Shown piece after piece: positions 1 through 64,000 of a stretch of 64,000 nt of DNA. Made by a program: the position numbers and the translations under genes. Location: positions 40,798,001 through 40,862,000 of the forward strand of contig CM052816.1 of the NCBI GenBank assembly GCA_028534125.1, written 5' to 3'. The stretch is from Lama glama. Its lineage: Eukaryota. Numbering within the stretch: the stretch's first letter is position 1; each line of letters opens with the position of its first letter. Below the pieces are notes generated by a model, which was not told the origin of the DNA, ran no database searches, and saw only the letters and a list, made by a program, of their open reading frames with translations.

Positions 1-972
1 TTGCCCAGAAAAGTGGAAGAGTTACTAGGTATTTTACTGTAGAAAGGAGACAGGAGACCATGTAGTCAGATTTCAAGTTTACAGTACCTTAGACATCACC
101 TAGTCCAAGAGCTTCATTTTATATATAAACCCTCTGTGGTGCAAGAAACACGTCCCTTGCACAACATTAAAATGCTTCTTAATAGGAGAAGCACGACTGG
201 TGTCCATGTGGAAAACACCAGGTGACTGCTTTCCCACAGCACTAACTGACAGCTTGTAGTTTTCTAAGATATTCAAATGTTTAAATGTAACAGAAAGACT
301 ACTGAGTTTTCAAAACAAACGTTTATTCTAAAGGTTTATTAGTTTAATCAACTGTCGTGAGTCTATCCATAAAATAAGAGGAAAAATCCAATTTTCCATT
401 AAAAATAGTATTATTTGTGCATCTGCATTTCTTCCTTTTATATCCTAAGTAAAATTAGGATTGCAAAACTTTTTAGGGCTTATTATCTAACAGCAGTCAC
501 TATTTTGGTCATAATTAACATTTCTGATTATTTTTCTTGTCTGGCAGTAAAATCATTTCAAAGACTGTGTTTTAGCCCTTTAGTGATAGAGCTGCAGCAG
601 CCCAGCCACTGTTATAAATTCAGTCTGACCTTTTCTGGAACTGTTTGAGTAGATAAATAGGAAAATGTAACTGTACCCTGGCAAACATCGCCACTGTTAG
701 GCTTTCCACTGAGATAATGAAAGACTAAGTTTGTGGGAGTGTTGATTTCATCCAATATTCAAACTGAGTTACTGCAAACCTCCATTAAAAATTCAAACTA
801 TAATGTCAACATTATAGAAGGACACACTCTCTCTGTACACAGGGCTCCCTTGGTGGCTTTTGCAAATTAAAATGCTAAAAATGAAAACATGGATGCTCAG
901 AAATAGACTCATTAAAAGAGAACAGAGAGTAGAATGTGTTGCTAACCTTTTCAAGCTTTAGGTTTATTTTAG

Positions 973-1080
973 GTGACAACATAATTATCTAATGTTCTTA
1001 GTTAAACCTGTAGAATCAGGGAAAACCCAAGAAACATCTGTACTACAAAAATTTTACTTTAAAGAAACCCCAAACCTGAG
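973..1080 (+). other. Candidate exon A of an unidentified gene or pseudogene
   Basis: Acceptor tttattttag| at 972 (alternative ttcttag| at 1001) and donor GAG|gtaaca at 1080/1081. 108 nt, phase 2-2, reads *QHNYLMFLVKPVESGKTQETSVLQKFYFKETPNL; stop-free if the 1001 acceptor is used. No homologue recognised. Confidence 0.3.
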
Positions 1081-1604
1081 GTAACATGCAAACTTATGAT
1101 AAAACAATTTTCTTAGCATTGGGATGTCTCAGAATAAATGTCAGGATAGGAATTAATCCACCATTGAGCACCTTGAATATTGATGCATAAATTTTTCCTC
1201 CAGTGATTCTTTTAAGACAGTATTTTCTAGGTTTGTTTGTGGATGATCACCCAATTTGAAAAGACCTTGCTCTTTAAAAACAACAATAATCCTGAGTACT
1301 GTCCCTCACTGTTTCCCTCAGGGTTTAATGATTATGAGACAGTAGAACTTGTCATTTTGTGTGTCAGTTGAATTTAAGTTAAATTGACAACCATATTGAA
1401 TTCAAAACAGGAAGTCTCTACATAGGTTAAGGGGTATTTAGTTTGCCATTAAACGTTTGCAAGATTATGCAATTAATTTCTAATGAAATATATGAGAATG
1501 TTTTCATTTTAAATGGTCTGCAAAATAATTCTACTTACATCTCTATATACATTTAAGTTCCTAAAAAAAAAAAATGGCCTACTTGTTTCTTGAACTTCCT
1601 TTAA

Positions 1605-1845
1605 AATTTTTTTCTTGTGATGAGAATTTTAAGATCTACAATCTTAGCAACTTTAAAATATTCACTGCAGTGTTACTAGCTATAGTCACCATAGTGTATG
1701 TTCCACCCTGAAACTTGTTTATTTTATAACTGGAAGTTTGTAACTTTTGACCCCCTGCACCCATTCTGACTGTCCTATCCTGCCCTCCCTGCCCCTGGCA
1801 AACAATAATTTAATTTGTTCTCTATATCTAATGCTGCTGTGAACA
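1605..1845 (-). mobile_element. L1MA-type LINE-1 3' end fragment
   Basis: T-rich start then cttgtgatgagaattttaagatctac...ctatagtcaccat...ataactggaagtttgtaacttttgacc, resembling the reverse complement of L1MA8/9-like 3' UTRs. Confidence 0.75.
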
Positions 1846-2984
1846 AAAGGAAGAACAGATTTAGGCAAAAAGTAGAAAGTTAATTTTTGATATGCAGAAT
1901 TTGAAGTGTTAGAAGCTTTTAAAATACAGATGACTTTGCTCCCATCTCATTAGGGTACTTAGAACATCGGTGAATCCTATATGTATCTATTAAGCAATAG
2001 TTGTAGCAATAGTAAAAAGTGAGATAAAGTAAATACACTACCTTAGATTATCATTAGACTCTTTTTTTTGCCACCATTGTAATAGCAAAAGGATTTGCCT
2101 CTAAAATCTTTGCCTCCTTTTTTGCCTTTTGGATAATTTTTTTTTCTGATGATCAATGTCAACTGTCTCTCCTACATGGATATTACTTATTGCCAAATCC
2201 CCTGGCATAAATATCTATTTTAGTGATTTTTATAAGCCCCTTTCTCTTGGCTTGGAGTGAGATGAAGAACTTCCCTTCCTTTCTCATGGTCATGAGAAAA
2301 AATATATTATGTCCACAGCTCTCACTGATGAAACCTTCCAAAGTTCAGTCCCATCATTTTATACTCTGAACATAGGTGATCACTAGCATAGGAAGAAATG
2401 ATTTGTAAAAAGCATAGACATTTTCTTTCCTTTGATAAGAGGTTGTTTGTAATGTTTTGTTAGGGCTCAGCCAAAACAGTTACAGAGATTTCATATTAAC
2501 ATTCTGCTGTAGCTTTACATAGGTCATCTAAAAATATTCCACCCTCTCTAAGGTCTTGAAAACTGCTCAGGACTGATTGGTTATCACTCTACAGTGAGTT
2601 CTGTCTGGAGAGCTCTCTGTCTCTCCTTATCTCTAAATTCTGAGCACATGAGTTCTTGTTTCTCTCTAATTTGAACAAAAGCTTCAATGCATTCATTAAA
2701 TATTAATATTGTACTGAAGTATAAAACTCATTTCCTGGTTCAGATCTGAGCTGAAAAGGTAACTCCTGTAACTGTGGGTCTCAAGTGATGATCTATATAT
2801 GTGTAGTATCAGTATCCTCGGGGACACTCCCTAAAAATTGGGCCTCTACCCAGTTTGATCAGTTATTATCTTGGATGACTGAGTTAGGAATCTGGACTTT
2901 AGACAATGGCATAGGTGATTACAATGCCCAACCTGGTTTGGAAGGACAGGTTTCATCTTTATGGTTCTGAGACCACAACATAGA

Positions 2985-3880
2985 TAGATGTTGTTGCTAT
3001 TAAGTTGTATGAGCTGTTTGGAAATTAAGCCTTTGTCAGTCACATCATTTGCAAATATTTTCTCCCATTCTTTAGGGTGTCACTTTGTTTTGCTTATGAT
3101 TTCTTTTGCTGTGTAAAAGCTTTTAAGTTGAATTAGGTCCCATTTATTTTTGCATTTATTTATTGCCTGGGTAGACTGCCCTAGGAGAACAGTGCTAAGA
3201 TTTGTGTCAGAGAATGTTTTGCCTACATTTCCTTCTAGAAGACTGATCATGTCTTGTCTTATATTTAAGCAATTTTAAATTTATTTTTGTGTATGGAGTG
3301 AAGGAGTGTTCTAACTTCATTGATTTACATGCTGCTATCCAGTTTTCCCAACACCACTTGCTGAAGAGACTGTCTTTTCTCCACTGTATATTCTTGCCTC
3401 CTTTGTTGAAGATTAATTGACCATAGGTCTGTGGGTTTATTTCTGGGCTCTCTATTCTGTTCCATTGATCCATATGTCTGGTTTTTATGCCAATACCGTG
3501 CTGTTTTAATTACTGTAGCTCTGTAGTATTGTGTGAAGTCTGGGAGGGTTATTCCTCCAGCTTCGTTCTTTTTCTTCAGTATTGCTTTGGCAATTCTGGG
3601 TCTTTTGTGATTCCATATACATTTTAGGATTATTCGTTCTAGTTCAGTGAAAAATGTCTGGGTAATCTGATAGGGATTGCATTAAATCTGTAGATTGCCT
3701 TGGGCAGTATGGCCATTCTAACAATAATGATTCTTCTAATCAGATAGTATGGGATATCTTTCCATTTCTTTAAGTAATCTTTATTTCCTTCATCAGTGTT
3801 TTGTAGTTCTCCATGTATAAATCTTTCACCTCCTTGGTCAGATTTATACCTAAGTATTTTATTATTTTGGATGTGATTTT
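2985..3880 (-). mobile_element. Relatively young LINE-1 ORF2 C-terminal fragment
   Basis: ORF 3207-3473 [44 protein letters not shown] is typical L1 ORF2p; closely similar to the copy at 49171-50650. Confidence 0.95.
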
Positions 3881-4390
3881 AGGTGTCAGGTTCTTAAACA
3901 CAAAAATTTTCAGTAACTTTAAAGTCTAGGAAGTTATATATATCACTTGTCCTTGACATTTAAATTATATATATATATAGTTCCTTATAATACTCTAAAT
4001 GTTCTACAGGTGAATAAAATTATTTGTATATTGATAAGAAGCTCATAAGTATTGGTTCTCATTTGAGCAAAGAATTGTAGTATTTTATACAATTTCTCTC
4101 AGAACCATAAAACATCTGAACATATGTACATTGGAATGATACATCTGAACATGTACTGGTTTAAAAAATTTACCAAATATTTCTGCCATTATCAAGTTCT
4201 TTGAATTATGAAATTTGAATTTTCCATGAATGTGCTACTAATAGCACTTCAAAAATATCTTTGTAGAATGATTTTATAAATCATACTCTTACAGAATTAG
4301 TAATAAAATACTAAGGAATTTTTGAATTTATATGAGATTTAATCTTAATTTGATTATTAATATATTCATGATTTGAAACAAATATATTTA

Positions 4391-4873
4391 CAGATCTGCC
4401 TCAACTTAAAATAGGTTTATCAAGATGTAACCCCATCATAATTTGAAAATACAGTAAGTTGAAAATGCATTTAATACACCTAACCTACCTAACATGATAG
4501 CCTAGCCTACCTTAAACATGCTCAGAACACTTATATTAGCCCAGAGTCAGGCAAAGCCATCTAACACAAAGCCTGTATTATAATAAAGTGTTGAATGTCT
4601 CATATAGTTTATTGAATACTGTACTCAAAGTGAAAAAACAGAATGGTTATGTAGGTACAGAATGTGACACGTGTATTGATTATTGACCCCTGTGGCGGCC
4701 TGGCTGGCTGAGGGCTGCAGTGCTGCCTGCCCAGCGCCGCAGAAGGGTATCGTACTGTGTATTGCTAGTCTGGGAAAAGGTCAAATTTCAAAGTTTCAAG
4801 TCTGGTTTCTAGTGACCGCATATTTCTCTTACACTGTTGCAAAGTCAAACTGTTGTAAATCAAGGACCATCTG
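4391..4873. mobile_element. TcMar-Tigger non-autonomous DNA transposon (Tigger5/MER47-like)
   Basis: TA|cagatctgcctcaactta...gtaaatcaaggaccatctg|TA: degenerate terminal inverted repeats with TA target duplication; internal gaaaatgcatttaatacacctaacctacc...aataaagtgttgaat motif. Confidence 0.85.
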
Positions 4874-5459
4874 TATTTTTGCCATGTACTATAGTCCTTA
4901 TCATAAAAACCTAAAATGCTCAATTTATATTTTTATAATACATTGATAATAAATAAAATTATGGTTCTATTAGTCCATTTAATGACATTGTTCAACTACT
5001 GAGAATGGTACATTTTTCAGTGAGTTATTTTTTGGCCCTCTAATTGGAATGTTGTTCTGAGAGCAAAGATAACATGGGAAAGCTGTGATTATCATGTCTA
5101 AAGTGAGATTCGTCTTTCCTCTACCATTATGATGAGTAAAAATTGAAGATCTGTGATGAACTTTAACTTAGCTCTAGCGAGATAACACAACATAGGTTTC
5201 TTGGTTATAAATCTTGAAATGACAAATGTCAAACTGCAATGAACTGCAGCAACACATAAAGCTAAACTTAATATATTCATAATAAAATAGTACTTTTCCA
5301 CAGTGACATAAGGGGTTATTCTAATTTTGTTGCATTTTTAACTAACCATGAACAACAAAGGTGTAACTTAATACCTAGGAAAAGATAAGTGCTCACTTTA
5401 TTTCAGTACTTTTACAAACGTGAGTTAGGGTGACAGCATTATTTCAAGCCACATTAGAT

Positions 5460-8400
5460 CTATATGCCTATCTTCATGTCAGTACCATACTTCTTTATTA
5501 CTGTAGATGTGTTAGTAGGTTTTGAAACTAGGAAGTATGAGTTCTGTATCTTTGTTCTTTTTCTAGATTTGGGGGACTGTTCTGGCTCTCTCACATATTC
5601 ATAAAATTTTAGGATCAGCTTGTTAAACTGATTAAAACAACTGTTAAAAAACAATTGGAATTTTGATAGGAATTATATTGACCATGTAGATCAATTTGGG
5701 AGCTTTATTATCTTAACAGTGTTAAGACATCCTATGCATTGAAGTGTCTTTCAATTTATTTAGGTCTTTAATTTCTTTAGGCAATGATTCATAATTTTAA
5801 GCATACAAATCTTTCACCTTAGCTTGGATACCATGTAAATGGAATTATTTTCTCGATTTTATGTTTAGATTATAAGTTGCTAGTGTATAGAAATAAAATT
5901 GATGTTGGTGTACTGGTCTTGGGTGCTGCAGCCTTAATGCCCTATCTGGAGCCTCTAATACAATGTTGAATAAAAGTGACAAGAGAAGACTTTCATGTCT
6001 TTTCCCTGATCTTCAGGTAAAAGCTTTCAGTCTTTCACCATTAAGGATGGTGTTACTCGTGGATTTTCTGTAGCTGTCCTTTAACCCTTTGTAGAATTTC
6101 CCATATTTATCTAGTTTATTGAGTATTTTATCAGATGTGTTTTTTGTATCTAGTATGATGGTCATGTGTGTGTTTTTCCCATTCTACTAAGATGATATGT
6201 CACATTGGTTGATTTATTTTAAACCAGCCTTACATTCCTGAGAAATCCTACTTCTTAATGGTATATAATACTTAGGCTGCTGAATTTGACTTGCTTTTAT
6301 TTTGTTGAGGCTATCTGTGTTAATATTGATAGAGGACACTGGCCTACAGCATTTTCTTATAAGAAATTTGTCTGACTTTACTTCCAGGGTAATTGTGTCA
6401 TTCTAAAATGAGTTGAGAAAAAGTGTTTGGAAAGCGTTAGTGTTAACTCTTTAAATGTTTTGTTGAATTCACCAGTGAAGTCATCTGGTCCTAAGTGATT
6501 CTTTTCGTGAAGTTTTTTGATTACTAATTCACCCTGTTTACTTGTTATTTATTCAGATTCTCTTTTTTCCCCTCAAGTTTTGGTAATATATGTCTTTCTA
6601 GAAAGTTTACTCATTGTTATCTAATTGGTTGCCATATAATTGCTCAAAGAATTTCCTTACAATCCACTTTTATTTCTGTAGTCTGTACTAATGGTTCACC
6701 TTCAACTCCTAATTTTAGCAATTGGAAATTTTTCTGTTTTTTTTTTTTTCTTGGTCAGTGCAGCTAAAAAGCTGTTAATTTTGTGGCTCTTTTCAAAGAA
6801 TCAATTTTTGGTTTTGTTGATTTTCTGTTTTTCATATTTCATTTTTTGGTTCTCTAATCTTTACTCTTTCCTTTTCTGCTTTCTTTGGATTTAGTTAGAA
6901 TAATTTCTTAGGGTTGAAGATAGGTTATTGATTTGAGATCTTTCTTTTTTATTGTGGTCCATTATAGCTATCAGTTTTCATCTGAACACTGCTTTCATTA
7001 TATGCAGTAAGTATTGATATTACAGTGCATTTGGTAATTGCCTTGTAATTTATTCCTGGACTCTGGTTAATTAGGAATGTGCTATTTAATTACCACAGAT
7101 ATGTGAATTTCCTAAATTTCCTTCTGTTACTGATTTCTAATTTCGTTTCATTTGGTCCAAGAACATACTTCATATGATTTAAATCCTTTAAAATTTATTG
7201 AGATTTGTTTTATGAACAAATGTATACAATTGACCCTTAAATACCATGGGGGCATTATGGACATTGATCCTCTCCACAATCAGAAATCCAAGTATAGCTT
7301 ATAGTCAGCCCTCCATATCCACTGTCCTCTGTATCTGTGGCCTTAACCAACCACAGATTGTGTAGTACTCTAGTATTTACTATTAAAACTCTGCATGTAA
7401 GTATACCTACACAGCTGAAACCCATGTATTCAAGGGTCAGCTGTAGTCTTTCCTAGAAAATGTTCCATAAGCACTTGAGAAGAATGTGTATTCTCTTGTT
7501 GGGTGGAGTTAGTGGTAGATGGCTTGTAACATTCTTCATGTCTTCTATTTTCTTGGTATTTTCTGTCTTGTTGTTCTACTCATTATTGAAAGCCTCCAGC
7601 TAGGTTTTCTTCTGCCTTCAGCTGTTAGATGGGACAGTCTAAGTTAATCTTTTCTCAAGTTTGCTGATTCACCCTTCTTTCTGCCTGCACAAATCTGATG
7701 TTGATTTTTTTCTGCTGAATTTTTCATTTCAGTGATTTTAGTTTTCAACCACAGACTTTATTTGATCTGTTTTTCTTTCTGTCTCTATTGATATTCCATA
7801 TTTGTTGAGACAGCAGTCTTATACGTTCTTTTAGTTATTTAGACATAGTCTCCTTTAGCTCTTTGAACATAATTAAAATAGCTGACTTAAAGTCTAAGTC
7901 TAGGAGGTCCTGCATCTGGGCTTCCTCAGGGACAGCTTATATTGATTGATTTTTTTCCCTTTGTGCAGGTCATACTTCCTTGTTTCTTTGTATGTATCAT
8001 AATGTTTCGAGGAAAAATGTACACTACTTGCTTTTGTTGTTGTTATTGGGTTAGTAACATTTCTGAACTAATTTTTAAAGTCTGTTTCTTTGTGCTGTAA
8101 GACTTTACTTGTTTTACTTAGTGGTCAGAAAATAACTAAACAAATTTCCTTAACTTTCTTGAATTATCTTTGCTGACATAATTGCTCTGTGTGAGTGTTG
8201 GGACACATGTTCAAAACTCAAAAGGAATTTTAAACTCTGACTTAGTCTATATTTTCTGATTGTGCAGAGCCTCAGGTGTATCGGGGTGAGACCTTAAGAC
8301 CTTCTCATGTTTTTCTTAAACATACACACCTATCTGTATTTAAGACTAAGAATCCATATTGCTTCCCAGTTTTTCAAAGCCCCTGTGGACATCTCACTCA

Positions 8401-8640
8401 CTCTTCAGCTTTCCCTTGTAGTATTTCTGGGAATTGCTCTTAGCACCGAGCAAGTTCAAGTGGCATCAAATAAAAATAAGTTGAGTAGAATCTTCCAGGG
8501 AACCACTAGACAGATCAAAAGAATCACTATATTTGGAATGAGCCCCAGTAGCATTTTGCTTCCTCTGATACCAGGAATATGGGCTACTGTCATTTCAAGT
8601 CTACTGCTTATATTAACTACCAGGGTTTCATCTCCCTCTC
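5460..8640 (-). mobile_element. Old LINE-1 (L1M-type), degenerate ORF2 with a jump to ORF1 and 5' region
   Basis: Reverse-strand L1 ORF2 hallmarks (ttttgataggaattatattg, aaagctttcagtctttcacc, ttttcaaagaatcaatttttgg, gcacttgagaagaatgtgtattct); ORF1-like sequence from about 7620; interrupted by a MITE at 7227-7443. Confidence 0.8.
7227..7443. mobile_element. Tigger2-family MITE nested in L1
   Basis: TA|caattgaccctt...ttcaagggtcagctg|TA; termini match Tigger2 TIRs (cagttgacccttgaa), TA duplication present. Confidence 0.85.
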
Positions 8641-8689
8641 TATAGTGGTCATGTTCACTCCCCTCCACGCTAGGAGGTATCATATAAAG

Positions 8690-10535
8690 ATCATATGAGT
8701 AGGTTCCAGAGAGTTGTAGGAATTACAAGAAATAAAATGGAAATGCTAGAAGTTATTCAAAAAAGTGCTAACAGTTCTATAGCTGCCTCAAGAGAATCAA
8801 TAAACAGTGGAGAGACTCAGTCAAACTGGAAATATATCAATAAAAATTATTCAAACTGAAATGCAAAAAAAGCAAAATGAAGCAAACAAAACCCCAGACT
8901 GTGCTAAAGCAATATGACAATATTAGAGTCTAGTATAAGCGTCACCAGAATTTTGGAAGTAGAATAAAGAGAAAACAGTACAGAAGAAAGGAATGCGGAG
9001 GCTTTTCTTAGTCAAAGATACTAAACCCACAGATCCAAGAAACTCAGAACACTGAGCCGGATAAATACCAACAAAAACCAAAGTCTTGTATACTGTATTC
9101 ACACTGTTGGAACCAATGATAAAGAGAAACTCTTGAAAGCAGCAAGAACAAAAAAATTACTTACCAAGGGACAAGGATAAGAATGCAGGATTCTATATTC
9201 AGTGAAAACATCCTTCAGAGTTAAATGAGAAACACACACTTTCTCAATGAAGCAAAAACTGAGTGAATCTGTTGCCAGTAAGACCTACTCTAGAAGAAAT
9301 GTTGGAGAACAGTTTTTAAGAAGAAATATGATCAAACAGAAAGTTAGATTGACATAGAGAAATGAAGAATGTAGAAAATGGAAAAAAAATACTGTATTTT
9401 ACCTTCATTTTCCATTTTTCGAAGTGATAACTGAGGAAAATACAGACTAAATAGTATACTGGGTGTTAATAACATAAAATTCATGACAACAAACAATGGC
9501 AGAAGGGATGGGAGAGAGCAATTGGTCATATAATTAAAATATTTCTTACCCTATATATGAGGTGGTATGATAGTATGTGAGATGTGAGAGTGGTTTTAGA
9601 TTTTTTTTAAGTATGCTCTACACACTAGAGCAACCACTAAAATATGCTTTTAAATAATATGTAACCAATAAATGAGACAAAATGGATTGTTAAACTAAGT
9701 TAAAGCAGAGAAAGCAGAGAAAATAAAACAAGGACCAAATGGAGCAAATAAAAAATAGCTGACAAGATTCTAGCACGTTTCAACCACATAAACAACCATT
9801 TTGAGTGTTAATACACTAAATGCACTTGTTGAAGGAGAATCTTATATTAGATTTAAAAAATGATCCAACTATATGTTGCCGATAAGAAATCCACTACAAA
9901 TACGAGATAGTGATAGGTTAGGTAAACGGATAGAGAAAGATGAAATCATTAACCAAAAGAAGTCTGGAGTAACTATATCAAATTTAAATAAACTACACTT
10001 GAGAACAAGGTTTTTCAGGGATAAAGAGGAATATTACATAGTGATAAAAGGGATTAAATTTTCCCAAAGTACTTAAGAATCCTAAATATGTATGGAAGAG
10101 CAATAGGCATCACATACTTGAAGAAATAATGGCTAGACCTGAAAGTAGAAACAGGTGTATTTGCAGTATAGTTGGAGACATTAGCATGCCTCTCTCAGTA
10201 ATTCATAGTACAAGTAGCCAGAAATCCAGTAATGAATAGATAACCTGAGAAACACTACCAACCAACAGAATCTAATTGAAATTTATAGAACATTCTAGCA
10301 AACAACAGCAAAACACACATTCTTCTCAAGTGTACATGGAACATACATCTAGATAGACTATATCCTGGGATATAAAACCTTCACAAATTTAAAAGGACAG
10401 AAATTATACAGAGTTTGTTCTTGAACCATAACAACATTAAACTGGAAGTCAATAATATGAAGGTATCTGGAATTTAGAAATTTACACAACACACTTCTAC
10501 CTAATCCATGAGTCAAAAAGAAAGTTTCAAGGGCA
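8690..10535 (+). mobile_element. Old LINE-1, ORF1 remnant plus ORF2 endonuclease remnant
   Basis: A-rich; aaacccacagatccaagaaactcag (ORF1); gatccaactatatgttg, ctggagtaactata, atagttggagacattagcatgcctctctcagta and ttcttctcaagtgtacatggaacat (endonuclease region). Confidence 0.85.
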
Positions 10536-12179
10536 ATTACTTTTACTTAGCTGCCTTTCCTCTCAGCTTGAAGAGAGTGATGGATCACAGTGATAAGGCA
10601 CTGAGTGGTAGATACACATCTATACTAGGTGAGTTTTAGCTTCTTTTCTAAGGTTCCCTGTGTACCTTCTAAAGATGGATCTTCCACAGGATAGTTTTTA
10701 GGTGGTAATAAGTGTGATTGCCAGATTGTGAACCCTCACCTTCCTTCCCTACGATTATTGGGAGGAATACAGCTACTGTGGCTGGAGTTTAAGAGTGGTA
10801 CTGATTTTAAAATGTGCTTTCTTTCCTGATTCCTGTTAAGATACAGGGGCAAGCTTTCTATTTCTGCTACCTGTCCCCTCTTATTCATTTTGGTAGGATT
10901 TTACTAAACAAGGTTCTTTCCTGTACTTTCTCTCTACCCTTTTAGTCAGAAAAATTTTCCCCAGTGATTATGTTTTTTTTTTAAACTATATCAAATTTTG
11001 TTTACAGTGAGAGGTTTTTCATTCAACAATAAGGTTATAGTATTTTGTAACAAGATTTCAACTTGACTGACTTGACTCATGACTGTGGAACAAATGTGAA
11101 GATGAACTGTCAATTTCAAAAGTAACTTGGTTGAGAAAAGAACTTGGTATGAAGTGAAAAGGCATATTCAGAGTTGTGAGCAATTTCAAAGTCCACTATG
11201 TAATAGTGTTAGTCTAATCACAGGGAAACAAAGTTCTAAGACATTCACTCAGTCTCTTGCTTGCAGAGAGAAGGTGGATTTTTAAAAGCACTATCCTAGG
11301 AGTGACATCTGATATTAACAGCAATTTCTTAATTTAGGCCATTAGATTTTCCTTTCATCACATTTCATCTTATTTCTTTGGACCCTTTTAAAGAACCTTT
11401 GAAGATATAACTTTTGATATACCTACCTTTCAGAGGATATTTTTCATGTGTGATACACGTGCCCAATTAAATCCCTAAAAAATTACTCATAGTACCTTTC
11501 ATCATTTTTTCCCAAAATCCCTAATATACTTTATGGTCCCATCTAATTTAAAGGGTAAACACTAACTTCAGTTAGTGCAGAGATCCAACAAATCGTCTTA
11601 CTATGTTATTCCTTTTCTACTTTACTCTGATACCATTTTTCCCTTTCCTTTTTTGTAGTATAAAACAATTTATTTAGCACTTAAAATATTACTATGGTGC
11701 TTTAGCTTGGAATTGAAGTCTGGGTTTATTCAAAGGCTTTTATGTATTATGAAATCCATAATGTTATATATATAGCATATTGATTATATATAGAGAGAGA
11801 GCAAATATTATTCATGGTGGTAACTAATGGATCAAAAAATAACATAATCCCAATAGATATGCCAATGGGAAAAAATACATAGAGAGAAAGAGAGGCATTT
11901 CCACTGTTCAAAATACAGATAGCCCTGATTTGGTAGAAACTTTCTTTGGTTGGGTGTAGGACATTAGTGAAATTTTATTTTATTTTAAATATCTTCCACT
12001 AATGATCACACCCCAAATGACTTAAACATATGAGACAAGGAAATATTCTTTGCAGGAGCCCCTAAGGCTGCTAGTAATCAGGTGTCTATTTCCCCTACAT
12101 CTGTTTGTCTTTAGTTGTTATTTTGAAATAATCTTAAGATTTACAGGAAGTTTGAAAATATTTCACAGAACATCACAGT

Positions 12180-12640
12180 AAAGCTGCCAGCTGCACAGTT
12201 TCTCTGTGTGGCTGAACCACACTGACTCCATAAGGTCAGCTCTGTCTTAGGCCCACAGTCTTACCTCGTCCCTTTTCTGTGCTGACTGACCTTTTCCTAC
12301 TCACAAGAGATGAGTTCCTCTCTCAGCTTTTCTTAACTGGAAGATGACTTTTGCTGAAACCAGATAGTTAATGGTCTGTGAGAAATAATGGTCATGAGAC
12401 CCCCAGGAGGAAGAAAAAACCCCAGTGCACATTGGCATGGATGGGCTTCTCCCTTAGCAGTCAGACTCTAGCTTTAGCTTTGGCCCTGGCGTGGAGTGCA
12501 GCTGCCAATGCCCCCGGATCCCCCTCGCCTGCCCCTGCCTGTATGTATGTTACCCACAATAGATGTCATAGGTGCACTTAAATGGAGTTGCCCACCTTGT
12601 TTTTTTGGTCCCAAAGTTTCTGCTCAGTTCAGAGGATATT
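12180..12640. mobile_element. Possible LTR remnant
   Basis: Abrupt GC-richer block with LTR-like composition; no clean termini identified. Confidence 0.3.
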
Positions 12641-12879
12641 ATTCAGTAACCCCACTGCCCAACAATCAGAAAGTTCCCATGTATTGCTTCACATAATCCT
12701 TTCAAGCACATTACTGCCATTTAACATATTGAAAACAAAACAAGTGAAGATCTCTCATCCAGCAAGTGTCAGGATTTTATCTTCATCTACCCAACTCCAA
12801 AGCATTTACTCCTCTACTGCATCAATAAAACATGATGCACCATTAGTCCTCTTTATACTGCTCCTTGTTAAAGAGTGGA

Positions 12880-13800
12880 GTAGGATTTCTGGTCAAGATA
12901 GCTTAGTAGCAGGACCACGAGCTCCCCTCCCATCGCGACTACAACAAAACCACAGCTGACTGCTAAACAACCATCGAAAAAGACTGGAACCTAGCGAAAA
13001 AGATCTTCAATTGGAACAATAAAGAGGGAACCACAGCTGGATGGTACAAGAGGCGTGTTTATGATATAATAGAGCCCCATACTCCCTAGGTGGGTAACAC
13101 AAGCTGAAGAATAATTAAGTCACAGAGGCCCTCCCAGAGGAGTGAGAGTTCTGAGCCCCACGTCAGGCTCCTCAGCCCAGGGTTCCAGCATTGAGAATAG
13201 GTGACCCCAGGACATCTGATCTTGAAGGCCAGTGGGGCTTAGCTCCAGCACTGAGGGAAACAGACTCCACTCTCTTGGGAAGCATACACAGAATTTCGCA
13301 TGTGTCAGGTCCAAGGGCAGAGGCAGTGAGTTCATAGGAACCTGGGCCAGACCTGCCTGCTGGTTTTGGAGGATCTCCTGGAGAGTTAGGGGGTGGCTGT
13401 GGCTCACTGAAGGGACATAAAAACTGATGGTGGACATTCTGGGAATATTTAGCTACATGAGCTTTCCTGGAGGTTGGAATCTTGATTGGATTATTAGCAC
13501 TAAGACCTAGCCTCCCGAAACAACATACTGGGTGGGAACACAGCCCCCACCCATCAACCGACTTCCTGAGCCACAAATGCCTCTAGACATGGCCCTACCC
13601 ACCAGAGGTCCAGGACGAAGCTTCCCCCAGCGGTGGGCAGGCACTGGCTCCTCCTGCCAGGAAACCTGCATCGCCCTCTAGTCCAGCCTCATCCACCAGG
13701 GGGCAGATATCAAAAAGAAGAAAACAACAACCCTAAAGCCTGTAGAAGGAATCCACAAACACAGGCCAGATTCTACCCTGGGACTAGCTGGACCCTGGCC
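12880..13800 (+). mobile_element. LINE-1 5' UTR (laurasiatherian/cetartiodactyl type)
   Basis: caagatagc...gagctcccctccc...aacaaaaccacagctgactgctaaacaaccatcg...gactggaacc start; GC-rich; cagaggccctcccagaggagtgagagttctgagccccacgtcaggctc motif. Confidence 0.8.
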
Positions 13801-14060
13801 CTATAAATTTTGGAATTGTTTGTTCTAGTTCTGTGAAAAATGTCATGAGTATCTTGACAGGGATTGCACTGGATCTGTAAGTTGCTTTGGGTAGTACAGC
13901 TACTTTGATAATGTTCACTCTTAGAATCCAAGAGCACAAGGTATCTTTCCATTTCTTTGTATCATCTTCAATTTCCTTCATCAGTGTTTTAACTTTCAGA
14001 GTAGAGGTAACTTCCTTGGTTTAGTATGTTCCTAGGTGTTTTGTTGTTTTCGATGCAATG
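13801..14060 (-). mobile_element. LINE-1 ORF2 fragment
   Basis: ORF 13784-13981 [60 protein letters not shown] is L1 ORF2p. Confidence 0.95.
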
Positions 14061-14119
14061 AAAATGTTTATGCCAGTTATAAAATTCTAGATTTTGAAGT
14101 GGAAAACAAAAGTGAATGA

Positions 14120-14290
14120 AGGTCTGCAAATGGCAAAATATCCTTCTTTTCTATGGGTGAGTCACATTCCATTGAATATGCTGCAACTTCTCTACCCATT
14201 CCTCTATTGACGTGCCCATAGAATACTTCCATATCTTGATAATTATAATGTTGCTGTTAATAGCAGGGTGTGTGTATCTTTTTGAATTAA
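14120..14290 (-). mobile_element. LINE-1 ORF2 3' end fragment
   Basis: gcaaatggcaaaatatccttctttt...acccattcctctattgac...ttccatatcttg...gtgtatctttttgaatta. Confidence 0.75.
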
Positions 14291-14529
14291 TTCTTATTTT
14301 GTGATTGGCTTTATTCCTTTGATAACTATGTAAGTTTAAAAAGCTAAAGATCTAAATGTTCTTAGAAACAATGAACAATACATATGTGTAAATTTTTTAA
14401 AAAGTGCAGTATATTGTGTATATGTATTTATATGCAATATATTGTATATGTGCAGTCAAATTGTAACAATTCTACCTAATAAAACCGAAAAACAAACAAA
14501 AAAAGAGTAGAGTAGTAGGTAAACACACC

Positions 14530-14690
14530 AGCTTAAACACCAGCTTTCTACCACTGGTTTTGCGGCCAACAAGCTGTGCCTTCAGGTCTGTAACCTGCCT
14601 CCTCTGGGCCTTAATTCCTTCAGCGCTAGAAGAAAAGAACTGAAGTAGCTGGAGCATAAAGCTCCACTGAACTCTACAGCTTTATGATTG
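14530..14690 (+). mobile_element. MIR SINE remnant
   Basis: agctgtgccttcagg...ctctgggccttaattccttc...ctctacagctttatgatt resembles the MIR core and 3' end. Confidence 0.55.
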
Positions 14691-14726
14691 TTTTGGATTC
14701 ATTTTTCCCACACTCAGGACATTTGC

Positions 14727-14915
14727 CAGAGGCGTATAAAAGTTTTGTGGGGCCCAGTGCCTAGTTCATCTGAGAGGCGATTTTAAAGAATGAGAACGGA
14801 ACACTCTTACTACTGCAGACTGTCAAAAATGTATGTCAGCGTGAACATAGTTGTAGGGCCCTTAACAGGGCCTTAGAAGAGATGCGTGCAAGCTTCCTTG
14901 TGAATTTGCCTTCAG
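14727..14915. mobile_element. Ancient hAT-like DNA transposon remnant
   Basis: cagaggcgta...ttttgtggggccc and gggcccttaacagggccttagaag...gtgaatttgcc resemble old hAT/MamRep elements; family uncertain. Confidence 0.4.
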
Positions 14916-15205
14916 TGACACCACTAAAGTTCTGTTTGTGGGTGTGAAAGAGAAAATAGATGATGGAATGTTTACTGGTTACCCAGGAACACTCTCTATC
15001 CTCGGTCCTTTTCTGTCCAAAGTATGGGTGTGGGGAGTAGAGAAGCGGTCCATTCTTAGTGAATACTATAAGAAATGGGAGTATCTTATTCCCAGGGAAG
15101 TTCAAAAAGCCTCTTTAAGAACCATACCAGGTAGGTAAGACAAAGTTGCTCTGGTTATGAAGACAAAGGACGTATCAAGTACCTACTTATTTTCATTTCA
15201 TCTAG

Positions 15206-16384
15206 TAAACCCACAGACAGTGACAAGGGAGGCAAGAATATACAATGGAGAAAAAACAGTCTCTTCAGCAAGTGGTATTGGGAAAGCTAGATAGCCACAT
15301 GTAAATCAATGAAGTTAGAACACTCCCTCACACCATGCACAACAATAAACTCAAAATGGATTAAAGGCTTAAATATAGACAGGATACCATAAATCTCCTA
15401 GAAGGGAACATAGGCAAAACATTCTCTGACATAATTCTTAGCACTGTTCTTCTAGGGCAGTCTACCCAGGCAATGGAAGTAAAAGAAAAACCCAACACAT
15501 GGGATCTAATTAAACTTACAAACTTTTGCACAGCAAAGGAAACTAAAACCAAAAAAGACAACCTACAGACTGGGAGGAAATATGTGCAAACAATGAGACT
15601 GACCAGTCAGAATGGCCATCATTAGAAAGTCCACAAACAATAAATGCTAAACAGGGTGTGGAGAAATGAGAACCTTCCTACACTGTTGGTGGGACTGTAA
15701 ATTGGTGCAGCCACTGTGGAGACTTTAAAAAACTAAGAATAGGCTTACCATATCATCCAGTGACCCCCTCCTTGGGCATATAGAAAACTAATTCAAAAAG
15801 ATACATTCACCTTAGCATTCATAGCAGCACTGTTTACAAAAGCCAAGACATAGAAGCAACCTAAATGTCCACTGACAGATGACTGGATGAAGTAGTCATG
15901 GTAAATGTGTGTAAACACATACACACACACACACACAATGGAATACTATTCAGTCATCAAAAGAATAAAATAGTGCCATTTACAGCAACATGGATGGCCC
16001 TGGAGATTGTCATTCTAAGTGAAGTAAACCAGAAAGAGAAAGACAAGTATCATATGATATCACTTACATATAGAATCTAAAAAAAAAAAATGACACAAAA
16101 CAGACACAGACTCAGACATAGAAAATACGGTTACCAAAGGGAATGGGTGGGGGAGGGATAAATCAGGAATTTGGGATTTGCAGATACTAACTACTATATA
16201 TAAAATACATAAAACAACAAGGTCCTACTATACAGCACAGGGAACTGTATTTAATAGCTTGTAATAACCTATAATGAAAAAGAATATGAAAAATAACATA
16301 TATATACATCTATAACTGAATCACTATGTTGTATACCAGAAACTAACATTATAAATCAACTGTACTTCAATAAACAAAAAAACA
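15206..16384 (+). mobile_element. 5'-truncated LINE-1 (ORF2 end, 3' UTR, A tail) with internal deletions
   Basis: gacaagggaggcaagaatatacaatgg; ORF2 terminus ...EVNQKEKDKYHMISL; 3' UTR cagatactaactactatatataaaat...agcacagggaact; aataaa and A tail. Confidence 0.95.
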
Positions 16385-16756
16385 ATACATCTGTATATTG
16401 GAAAAAGCAAGGACTCCCAAAAGCTATTGCAAAACTACATTTCTTTGACACTGTTATAAGCAATTTGGTAATCAAAGATTAATGTAATTAGTGACATGTC
16501 ACATGATAAGTGTATTTAACAGTATGAAAGCTACATGTAACTGTAAAAATAAATGTGTTAAGTATGGCTCAATCAACATTAGGTCTCAGGCTGTCCTGCC
16601 TTAGCCTCATAGCCCACTTACACATTTGATCTCAGAAAAATTCCATCTCACAAAACTCCCACTTTGCTGTAATCTAAAATATATTATGCATACTCATGTT
16701 TTCTGTTGATTTCTCATCTGCCTACTGTAACTCATTTGTTTGTATTTGTTTTTAAG

Positions 16757-16869
16757 GAAGATACAGCTTTCAAGTAACAAAGAGGACATTTATTTTTCAC
16801 TGACATCTAAGATGAATTACCAAACCCTTCAAGACACAGCAAGAAGAGGTTCATTATTTTCCCATGTTG
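16757..16869 (+). other. Candidate exon B
   Basis: Acceptor tttgtttgtatttgtttttaag| with upstream gtaac; donor TTG|gttaag. 113 nt, phase 2-1, open: KIQLSSNKEDIYFSLTSKMNYQTLQDTARRGSLFSHV. Confidence 0.3.
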
Positions 16870-17567
16870 GTTAAGGTCACTGAGAAAAAAAATAGTATGA
16901 AAACTTATTATTGCAGGAAGTCCTCAGCATCAACAATGAAATAATCTTTGATACTGAAAAGATGTATTATCCTTAGAGCTATGCCAAACTCAGGGTCTAC
17001 ACAGAATGTTCTTTTTTTTAAGTTCCAGTAACTTGTGTAAGTTACAGTTCTCTAAGAGCAGCTTTAACTCGTTTCTGTTAATTAGCAATTTCCTCTATTT
17101 TAATTCTATCAGTCAGAACAACTTCATTTTATTTCAGAATTGTGTGCCACAGTATAGAATTTCCTATTTTCTTTCTCTTGACAAAATACACATAGCAAAT
17201 GAAGATCTTATGTATAACTTGTTAAAAAAGAGGATGCTACATTGCATGTGCTTGTGGATAGTTATCCTTTGTACTAAAGTATTAATACATACCTTCACTT
17301 TGAGAATTATTGAAGTTTGCTAAATGCAAGAAAAGTTTACTTTAATATTGACAATGTTAACTGCTAATAACTCATAGATTAACATCAAATGACATTTTAT
17401 TCTTGGAATAAAAGTGAAATATGACTCCTCTGCTCTTATTTAGAATTTTACTATTAGCTCTGTGGAAATTGCCTGAAAAAATGCTTTGTATATGAATTCA
17501 ACCAATTACAGTGATACCGTTGCAATTATATGATTGACTTTCCTGAATGTAACTTTTCTTCTTACAG

Positions 17568-17611
17568 CTGTGCTTAGTAATTTTCTAGAATACACCTATC
17601 CACTATGTTCT
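17568..17611 (+). other. Candidate exon C
   Basis: Strong acceptor aacttttcttcttacag|, weak donor TCT|gtaaac. 44 nt, phase 1-0, reads (A)VLSNFLEYTYPLCS. Confidence 0.2.
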
Positions 17612-17719
17612 GTAAACTTACTGAAGAACTGAATATTACATGTTTAGAATATGTCTATTATATATATGTATCTAATAAAAAAAAACTAGACCTTCATCTG
17701 TAAACATTTAATGGCTGGA

Positions 17720-20460
17720 ATTTGGGAAATATGGTGGCAGTGGTGACTGCATAGATTTTGGTCTTCCCAAATACAGGTTAGAGCAACTAGATCGAGAAAC
17801 CAATGAATGTGTCTTCTCAAACTCCAAGATAAAAGCAGGTGGCAACCATGGGACCATACGAGCCTTCAGACCATGATACAAGTCCACAGCTCAGTTCTCA
17901 GAAAGATTCACCCTGACCAATGAGCTGCCGTTTGATGGTGTCCTGAAATGGGCAGCAATCAGATGAATGTATGCTCCATACCACTCAGTCTTGGGCTGGG
18001 AGCAGCCTTGGGAAAGCAGGCCTCTGTCTGCTGTGATAGAACCAATGAGCAGCAGATGGAGACTAATAGTCAGCAGTGTTACCCATAGCAGGTTCCAAAA
18101 GATATCTGAGCAGAACACCTCCCTGGCTACCACAGTCTACACATTAGAACTCATAATGGTTCTCATTGGACTTTTTTTCATGAAGGTTACTGACAAGAAC
18201 CACAGTGCCTTTTTCCCCTACTGTTGGTCTTCGAGCCACAACAGGGTAAGAATTCCAAGATAACATTTAGAAAAGATAGGACATGATAAAATATGTATGT
18301 GAGGCTGGATATTCAGCATCCTTGTGTGTCCATGAGGTTAAAAGTGATAAAAGAAAAAGGATATAAGGGACAAAGAGTACATTATAAAATTAAAATAGGT
18401 ATATTTGATGAAGTTAAACACAGAAACCCTAGTGTCTAGAATTCCCAAAATCAGCCTCTGAAATAAGAAATAATGAAGAATTGAAAGTTCAGACTAGACA
18501 AATGAAGTGAAAACTGAACTCAAATATATACCGAGATGTATAATTCTGTAAACAAAAGATAAGATAGAAAATATGAAATGGAATTTGAAGTATAGAAGAT
18601 AAAAAAGGTCTGTTAGACTTCTAATATTGTCTTCAGAAATTTAGAGATAATTTAAAGAATATATTCATTAATAAGGCAGTATTAATATTTTCCAGAACTA
18701 ACTTAAGTTATTCAATCAAACAACAAAACTATAATGGGTGCCAAACATAATAAACAAAAGCTAGTCCATATTAAGACACATAGTATCAAAATTACTGATT
18801 TAGCAAGTAAAGAAGATAGTATCACATTGTTCATCAAGGAATAATGTACTGACCACAGCAGCATTGGGTCTCGGAAGTTACTGAAATAAGCTCTTGAAAG
18901 TGCTGAAAGAAATTACTACAAATATAATTTGACACCAACCACACTATTATTAAAGGATAAATGTGAAACAAAAACATTTTAGATGTAATAAAAGGAAGAG
19001 AATTTGCCATTCTTCCTATGCTGAAAGAGCTACTAATGGATGTACCCCAGCAAGAAGGAATAAAGACCCAGAAAAAGGGAAGGGGATGTAAGAAGTAAAG
19101 ACAATGGTAAAACATATGGGTAAATTTGTATAACTATTGCGTATAAATACTAACAAAAGCCAGTGTCAGTTGATTTAGTTCTGGTAGAACTAAAATTTAA
19201 GAACAATGTAAAGGATGAGAGAAGTAGCTAGTTCAATTTAAATCTTTTAAGTGCCTTTCCTGACTCCACAGAAGAAGAAAGATACCTACTAATTTAACCT
19301 TTCTGAAAATTGTTTTAAAGTAACAACTAGAATAATGTAAATAAAAGTCTACTCCAAATTGAGAAACAAAAGAATAAAGAGTATGTAATTTGGAACAGGC
19401 ATTCTTAATATGGACATTTTGGGCCAACTGTTTGCTGTGTAGCATTGTCCTATGCATTGTAAGATGCTTAGTAACATCTCTAGACTTACCCATTTGATGT
19501 CAGTAACATCCCCCTGCATGTTGTGACCACCGTGGCAACCGAAAACAGCCTCACTTGGTAACCACTGATTAATCTAAGAGAGAAAAGGAGAGAAAAGAAA
19601 AACAGTCATTAGAAAACACAATATGTGTGATAGAAATACTTCAGATAGTTCAGTGATTATAATTAATGTAAAGTTGTTTCACAAATCACTTATTTAAACA
19701 AACTGAATTTTAAAAATCACAGCTATATACTATTTCAAAAATTCATATAATGATTCAGAAAGGTAGAAAATTAAGGAGTAGCCAAAACAAAATACCAGAC
19801 AATTCTGTAAAAGAAAGATGATAACAGTAATATTATGAGAATTTAAACAGAATTGCATAAAGGACAGTATCTAAAATATGAAGAATAATTCACCAAGATT
19901 AAAAAAAGCATGTGCTGCTATAAACTTTTTAGACTAAACTAAAAATATATAAAGCATGAATGAAAGTCAATAAAAATATTTAACATTTAATTTTTTTCAA
20001 ACTGAATCAGCCAGTGGAAAATTAATATAAATACTGACTAAAGGGTAGCTTATATATAAATTATATATTAATATTTATATATTAAATATTACATATAATA
20101 TGAATATATGAAGCATAATTTATATGAAATAATGTATACATATATGTATATGTATAGCAACATCTAGATAGATCAGTCTCAACATGCTAATAATAACTCC
20201 ATAACCACTGCCAAACATACGAACCCTTTGCAAAATATGATTATGTTTTAGGACACAAAATGACAAATTTATAAAAAATTTAAAAAGCAGTATTAAACAC
20301 CACAGAAGTCGTCTCCTTTGCACACCATGAGACACAAGACAGCCCTCCACTATCCCTTTTTATTTGTGGAACTTGAAAATAAACACTTCTAAAAAGCTCT
20401 GTTGCTTATAATGAATACCAGTGGAAATTACAAAATAGCTGGAAATACACAGAAGTGGAA
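17720..20460 (+). mobile_element. Ancient L1 (L1ME/HAL1-like) 5' region, ORF1 and ORF2 endonuclease remnants
   Basis: ggaaatatggtggcag start, long A-rich ORF1-like tract (ctgaaagagctactaatggatgtaccccagcaa), endonuclease-like cacagctatatactatttc; interrupted by MER20. Confidence 0.6.
19396..19567. mobile_element. MER20 (hAT-Charlie) DNA transposon
   Basis: ggacattttgggcc...tgtcctatgcattgtaagatgcttagtaacatc...gttgtgaccac...aaccactg matches the recalled MER20 consensus. Confidence 0.85.
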
Positions 20461-20869
20461 ATAAAACCATGTTTCTTCCTCTGAGCCCTTAAACCCTATC
20501 TTCCAGGTTGAGGAAGAGGCCCACACCGCTAGCCCGCCCCCCCACCGGTCACTTGGCCGTTGACAGGTATAAAGAGATCATAGTATCAGATCCAAGGGGT
20601 ACAAGAGAAACTTTCCCATTAAGACCACAGGGATTAAGCCCACATTTCTCAGAAATTTCTAACCCTGTTGTTGACAAGAGGCCCCCTTTCCCTCGGACAT
20701 CTACCTAAGCAACAAGTAGAGAAACCTCCAGAAACTCACCCTGGTATATGCCATCCTGCTCAAACCTTGCTACCGTTTATCTGCAGTGAATCCACCGAGA
20801 TTAATACCATGTCTGTGTATGTCAGTTACCCCAAAACTCCCTGGACTGCCAGGTTACCTTTCTATTTCC

Positions 20870-23180
20870 ATACCTTAATCCGAAAGCTCTGTTCATTCCT
20901 GTTATTTCTCCTGTTGCCATCTTAACTCCTTAAACTCTTTTACTCTATCCCCTGAAATTCACTGTTACGCATAGTTGTACATAAAATTCTCTGTACTGTC
21001 AACACATCATCTCAGTAATCCTTTCATTTGTTTCCCTCCAGTTGCAATCCAGCGATCACCTGGATACGCGAATTAGTGCACTAATTCCCTTGCAAGTTCT
21101 CTCAGTGGTGACTTTATTCTTCTCAGTGGTGGCTTTTTCTTCTTCTCAGAGTCCTTATGTCACTGCTCTTGGAGTTAACTAGGAATTCTTTTATTTCTAA
21201 GGCCGCATTTAGAACATCATTCCACCTTTTTGGGTAGCCATCTTCAAGGATAATCCTTAATAATTTTTAATCTCCTTGCATTCACACTTCCTTATAGTCA
21301 TCTCCCATGCTGACTAGGGCTGCCCTGCATAACAAATATGTTGTTGTGGGAAATGAGAGTGTGACCTCGAGGCTAGGTCACAGAAGACATCGAAGCCTCT
21401 GTCTTTATTCTTCTTGAGTCATGTGCTCTGAATCTGGCTACTGTGTGTTGAGGACACTTGCCAGTCCTGTGGAGAAGTCCACATTTTGAGCAACCGGGAC
21501 CTCCTTCCAACTACCAGCAGCAACTTGCCAACAATGTGAGTGAGCAGTGTTTGAAGTAAATCTTCCAGACTCAGTAAAGAAACTCTGATGATCCCAGTCA
21601 CAGCTGGCATAAAAACAGCGACATCACAGGAGAGATCCAAGGCAGAAGCACGCAGCAGAGCTGCTCCCGAATTCCTCACCAACAAAACCTCTGAAATATT
21701 TGCTGTGTTGTTAAACCCCTGAGATTTGAATTAATTGGTTTTGAAGCAAAATGTAAATAATACAACCATTGTTTCTAAAATCCCTAGCTTTGACCCTCAA
21801 CAGACTTATCAGCCCCCACATCTCATTACTGTCATCATCTGCCTGTAGCCCTAGGACATTACTCTTAATTTTCTAATGATTTAAGCTACGCTCTCACTGT
21901 GACTCTTCCCAGTATTACTCCAGTCATAATCCTTGGAAGTTTCAATATGTATAAATATAATCCTTCCAACACTCTAGCCGTTCAGTTCCTTGAACTCTGC
22001 TCTGCCAATTATTTTGTCCACATTCCTACTTTCAGCTACTCACTCCAGTGGTTATACCACAGAATTTACAATTGTTGAATATTTTAATTTTTCTATAACT
22101 TCAATTTTCTGTATCCTACTCTGTTATCACCAGCTTCTTTCTGCTAGCTCACTCACGCTAGTGCCCAAATGCCCACAATACTTCAATCTTTTTTTTTAGA
22201 TCTGTCATCTGTGATTCCGTGACTTGCCCCTGTCCTTCACTCTGGTGGACCTAAGTTCTGACTTGACCAGGGTACCCTTACAAAACAAAGTCCTTGTGAA
22301 GGTCAGCAGTGATCTGTCATTGCTTAATCCAGTGGTCATTCTTCACGTTCCCATGTCTTCCCCTCAAACGTTTTATGACTCTTGACACAACTGATCACTC
22401 CTTTTTCCTTTATGTATTTTCTTCACTTTATTTCTAGAACAACAAACTCTCTTCCTCTCATCTTTCCATATTTTTTTTTTTTGGTAGTTTCCTCTCTTTT
22501 ACCTCAGCTTCCAGTGTTGAAATTCTTTAGGGCTCCATCATTGGTACTTTTTTTCATCTATACTTTCTTCTTTGGTAATTCTATTCATTCTAATAGTTTT
22601 AATACCATCTCTGTGTTGACAAATTCCAAATTTATTTCTCCGGCTCAGATCTGTCCCAAATTCTAAACAAATATTATCTACCTACTCCACATGTCAAGTG
22701 AGAGGTGTAAACACTTCTTCTACCCACAAGAAACTGGATTCAAAGTATTTTCTTGCTCCACTTACAGCTCACATATTCGCCATTGATGGCAAATCACCCC
22801 TCCATTTGATCTGGCGAAGTATTTTGAAGTCATAATTGTGTACCAATACATTAGCAATACATTCTCTCCTTTAAAATTATATACAAGGTGTGCCCAGTAC
22901 TGTAATTCCTACCACCTGTTCTTGGCCACCATTATCTCTCAGAGCATCGCTGATTCTTCCCTGCATCTCTTTAATCTGTCCTTCACAGCAGCTGGAGCTG
23001 TTAGCTATACGTGTAAGTCACATACCCCTCGGCTAACTCTTTTACCTTCTTAAATCTTTGCTCAAATTTCTCCTTTTCAATGAGGCATATGCTAACTTTC
23101 CTATTTGATATTGCATTGTGCCTCCACTTCCCTCCCAATTTTTCTTAACCTCATCTGGGTTTTATATTTTTGATGGTACT
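20870..23180 (+). mobile_element. L2 LINE remnant split by an MLT1 LTR
   Basis: Pyrimidine-rich; cataatccttggaagtttcaat (ILGDFN-like), tgaaggtcagcagtgatctgtcattgcttaatccagtggtcattc, gttgacaaattccaaatttatttctcc and atctttgctcaaat are L2 hallmarks. Confidence 0.8.
21229..21764 (+). mobile_element. MLT1 (MaLR) solo LTR, MLT1F/G-like
   Basis: gggtagccatcttcaagg...gtgtgacctcgaggctaggtcacagaagac...taaacccctgagatttg...aataataca end; flanks acctt/accat resemble a 5-bp TSD. Confidence 0.85.
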
Positions 23181-23199
23181 CATCATTTTTTAAGGATCA

Positions 23200-24420
23200 A
23201 ACTATTTCTCTAAAAAATTTAATAAAATAGGTAAACTTAGAAGTAAAATGGAAAGAAATTGAGGGAGGGTGTTCAGATATAATGTTAGGAATGAAGTAGA
23301 AACATAATTAGAGATAACCATACAAATTACCAGAAAAGAGGAATCTTGTGCACAATTTTCTGCCAATAGCTTTTTGAAAACTGAGATGAGACAGACATTA
23401 TCATTTTTTAAAATTTATTAAATAAGAAAACCTAACTGTACCAATAGACAGAAATGAGAATAATAATAGTCTAAAAGCTTTGACAAACACCAACTAAAAA
23501 GTTGGTTCAGACATTGAAAAGCTGAATTTACTAAATAGTTCTGAAAATCAGTATCCCCAGTAGTGTTACCAAGAAATGGCTTGTGTGCCCGCAGCGCAGA
23601 AAGCCAGATTCTGGCAAGTGGGCTTTTGCTGCAAAGTAAGTGCTCATTTGCTTACAAGAAGAAGCAAGAAGAACACACAGCTCGTGCTCAAGAGACTCAA
23701 ATTCCCCAAGGGCTTTCAGGAAAGGGTTTTTAAAGATAGTGTTAGGAGAGAGGGTTATAGGATGCATGATCAACCTGTGGACCTTCTTCTCACTGGTTGA
23801 TGGTGAAGTAACAGGGTGGTGTTTCAGGAATCTCAATTTTCTGATTCTAACCAGTCTAGGTTTCTCGTGTTTGTGATCTGCATGTATTCACTGTCCAAAA
23901 CTTAGGTGGTGGTCTTAGTTTCTACAGAACAACTCAAAGATACGCATCAGACTGTTATCTTTGTCCATTCAGTGGGAACCATGAGTCCTGTGACTCTACT
24001 GTCCGAATCACTAACTGCTGGAGTCTGCTCTTTGGAACTAGGGGACAGTGCAGGAGAGTAAGCCTTTTTTTCTACAAACAAGAAACAGGGGACATGGAAA
24101 GGCTTTTGTACCTGGGAAGGACTGCCAGGGTGCTGCTTGATTTCAAGCCCCCTTTTCTTTGATACTCCTTAACCCTGAGGGGAACAAGGACAAGGACAAG
24201 AAAGGAAATAAAGTTCTGGACAGAGAGATTAATCACAAACTTACTGATGATTAGGGGGCCTCGGTTGCACTAAGACAAAATAGAAACAGGTATAAAGGTA
24301 CCCAAGTCATTTTCTGAGGCTGATATGACTGTCATGAACTAGGAGCTTCCAATATAATAAAAAATATAGGGTTCACTTAGTACTATTGATTTAAAAATAA
24401 AAAATAAATTAGCTCCCAAA
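23200..24420 (+). mobile_element. Ancient L1 ORF2 remnant interrupted by an ERV1 LTR
   Basis: A-rich degenerate ORF2 (aagaaaacctaactgtaccaatag; cattttctgaggctgatatgac) on both sides of the LTR. Confidence 0.5.
23564..24269 (-). mobile_element. ERV1 solo LTR (MER41-like)
   Basis: TG...CA bounded (tgttacc...ggttgca), about 706 bp; ctcgtgctcaagagactcaaattcccc...agggtttttaaag and ctacaaacaagaaacaggggacatgg motifs of MER41-type LTRs in reverse. Confidence 0.75.
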
Positions 24421-24923
24421 AGCTTTTTTTTTTTTTTGGCGAGGGGGAGGGGCAGTTAAGTTTGCTATATTGTTGCTCTCATGCTGTTCACTGTTCTTAA
24501 AGTTGGGTGATTCTCGGATGAGTGCATATTTTGTATCTTTTAACCTGTTTGTGGATACTTACTGGTTTACAGTTTAGTTGTCCTTTATTTTTTGTTACTG
24601 GGGATGGTCTATGTAGGTGTGGACACAGCTTCAGATAGTCTATCTTACTTCCAGTGAATGTCAACTTTGCTGAAAAGTGGGCTATAGTACTTGCTCATTT
24701 AGACTCTTGAGCTCTTCCTGCCTACTGGATATAACCAAACCTGTGCCTGTGTCCTTGCCCTCCTAACCACAATTCTGAAATAATTACTCAAGGCTAAAAG
24801 AATAAGTGTTCTTTTGTTAAATCCTCATTTTGGGAAGAATTTAACAGTGAGAAAGGATTTTACGATTCTCTGTGTGTGTGTGTGTATGATCCTAATACAA
24901 GACTACCAGCCATAATTGTTAGT

Positions 24924-25378
24924 TATAGTACTGGGCTGAAAAGTGGTCTCCCCAAAGATATATCCAAGTCCTAATCCATGAATATTATCTTATTTGGGAG
25001 AAAAAAAAAGTGTTTAAATATCTGACTAAAGATTTTGAGACGAGAAGATCATTCTGAATTATCCAGGTAGACACTAAATCCAATGACAAGCACTCTTATA
25101 GAAGAAAACACAGAAGTGGGCGGGGGGAGACACAAACACTGAGGAGAAGACAAGGCAGAGATTGGAGTGATGTGACTACAGCCAAGGGATGCCAAGGATT
25201 GCCAAAGGCCAATAGAAGATTCAAGAGGCAAAAAATGGATTCTCCCCTTTATGAGGAGTACAGCCCTGTCAGTACCCTGATTTTGGACTTTCAGCATCCA
25301 GAACTATGAAAGAAAAAGTTTCTGTAGTTTAACCCCCAAGCTTAGGTTAATTTGTTATGACATCACTAAGAAATGGTT
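24924..25378 (+). mobile_element. MLT1C-like MaLR solo LTR
   Basis: ccaaagatatatccaagtcctaatcc...ggcagagattggagtgatgtgactacagccaagg...ttttggactttcagcatccagaactatgaaag...aatttgttatg. Confidence 0.9.
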
Positions 25379-26527
25379 ACTTTCCTCTTTCTGGAAGATA
25401 CCACTTCTAGTTTTTGAATATCTGTGAAACTAGTCCTTTTTTTTTTTCAGTTTACTATCCTGTACATTTTATAATTTGGTTAAATTCTTCAATATTATCC
25501 AATCCACTTGCCATTTTTCAGAGATGCCTCATGAAATTTGAGTCGCTAAGTGTTTCTATCACTTAGAAGCAGAGGAGAAGATTGCCCATCGCATTGTTTA
25601 ATTTACTGAGTTGAATCAATCTTCTTCATATTCTGAATGTACTATTCTAATCCATTTTAACATAGTTACTATATTACAATTATTTAGAAGGAACTTTAAT
25701 TTTGATTTCAAATACTTCTTCAATTTCATTATTTTCATTTTTCTTAAATAGCTTGAATCAAAATGATTATAAAATACATAAAATGAACACTCCAACTAGT
25801 TTTTTACTCTAGTGTATCTTCCTTTTAGTTATTCATGTTCAAGTTACTCCAGCTATAATATAAAAGAATGAAAATGTAGAAATTAAATAATATTGTGGAT
25901 AAAGCATGTGGCTATCAGGCCATTTAACTTAAATAAGATTAATTTGGGAAGAGGTTTCTAACAGAATTGATATGAAAGTGTTAGCAAATTTCACTTTCAC
26001 TTAAATTGCTTTCATTGCTGATGAAGAAATAAGGGATAAAAATTAAAGTGGTAAATGATTTTCACAAGTTCCAGGGGGATTTGCATTATTTAGACTGTTT
26101 TTAAAGTTTCATTTCACACACTGAAGTTTTGAGAGCCTTAATTTTTTAAATACATGACAGATAGGATTCAGCCTTAGAAGACTGTGCTTTGACACTCTAC
26201 ATCAGTCATACTGCACACACTGAGATTTATCATCATTCACAGGCATTTTACACTCCCGTCAGAGGTTTAAAGCATGGTTATTAACACTTGTATTATAGAC
26301 TTTGAAGAAGCCCCTAGGGTTCTTCAGTCAGTTATGCAAGTTGAAACAGTAAATAACTAACTCAATTGTTAGAAGAGAAAAGACAGGTTATGTTTGTAGA
26401 GTTTTAACAATCAAGACAAAATTATTGGTCTCATGGTAGAAATTTAAATCTTATAATTAAGCTTATCACCCTGTGACCTTGAATGCTGATTTCTGAATTG
26501 ATGTTGAAAAAAGCTGCTGATTCCTAA

Positions 26528-26541
26528 GCTCCAGGTGGCAC
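26528..26541 (+). promoter_or_regulatory. CTCF-like core motif
   Basis: gctccaggtggcac versus CCASYAGRKGGCRS (12/14). Confidence 0.3.
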
Positions 26542-26903
26542 AGAGGAGACAGCTACAGTGAGAACTGCTGAAGACTCTGCCTGCATCAGGGGATGAAAAC
26601 CCATACACTTAACGTGAGTGATTCATGGCTGTTCTAAATGGTGAAGTGCGTGAAAAGAAAGAATTACAGTAAGAAAAATGATTATGATTAGACTATTATT
26701 TAGGCCCATTTCTTAACCCATGGGGATTGCTAGAAAAAGTTAAAGTGATATTATGTGAAAGTTTACAATCACTTCAGCAGAGATGGAAAATTAAACTCCA
26801 TTAGCCTTATTTCAAATAAGGCTTTATATCATATAAAGGAGTGAGTGAACATATTTTAAAAAAATATTTTAAAATATTTTTTTTTGTTTTTTTCTTTTTA
26901 AAG

Positions 26904-27061
26904 AAGCAGAAGATCATTGAACAAATACTTGGCAATGTGATTTGTAAACACTTTCTGGATGAACTTTAGTCTCTCTGGAAAAACATGTTTACAGACGATT
27001 TTTCTAAAAGCCTAGAGCCTATCATATACAAGACCAGGAAAATGAACCTCCTTGGAAACTG
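26904..27061 (+). pseudogene. Candidate exon D with one in-frame TAG
   Basis: Long polypyrimidine acceptor ttttttgtttttttctttttaaag|, donor CTG|gtataa. 158 nt, phase 0-2, KQKIIEQILGNVICKHFLDEL*SLWKNMFTDDFSKSLEPIIYKTRKMNLLGN. Confidence 0.35.
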
Positions 27062-27360
27062 GTATAAATGATGGATATCAACTGTTAAACCAATATTGAC
27101 CTTGAAAGTCTATACACACAGCTCATCAAATTTTATGTATGTCCTTTGATTACAGAACTAAATAATAAGTAACAATTAAATCCTTACTTGAAGAATATTA
27201 TAGTAACTGAAAAACTACTTCCATAGAACACCTCCTGAACCTCAGCCGTCATCAGATCTTAATCTGAGACGTCACATACATGATTTTGCCCTGACACTCC
27301 ATTTTCCTTGCCAGTTAGAGGTAATACAGTTTAACAGTTTATCTCCAGCTAAGTCCATAA

Positions 27361-28580
27361 TGAGGCAGGTAATGAGGTCCCAGCAGGTGAACCGTGCCAT
27401 CCTGGCTCTCGTATGTTGAATCAGCCCCTCACATCAACACTAGTGTTGGAAATTCACAGAACCCTGTAGGCCCTCTCCAAATATAAAGGCCCTTCCACGT
27501 CCCCTGCCTCTTGTTTGTAGAAAAGCTGAAGTCTCCCAGGCCTCCCTGAGTCACAAAAGAGCAGATTCAAGCAGTTAATGACAAGGACAGGAGAGTCACA
27601 GACTCAGTGTCTGCTGCATACCCCTGAGTGGTTTTACAGATACTCTAACTGGCACTAGAGAGAAAAAGCTAACTGCATGATGACCAGACTGCAGCCATGA
27701 CATGCGCTGCTCCATCTTGAGCAGTACTTCATCTCCACTTAGTGCAATTACAAAAACTGGCCTTAAGAGAATGGGGTAAACATTATTGCTTATTATAATC
27801 TGTATCTTTCTGGGTATCAAAATAATTGTAGCTTGTTCTGCCTGTACATGTAAACAAGCAACTAAAACTGTCAGCGAAGAGATGCTTCAAACCCATGCTG
27901 ATATCTTTCACTGTAAGATCTCGATGCCCTTTCTTAGTATGAAGTTACAGAAGACTGACCTCTGTCCCTATTCCCAAAGAAATGAAATGATATCTGATTG
28001 GGGGCGGGGGATTTGTTAAGCAGCTCTTTGTAGAAAACTGCCCTTGGTGGGAAACCCCTTTTCTTGTCAGTTTAGCAAAGCTATATTGTAACCAACTTTT
28101 AAACCAGGCACCCCCATGCTCTACTCCTCTCTGGCCCCAGCACACCCTTCAGATCTTCTGACCACACAATACCTTGCCTAACCTCTTTCCATAGAGCAAA
28201 GAAGTAAAAATGAAGAATAAGTAATTTACAGACGACCAGATCTCTTCCCTAGCTTCCCTGTCAGTCATCTCGTGAACAAACTATGTAAACAAGGTAGCAT
28301 CTAAAGATCACAAGATTTCATCAAGCCTGCAGGCAGTGGGAGACAGTGACTAGTCTGATCCTGTATCTCACTGAATAACTGCGGCTACTTCCTTTTTCCC
28401 TTTAAAAAGTTTCAAGGCCAAATCCAAGTAGAATCTTCAGAGTCAGTTTTGGGGGACACTGAGTCCACCATCTCCACAGATTGCTGGCATTCTGATTAAA
28501 AGCAGCTTTCCTTTCTACCAACAATTGCCTCTCAGTATTGATTTTCAAGCTAAGAGCGGTCAGACCTGAGTTCTGTAACA
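27361..28580 (+). mobile_element. ERV1-type LTR block (long solo LTR or nested LTRs)
   Basis: tgaggcag start, second LTR-like start tgttggaaattc at 27444, TATA-like tttaaaaag about 28400, polyA signal attaaa 28495-28500, end gagttctgtaaca at 28580. Confidence 0.75.
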
Positions 28581-28827
28581 TATTTTGCTACTCCCAGGGT
28601 TTCTCTCTGCTGGATATTTCAGCAGCTAATAATGTAAGGGGATCATCACAGCAAAAGCTCTTCCTACTTTATATCTCCCTGTTCCCCGAACTGACTGTGG
28701 CTTATATGAGTACTAAGTCTGAAACATATTTTGCAACATCTCGTGGGTTATAGATATATAGAAGCTCAGATGTGGAAACATTTCCAAATACATCCTCATT
28801 TAAAGTTTTTATGTTTTGTTTTTTCAG

Positions 28828-28903
28828 ATATAAGAGGGCTATTTACAGACTTACTGGATAGACTATAAACCATATGTGAAAAAATATATCCTAACTATAC
28901 ATA
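28828..28903 (+). pseudogene. Candidate exon E with one in-frame TAA
   Basis: Acceptor tttttatgttttgttttttcag|, donor ATA|gtaaat. 76 nt; phase-1 frame IRGLFTDLLDRL*TICEKIYPNYT, phase-0 frame I*EGYLQTYWIDYKPYVKKYILTIH. Confidence 0.3.
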
Positions 28904-29282
28904 GTAAATGATGGTGGCATTGTCTTGTCAGTTATTATTTTATTTCTTTATTATTCCATACTGGCTTAGCAGTATTTAGAGATTTAATATTTAGAAAACT
29001 TAGCATATTACTTAATGATATTTTAATAAAGTGAATATTATAAATTTGTGATGAATAATAATTACTTATCTTAGACTTTAAAGTTTATAAATCACTTTTC
29101 ATTAACATTTTTATATTTAATAGAATTGGGAAGATTATTTTAGAAAATTGGTTAAAATAATTGCATTTCTTTTAATGATAAAAGGTTTTTAAAAAACTGA
29201 TAAAAATAATATATGTCCTAACTAAACTTTCCTTCATTAATTATTAAGTTATGAGTTGACTATAGATTTTGTTATTTTTGGT

Positions 29283-29375
29283 TTTCATTTATTCTGCTCT
29301 AACCACTCCCAAAACATACAGGTATGTTTAAATAACAGGTATGTTTTGGGAGTGGTTAGAGCAGAATAAATGAAA
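29283..29375. repeat. Perfect 37-bp inverted repeat with 19-nt spacer
   Basis: tttcatttattctgctctaaccactcccaaaacatac (29283-29319) is the exact reverse complement of 29339-29375. Confidence 0.98.
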
Positions 29376-31119
29376 TCTTATTTAATAATTTCTTTAACAA
29401 TTTCTTTAATTTAATCATTTCTTTAATAATTGCTTTACTTATTCAATTGCTTTCTGTTCTAGGTTTTCTATTACATTAAGTACTTTATGTAATTAATTAA
29501 TTAGTTTGAAAACCTATGTTATCAAAGCATAAAGTTCAGAAAATTCAACCAAATAATTTAAAAAAATAGAACTATGTCATTAGATCTATAGTTGATTACA
29601 GGGTGAGAAATTGCGCCAAAGAAGCTGACCTGGACATTAGACAAAAACTTTGAATGGTATAAACTGCAAAAATAAATTTTATTCTACATTCAATGTCATA
29701 TTTGGAATTACACAGCAGGACTTATTTTCATTTGATACATCACATTGCAGAGAAAAGTTTTTCACACCTATTTCCATTGCTGCTTTCATTCTTTTTCCAT
29801 ATGTTTTAGAGTCATCAGTGTGCATACTCTCAAAGAATCTGTTTCTAATCTTACCTAAAATTCTAATGTTGCTTGCAACAACGTGGAAAAATTAGTGTTA
29901 TCAGAACAACTCTGTGTTCACTCTTTAAGTCGTGTTTTAAAGTCCATCCAAGAGCTAGTTGTTACATATTGTAATGGACAGGTTTTGCTTCAGAGGCTGA
30001 TTAATTTTATCGATTAACACTACAGCTGATTTACTAGCTTTTGCCTGCCCAGAGAATGCGTGATTCCTTGAGAAATAAGGTGAAGCTTGTTGAAAAACAC
30101 TTGCCAAGCTGTGTCCATTAGAGCAGAACCGAGGGGAAGCTGCTTCTCTTCCAGTGAATTAGACTGAATGAGCAGTCGCATGAACAAATGAAATTTTCTG
30201 CTCTGGAAATACTAAAGATAAGCAAAAGCTTAAACACTATGTAATTATAAAAAGAAAGCTGTGGTTGTGATGCTTATAGCATCGAAAAAAATTCAGTGTT
30301 AAGTGTAGGCTGGGGAAAGAAAATAATCATGTAGATAAATTGCAGTTATTTTATATTTTTTAGGTTGACAAATTTGCAGTTTTTTCAAATAGTCTTTATG
30401 TTCGCACTTATTTTTCAGGATATACATTTAGACAGAATTATGTACAAAGATAATGGCATCCAAAAAAAAATCTGTTTTGTTCTAATGCACAGCTCAGATT
30501 TTCAACTATGTGACTACTATTTTAAAAATTGTATCTCTTTTTAAAATAATTTCAGAAATGGATATAAATTGAATAAGAATCCTAGGACACAACTCCTGGT
30601 ACCCTTGTAGTGGCACAGTGGGTTGTCTTTATAAGTATTTGTAAGTAAAGTTCTGTCAGTATCCTTACCCAACAGTGTTACTGAATAGTAGATTAAAAAG
30701 TACACTACTATAAATTTTTCTCTATTCTGTTAAGTATTGATTGTCCTTCTCATTGCATTTAGGACAATTATAATCCCTTTAAAACTTTAACAAAACAAAA
30801 ACAACACAGCCACAATTAAATATCCAAGTACAAGTGAAAAAATAAAACTTTTCAGTGAGCCTGAACATGTACAAGAAAATGACTAACTCAATTCATAATG
30901 AAAGAGAATCAGTGAAGACACTGATCCAAAATGATCTGAAAAAGAATTAGAATTATTAAAGAATGTAGGGGATAAAAGGCAGTTATCAAGATCTCCCTCA
31001 CCAATCTTCAAATATAATTACAAAAAGGTAGGGAAAACCCACAAAAACAAGCTAATATATATATTCACCCTATCAAGAAGAAAATTTTAAGTACAATTTA
31101 ATGCTATGAATCTTATAAA

Positions 31120-32700
31120 CAAGGCAGCAAGCAAGCTTCCACTTCTAGCTATAATACAACTGCCTTGTAGGACCAACCTATAAAAGGGAACATCTTGATA
31201 AAATTTAAATGGAATTTGGCATTGATATCACAGTGATAAGGAGGAAGCAAAATGAGATGAACCTCAAATTTTTTGCTACTTTTCCCAGGAGATAGTTGTC
31301 ATCATAAATGGTACAGGTAAAGATGCTCAAGACTTGAGTAGAAAGATGTAACTAAGAGGAGAGGAAAGTAAGAGAATTTTATGCAGTCAGAGCTGAGAAG
31401 ATGAATATAAGCATCTAGGACCATTTAGGAAGAAAGTGACACACAGTAACTGACTATACTTCAAAGAAAATCTCAGAGAAAAGAAAAAATGTAAATAAAC
31501 ATTTTGCACAACATTTTTCTTTTCCATGTATTTTTCTTACTAAAATGCAGGAGTGAAAAAGACTGATAATTAAGAAAAAAATGGCTAAGAGTCTTAGCAA
31601 CTAACCTTGGTTTTTGGCAAATTATTGTAGAGATGATCGTACACAAAACAAAGAGGATCCTTACACAAAACAGTAGGGTTTTTGTACAGACCGTAAAGGG
31701 AACCACACTAAAAGAAGAGCAATTTGGAAATCCACCAGTCAAAATAAAGTTTAAAAACCTTAGAATTACCTCAATCCAAGACTGATTCAGATCATCTACC
31801 GTTTCTCTAGTCATGTCTAAGAACCAAAATACACACTTTTACCAGAAAAATGACATTTTCAGAGCCTCATATACAATGTCTGCATTCAAGGCAACATTAG
31901 AGTCATATCAAAAAACAAAACCAAGAGAAAACACCAAGAAACAGAGACTCTGGGGTGATCAAGATATCAGTATTATCAAAATTGCTTTAACTGTTAATAG
32001 CCAAGTTCAAAAACATAATTGAGAAGAAGCACATCTTCTGAAATAAATTGAAATTTATACAAAGAAAAAGTGGCATTTTTAAAACTGAAAAGTATAGTAG
32101 CTGAAATTATGAATTCAGTGGGTGGAAACAAATTAGACACAAATGAAGAGACAATATTTGAACAGAATGATAGATCAGTAGAAAAATGCAGACTGAAGCA
32201 GAGAGACAAAAATAATCTGAAAATATATAAAACAGAGTAAGAGGTGTAGTAGTCAGATAAAAATATCTAATATTTGATCCAGAAAGAAAGAAGATAGAGA
32301 ATGGGGCAAGGTCTCTGTAAGAAGAGCCAGTGGATAAAAAAGTTTATAAAACTGAAAAAAAAAAAGTACAAGATATCTATTTATCAGATTTTAGAAGTTT
32401 TATAAAACCCGACAGGATAGATCTGAGAAAACTATACTTAGCATCAAAATGAAACTCTTAAGAAAAAGTCAAAAATTTTTTAAATATCAAAAAAAAAACC
32501 CACTACAATTCACACTGAAAGGAGCAACAAAATATCTGAATTGTATTCACAGAAGAACTAATGGGTTGGCATCATGTAAGCACTGAAATAACCGCCAACA
32601 TAGGATTTTATTTCTAGTGGGAAACAGCCCTCAGGATATTGACAAACAAAGACATTTTTAGACAAACAGAAACTGGGGAAGCCCTCTACCTGGAACCAAC
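31120..32700 (+). mobile_element. Ancient L1 5' region and ORF1 remnant
   Basis: gcttccacttctagc start, A-rich ORF1-like tract (aaaactgaaaagtatagtagctgaaattatgaattcagtgggtgg; aaagacatttttagacaaacagaaactg). Confidence 0.65.
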
Positions 32701-32719
32701 ACTAGGAAAAAGTGGCTGG

Positions 32720-33074
32720 GTATTTCTGCCATGCATCTTGCATGAGGTTATATTCAGGTATCAGCCAAGGCTGCAGTTACCTGTAGGCAGAATGATTTGA
32801 TTCTGAAATGACTCACTCCCATGGGCATGGAAGATAGTATTAACCACTGATGGGAGCCCTCAGTCATTCCTGATACAGGGCTCAACACTAGACAACTTGA
32901 GTGTTCTTCTAGGATGGCAGCTGGATTCTCCCAGAGTGAACAGAGCAGGAATTCAAGGTAGACACTGGCATGCCTTTTATGGCTTGCCCTGTTTCAGTGT
33001 GGAAGGGGACTACGTAAGTTCTTAATAACTGAAGGTTAAACCCTCAGAGCTCATCTTTCAGGCTGACTTCCAGA
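32720..33074 (-). mobile_element. MLT1F-like MaLR LTR fragment
   Basis: catgaggtta...ggctgcagttacctg...atgactcactcccatgg...cagtgtggaaggggactac...ggctgacttccaga. Confidence 0.75.
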
Positions 33075-33384
33075 GGTATTTGAAAAACAAAAATAAAACA
33101 ACAGCTAGTACTGTAACTCATTATTAGTATTGCACCTCATATTTTGAGAAATGCCAATTAAACTACACGGGGATTCAATTTCTCACCTTCCACCTCCCAG
33201 ACTGGTAAAATATTAAAATGTGTGACAACATACTCTGTGTGTCACTGTATAGATGAACAAGTGCTCATTCACATTTCAAACTAGAGAGGACTGTGGCAAA
33301 ATATAACAAAAGTACATTAGCATTTATCTTTTGACCAGGCAGGCTCACTTCTATGAATTTAGGCTGAAGAAACATCAACAACTT

Positions 33385-34228
33385 GAAAAATCTAAACAAA
33401 CAACCTCACCTTACACCTAAAGCAACTACAGAAAAAAGAATTAACAAAACCCCAAATTAGTAGAAGGAAAGACATCAGAAAGATTAGAGCAGAAAAAAGT
33501 AGGGAATAAAAAATAATAGAAGGATCAATGAAACTAAAAGCTGGTTCTTTGAGAAGATAAACAAAATTGATAAACCTTTAGTCAGACTCATCAAGAAAAA
33601 AAGGGAAAGGGCCAAATTAATAAAATCAGAAACGAAAAAGGAGAAGTTACGCGCAACACCACAGAAATACAAAGGATCGTAAGAGGCTGCTATGAGCAGC
33701 TATACGCTAACAAGCTAATGGACAACCGACAAGGAATGGACAACTTCTTTGAAAGGTGTAATTTCCCAAGACTGATTCAGGAAGAAATAGAAAATATGAA
33801 CAGACTATTTATCAGCACTGAAGTTGAATCAGTAATTTAAAAACTCCCAACAAACAAAAGTTCAGGACCAGATGGCTTCACAGGCAAATTGTACCAAACA
33901 TTTAGAGAAGAGTTAACACCTGTCCTTCTAAAACTATTCCAAAAAAATTGCGGAGGAACAAATACTTTCAAATTCCTTCTGTGAGACCACATTCATCCTG
34001 TTACCAAAGCCAGACAAAGATCATACACCACGATCAAGCAGATTTAGCCCAGTGATGGAAAGATTTTCCAGTATCTGCAAATCATCAATGTGATACACCA
34101 CGTTAACAAACTGAAGAATAAAAACCAAAGCGTTTGATAAAGTTCAACATACATTTATGACTTAAAAAAAACTCTCCAGACAGTGGGCATAGAGGGAATA
34201 TACCCCGACATAATAAAGGCCATATATG
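33385..34228 (+). mobile_element. LINE-1 ORF2 fragment (linker to reverse transcriptase) with internal deletions
   Basis: aacaacctcaccttacacctaaagcaacta, gctggttctttgagaagataaacaaaattgataaacc ([13 protein letters not shown]), ggaccagatggcttcacaggcaaatt (GPDGFTG). Confidence 0.95.
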
Positions 34229-34465
34229 TGAGGGGTTTATTATTATCAGAACAAAATTTCATTGAAGTTTTGGTAAAATTTAACGTAAAATTTTGCACCT
34301 GGTGCTTTCTTAGTGCACAGACTTTTGAGTACTAAATAGATTTCTTGGTAAGATAGTTAAAATTATATTTACATTTGTTTATAATTTTGTATTAATTTTA
34401 GTAATTTTATTTGTAAAATGTTCAATTTTGTTTACATTTTCAAATAGAGCTGCTATACCTACCTC

Positions 34466-35035
34466 TATTTTTTTTTCCAGTTTTGAGATATAATTGGCCC
34501 TTCACACATAGCTCTAAGTTTAAGGTGGACACGATAAAAATTTGACTTATATACATCATGAAATAATTACCACAATAAATTTACTGATCATCTATCATCC
34601 CATATAGATACAAAACAAAAGACAAAGTATTTTTCCTTGTGATGAGAATGCTTATGTTTTACTCTCTCAACTTTCATATTTAACATACAGCAGTTTTAAT
34701 TATATTTATCATATTGTATTTTACATTTCTAGCACTTTTTATTTTCATAATGAAAAGTTTGTACCTTTTGCTACCTTTATCCAATTCCCCTTCTCCTCTG
34801 CCTCCCTCTGATAACCATGAGTCTAATCTCTTTTTCTATGAATTTATTTGTTTGTTTTTGAACCATAATCAACCTACAACACTGTGTTAGTTCTTGGTGT
34901 ACAAAATAGTGATTGGATAGTTCTGTACAGTTCAAAGTGATCACCATAAGAAGGCTAGTTCTCATCTGTTGCCATACAAAGATATTACATAATTACTGAC
35001 TCTATCCCCCACACTGTACATTTATATCTATGACT
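34466..35035 (-). mobile_element. L1MA9-like LINE-1 3' end
   Basis: T tail, ttgagatataattg...aagtttaaggtg, tttttccttgtgatgagaa, aaagtttgtaccttttg; same family type as 1605-1845. Confidence 0.8.
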
Positions 35036-36729
35036 CTACTCTTATTTGAATATTATTGTCCTGACATATCAACAAGTCATTGTGCCTCTCCTTTGCCACA
35101 CACACAAAAGTGTCAGCATGACCTTGAAGAAGTTATCACCTATTTGGAAAATATAATTATGTCTTAACAAAAAGACACCAGAAAGAGACGCTTACAAAAG
35201 CTATTTTAGCCAATTTCTAGATGGGATATTGTGGCAATACATCGTAGAAAATAAATACAATGTAGATACAGTGAATAAGAAAGCATTTCCCCCCACTGCT
35301 CTTACTCATTAACTTTAGAGATTGCATGTTTCAATTTTAAGTCTCTAAGGCTTTTCTTCCTAAATCTAATGTATCATAAAAATATTTATTTCTTTTCTGG
35401 ACTTCCAAGTTTAAAAGATGCTATGTTTTATTTTCCACTAAATGTGTTTTTCTCAAGATATCTTTGGTCTTCACTAATAGTTAAAGAATGTCGGGCTGTG
35501 TTTCCACTATATATTTTACAACACTATTAATAGAAAATAAACAAGCCTCACGTATTTTTTAAACTTGTAAACATTTTCTAAAAGGCACATAGCTTGTTAT
35601 TCGGTTAATCAAACAATGAGAAGTTTCTTTTCTGCAAATATTTCATTCTGATTTTTCAGTCTTTACATTTTTTGATAAGGAGAATGAGAAGGATAAAGAG
35701 AATATATATATGCTACAATGTATGAGAAAGACATTGTAACCATGTTACAAAAGGGATTTTCCTAAAAATTTCAACAAATCGTATCAAATATATTTTATGA
35801 GCATCTGGAATGTACCAGGTCTCAGATTAGATGCTTTGAGGAATGGACCATATGTTTCTAACCTGAAGATATTTAGAAGAGCTGACCCACAGTTCAATAA
35901 AAATTATTTAAAAAGAAAATAATGTATTTTTAAAAAACTACATTTGCGATAGTTGATATTTTTTGATTGCAATACCTCAAAAATTGCTCAGCAAAACATT
36001 TTAGAAGCAAAATATAATTGCTACGTATTAAAAATTTTAATTTGCTAGAGACATAATTTGAGAGCCTTCCAAGAGTTATTATTTTTATCTGTCTCATTGC
36101 TCTAGTCTAGTAAATGGTAAGTTGTTATATATCACATTTCAATTTTTGTCACAACTAACTAGTACAAAGATATGGAGCATTTATCTTAAAAATAGAGAAA
36201 GGGCCAATTTTTGAATGAAAATTAGACAATATTACTTTTTCTTTTAAACTGAAAGTATATTTAAACATCTCATTAATTGCAGAGTGTTTTTGACTGCAAA
36301 GATTTCTCACCGTAATCACTGAAGTTATGTAATAAAGACTGGAAATAAATTTAATAACACTAAACTTGTGTTATAAAATTTGTATTTACTATTTACAGAA
36401 CCAAAATGAAATGAGATATATTTCTACACCGTAATGTCTAGTGTAACAGAAAAACAGGAGTTTAATTATTCTGGGGAAAATAGCTTTCTAAATATGCAAT
36501 ACAAGTAATAGCTTCTAACCTCTTAAGTTTAATTAAAATTACTTTCTGTTTAGGAAAGCAAAAAGATACAGTCTTCTTTCTATTGACCTTCCCAATCAAA
36601 TGTCCCTCAGGTACCGATGATGGAGATTAATGTGTCTCCTCCTCTCACTGGACTGAGGTGCCCACCTTCATATTCTAAAGTGTGATTATCTCTCCGAGGT
36701 TCAAGGAGTCTCCTTGATAAAAGAAAGCA

Positions 36730-37740
36730 GTTACTGACCGAGGTTCTACTATGTTCCAGATGTGCTCCAAGAATGCGTACCTCATCTCTGTTTTCCAACA
36801 ATCCCTTGAGATAGGTATTATTTGAATTAATTGATATCTATGTGTAACTACTATGTTCCAGACACTTTTAAATTCTGGCAGTGTAACTGTGAATTCACTA
36901 GCTAGAAAAGTGTAAGGAATACTAGTGTATAGAACAGTTCAAGAAGGAGAAACTGGCCAATGGACTTAGCAATGCAAAGGTTATTGCTGACTTTGAGAAA
37001 ATAATTTTGATAGAGTAGCTCAGTAAACAAGAGATGATAATGTGAAGAGAGCAACTATGGAAAACTCTTTCAAGTAGAAAAGGAATAGGGTAGTAGCTGG
37101 AAGGAGAAAATGGTCCAGGAGACTTTATTAAGGTAGAAGAAATACAGCCTGAGTGTTTATTGATGGGACAGTTCCAGTGGTTAGGGGAGAAGGAAGTACC
37201 TGATTATACAAAAAAAGAAGGGAAAAATCTGAAGTAGAAGACAGGAGATGGGTGCACAAATGAAGCACTTGGCCTCTTTGTAAAGAGCAGAGAACTCATA
37301 CACATTTGGGGGAGAGAAGGCAGAGTTCCAAAGCACAGAGTCTCTGGAGAGTGTCTGTGATGATGGGAACTTGCTGATGTTTCTCCTCATTGTTTTTCCT
37401 TTCTTAGGAAAGGGCAGAAGACCAATAGTTGAGAATATAGATGAGGGGAGAGGTGTTGGATGTTTGACAAGAGAAATATGAAAATGAGACAGTTATCTAG
37501 AAGAGCAGAAAACTGAATGAGCCAGAGAAGTACATTGTGGCTGGTAGACAGGATTGAGGAACCAGGAGAGATTAATGATCTTCTCAATAAGGTGAATCCA
37601 TCATAATTATGCTCATTTTGTAGATGAGGAAATTGAGGAAGAGAAAAAAATGAACATGTCAATTGTCACACATCTAGTACATGCCAGCATTAAAAGATGC
37701 ATCAAGTCTGAACATAAAGATGGTTAAATCATCATATTAT
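36730..37740 (-). mobile_element. MIR split by an L2 fragment (L2 about 36830-37580)
   Basis: MIR part ...caacaatcccttgagataggtattatt resumes as cattttgtagatgaggaaattgagg at about 37610; intervening purine-rich L2 (tggacttagcaatgcaaaggttattgctgactttg). Confidence 0.65.
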
Positions 37741-39270
37741 CCTGCCTAATTAATCTTTATGGCTTTACCACCATTTCCCATGGATACCAGATGGTAGAGT
37801 GATGTCAAAATTTGAAATAAGTCATTCTCTATTCCCTTGTGAAAGGACATTATATTCACAAACGGGGTTTAGGAGGCAGCAGCTCCAATAGCTAAAACAG
37901 AACCAAAGGAAATCTGTATTTCCAACTTGGGAGGAACTCAGAACCATAAACAAATATGGAAAGGAAGAAGTGTGTGGGGACTGGAAAAGTCACACCTACC
38001 TATATATGCCATAAGATTTGGGTGAGAGTAAGAAAAAATAAATAGAAAGAAAAAAACTAAGCCACTTAATTTCTGATGATTCCTTTGAAACCTGAGTATA
38101 GGATATAGCGAACTATAAGATGATTCATTCCCCTAAACTCCCATCACAAATCCTTTAAAAATATTGTTTACTATACTTTAAAATGATTGAAATGATAAAT
38201 TTTATGTTACGTATCTTTTACTACAATAAAATTAAAGCATACAGGTTAGAAAAATATATTGTTCTCTCTAAAAAAAAATGTATAAGCATTTCAGTATGGA
38301 GGTAATTGAGTTGTAAAGTATAGTTTGACAAGTGTAACACAAAAACAAAAGGAGAATAATTTATTGGGTATGAGTAAGGCAATTTTCCCTCTATTCTTAA
38401 GTTAGGAGAAAATGAACACTTATCAAATCAAGTCCTGTTTATCTCAGAAGTTCCAGAGCAGGTCATATTAGAAGAAAGAATAGTGGAAGTTCGACAGTTT
38501 AATTAGAGATAGAGAGAAAGGAGGATGAAAGCCTGAAGCGGGGTGACCCTGTCCACGTGTCTGCGTGAAAGATTTCTCCTGGGACCACTGATACTACACC
38601 AGAACTGTTGACACCCTCAGCTGTACTCTCTTCACATTGACACATGGCCAATAGTAAATGAAGCTCTCCTCCAAGATAAACTAAGATTCAGTATTTTCCA
38701 GACAGAAATATAAGCCATAACACATGAAACATAGAGACTTTGGCAGAATGGCTTCCAAATATCAAAGACAGACTGACAGGATGTTACGAAGGAAGGTTAA
38801 GCCACTCAGAGCTAATGAAAGGCAAGAAGCTGCTTCTTGTTAGTCAAAATGTTAATGCTATTTTCCTCAATTAATTATGGTTGTGACATGAAATGTTAAG
38901 CAAGAATAATCCAGACTGTCTTATGTGGCAAAGTTTCAAAAACTCTTGTACCTTGTAATACACTCTAGACCAAATGTGATAATTCTCTTGCCTTAGTGTA
39001 CATCCTTGCTTTTGGACAGCTATGACTAGTTAAAAAAATATGTATATCTCACGCAGTAGATTTATAGTTTTTTACTTTTTATTTAAGATATAAAATTGGA
39101 GAAATGCAATGTTTGCTTTTCATTCTCTTTTCACATTTTGTCATAAAATGAGAAAAGCACACTGCAAGTTGAATAGAAGCTGGCCATTAGCTGAATCTAC
39201 TAAATGTCTATTTCCAAAATAATCATTATTTGTAATTCTATTTTGCTTCCATAATGATGTTTATTAAACT

Positions 39271-39830
39271 CAGCAGCACTATTTACAATAGCCAAGACAT
39301 GGAAACAACCTAAATGTCTTATCAATAGATGACTGGATAAAGGAGCTGTGGTATATTTATACAATGGAATACTACTCAGCCATAAAAACCGACAACATAA
39401 TGCCATTTGCAGCAACATGGATGGACCTGCAGATTATCATTCTAAGGGAAGTAAGCCAGAAAGAGAAAGAAAAATACCATATGATATCACTTATATGTGG
39501 AGGTAAAAAAAAAAAAGACACAAATCAATTTATTTGCAAAACATACACGGACTTTCAGACATAGAAAACAAACTTATGGTTACCAGGGTAGAAAGGGGAA
39601 AACTGTGAATTCAAGATTTTTCAGACACTATTACATATAAAATAGATAAACAACAAGTTTATATTGTATAGCAGTGGGAACTGTATTCAATATTGTGTAG
39701 TAACCTATAATGAAGAAAAATATAAAAAGGAAAATATGATGCATATGTATGACTGAAACATTATGCTGCACTCTAGAAATTGACACACCGTTGTACCCTG
39801 ACTATACTTTAATTAAAAAAAAAAACAGAA
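39271..39830 (+). mobile_element. 5'-truncated LINE-1 3' end
   Basis: MEYYSAIKTDNIMPFAATWMDLQIIILREVSQKEKEKYHMISLICG (ORF2p C-terminus), 3' UTR and A tail. Confidence 0.95.
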
Positions 39831-40719
39831 ACACCTAACAGTAAATATTGACTGTGTTCTGCTGCTACGGCTACCTGTACTGAAATCTGAGTGATAGGAA
39901 GGACAGGGGGTCATCTAAGTTGTTGGCTACTTAAATCTTACAGGTCCCGACCCATTTACATAGTGAACAAAGAGATTGAGCCTCCTCTGATTCTTGGTTC
40001 AAGAATCTTTAGGCACAGTTGCCAATAAACAAAACAGGAAGGACAATGTATATATGCAGTCATATCTACATTAACTTAACCAGAATTTGTGGGAGAAAGA
40101 ATAGATTTTCAAAATGCAGGAACGCTCAAAAACATAAAGACTTAAGATAATTCTTACACTCAACTCAAATTAACGTATTTATTTAATTTATATAAATTCT
40201 GTATTAAGGCAAATTTATCTTTATCCTAATAGTTTCCCAAAATTTTCTGTAGAGCTTTCACAGAATTAGATGAAAAGTGGTTCAGACTATATAATTTGAT
40301 TACTTTATTTACTTGTCATGATCATCAAATGAGGAGGAAGGTGAGGGTACATAGCATGTTCAATTCTTACTTATATCTTGGCCCTAGTAGTGTAGTAATT
40401 GAATCTCTTATTGAATTCTCTTATTGACTCATCTCACTTCTTTGGTCAAAAGAATGCAAACCATTTCAAGATTCTATCAACTTTCTCCACATGTTTTTTC
40501 ATTCATAATCCTAGTGACCTGCATAAATTCAATCTCAAATATATTGAACTAACTGTGTTTTTAAGATTAACTTTATTTCCCTCTTCGTAAAGCAGATGTC
40601 CATCTCTGAAAACTCATCCTTAATTTAAACAATAAATAGCTCATCTTATCTATGACATTATAGTCATTTTAGCTGTTTATTATATGTATCTTCTATATAA
40701 ACATGTATGTCTTGCCTAA

Positions 40720-40950
40720 GTAATGACAGACCAAATATACAAACGGGTATCACCCAGATCGTATATAAAAACAGAAGTGACTCACAATCAGGAGAGACCA
40801 GTCCAGGAAGCTAAAGCACTAACTGTAGCATCAGCCCAAAACAGCTGGTACTTAATCAATAACTGACAGCTTCCTTAATTTTTGCCCCAATTCCCAACCT
40901 AGGACCGACTGGAGAAAGCCAGACATGCTCCCCTAATCAGTCCCACAGCT
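40720..40950 (+). mobile_element. ERV1 LTR fragment (MER90/MER110-like)
   Basis: aatcaataactgacagcttccttaatttttgcccc...aacctaggaccgactggagaaagccagacatgctcccctaatc. Confidence 0.6.
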
Positions 40951-43102
40951 TTCAGCCTCCAAAGTGCTTCTTCTCAATTAGCACATCAGCCCGCACCTGG
41001 GACCAGAACTTTTGGTTACGTACATTAGAACTTATTTGCTAGTCTACTCTAACCTTGTGTGCTGCACACATTTGCTATTTTAATATTTTATAGTGATTCA
41101 CACATGTTGTATGCTTTTTACATCTGATTAGTTTCCAGGATCTATCACTTGATTTATTAAGTATTAGGTGCTCAGTAAATAGAATAAACTAATGTATTAT
41201 TTATCTTATTCATAATTTATTGTGTGATAACATCATAGTTATGGTAATATCCTAATAAAAACTAAATTCCAAGATACCACTGGTTTATAAAGGATTTTTT
41301 TTAAGGATTTACTTTTTTTAATTGGAAGTTACCTATTGCATTGATTTCCCTCACATAGGTAATTTGTAAATTATCTTATCAAACATATAGATTAAAGTTA
41401 TCTTCTAAAATTAATTAACCACTTGCCCATTTATTTGATAGGATGATCAATATAACCAGGGTTACTCTCAGTTTTAACCTTAATGCTTTTACTTCCCAAA
41501 TATTTCCAAGTACATACTCTTGGTTTGTTTGGAGCTTTTTTGCTTTTTTTTTTTTTTTTGTATTTTGTTTCTTTATTGCCTTGACTATTTCAATGTCCTT
41601 GTAAATTAAACAAACTGAATCAACAGGATGCACATATTTGATACTTGGTACAAACACAAATTATTATGCTTATTTGTAAGATCCTACTGGGTCTTTCCTT
41701 AAGATGGCTTTCAATTTTATGTTTTTTTTAAAATCTCCTGTTTTATTTCTCTACCAATATTCTCTTAATGTTGTACATCTCCTTCAAGTGTATATAAAAG
41801 GTAAGGGAATATGAGGAGTGAAACTTAAAAATTAAAATATATTTTCTATTTCATGTACAGTAAAAATATCATAAACTTTAAATTTTTACCTTATGTTTAA
41901 TTCTTTCACTTTCATTTTGTTACTTTACACATTTTCTCTTTTAATTCTAGTACATCCTTATCATAAGTTTAAAATAAGTCTCTCTTAATAAGTTTTCATT
42001 TTTGAGATAATTCCAAGGATCTAGTATATATTTAGTTTATAAGCGTTGCTTTTACTGGTCACAAATGCTGCTGTTAATGATCAGGACAATGGAAGATAAC
42101 CTCAAAATTCTACTTTTTGTCTTGGAATACACATTGGGGAAAAAAAAAAAACCCTTACATTATAGCATTTATAATGCTTAGGTAGTCCCCACCCCCACCC
42201 TGCCTGCCACAAATTTCTTCAGCACAGCAATTTACTTATTTTGTAAAAAGAGAACTGTCCTTGTAGGCAAAACTAAACTATCATTTGCTATGTATCAGCA
42301 TTCTTTAATTCTCCTTCAGGAGACCTTTCTTTCTTATTTCATGATAAGGCAGGAAATAGAATGAGCCCAAGGGTATTATTTAATTACATGCTTTCTCAGC
42401 TAGAAATCAAATAGGTCACTTCTCTTTGAATGAAACCTTAATGATAAAGGAAGAGGCATCAGAAATGCTATTAGAATTATAACAGTCAAAAGTAGATCCT
42501 GATACAGGACAAATCAAGATAATTTGCTAGGTCTCTCCCAGTGGTGACCATGAGGAGACACCTTTAGGTTGACTGCCCAGCTCAAGCCAATAATGCTATT
42601 TTTTTCTATAAAATCCATGCCTTTCCCCTCCAATTCACAGGGTTGGACCTATAGTGGTGGTGTCAGTACAATGGACCCCACACGCATGTACACCAATACC
42701 TACACAAGAAATGGTAACCTAACCCAAGACAAGCAAAATCTGTTCCCCAGGGCTTGAAATTGGTATTAGGCAACTGGTTTCTAAGAGATTATATCTTAAT
42801 ATGTGCCAAAAATGGGAGAATTTAAAAACATGAGCACTGAAGTACAATTTGCCTCCAGTACTTGGACAAAGTTGTGGATGAAAAATAAAACAAAACCAAA
42901 AAGTGCACAGATTACAAAAGAAGAATAATAAAGCAGATAAACATTGAGAAACCATAAATGAGAATATCTTAAGTTCTTAGTGTGTTTCTATTTCTTATTG
43001 TTGTTTCTTTGTAAATCTTGCCTATATTTTTGCCTCCTTGAATCCTCAAAATGAAGCTTCTCTTTTTCTTAAACTGAAGTTGATTTCTGTCATTTACAAA
43101 TA

Positions 43103-43325
43103 CAGTTGACTTTAACAACATGGCATTTGGGGTGCCGACCCTCTGCAAAGTCAAAAATCAGCATTTCAGGACAATGTATGTGGTTGCGCTACCTCCCCAT
43201 ACAGTTTTGCATCCTTGATTCAACCAACCTGGGACAGTGTAGTATTGTAATATTTACTATTGAAAGAAACCTCGCCTATAGTTGGACCCCTGCAGTTCAG
43301 ACTTGCATTGCTCAAGGGTCTAATA
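43103..43325. mobile_element. Tigger2-family MITE, second copy
   Basis: TA|cagttgactttaacaaca...gtgtagtattgtaatatttactattg...gcagttcag...ctcaagggtc; colinear with 7227-7443. Confidence 0.8.
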
Positions 43326-44669
43326 GAATCAGCATCACATATGCCAGCACAGTCTTGGCTGGAGATGAATTAACTTTGCAACTTTGACTGTGGAAATTTC
43401 TGTCTTTCTAGACTAAAAGCATAGCACTCTAAAACACATTAAACCAATAGGTTCTCAAGGTCACAAACTGGCAAAAGAAAATAACTCTGGGGTGTATATG
43501 AAAACTTTAAAATGTGAAGTTTAAGTCAGAAACTTCTCAGATCCTATTCAATAGACAAATACTTTCCAGTGTGTATTTTTAACCCTCAATTTTAATTCTT
43601 TACCTGGATAGTTTTTTCAATTCAGGTAGTACCACCTCTCCTTACTTGTGTAAATTGCCCGGAAGATCAGCAGAGGAAGGGAGAAAAGCATCAGTGGTGA
43701 TCCCAATCCAGAAGGCATCAGTCAGCCTTGGTGCTCGAGTTGCTAGCCAGCAGTCTATGCCAAAGCGCTACTGCAGTGCCGTAAGGCACGGTATTTGGCC
43801 ACACCTGTTCTTTTATAGGTGGAGGGTTTATAGTTTGTAATGGTAAACGTTTGGGAAAGGAATGACATTCCTCAATATATGATTGAGGGGATGGAGCCAG
43901 AAAAGCTCCCCTGTTGGAACCTACCCTGTATCCTCCGAGGCTGCCTTACTACCCCCACACCCCGGCTCCACATAGGAGCCAGATGAGGCTGCACAGAGCA
44001 CTAACCCAGTAAGCCAGGAGTGTGCTGTGCTCAGAGCCCACCTCCTAACCTCTGTTTCTGAGGTGCCGACAATCCTTGGCGGATTCACTGCAGTAAGAAG
44101 CTGTCATAAGAACCTACCACTGACGTAAGCAACTGCAGGTAGTGGCTGATCATTCTTACTTGAGCTCCAGTTATAACCCTAGACTGCTTTCAACTTGAAA
44201 AATTTAAACGTTACTCTTTATGCTGGCAAACTTAAAAAAATGGAGTAATGAGACTGCTGAGGAAGAATGATATATACTTGTATAAAACTGAAGTGACATG
44301 TCTACTGACAGCATGGCCTAGAATGCAGTTGTGCTGACCCAGGCATTTGAAATATGGAGGGGAACAAAAAGAAAATATAAGAAGGAAGATAAAGTTTCAA
44401 GAAAGAATCATCATTCATTCCCTTAGTCACCATTCTCAATATGAAGATGTTTGTAAATGAAGTGCCATTTTCTATATACAAAAAGAACCATACCATATTT
44501 GCAGGCACTGACGTTTACATGTATTCTCATACAAGTACATATGCTCAGAAATAAATACTAAATATGAACTTGTGTTCATCAGTTAATCTCTAGAATATCA
44601 AGTAGCTAGAGAAGATTTTATCCTCTTCACTTCTCAGTGAGCACGCTAAGGGCCTTGTGCAGGGTCATA

Positions 44670-44940
44670 TTGATGAACAGCTCCCCACAGCATGGCGGTG
44701 TCAGAGTGCTCAGCCGTGTCTCATGGTGGCCAGCTTCCAAGAGAGGACATGTCAGGTGGTACAGGTGGAGCCGCCGAGCTTCGAAGGTGCAGCCTCAGTG
44801 GCCATACCACGTCACTGTGCCACATTTTACTGGTCAGATCAGATCACAAGTTCAGCCCAGTTTCCAAGGGAGAAAATAGACTCTATTTCTCTATATTAGA
44901 AGGGGAAAAGGTTTTGCATTCCTATTTAATCTATCACTAA
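44670..44940 (-). mobile_element. MLT1 (H/J-like) MaLR LTR fragment
   Basis: ccccacagcatggcgg...catggtggccagcttccaagag...cgtcactgtgccacattttactggtc...cagcccagtttccaaggg...atagactc. Confidence 0.75.
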
Positions 44941-45759
44941 CAGTCTAGCCTGGGTCCAGTCACCCTAGGATCCTCAAGACCTCAAAAAACACAGCTATCA
45001 ACTTTGAAGATGACAATAGACAAATAAGGGACTTATAAAATAATTTTACTGTGATTTTGGCTCCTTGATCAAGATAAATCTTTTGGACAGTTCTGGAATA
45101 TTCACATATTATTGATATTTAATATTAATAATATTAATAAATGTTATGACTTATAAGATAAAGGAATATAAAATAATCAAAGTTCCCTTCAGCATTTTAG
45201 ATTTCATAAATTCTAAATCTAAATGAGGTATATCCTATTATTTTTTCACTCGTTCTTCACTATTTTAAAAGTGCTTTTCTATAAGTCTGTAGTACACCTA
45301 CTTCTGCTCTAAGGACTGAGTAAGTATATGATAGCAGGGTATTTAGCAAGAAATGAAATGAGACGTTGAAATATGTCTCGGTCATGTGTCATGAGTAAAT
45401 AATGAGGTACTTGTGGAAATGATGTTTTAATAATCAATGGGAGAACACATCAAGTGTGCAAATCATATGTGATAGTGAGATAAGAGCCACAAAAGAATGC
45501 ACCTTCCTGTCATGTGGGAATTCAATAAAAACCCTGCTGCTGTTTCAAGGTCAGCAGGACAAGTACCTGGAGTTGATTTGTGGTGATGGTTGTGAATTTG
45601 TGCTACAGCGTGTATTTCCCCAGCAGCTGGAATCGGGGAGAGGCTTTGGAATTTAGCTTTCGATTCCAAAAATCAATTTTTCTCAATATAAACATTCATG
45701 AAAGGATTTAACACCACAGGAACTTCACTGGTAATTATTAAGTGAGCTTTGCTCTCAAC

Positions 45760-46665
45760 ATTGCATAGAAACCACAAAGGTCAACTCTGAATTCTTTGTC
45801 CCTTGCTTTTCATCTCCTTGGGTTCTGATCCTGCATCTAAAATAATTGGATACAGGAGATATTCTTAGATATTCCATTTTCATCTCAAACTTGGCATTTT
45901 GAAAACTGAATTCATAATTTCCCTGACAAAACCAATCTCAGACCTACCTTAATTATCTGATCTTTAGTTTCTATTAACTTCTCTCCCAGCCACTCCTTCC
46001 TCTTTATTCTTACAGCTAACACTCTACGGTGGACCCCTGTGGACCCCCCTTGGAACCCTAAAATGATGTAATTGCTTTTCTTCCTGCTTCCAACTTGATT
46101 ATTAGAATTCACATTGCATCCTACCTACTAGTTTTTTCTGAAGTAATATTTTACCATGCACTTAACCTGGTATGTGGTACTCTCAGTTTCAGAACCCAAA
46201 CTTTTCATCCGTTTTTACCTCATGTCAGATACGTAAACCATCATTATTGAGAAAAATAACTATTTTTTCCACAAATTCCTTGTGTGTTCCTGCTTCTGTG
46301 CCTTGTTGCATATCCTTCCAAACTTCCACCCCTCAGGATCAACCTCCTCATATTCTAGCTCCTTAAACTGTGGCTATAAACTGACCCATCCTTTGAGGTT
46401 GAGTTGTATCTATCTTCAGTTTGGCTTTCTACCTTTATTCTCACATCCAACTTCTCTTTCCAGTGATCTGTTCTCTGTAACTCCTAGCATTTGTTCCCAT
46501 CTCTCTTTGATCAATCTATCATTTTTTTGTCCTCTGCCAATTATTCTTTTGATTCCTTTTAGTCCTGCCTTCTATAGACTATAAGAAGGCTGAAGACAAG
46601 GAAACCTGTTTACACTTCCTAATGGACCACATGGTGCTCAGTCTTGTTGGTTGATTAAATGGATT
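45760..46665 (+). mobile_element. L2 LINE 3' remnant
   Basis: catctcaaacttggcattttgaaaactgaattcataatttccc; pyrimidine-rich; ends catggtgctcag...tgttggttgattaaatg. Confidence 0.65.
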
Positions 46666-48426
46666 CACATAGTTCACTAAAATAATACCACTTAGGTTTA
46701 TAAAAGCAGCAGGGCACTCAGGGACCACGAAATAAATCTCCTGTTGGATATAAACCTATTTCCAAGCATCACAATAAAGTAAAATTTTGGTAGTTAATAC
46801 AAAGTTTAGATGCTGAACAGAGAAGATGTTGCATATTAATTTATAGCAATCAATGCTAATGAGTGGCTAACTGAAAAACTTTAACAGCATGGCAGGAAAA
46901 TACTCACTAGCTATAAATCATACACTGAGAAAACCACCATAAATCCTTTTCAAAATATGGCAATCTGTATACTGTTGCAAACAAGCAAGGAAGCTTAGAG
47001 AATGTCATGATGAAGATTACACAAGGGGAAAAATGTCTCAGAAATGTTCTTTATAAAAGAAAAATATATTAAGAGAACTAAATCTCTGGTTTTTGCTATT
47101 TTATAGACAGCACTTTGCAATAAAATGTTACACACAGTGTTGGGGAAAGAGAAGCCAAAATTATTAAGATTTTAGTGGTTCTATGCATTCTGCTCTTACA
47201 CCGAAAGTCCTAAGTTATAGTTATGCCCATTGCAGTATAAAACAGGAATGCAAAGGATCTTCCGTGAACTAACAGTGTAGATGAAATAAAAAAAATACTC
47301 AGGCAAAAATTGACAGTAGAATTTTATGTCTAAGCAGTTATGGGTTATCATCTATCATGTAGTGATCAGATAAATACTCTGTCTAAAAGACATATTCCTC
47401 CTTAGGAAAGGTTGCTCATAAAGTTACAGGGGTTGATTAACAAAGCAGATTGGTAGAGGAAGGCAACTCAATCTGAGGAATAGTGAATGAAATATCACTT
47501 AGCCATACTGTTTTTCAAGCATTGAATGGTAACTCCCCTTTGAAAATCAGCCAGCACATCTGGGACTTACTAAATAGGCATCTAACAGAAATGACAGCCT
47601 TTCAAAGAACACAGCATGATTCAAAAGTTCAGCTATAAAAATTGTTTTTTTTTCTTAGTCTGCTTTGGTTTCTGTCAGATGCCGTGAGTGACGTGGTGTC
47701 TAAGTCCCAAAGATAAAGTGAAATGAACCCAAGTCAGAGATGAGCAAGGATGGCTGACAGGTGATGGGCACTTGGGCCCTTGGACGTCCTGTACATGATC
47801 CCTTTGGGATGCCTTTCCAGTGCCAGCATGAGCAAGTCCACACTGTTCAAACTGTCAAGAGCAGTTTTGTGAAATATGCATCCTTGGAGTACCTCCAACT
47901 ATGGGTGGGGATAGATGCCCTGTGCTCTGAGAATTCTGATATTTCAATTTTTTTAGTCCAGCTTTTACAAATTTTTATAGGCACTCATGCAAAATAAAAG
48001 GAGCACAAGTCCCCTAATTATGTGCCCATGATACTGTCATGCTTTATAAGTTTTTAATATTTCATGATATCATTGATTCTCACAGTGCATCTTCTGTAAG
48101 CCAAACACCTCGTGGTAAATTCGTGAGATTTGCAAGCAGACATTATTCAGCATTCAGCAAGATGAGTGATATTGTGAATATGTAATAAAATGGGCGAGAA
48201 TTAGGAGTGGAAAATATATGAAGTCAATAGATGACACTAAATTGAAAAGCATAAAGCCACAAGTGAGCTCCAAAAATCAATCCCAATAAACCATGCAAAA
48301 TAAAAAAAGAAATAATATACCTTTCAAAGAAGCTCTGAAACCGAAAAAAAAAAATTAAAGGCTTATTTTGAAGAAGAACGAAAAAGAATGACACTGAGGA
48401 GGTTATCAGGTATTACTGATTACTAG

Positions 48427-48427
<1 letters not shown>

Positions 48428-48463
<36 letters not shown>
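48428..48463. repeat. (TA)18 microsatellite
   Basis: Perfect TA run, 36 nt. Confidence 0.98.
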
Positions 48464-48464
<1 letters not shown>

Positions 48465-49170
48465 TCAAAATAAAACATAAAAATAAATGAAACAAAATCT
48501 GCCTGAAGCCATCTGAATATAAAATAAAATGATTCTTTAATGATTTCTCAAAGATTAAAAAATTATCAAAACCCTATTTATATGAGTTTCTACGCAAGAA
48601 ATAGATTGAAAGCCAGATGAGACAAGGAGCTAATGGTAATAGAGCAAATGGTGGGGCCAATTCTGTAATTTTGGTTTTTAGTTTTGGTTGTTGTTTCCTT
48701 ATGTTCAGTGAACTTCCAAAGACACAATTACTTGTAATAAGAGTTTTCTAGCCTTTTTCAGAAACTACAGGGGCTAATGATATCCATGAAAATGAATGAA
48801 TGATAAGAAATTTTCACACAGGTTATTGGCTGTTGTACCAGCTTAAAAAAAAAAAAGTTGTAGTTAGATTCACTTGAAACACATATATTAAAAACGCTGA
48901 AGTTTTCAGAATTAGGAATAGTTCTGCATTAGCAAAGTGAAGCCAAATGAGTTTGACTGATTTTCAGGGAAAATTCCAAATCAATTTCTTGTAAAATGTG
49001 GAGATGAGAAACATGAAAACACACCATCTCAATGAGACATTAATCTAGCATCTTCAGGAAACACTGAAATTAATTTCTTCTTTACTTACTGTTCAACCTG
49101 CTGAGTTCATCTTTCAATGTATCATTACTACAGAAAGTAAGTTTAAAGTTTTTGACTTTTAAAATCACTT

Positions 49171-50655
49171 ACAGAATAGAGAGCCTGGAAATAAACCCAC
49201 AAACTTTTGGTCAATTAATCTTTGACAAAGGAGGCAAGAACATAATACAGTGGAGTAAAGACAGTGACTTCAGCAAATGGTGTTGGGAAAACTGGACAGC
49301 GCCATGTAAATCAATGAACTTAGACCACTCCCTCACACCATACACAAAAATAAACTCAAAATGAATTAAAGATTTAAATATAAGACAACACACAATAAGT
49401 CTCCTAGAAGAAAACATAGGCAAAACATTCTCTAACGTAAATCTTAGCAATGTTCTCCTAGGATAGTCTACCCAAGTAATAGAAATAAAAGCAAAAATTA
49501 ATAAATGGGACCTAACTAAACTTACAAGCTTTTGAACAGCAAAGGAAACCATAAGCAAAACAAAAAGACAACCTACAGAATGGGAGAAAATATTTGCAAA
49601 GGATGAGACTGACAAGGGCTTAATTTCCAGAATATATAAATAGCTCATACAACCTAATAACAAAAAAACAAATAACCCAATCCAAAAATGGGCAGAAGAA
49701 CTAAACAAGCACTTCTCCAGTTAAGACATGTAAATGGACAATAGGCATATGAAAAAAAATGCTCAATATCACTATCAGAGAAATGTAAATCAAAACTACA
49801 ATGAGGTATCACCTCACACCAGTCAGAATGGTCATCATTCGAAAGTCCACAAACAATAAATGCTGGAGAGGCTGTGGAGTAAAGGGAACCCTCCTACACT
49901 GTTGGTCAGAATGTATATTGGTGTAGCCATAATGGAAAACAGTATGGAGATTCTTCAAAAGACTAAAAATAGACTTACCCTATGATCCAGCAATCCCACT
50001 CCTAGGAACATATAGACAGATAACTCTAATTCGAAGAGACACGCACCCCAGTGTTCATAGCAGCACTATTTACAATAGCCAAGACATGGAAACAACCTAA
50101 ATGTCTATTGACAGATGACTGGAGAAAGAAGTTGTGGTATATTCATACAATGAAATACTATTCAGCCATTAAAAAGAATAAAATAATGTCATTTGCAATG
50201 ACATTGATGAACCTGGAGGTTGTCATTCTAAGTCAAGTAAGACAGAAGGAGAAAGAAAAATACCATATGACATCACTTATATGTGGAATCTAAACCACAA
50301 CAAGAAAAACACAAATGAACTTATTTATGAAACAGAAGCAAACTTACAGACATAGAAAACAAACTTATGGTTACCAGGGGTGGAAGCAGGGAAAAAGGGA
50401 TGAACTAGGAGTTCAAGATTTGCAGATACTAACTACTATTTATGAAATAGATAAACAACAATTTCATACCGTATAGCACAGGAGACTATATTCAATATCT
50501 TATAGTAACTTATGGTGAAAAAGAATACGAGAACAAATACATGTGTGTTCATGTATGACCGAAACATTGTGCTGTACACCAGAAATTGACACATTGTAAA
50601 CTGACTATACTTCAGTAGAATTATACATACAAAAAATTATTTTAATAAAATTAAC
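49171..50655 (+). mobile_element. 5'-truncated young LINE-1 (about 1.5 kb) with target-site duplication
   Basis: ORF2p C-terminus ([42 protein letters not shown]...YHMTSLICGI), 3' UTR; TSD tcacttaca at 49165-49173 and 50656-50664, preceded by ttttaaaa endonuclease site. Confidence 0.97.
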
Positions 50656-51699
50656 TCACTTACACTTGGAAAATATATTTCTGAATAAGCAGTTTTAAAG
50701 TAGTGTAAGAAAAAGAAATGTGGTTATTTTATGAGATGAAAGAATTCTTGAATCAATATACACCGTTTAAAATCTCTTGAAAATGTATTATTTTGGGACG
50801 GCAGGGTGGCCATGGTGACACATGTCTGGTTACATACAACTCTCCTATTCAGTCTATTCAAGCTCCTGTACTCCTCCATGCTGTCATTAGGGGAATTTGC
50901 AGTTGCCTATCCGGGAAGAGCTTGCTCTGACACATGAGTAAATTCAGTTAGAAACATGAACACTCAACTGGGGGTGAAAAAAAGAATAGGTTTCCATTTT
51001 GGATAATAATGGACTTCAGATTACAACCTATACTACTGATATCCATAGTGTATTAAATAGTAAATTTTGACAAAGTCAAATAAGCACTATACTAAAAGAA
51101 ATAGTAACTAAGATAATAATGTTGATGTTGTATTTCTGCTATTAGGTATTACAGTTTTAATATTTATGTGTAGAATCATGTAGTTATACAAGATGTCTAT
51201 TTAGTAAGTAATATGTAGTGTAAAGCTTAAATTTAAGGTATTGTTACATAATTTATAAGCAGCATATTTCATCATAAACATGTAAATACTGTTTGTTGCA
51301 GAAATTCAGATAATCCATCACTGCATTTAACTTCAGTCTTCTAAAAACATATTTATTCCAGTTTAATTATCCTCCACTAAAATGAGCTTCTATTTTTAGA
51401 AACAGTGCATATTTATTTAACTTCCTTATATCCCTTAAGTAAGTATAGATATTTATTCTAGGGGAAAAAAAAAGGAATAGGGGACATAAGCAACTCTCTT
51501 TTCATATCAAATACATAGTTTGAAAGGGGACACAATCTGTTTACTTATTTCTGTTACAATTCAGAAAATAGAGAAGCAACAATAAATTACAGAGGAGAAC
51601 ACTTAATTCTTTTACAGGTAAAAATATTAAAAATATGAAATCTTTCTTCTGAAGACTGTTGTCACAAAAACTGACATTTTATTCCAAATGGGCAAATGT

Positions 51700-51802
51700 T
51701 TAACAAGCAATATGGTAGCAAAGACTGTTTTTGTCTTAGTCATCATTGTAAGATGACGGTAGAGGCTTAATGGATATTTGTTAAATTAATGAACTGATGA
51801 AT
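51700..51802 (+). mobile_element. L2 3' terminal fragment
   Basis: ggtagaggcttaatggatatttgttaaattaatgaactgatgaat resembles the L2 tail. Confidence 0.5.
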
Positions 51803-52659
51803 ATGTGCCTTTTGCTTTTTCTGAGTTACAAGATCACATGTGTCACTTGTAGCCAATATTCTCTTGATAGAGGTTTTGCAGATGATTTAGAGACCTTCTG
51901 GGCCATCTAAAGTAGTGACACCCCCTCCCCCCCAAAAAAGTTCACGTTCTCTAATGTGGGGTTTTAAGGAGAGAAAGAGGTAAACTATTTTTATAAATAT
52001 AACTACTTTGCACAGCAATTTATTAGAAGGAATGTCACTTAGAACAATACGTTTGGTTAAAAAAACTATATCTATTTATAACAGGACTTGACATACTTTC
52101 CAACGAAGTCTTTGATATTTTGAATATTTTTATTCCGTATAGTCTATCAGGACTCATTGTCTATATGGTGCAACCCATAATAAAATATCTGTTCTAATGT
52201 GAAGAGCATCTTTATATAGTTTGTCTGTCTCTGCTACTGATATGCTGTAGTCTTTACAGACCAGAGAGCCCAGGAAGCAACAGAAGGTGAAAGAAGAGAT
52301 TTTAATACTACAGTTGTTCACACAGGTGGGTGAGTAACTGGGAAGAGAGAGAAGGTGACACTGAAGGCAAGTAAGTGGCAATTAAAAATCTGCCATCTGC
52401 TAGAAAGGACTGGGGCTCATGCTTAGGGTTCTAACCTTCAAGTAACTGGGAGAGAATTTCCATCAATAAGAATGAGTTTTATTTCTTTTCTTTTTTTTAA
52501 TTTTTTTTTTTTTACCTTATCCACTATACTCCACAGTCAATCTCCTTAGGAAGAAAGAGAGAGAAAGACTGAGAGGAAGAGATCTGAGACATTGATACAC
52601 ATATTCTTAGGAAATAGGACTACCCCTGGTCAGAGGGGGGCAGAGAAACTTGACTGGCA

Positions 52660-53160
52660 GTCATTCAGACAGTCCACAAATGTTTAAAGATTGCCTGCTC
52701 TGTATGGAGCACTCTTCAAATATTTGGATAAAAACTTGAAGAAAATATGGGGTTATGATTCATAAATATATCTAGGTGACTTTTTTAGGCAGAAGAAACA
52801 AACTGCTAATGCTCCGTGTGACTGGAGTGGAGTGAAAGGGGGCGGTGCCATAAAAAGCAGGGGCCTGACCAGGGAAGTCTCAGCAGGAACTTTGATTTTT
52901 ATTATGAGTAAGATGGGAAAAGAATGGAGAACTTTGAAGAGGAGTAATATGGTTTAGTTCACTTTTTAATAAAATCATGTTGGCTGCTGCGCTGAGAACA
53001 GACTGTAGAGAGCTAAACGGAGGAAGCCCAGAGACCAATTCGGAGGCTCTTGAAATGATTTTGGTAAGAGGCAGTGATAGCTGTGGAGATAAGGAGATCA
53101 GTTCTGGATATAACCTGAGCATTAGGCCAACAGGATTTGCTGATGGATTGGATATAAGGG
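52660..53160 (-). mobile_element. L2a LINE remnant
   Basis: ttggctgctgcgctgagaacagactgtag...gagaccaattcggaggctcttg...caacaggatttgctgatggattggat, classic L2 reverse strand. Confidence 0.85.
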
Positions 53161-53164
53161 ATCA

Positions 53165-53645
53165 ATACAGCAGACCAAGACTGCAAACGATGGGGAAAGG
53201 TATTTTTTCAAAAAAGCAGGGATGTTTCTACCAGAAGGAAAAAAGATGCTTAACAGGCCAATGCAACAAATATCCTTAATAGTGACCAAGAAGATATGTA
53301 AGACATAACAGAAGAAGAGAGGTGGCCAGTTATCATCACTGCAGCACAAGGTGAGCAAGAGATCGTCAGCAGGAACCCCTTCATGCTGATACCCAGAGTT
53401 TTGCACTACAACCCCCTCAGTTTCTCACACCCAAGAACTGGGTTGCCCGTAACATCTGGGATAAGACTACAAGTTTTTGCCAAGTGGTCCTTTTGGTTGG
53501 GAAAAGATGAACTAAAAGGCTAAGAATGATGTAGAATGTGCATCTTTAGCATTTAAAAGAAGATGAGAGATAATAATGACTAGGCTAGTGTCAGTTTTAT
53601 CATAGGGTCTACATACTTGGTGCTGATAACTGACTCTGGTAACAA
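53165..53645 (-). mobile_element. ERV remnant: 3' internal segment, polypurine tract and start of 3' LTR
   Basis: Minus strand reads gtgagaaactgagggggt|TGTAG at about 53428-53406, a PPT-LTR junction pattern. Confidence 0.5.
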
Positions 53646-55369
53646 AAGTTCCCAGTAGCCTCAGTGGGAAAAAAGGATCCCACTGGATATTTTTTTAAGT
53701 TGTACAACGAAGAAAGAAATAAGCATAGACACTGTTTCCATTCCAAGTGTTCTAGCCTGGAGCGACTCAAAATGTATCAATTAAGAGCTAATCACAGAGA
53801 CAAAAATAAATGCAATAAATGTGAACTGACTTTTCTAACCAAAGGACATTATTACTATGTGAATAATTTTAACACTTCCATATTTTAACACACATATATT
53901 TGAATTTTTAAAATACTTTGTGAAATAAAACAAAATAAAACTTTTCTAAGGATATGGATAAAATAATTTTAAGTGAAATACAACCGGGTGAAAGATTTTT
54001 CTTCTGGGTCGATCGTGAATGTTAACAAATTAAGGTAACATTAAGTATTTAAGTTAAATGCTACTTCAAATACTAATATCAAGAATTTCGCCTTGAGCTT
54101 AAACCCAGTAACAAGTGAAGACAATAATTGGAAAAATATGTTTTTTCTACACAAACTTTGGCAAGCAAAGCACTTCTGTATACACAGTGAGCAATCACTG
54201 TCTGTTGACTGACAATAAGCATAGTTTGACTATGCTCATTTTTTTCCTAAAACTACTTTCCATTGTGATTCTTTGTTACTAATCATACAATGCAAAAGGG
54301 TAGCTTTCATGATGGTCTTGCCTTTGTTATATTAATAATTCACTCAAATCATTTCCTGTAACAGACTCTACCCTTCATTCTCTTTAGGCATCTCTGACAT
54401 AGGCTACTTAGCTATAAGAATGCATATATGTGATGTAGTAAATGGGAAGCCAGTCCCAATTTAATCAAACTATAAAGCAACAACCATTAAGTTAAAAAAA
54501 TGCATATGTGAGACAGAGAGTCTTCAAACAGACAACTCCTTCCTCATTTCTGACATGCATGCTTCTTAACATTGAGATAATTCTATGTAAAACCAATCCA
54601 CACATACTCTAGAGCTTCAGATACGTTTCAGAACCACAGAGGTATTCATCTTATTCTTGGAGCAACAAACTAAGAAGTGACCAAATGGATCAGTCTCCTG
54701 GTGCTGAACTAGAAATCCCAGAGGCAACAATATCTTTAAAATGACCTTAAAGGACTCTTCCCATAGAAGATGTGTAATCAACAGACTTAGAATCTTTGGG
54801 TTTCCAAAGGTAAACTGTTTAAGTGGCAAATCATTTACTTTTGTTTAGAAAATGTATCTGTAAAATGGTGGATGTACAAAACAATCATATAAATCAAAGA
54901 AATATGAAGAAGTATAAGCAAACAAAACATAGTGAAATCCCAGTGTTTAGGAACTGAATATTATAAGCATACATTAATTGTTTTTTTCTTCCTGAAGTCT
55001 TTTCTTCCTAAAATTCTGTGTGTGATGCATATGTGTCCTCTGGTGTAGACCCTCCTTTTACTCCTTTGGTGAATTGTCAGCTGCTAGGTTGGTAAGATTA
55101 ACTCCAATTGTCAATGAAGCTTCAGGCATGAACAAACCAAGAGACAAAGGAGTGTTGGAGGAATAAAAAGATTCCAAAAATCCGGGTAAACAAATGACTA
55201 CAATTAGCTAGTGGACAACCACAATTCTCCTGTGTAAACATATACTTCATTGTGTGTCTGGAGTTTGTCCTCCATTTTCTTATAGAGAACAGTACCCTAA
55301 AACCTTACCATGGAATTTTCAAATATATTAATTTTTTGTAGTATTTATCTAGTACTTAATTTGAATCAT

Positions 55370-55655
55370 AAATCTCCCTCTGGTCTCACCTGCTCCTGCT
55401 TTCTTGGCTTCTGCTTGTACCCCTTTACCTGATCCTTTTATCCTTCCCTTAACTTTCTTCAAGATACAGCTCAGATTGAAACCATCTATTTTTTTTCTCT
55501 AGCCCATTAGATCTCCTTCCTTCTTAAACTGTTGCTAAATGTATCTTTAGTAAGTCTGTAAACACCTACAAGACATGTCCAATGTTTTGCCCTTTTTTAT
55601 GTCCCATGCTACACTGAGAACTGTTTGTTTAAAATGAATATTTGATGATTTAGTG
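55370..55655 (+). mobile_element. L2 3' remnant
   Basis: ttcttcaagatacagctcag...tgtttgtttaaaatgaat. Confidence 0.5.
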
Positions 55656-55699
55656 GTCAGTTTTCTAGCATTACCCAAAGTTTTGATTCAGACATATTT

Positions 55700-55985
55700 T
55701 TATAATCTAGGATGCATTATTTAAAATTCTAAATTTTGGTGATCTACTAATAGTGATAGCTAATTTTGTTTCAATTTGCATTTGTCTGAATGTGGAAGGC
55801 TGTAAGATTTTCTCCGTGTTTGTTAGCCCTCTGATTTTCTTCTCTAAATTGCTCATATCCTTTGCCACCTTCTTTTGTGCTATTTCTACTCTCCATGTTA
55901 AATCACAGGAGTTGTTTTTTTTCTTTTATTATTCTGTTGTCAGTTTTAGACACTGCAAATATTTTTTTCTCAGTTTATTTTTATA
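55700..55985 (-). mobile_element. Ancient L1 (L1ME-like) ORF2 3' fragment
   Basis: tttcaatttgcatttgtctgaat...tgtttgttagccc...aaattgctcatatcctttgcc. Confidence 0.65.
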
Positions 55986-56619
55986 CAGCTTGTATGTACT
56001 CATTCTAACCAATCCAAACAATAGAGCAATGTGAGAAGTAATTGCCTCTTCCTATTTATTCAAAAATAGGGCTATTGCTTGTTGATTGTTGAATACTCGG
56101 AATACTATACAAAGTCAGTCACAAAATATGTAACCTATGCTAAATATTTTAAAGCTATTAATGTGAATTACAAGCAGCATCACCTTTAGACACAGGCAAG
56201 AGTTTCCATGTCCTGGGTTCTGTGTTCTGCAGGACTCACTATTGCTTTCTTTCAGCTGAAGCCTTCCTGGAGCGAGAGGTCCATGTGATGAAGTTAAATG
56301 CTGGACTTGAGCCTGAGATCCCCTTCTAGATCGTCCCCAGAGCATCAGTGATCCTTGTGTTACCTGTCCAAATTGTCCCAAGCTCACTTTCTAAGGTCCA
56401 AGCAGGTCTCTTCTCTGGATAATCCTGAAGACAGGCTATGCCACAGGTAAGGGCATATCTAATTTTGAGTGGTGGCCACATAGAGAAATGTGGCTAAAAC
56501 TTGGATGTGAGCGCTTCACAGTGTAAATGGAACTGGGAGCACAGAGAAGAACGTATGAGCCTGGGTAGCGCTGCCACTGTGGAGGCTCTAGCATGATAAA
56601 TAGGAAGAGGCAATTAAGT

Positions 56620-56975
56620 ACACAATGTAAAAGATAATAATATATTGGACTTGTTAAAATTGAAGACTGCTCATCAGAAGGCCCTGTTACAAATCACAGA
56701 ATGGGAGCACTTTTGCAATACATATATCTAACAAAGGGTATTATTCAGAATATATAATGAAATCTTGTGACTAAACAAACAATGAGGAAAACAACCAATT
56801 TTTAAATTGAAAAAAGACTAGAAGAGATAATTCACAACAAAAAAATGCAGGAACGGTCAATAACCACATGAAAAGGTGCTCAAGAGTATTAGTCATAAGA
56901 GAAATATTAATAAAAATCTCCGTGAGATACCATTTCATAGCCATTCAATTGGCTAAAATTGAAAAGACTGACCAT
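56620..56975 (+). mobile_element. Ancient L1 (L1ME-like) ORF2 3' fragment
   Basis: tttgcaatacatatatctaacaaaggg...cacatgaaaaggtgctcaa...gagataccatttcata...ttggctaaaattgaaaagactgac. Confidence 0.8.
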
Positions 56976-59424
56976 TAGAAACATTAAACCTAACTACCTC
57001 TTCTCTGTTCCTACCCAGGCTGAAAATATTTCTGCTTCATCCTAACAATATTTCCCTATGGTTGGTGATCCTGTGAAAGAGCAGTTGCTCATTAAGATAT
57101 TTTAATAGTATATTATCTAAATATTTTTGACAAATGAGACTAAAAATGGGAGAGTAATGTGAACATTTGAGCTACTTATTGTACCAGTTTTGTTCCAATT
57201 TCATCTAGCTTCATCGTGAGAGGAATACCTCAGATTGAGAGCTGAGAACCAAGAAAGTACAGATCCCTGTGAGCAGGTTAAAAGGGAGGTGTAAAATCGT
57301 CACAGCAGCAGGAGGGCACTCTAAAGAAGGCAAGAATCTAGCAAATCAGTGATTTCCTGAAGAATCTCCCAGGAATCATTTCCTTTGTAAGAGTTTTCAT
57401 CCATGAAGATCAATTTATCTTGTGGAAAATAAGATATCTGCCCCTAAGCCCACACCCAGCCAGAGGCACAACATCAAACCATCTCATTCATGCTCAGGAA
57501 CAAGGGCATAGACATCTATCGTATATTTATTCAAAGTGGAGTGGACTTGAGAAATAAAAACTGCTACTTACTCTTTCTCATTCTCATTACTTCTTTCAAA
57601 TAACCCTGACCAGGCCCTAAGCTCTGGAAGGAAAGTGTGGAAAACATATTCCACTGAGTGAGAATCCCAGCTGAATTCAATAATTTGTATCACTCTTCCT
57701 CTGTTACAACCCTTACAATATTTAAAAGCATCTGCTATATAGAAACATCTCTACTGGAGTGTCCATGTGGAAAGACATCTGAAGGCTCAACAGGCATGTG
57801 TATGCATTATTAAAGCCACAACTGCAGTGCATAAAGATCTGAAGATACTAACAACGTGTAATTTATCTAAAAGCATATAAAAACAAGGTGCCCCCACTGA
57901 AGGCTGCAGGCAAAACTGCTGTCCTTGGGAATTTCCTCTGATTTAATCCAGAAAACTGTAGTATTTCCTGAAATAATGGAGTTATTTTTAAGGAACTTAG
58001 AATTTTTAAAGTGTTTTAAAAATTGGAAAAAGCATAGAATCAAAGCAAGCTTTGCATATCTCTGATACGTTATCAAGGTAACAGAGTTTGGAAAGGACAG
58101 TGGTCATCACTGATTGCAGTTAAAATTTACTTTTGCAAATTTATTAAAAAAAAAAACCATGTAACAACATCTTGGAAGTGTCCTATGTGAATGAGGAATC
58201 TTGATGAAACATTGTCAGGCTAAACCTCCTTCTACAGATAATGTTATCTTCTGATTTCCATTTGTTGAATACTTAATATGTCACTTCTTGCTTTAAGCAA
58301 AAAGATAATCTTGTAGAGGAATATACAGTTTAGGTACTTGCTTCAGGCATTTATTCATCTTCTAAAAATAAGCTAAAGAGAGCATGCAGAAATATATGTC
58401 ATGCTATGATAAGAGGAAAATATACTTAGAGCTTGGCAGATAAATTAAGGATACTTTAGATCAGGCTTTTATTTTTGGTATGACTTAACCAAAACAACAT
58501 ATGTTTAATGATGAGTAAACAACAGATTGCATTACATTTCCAAGAAACAAATTTTTTCTAAAAAACTGAAATCTTGTGTCTCCTAATCGCCAGCGATAAT
58601 TATGTTTTAGGTAAACCTCGTAAACTGTGATATTAGTATTGAATTAAAAGGTGTCTCTTATTTACTTATTCGGAAGTTATTGAAAAGAAAACATTTATCT
58701 TTTTTAGAATCAACTACGTATTTATTGGCTCTAAATAGCTCTTTTCCAAAGAAAGATTACAAGAATATCCTTTATTTTAGTGGCACTAGATGCACATTTA
58801 CATTCTGCTAACACACACCGCACACTTATAAAATGGCAAATATGAGCAAAATGATTCTATATGCCTTGTTTATTTATTCTTTTAGCCATTTTTACATCTT
58901 AAGACTGTGGTACAATAAGAGGTTTACAAATGGAGAACATGTTACCTAGCCTTTTGAATGATGAGAAAATCTTAACTAGTATAGTACACAGACTTAAGTC
59001 ATTGGTAAATGTATTCTGGGCCCTCTCTCAGGTCTCTGTTTCTCCACAGTGAGGAATTCGAGATGGCTTAACTGCTCATCAGAATGATAGACTTCTCTTT
59101 CTACAGTTAGAGTTGTCTCTAGGCAGCACACAGCTGGGACCACACTGCCGCTCTCTCACATCTGGGTGGGGCCTGTGGAATAGCCCTCTGAAGGAAATGC
59201 AATCACCAGTGAGATGTGCAGCTTCCAGGAAGAAATGTGTTGAGAAGTGGAAATTCCTTACTCCACCTCTGCTCCCCCAGTACCCGCTGCATTGAGGGGT
59301 CCAAACCCTACACAGAGCTCCAAGGTGGAAAGTCTGTGTCCTTGTATCCTCAACTGAAGTAAAGCCACTAATGAAACACAGACATGTCTGTTGATCTGTT
59401 CCCTGAGGGACATTTTTAAAAATT

Positions 59425-59716
59425 CTAAGTCAAATAGAGTCACAGACATAGCAAACAAGCCTGTTTACTGGTGGAGTCAGGTTGGGTAGAGGGATAAATT
59501 GGTTCAGGATGTGCAGATACTACCTACTATATATGAAATAGATAAACAATAAGGTCCTACTGTTCATCACAGAGAACTATATTCAATACCTTGTAGTAAT
59601 CTGTGATAAAAAAGAATATGAAAAGGAATATATATATTATATATATATGTATGTATAACTAAATTGCTATGCTGTATACAACATTGCGAACTAACTATAC
59701 TTCAACAAGAAAAAAA
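59425..59716 (+). mobile_element. LINE-1 3' UTR fragment with A tail
   Basis: cagatactacctactatatatgaaatagataaacaataaggtcctactg..., same family as the 3' UTRs at 16.2, 39.6 and 50.4 kb. Confidence 0.9.
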
Positions 59717-60019
59717 TGATGTTTTACGTGTGACAGCACCTAGAATTACTCAAACTAAGATGTGATTAGTTAACTGGACTAGATATATTCCAGCTTCTTT
59801 CTCACTCAAAAAGATATTGATTCTTAATAAAACCAATTTAATGGCTTATCTTAATGATTTTTGGTGTTCACTTATATGACTATTTTGCAGAGAAGTTTAT
59901 TTTTTAAAAAGCTTTCTACTGAGGTATACTCAAGATTCAGTAAGAGGACCCTCTTTTATTCAGAAACTACCTTTTAATCACATATCATTGAAAATTCTAC
60001 TTTTATACATAACAGATAT

Positions 60020-60210
60020 GTACATATTCTAGGGCCCCTGACAAGCACTTTATAAACGTTTTCTTACTAAATTCCTAAAGCAGTGTTATTAATAGGCACT
60101 TATTCTATGCCTTTTTTTGCTGATGAATGAACTAAAGCTCAGAGTTTAAGAGAGCCAAGGATGCACCTAGTAAGAGATAGAGCAGAGATTCAAATCCAGA
60201 TCTCTGTTAT
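60020..60210 (-). mobile_element. MIR SINE (continues after the LTR at about 60734-60765)
   Basis: gctgatgaatgaactaaagctcagag...agagcagagattcaaatccagatctctg. Confidence 0.75.
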
Positions 60211-60214
60211 TTCC

Positions 60215-60733
60215 TATATTAAATTTCCCATTGCTGCTGCAACAAACTGCTACAAATTTAGTGACTTAAAACAACAAAAAAATTATGTTACAGTTCTCTA
60301 AGGTACAAGTCCTGCATGAGTTTCACTGGGCGAAAACTGTTGTGTTGGCAGGGCCATGTGACTTTCCAAAGGCTCCAGGTGAGAGTCTATCTCCTTGCCT
60401 TTTTCAACTTTTAGAAGCTGCCCACATTCCTTGGCTCATGGCCCCCTTCCTTTGTCTTCAAAGCCAACAACACTGCATTTTGGATTTTCCCTCCATAGTC
60501 ACTCCCCCCACTATTCTGCCTTTCTCTTCCACTTGTCAGAACCCTTGTGACTGCACTGTGCTCACCTGAACAATCCAGGGTCATCTCCCTATTTTAGTGC
60601 CAGCTGATGAGACACTGTAATTCCATCTGCAATCTTAATTCCCCTTTGCCAGGTAACTGAACATATTTCTAGGTTCCTGGGACCAGGAAGTAAACATCTT
60701 TAAGAGACAGGGAGGATTATTCTGCCAACCACA
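60215..60733 (-). mobile_element. MLT1D-like MaLR solo LTR
   Basis: attgctgctgcaacaaactgctacaaatttagtgacttaaaacaaca...gaagctgcccacattccttggctcatggcccc...attattctgccaaccaca. Confidence 0.92.
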
Positions 60734-61599
60734 CTTCTCAAACCATACTCTTTACTGTAGCACAGAGTGCTTCATGACCTAGACCACATATAGGAATGTT
60801 GCCACTTATGAAATGATCCCAAAGAATTTAAGATAAGATGCTAGAAAACAGAAGAGGCATTTCTTGATTCCAAGTCATCTTCAGAGAGGTTTTCATCACT
60901 GTTTGCTTATTTCACAAACCAGATGCTTTTTTTTCTCCTCATGAGTATAAAAAAGAAAATAGGAGGGAAAGATGCTCATATAGTTATCCACAGCAGGTAA
61001 ATTGTAGTGCAATTTTCAGCATCAGTAAAGTGTTATTTCTAAAGAAAGAGTAGTCAGGGCTTCATTTTTCTCATGTTCATTTCCAGAGTATTCATCTAGC
61101 CGCTCTCCTACCAAGTAGTTCAAGCACATATAAACATAACCAGTAGGCAGAACTGTACACAGAAAAACAAAAAAGTCCATATTATAGAAAGATGTTCACA
61201 AAGGGAGTATAAGCTTTTATGAAACCGCCATGTGAGAGTAGAGGGATGGGATTTGTGAAAATATAGTGTGCCATCAAAAAAGAATCAAGATGTCTTAATA
61301 AAAGAAAATATAATTTGAGTAGCTCTGCTTTAATTTTACGTTAACTATAAATGTAAGAAGATTTTAGGTTTTAAAAAACAAATTGTCAAATGAAGCATAA
61401 TTGCATAATAGAAGACTGAGAGCTGAATATTCAGAAGTCATTCAGCCAATCTGAATTTCTAAGTATTATGTGTATGTTTATTGTACATGCCCAAAGATTG
61501 CTATATGTACATTTTAGGATTATATGGGTATGTTGAATTCAGGGAGGAGCAGTTACTATCATGCAAAATCACAAGTAAACTTGGAACAAGCTCTCTGGT

Positions 61600-61722
61600 T
61601 GTGTGGTAAAGGAGAACCTGGGATGTAAACAAACACACTTAAATGACCTTACTGTATGACCTTGAACCAGCATGTACTTGCCTGACCTCTGTTTTCTATG
61701 TATAAATGCAGAGGTTTGGACT
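61600..61722 (+). mobile_element. MIR fragment
   Basis: ctgtatgaccttgaac...cctctgttttctatgtataaatg. Confidence 0.6.
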
Positions 61723-61723
61723 T

Positions 61724-61917
61724 CAGTGGTTTTCAAACATCAGCGTGCCTCAGGATTGCCAGGAGCGCTTGCTAGAGACTGGATTGCAGGCCCCCAGCCC
61801 TGGAAGTCCTCGCTCAGCAGGTTCAGAGTAGAACTCAGAAATTCACAATTCACATTTCAAACAGGTCCTCTGACGATGCTGATGCTGCAAACCTCGGGCC
61901 ACACTTTGAGAATCATC
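61724..61917. mobile_element. MER5A (hAT-Charlie) MITE
   Basis: cagtggttttcaaac...gattgcaggccccc...gatgctgatgctgc...ccacactttgagaatca. Confidence 0.88.
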
Positions 61918-62523
61918 AAATACATTAATAGTTTTCTTAGTCATTATTAAAGGGTATCAGAACCCCTCCATGTGTCTTTCTTTCCCTTCTTTCCTCTTCT
62001 AAGTGATTCTTGTGGTCTTTTGTACTCTGATAAGAATTAGTAAGTTATGTAATCTTTTCAGCCCAGTAATTCTTTAAATCTATGTCCACTGAAATCAAGT
62101 GTAGAAAATGGGTCCAAAGAAAGAAAGAAAAAAAAAGAAAGATAAATTCCATTTGCACCAAGTTGTTACCCTGTACCTTGAACTGTGATAGATGCTAAGG
62201 AAGGCAGAAGAAATATAGAAGAATTCTAAGGATCCTGCTGTGAAAAATTTAATAATGTACGACTGAAGGCCGTAAGAAGAACAAATACAAGGCTGATGGA
62301 AAGGAATAGGAAAAAAACAGATCTTAGAGTAGTTGAGAAATCTAGTTCATTCTCTTTAAAAAAAAAAACAAAGTGTGTGACAAGCAAAGGTTATTTGCTG
62401 AACTCTGGAAGTTCCAAATTGAAACTGTAAGCCAGTTGAATAGAACATACAGAGCCTCTTAGAAACAACTTAAATTGCGCTGTACAAATGGCAAAGGTCA
62501 TCAGGATAAGAGTACTGAAAACA

Positions 62524-62526
<3 letters not shown>

Positions 62527-62600
<74 letters not shown>
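62527..62600. repeat. (AC)37 microsatellite
   Basis: Perfect AC run, 74 nt. Confidence 0.98.
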
Positions 62601-62602
<2 letters not shown>

Positions 62603-63892
62603 AGAATTGCCCCAAAGCCTCATCCTGGTTTCTAAAGATGTGGTCTCCACGGCAGCCCCGTGAGTGGTGTCTCTGCAGTGCCTGAGCCCTATAAGGCGAG
62701 TCTCTGTGGAGCCCAAGGCCTGCAGAGTCCTGGAATGTGTGACTGGTTCACAGTCTGCAAAGCGTCTAGTGTTACAAAGAGAGCCAGTGATCCCAAGCTT
62801 CCACAGCACGTGAGGGTCAAAAATACCAAAACATACTTCCAATTAATGAGTCAAGTCTGATAAAAATGACTTTATTTCTTTGGATGGCATAATGCTTGAC
62901 TTTTCTTCCTCTGCAGGCAAGAAGGAATAATGACAGTGTTTGACACAAGATGAGCTCCATGTGATCCTGCAGCTCTTACGAACCTTACAAGTTAAGACTT
63001 TCGGAGAATTCTTCTGATCGCCATGGCAGCTTCTCATTAGGGCCTTTCTGCGGTTACCAAGTAATTTCAGTAACAAAATGAAAGCAGGCCAAGGCAAATG
63101 AATTTTTTTAATTACAAGTTTGAAAATTTGATTTGGGTGGGCTCTGGAAAGAAAGGACTGTGTTGCACATAGCAGGCAGTGTGCCAGGTACTTAGGGACC
63201 ACTGCATAGTTGCTACAATTTCCCCAACACGTCTGCATCCCTACCTACAAAAATTACGAGAAAAATACAGTGCTTCTTGGATTTACAATTATCTGAATAA
63301 AACAGGGTCAAATAGCTTTAGGGAGGAAAAAGGAAATGGGTCTAGAGGAAACACATGATAGAAGTTTACAAAAATGGCCTAAATTTCTTAATTGTCTATA
63401 TTTGTCTAAGAATTATGTTATGTGTATATAATTTATGTAACACTTAACCGTGTCAAAAAATACTTGAAGAAGTTGAATGGTTAGAAATAAACCTCCAAGG
63501 GCTTGATAAAGTGAGACACACAGTCTCGTTTATTTTCTTCCACCAATCTCATAATAAAAGATTTGTGAATGGAGCACACCATGAAAGTTAACTCCTCCCG
63601 TGAAAGAGAAAGATGACTTAAGACTTAACATACCTTGCAAAATTTATAATCAGAGAGTAGGGTAATATTAATACTTAATTTCAACATCTAGCTTCTCTTG
63701 GGATTTCCTTTAAAATCTCCCTCCCTTATTTCTGGAACTTAACAAGGATCAGACCTTTGCACAGGAGAAATATACTCATTTTTTTTATTCCGGTCATCCT
63801 ATTAGTGTCTGCAAGCTACCTGTGAGTGGCATCTTTCTACACTCCTGACCTTGTTGATACTGCCCTCAGAGAAAATGCCCCTCCCCTACCAC

Positions 63893-63927
63893 AGACGCCA
63901 CCTACAGCTGTACGAGTGTGTACTGCA
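63893..63927 (-). promoter_or_regulatory. CTCF-like site with upstream TGCAGTAC module
   Basis: Minus strand tgcagtac-acactcgtaca-gctgtaggtggcgtc; core resembles CCASYAGRKGGCRS and the upstream part resembles the ZF9-11 module. Confidence 0.45.
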
Positions 63928-64000
63928 CACACCTGGGGACATCTTGGACATACTAGATTTGCACATTCACTACAGCACTTTTCTAACAGATAGAGTAAAT

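Follow-up and report, generated by a model that had tools for sequence, protein, structure and literature searches.

What produces a perfect hairpin in mammalian DNA, and does it do anything once it is there? The question is raised by a 37-bp inverted repeat that lies at a single locus (29283-29375), in non-coding DNA, of the 64-kb window, i.e. the whole stretch of Lama glama DNA analysed here. We consider that two successive template switches probably created it and that it probably has no function.

Anatomy of the hairpin

The left arm (29283-29319) and the right arm (29339-29375), 37 nt each, are 100% complementary, the latter being the exact reverse complement of the former, and they enclose a spacer of 19 nt (29320-29338). 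Re-measurement placed them at the same coordinates as the first-pass annotation had done. With the (TA)n tract set aside, the longest other perfect arm in the 64 kb measures 13 nt; the chance expectation for arms such as these is 4e-15 per window and 1.6e-10 per 2.5 Gb. RNA folding, proposed earlier as a check, bears the hairpin out with a z of -13.5, equally stable structures being found in 0 of 200 shuffles; as single-stranded DNA, the hairpin has an energy of -41.7 kcal/mol.

The spacer is made of four parts: a 2-nt centre (29320-29321), 8 nt complementary to the end of the left arm (29322-29329), 8 nt complementary to the left flank (29330-29337) and a single nucleotide (29338). The first two belong to a mini-hairpin at 29312-29329, in which the 8-nt inverted pair 29312-29319 and 29322-29329 surrounds the 2-nt centre, and which may represent the former centre of a tight palindrome. 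Folded as DNA, it has a 7-bp stem and a 4-nt loop, at only -3.0 kcal/mol. The third part is the reverse complement of 29270-29277, its 8-nt candidate template in the left flank.

A sequence search on the plus strand found one 12-mer as a direct repeat, at 29318-29329 and at 29335-29346, with no third copy on either strand of the 64-kb window; the second copy would be composed of 3 nt of microhomology and 9 re-copied nucleotides. Both this repeat and the mini-hairpin closed by its first copy had been pointed out before. Every base of the spacer (19/19) is traceable to local sequence, none being untemplated. Deleted in silico of 17 nt, the locus becomes arm, 2 nt and arm: a palindrome with a 2-nt centre.

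Presence in other sequencing runs

Among 24 listed sequencing runs, 15, carrying five organism labels, contain 0.89-0.99 of the sequence words of the region 28500-30200. Four of these 15 (X2, X10, X6 and X14) were aligned to the locus, in the form of contigs and not raw reads. The whole hairpin is seen in two of the four, X2 and X10, each of which has a 79-nt piece (29290-29368) with 0 differences that comprises the spacer and 30 arm bases per side. The two runs come from different studies (P2 and P6), years and organism labels, and neither is flagged as a possible source: the hairpin is present in other animals.

In both X2 and X10 the contigs split into the same three pieces, 28520-29312, 29290-29368 and 29346-30200, as is to be expected of an assembly graph of 31 letters at an inverted repeat with 37-nt arms. 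The 79-nt core has a depth of 7.2 and 12.2, against 7.9-8.2 and 12.5-13.9 in the respective flanks. Residual depth in two bins would fit one more piece of 37 nt at roughly twice the flank depth (14.9-15.0 against 7.9-8.2, and 23.0-23.1 against 12.5-13.9), with the proviso that contig depth is not equal to copy number.

Inverted repeats are prone to fold-back artefacts, and an artefact of assembly or library preparation had been named in the first-pass annotation as what absence from raw reads would reveal. The material compared is contigs rather than raw reads, which leaves this explanation some room; against it stands an identical 79-nt core, at near-flank depth, in two runs that differ in study, year and label. 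The artefact is largely refuted, and we find it scarcely credible.

The other two aligned runs, both of study P3, cover the locus in part. X6 has an unbroken contig from 28520 to 29346, which contains the left arm, the spacer and 8 nt of the right arm, the next one starting at 29395; in X14, the pieces cover 28520-29202 and 29339-30200. Among the pieces listed there is no joint, and a hole proves nothing: either dropout of the hairpin or a different allele may explain the gap. Word shares of 0.89-0.96 cannot separate carriers from non-carriers, since flank differences alone give 0.92 in X10. Five RNA runs, recorded or guessed as such, contain 0.07-0.14 of the words, a share that has no bearing on transcription. 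At position 29797 all four aligned runs have A where the window has C, which is either a private allele or an assembly error.

Copy number and a transposon reading

In all four aligned runs, the depth over the arms is accounted for by local pieces alone, down to 85% likeness. No second genomic locus with at least 85% likeness to the arms was found in these runs, a threshold that older, diverged copies could escape; the hairpin is therefore not a young MITE, and the multi-copy match that the first-pass annotation had held out as a counter-explanation did not appear. To its description of the surroundings we add that imperfect tandem copies (29380-29453) adjoin the hairpin.

The hairpin might still derive from a small transposon (MITE) or from a folded-back piece of a retrotransposon. 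The window is AT-rich DNA with LINE-1 remnants, and the frame 33574-33837 aligns with LINE-1 ORF2 chains of known structure, E reaching 5e-17. Eleven nucleotides of the right arm (29356-29366) recur in the window's LINE-1 ORF2 copy, at 33484-33494, and across a one-base shift the outer codons of the arm (29356-29376) read like the matching ORF2 stretch. On the other hand, comparison of the flanks at the arm ends revealed no direct repeat common to both, hence no target-site duplication, as the first-pass annotation had stated. The arms draw local pieces only, as opposed to a depth of 253-328 over the dispersed repeat of which 28500-28556 is a part and where each of the four runs also shows numerous loose ends. 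None of the arm's 12-mers recurs elsewhere in the window (0), and the alignments of arm plus flank to the rest of the window were matched by 19 of 25 and 13 of 25 shuffles. Aligned by itself, the arm reaches a score of 36, where the best shuffle has 34; its gapped match lies at 60717-60748, outside the LINE-1 copy. Beyond the 11 shared bases, a LINE-1 origin of the arm is unsupported, the flanks not lengthening the match, and a transposon of either kind is a highly improbable source of the hairpin.

Origin of the arms and of the spacer

The anatomy can be explained by two events. In the first, a polymerase would have run backwards over 37 nt before rejoining, and the product would be two arms separated by a 2-nt centre. 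This would be a four-point switch of class 3-2-1-4 or its mirror, with either arm as the ancestral one. In the second, set at the unstable centre of the new palindrome during replication or during repair of a centre break, synthesis would have broken off after 29329, taken 8 nt in reverse from the left flank (29277 down to 29270) and resumed 9 nt before the point where it had left off, via 3 nt of microhomology. The outcome would be a gain of 17 nt, with the 12-mer repeated, the old centre kept as the mini-hairpin and the spacer now 19 nt long; a wider spacer would in turn stabilise the repeat. We favour this order because the spacer is entirely local sequence and because, minus its 17 nt, the locus reads as arm, 2 nt and arm.

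The first-pass annotation had likewise proposed template switching, with a fold-back initiated twice. Such an origin, from a presumed one-armed ancestor, agrees with the anatomy and with the local provenance of the spacer; the doubled initiation comes close, and an old palindrome centre hit by a second switch that returns behind its point of departure is the simpler description. The match of the inserted 8 nt to the flank was spotted post hoc. Control contexts of 60 nt contain such a match in 18 of 3,180 cases, AT-rich ones in 6 of 565, so that its chance is about 1%, or about 1-2% with both flanks allowed in AT-rich DNA.

What is found at this single locus, reverse-complement copies of nearby sequence in the form of 37-nt arms and two 8-nt tracts, is what template switching leaves behind. 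Judged on its letters, the hairpin is likely an ordinary case of a known class, the scar of a template switch or of templated repair. Types 1-4-3-2 and 3-2-1-4 represent 31% of 794 human-chimp events (PMC5453318). They share with our locus the perfect local inverted repeat, the reverse copy of adjacent sequence and the setting in unique DNA; they differ in that the 12-mer repeat and the flank copy require here a second pair of switches. When point 4 lies before point 1, direct plus inverted repeats result, and many such cases are described in apes (PMC7954356). A direct repeat beside an inverted copy is just what this spacer contains, with the difference that the switch would here strike the centre of an existing palindrome, as read from one sequence. 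In an earlier survey, none of 794 and 90 cases had point 4 ahead of point 1 (PMC5453318).

Loss of central symmetry also has a precedent. According to PMC8701086, palindromes are stabilised by short spacers and a broken central symmetry, and breakage at the centre yields a stabler, spaced repeat, as it may have done here. The palindromes described there are long transgene ones, and in the mouse work that it cites deletions account for 93% of stabilising changes and inclusion of a spacer is called uncommon, unlike the 37-bp arms and the insertion at our locus.

The main rival of the two-step history is a single episode of double-strand-break repair with repeated templated synthesis, of the SD-MMEJ or polymerase theta type, again without function. 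Three inverted tracts (8, 8 and 37 nt) would then derive from one left-hand template or, in the mirror version, from an ancestral right side. All three indeed reverse-copy left-hand sequence no farther than 50 nt from the spacer, short tandem duplications lie next to the right arm, and one episode would yield an identical final sequence. Complex insertions with overlapping copies of nearby sequence, and snap-back priming between adjacent bases, are described in PMC2943611; like this spacer, those insertions combine short pieces of local sequence, direct as well as inverted, at joins with small microhomology. Such an episode nevertheless demands three or four switches in one event, as against two ordinary events of two switches each. 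Moreover, the inner junction of the long stem has two unpaired bases per side, and the stem thus lacks paired bases to prime a snap-back of 37 nt. We regard the single episode as unlikely, and note that the enzyme is not readable from one germ-line scar. That one or the other of these two function-free histories, two-step switching or single-episode repair, applies is highly probable.

In human genic regions, 31,007 new stems are reported, 6,054 of them of miRNA size (PMC10710096). Hairpins of this type arise by the thousands per lineage, and this one, as it stands, matters little. Its modest value lies in the spacer, in which a second event can still be read, one that may have opened up a tight palindrome.

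Age of the hairpin

The absence of mismatches had been taken as a sign of very recent origin, which is not supported. Substitution rates were taken to range from 1e-9 to 2.5e-9 per site and year. At these assumed rates (2.5e-9 to 1e-9), 0 mismatches in 74 sites give a 95% bound on age of 16-40 Myr. The haplotypes also differ at the flanks: X2 and X10 show 2 and 5 differences, respectively, from the window in 1,648 aligned flanking bases. The same hairpin thus sits on haplotypes up to 0.3% apart and is older than the split between them. A divergence of 0.3% would correspond to about 0.6-1.5 Myr at 1e-9 to 2.5e-9 per site and year, a figure derived from five differences only. Template switching can, in addition, restore perfect stems (bioRxiv 10.1101/2021.04.15.439925). 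The name 'newborn' is hence not borne out; as far as the letters go, a lineage-restricted hairpin is plausible.

Potential as a small-RNA precursor

Irrespective of its origin, the hairpin could in principle be expressed and processed to a lineage-specific miRNA or siRNA. Its 37-bp stem is inside the optimal range of 33-39 (PMC5340965), and its 19-nt loop attains the minimum of 10 nt given there and exceeds the enriched range of 8-16, the plus-strand flanks being predicted to extend the stem. The first-pass annotation had claimed a geometry fit for Microprocessor: the stem length suits it, and CNNC and a basal mismatch are missing. The helper motifs, namely a basal UG, an apical UGU, CNNC and a basal mismatch, are helpful and not obligatory. 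Most of the minus-strand flanks is unpaired (0.73 and 0.66), and a UGU, supplied by the inserted 8-mer, occupies loop position 2 of that strand; it is the only helper motif there, the basal UG being absent. The plus strand has a UG 4 nt before the stem and a UGU at loop position 6, with flanks predicted to pair. CNNC is absent from both strands, and neither has a basal mismatch.

At least 18 human miRNA genes owe their origin in part to template switches (PMC10710096). Loci such as hsa-mir-4713 and mmu-mir-3086 have, like ours, a pri-miRNA-sized stem and two events per locus. They come with expression evidence; 99 of 111 human loci are intragenic and 105 bear later mutations, whereas our hairpin has no known host transcript and no mismatch. 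Second events in that set invert in place, whereas here one would have inserted into the loop. Only 57 of the 6,054 suitable hairpins of human genic regions (0.9%) are annotated miRNAs according to the same source, for which the promoter is the limiting factor when new hairpins become miRNAs. Neither a host gene nor a CpG island was found in our window. X2 and X10 carry the hairpin in unaltered form, as they might a functional one, yet 0.11 and 0.28 differences are expected in 93 nt, making this identity expected without selection. Altogether, we give a processed small RNA a very small chance.

A more specific proposal has a slightly smaller chance still: that repair of its centre turned an unprocessable tight palindrome into a Microprocessor substrate in one step, the product being an expressed, lineage-specific miRNA. 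In this very doubtful scenario, the 17-nt insertion would have opened the 19-nt loop, the flank copy would have provided the apical UGU of the minus strand, and close relatives would possibly retain intermediate or one-armed alleles. If small RNAs were found, the locus would be a miRNA born by template switching outside primates and rodents, and loop creation by templated insertion would offer a route from palindrome to pri-miRNA.

Searches in known families and published material gave no relative. Over the 64 kb, 0 families of Rfam 15 reach their gathering score. The best covariance-model scores, 53.4 bits for mir-616 (RF00995) and 49.5 bits for mir-3145 (RF03498), are about half of the respective gathering scores (100 and 98), and the hairpin is a member of neither. 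We rejected these sub-threshold matches: mir-616 scores on both strands, many unrelated hairpin families obtain 30-50 bits, and the alignments consist mostly of pairing. A pattern of 22 nt from the arm has 0 matches in metagenome contigs, a search of low power for a mammalian locus. No description of the locus was found in the camelid small-RNA literature covered. The alpaca skin miRNA supplements, scanned file 4 excluded, contain 0 matches to four arm motifs, two of which are blind to RNA spelling; that study could hardly find this locus, as its novel miRNAs were predicted on the bovine genome. Likewise, the rows listed from a camel testis supplement have 0 matches to two motifs, its miRNA rows being names and not sequences.

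Extrusion as a cruciform had also been suggested. By analogy with the palindromes of PMC8701086, the spacer would work against it; short spacers go with higher mutability (review PMC12887540).

Surroundings of the hairpin

Imperfect tandem duplications of 12 nt and 29 nt (29380-29453, plus strand) begin 4 nt after the right arm and possibly belong to the same cluster of mutations as the hairpin. Among 56 candidate coding stretches (50 splice-flanked ones, delimited with a crude frequency matrix, and 6 nearby frames), 0 reach the Pfam cut-off. The best weak match, YibY, was discarded at 18.4 bits against a cut-off of 27. No 500-nt segment has a CpG o/e above 0.53. The hairpin would appear neutral, on a coding-exon search that could overlook host genes which are non-coding or far away; the locus may lie within a long intron or a non-coding transcript.

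Both copies of the 12-mer contain a good match to a 5' splice site, at 29319-29327 (GT at 29322, inside the spacer) and 29336-29344 (GT at 29339, at the start of the right arm); by the crude matrix, these two sites are among the top 10 of 3,155 plus-strand GT sites. A T-rich tract that ends in CAG (28800-28830), about 450 nt before the hairpin, resembles a splice acceptor; the short frame that follows it gave no Pfam match. Poly(A)-signal hexamers occur in both arms, one on each strand (AATAAA at 29365-29370, and 29288-29293); the motif is common in such AT-rich DNA. A bacterial promoter scan remained at chance level and is irrelevant to a mammal. Finally, the window contains a 68-nt inverted pair, 24068-24135 and 27457-27524, 78% complementary and 3.3 kb apart, whose members are probably two copies of one repeat.
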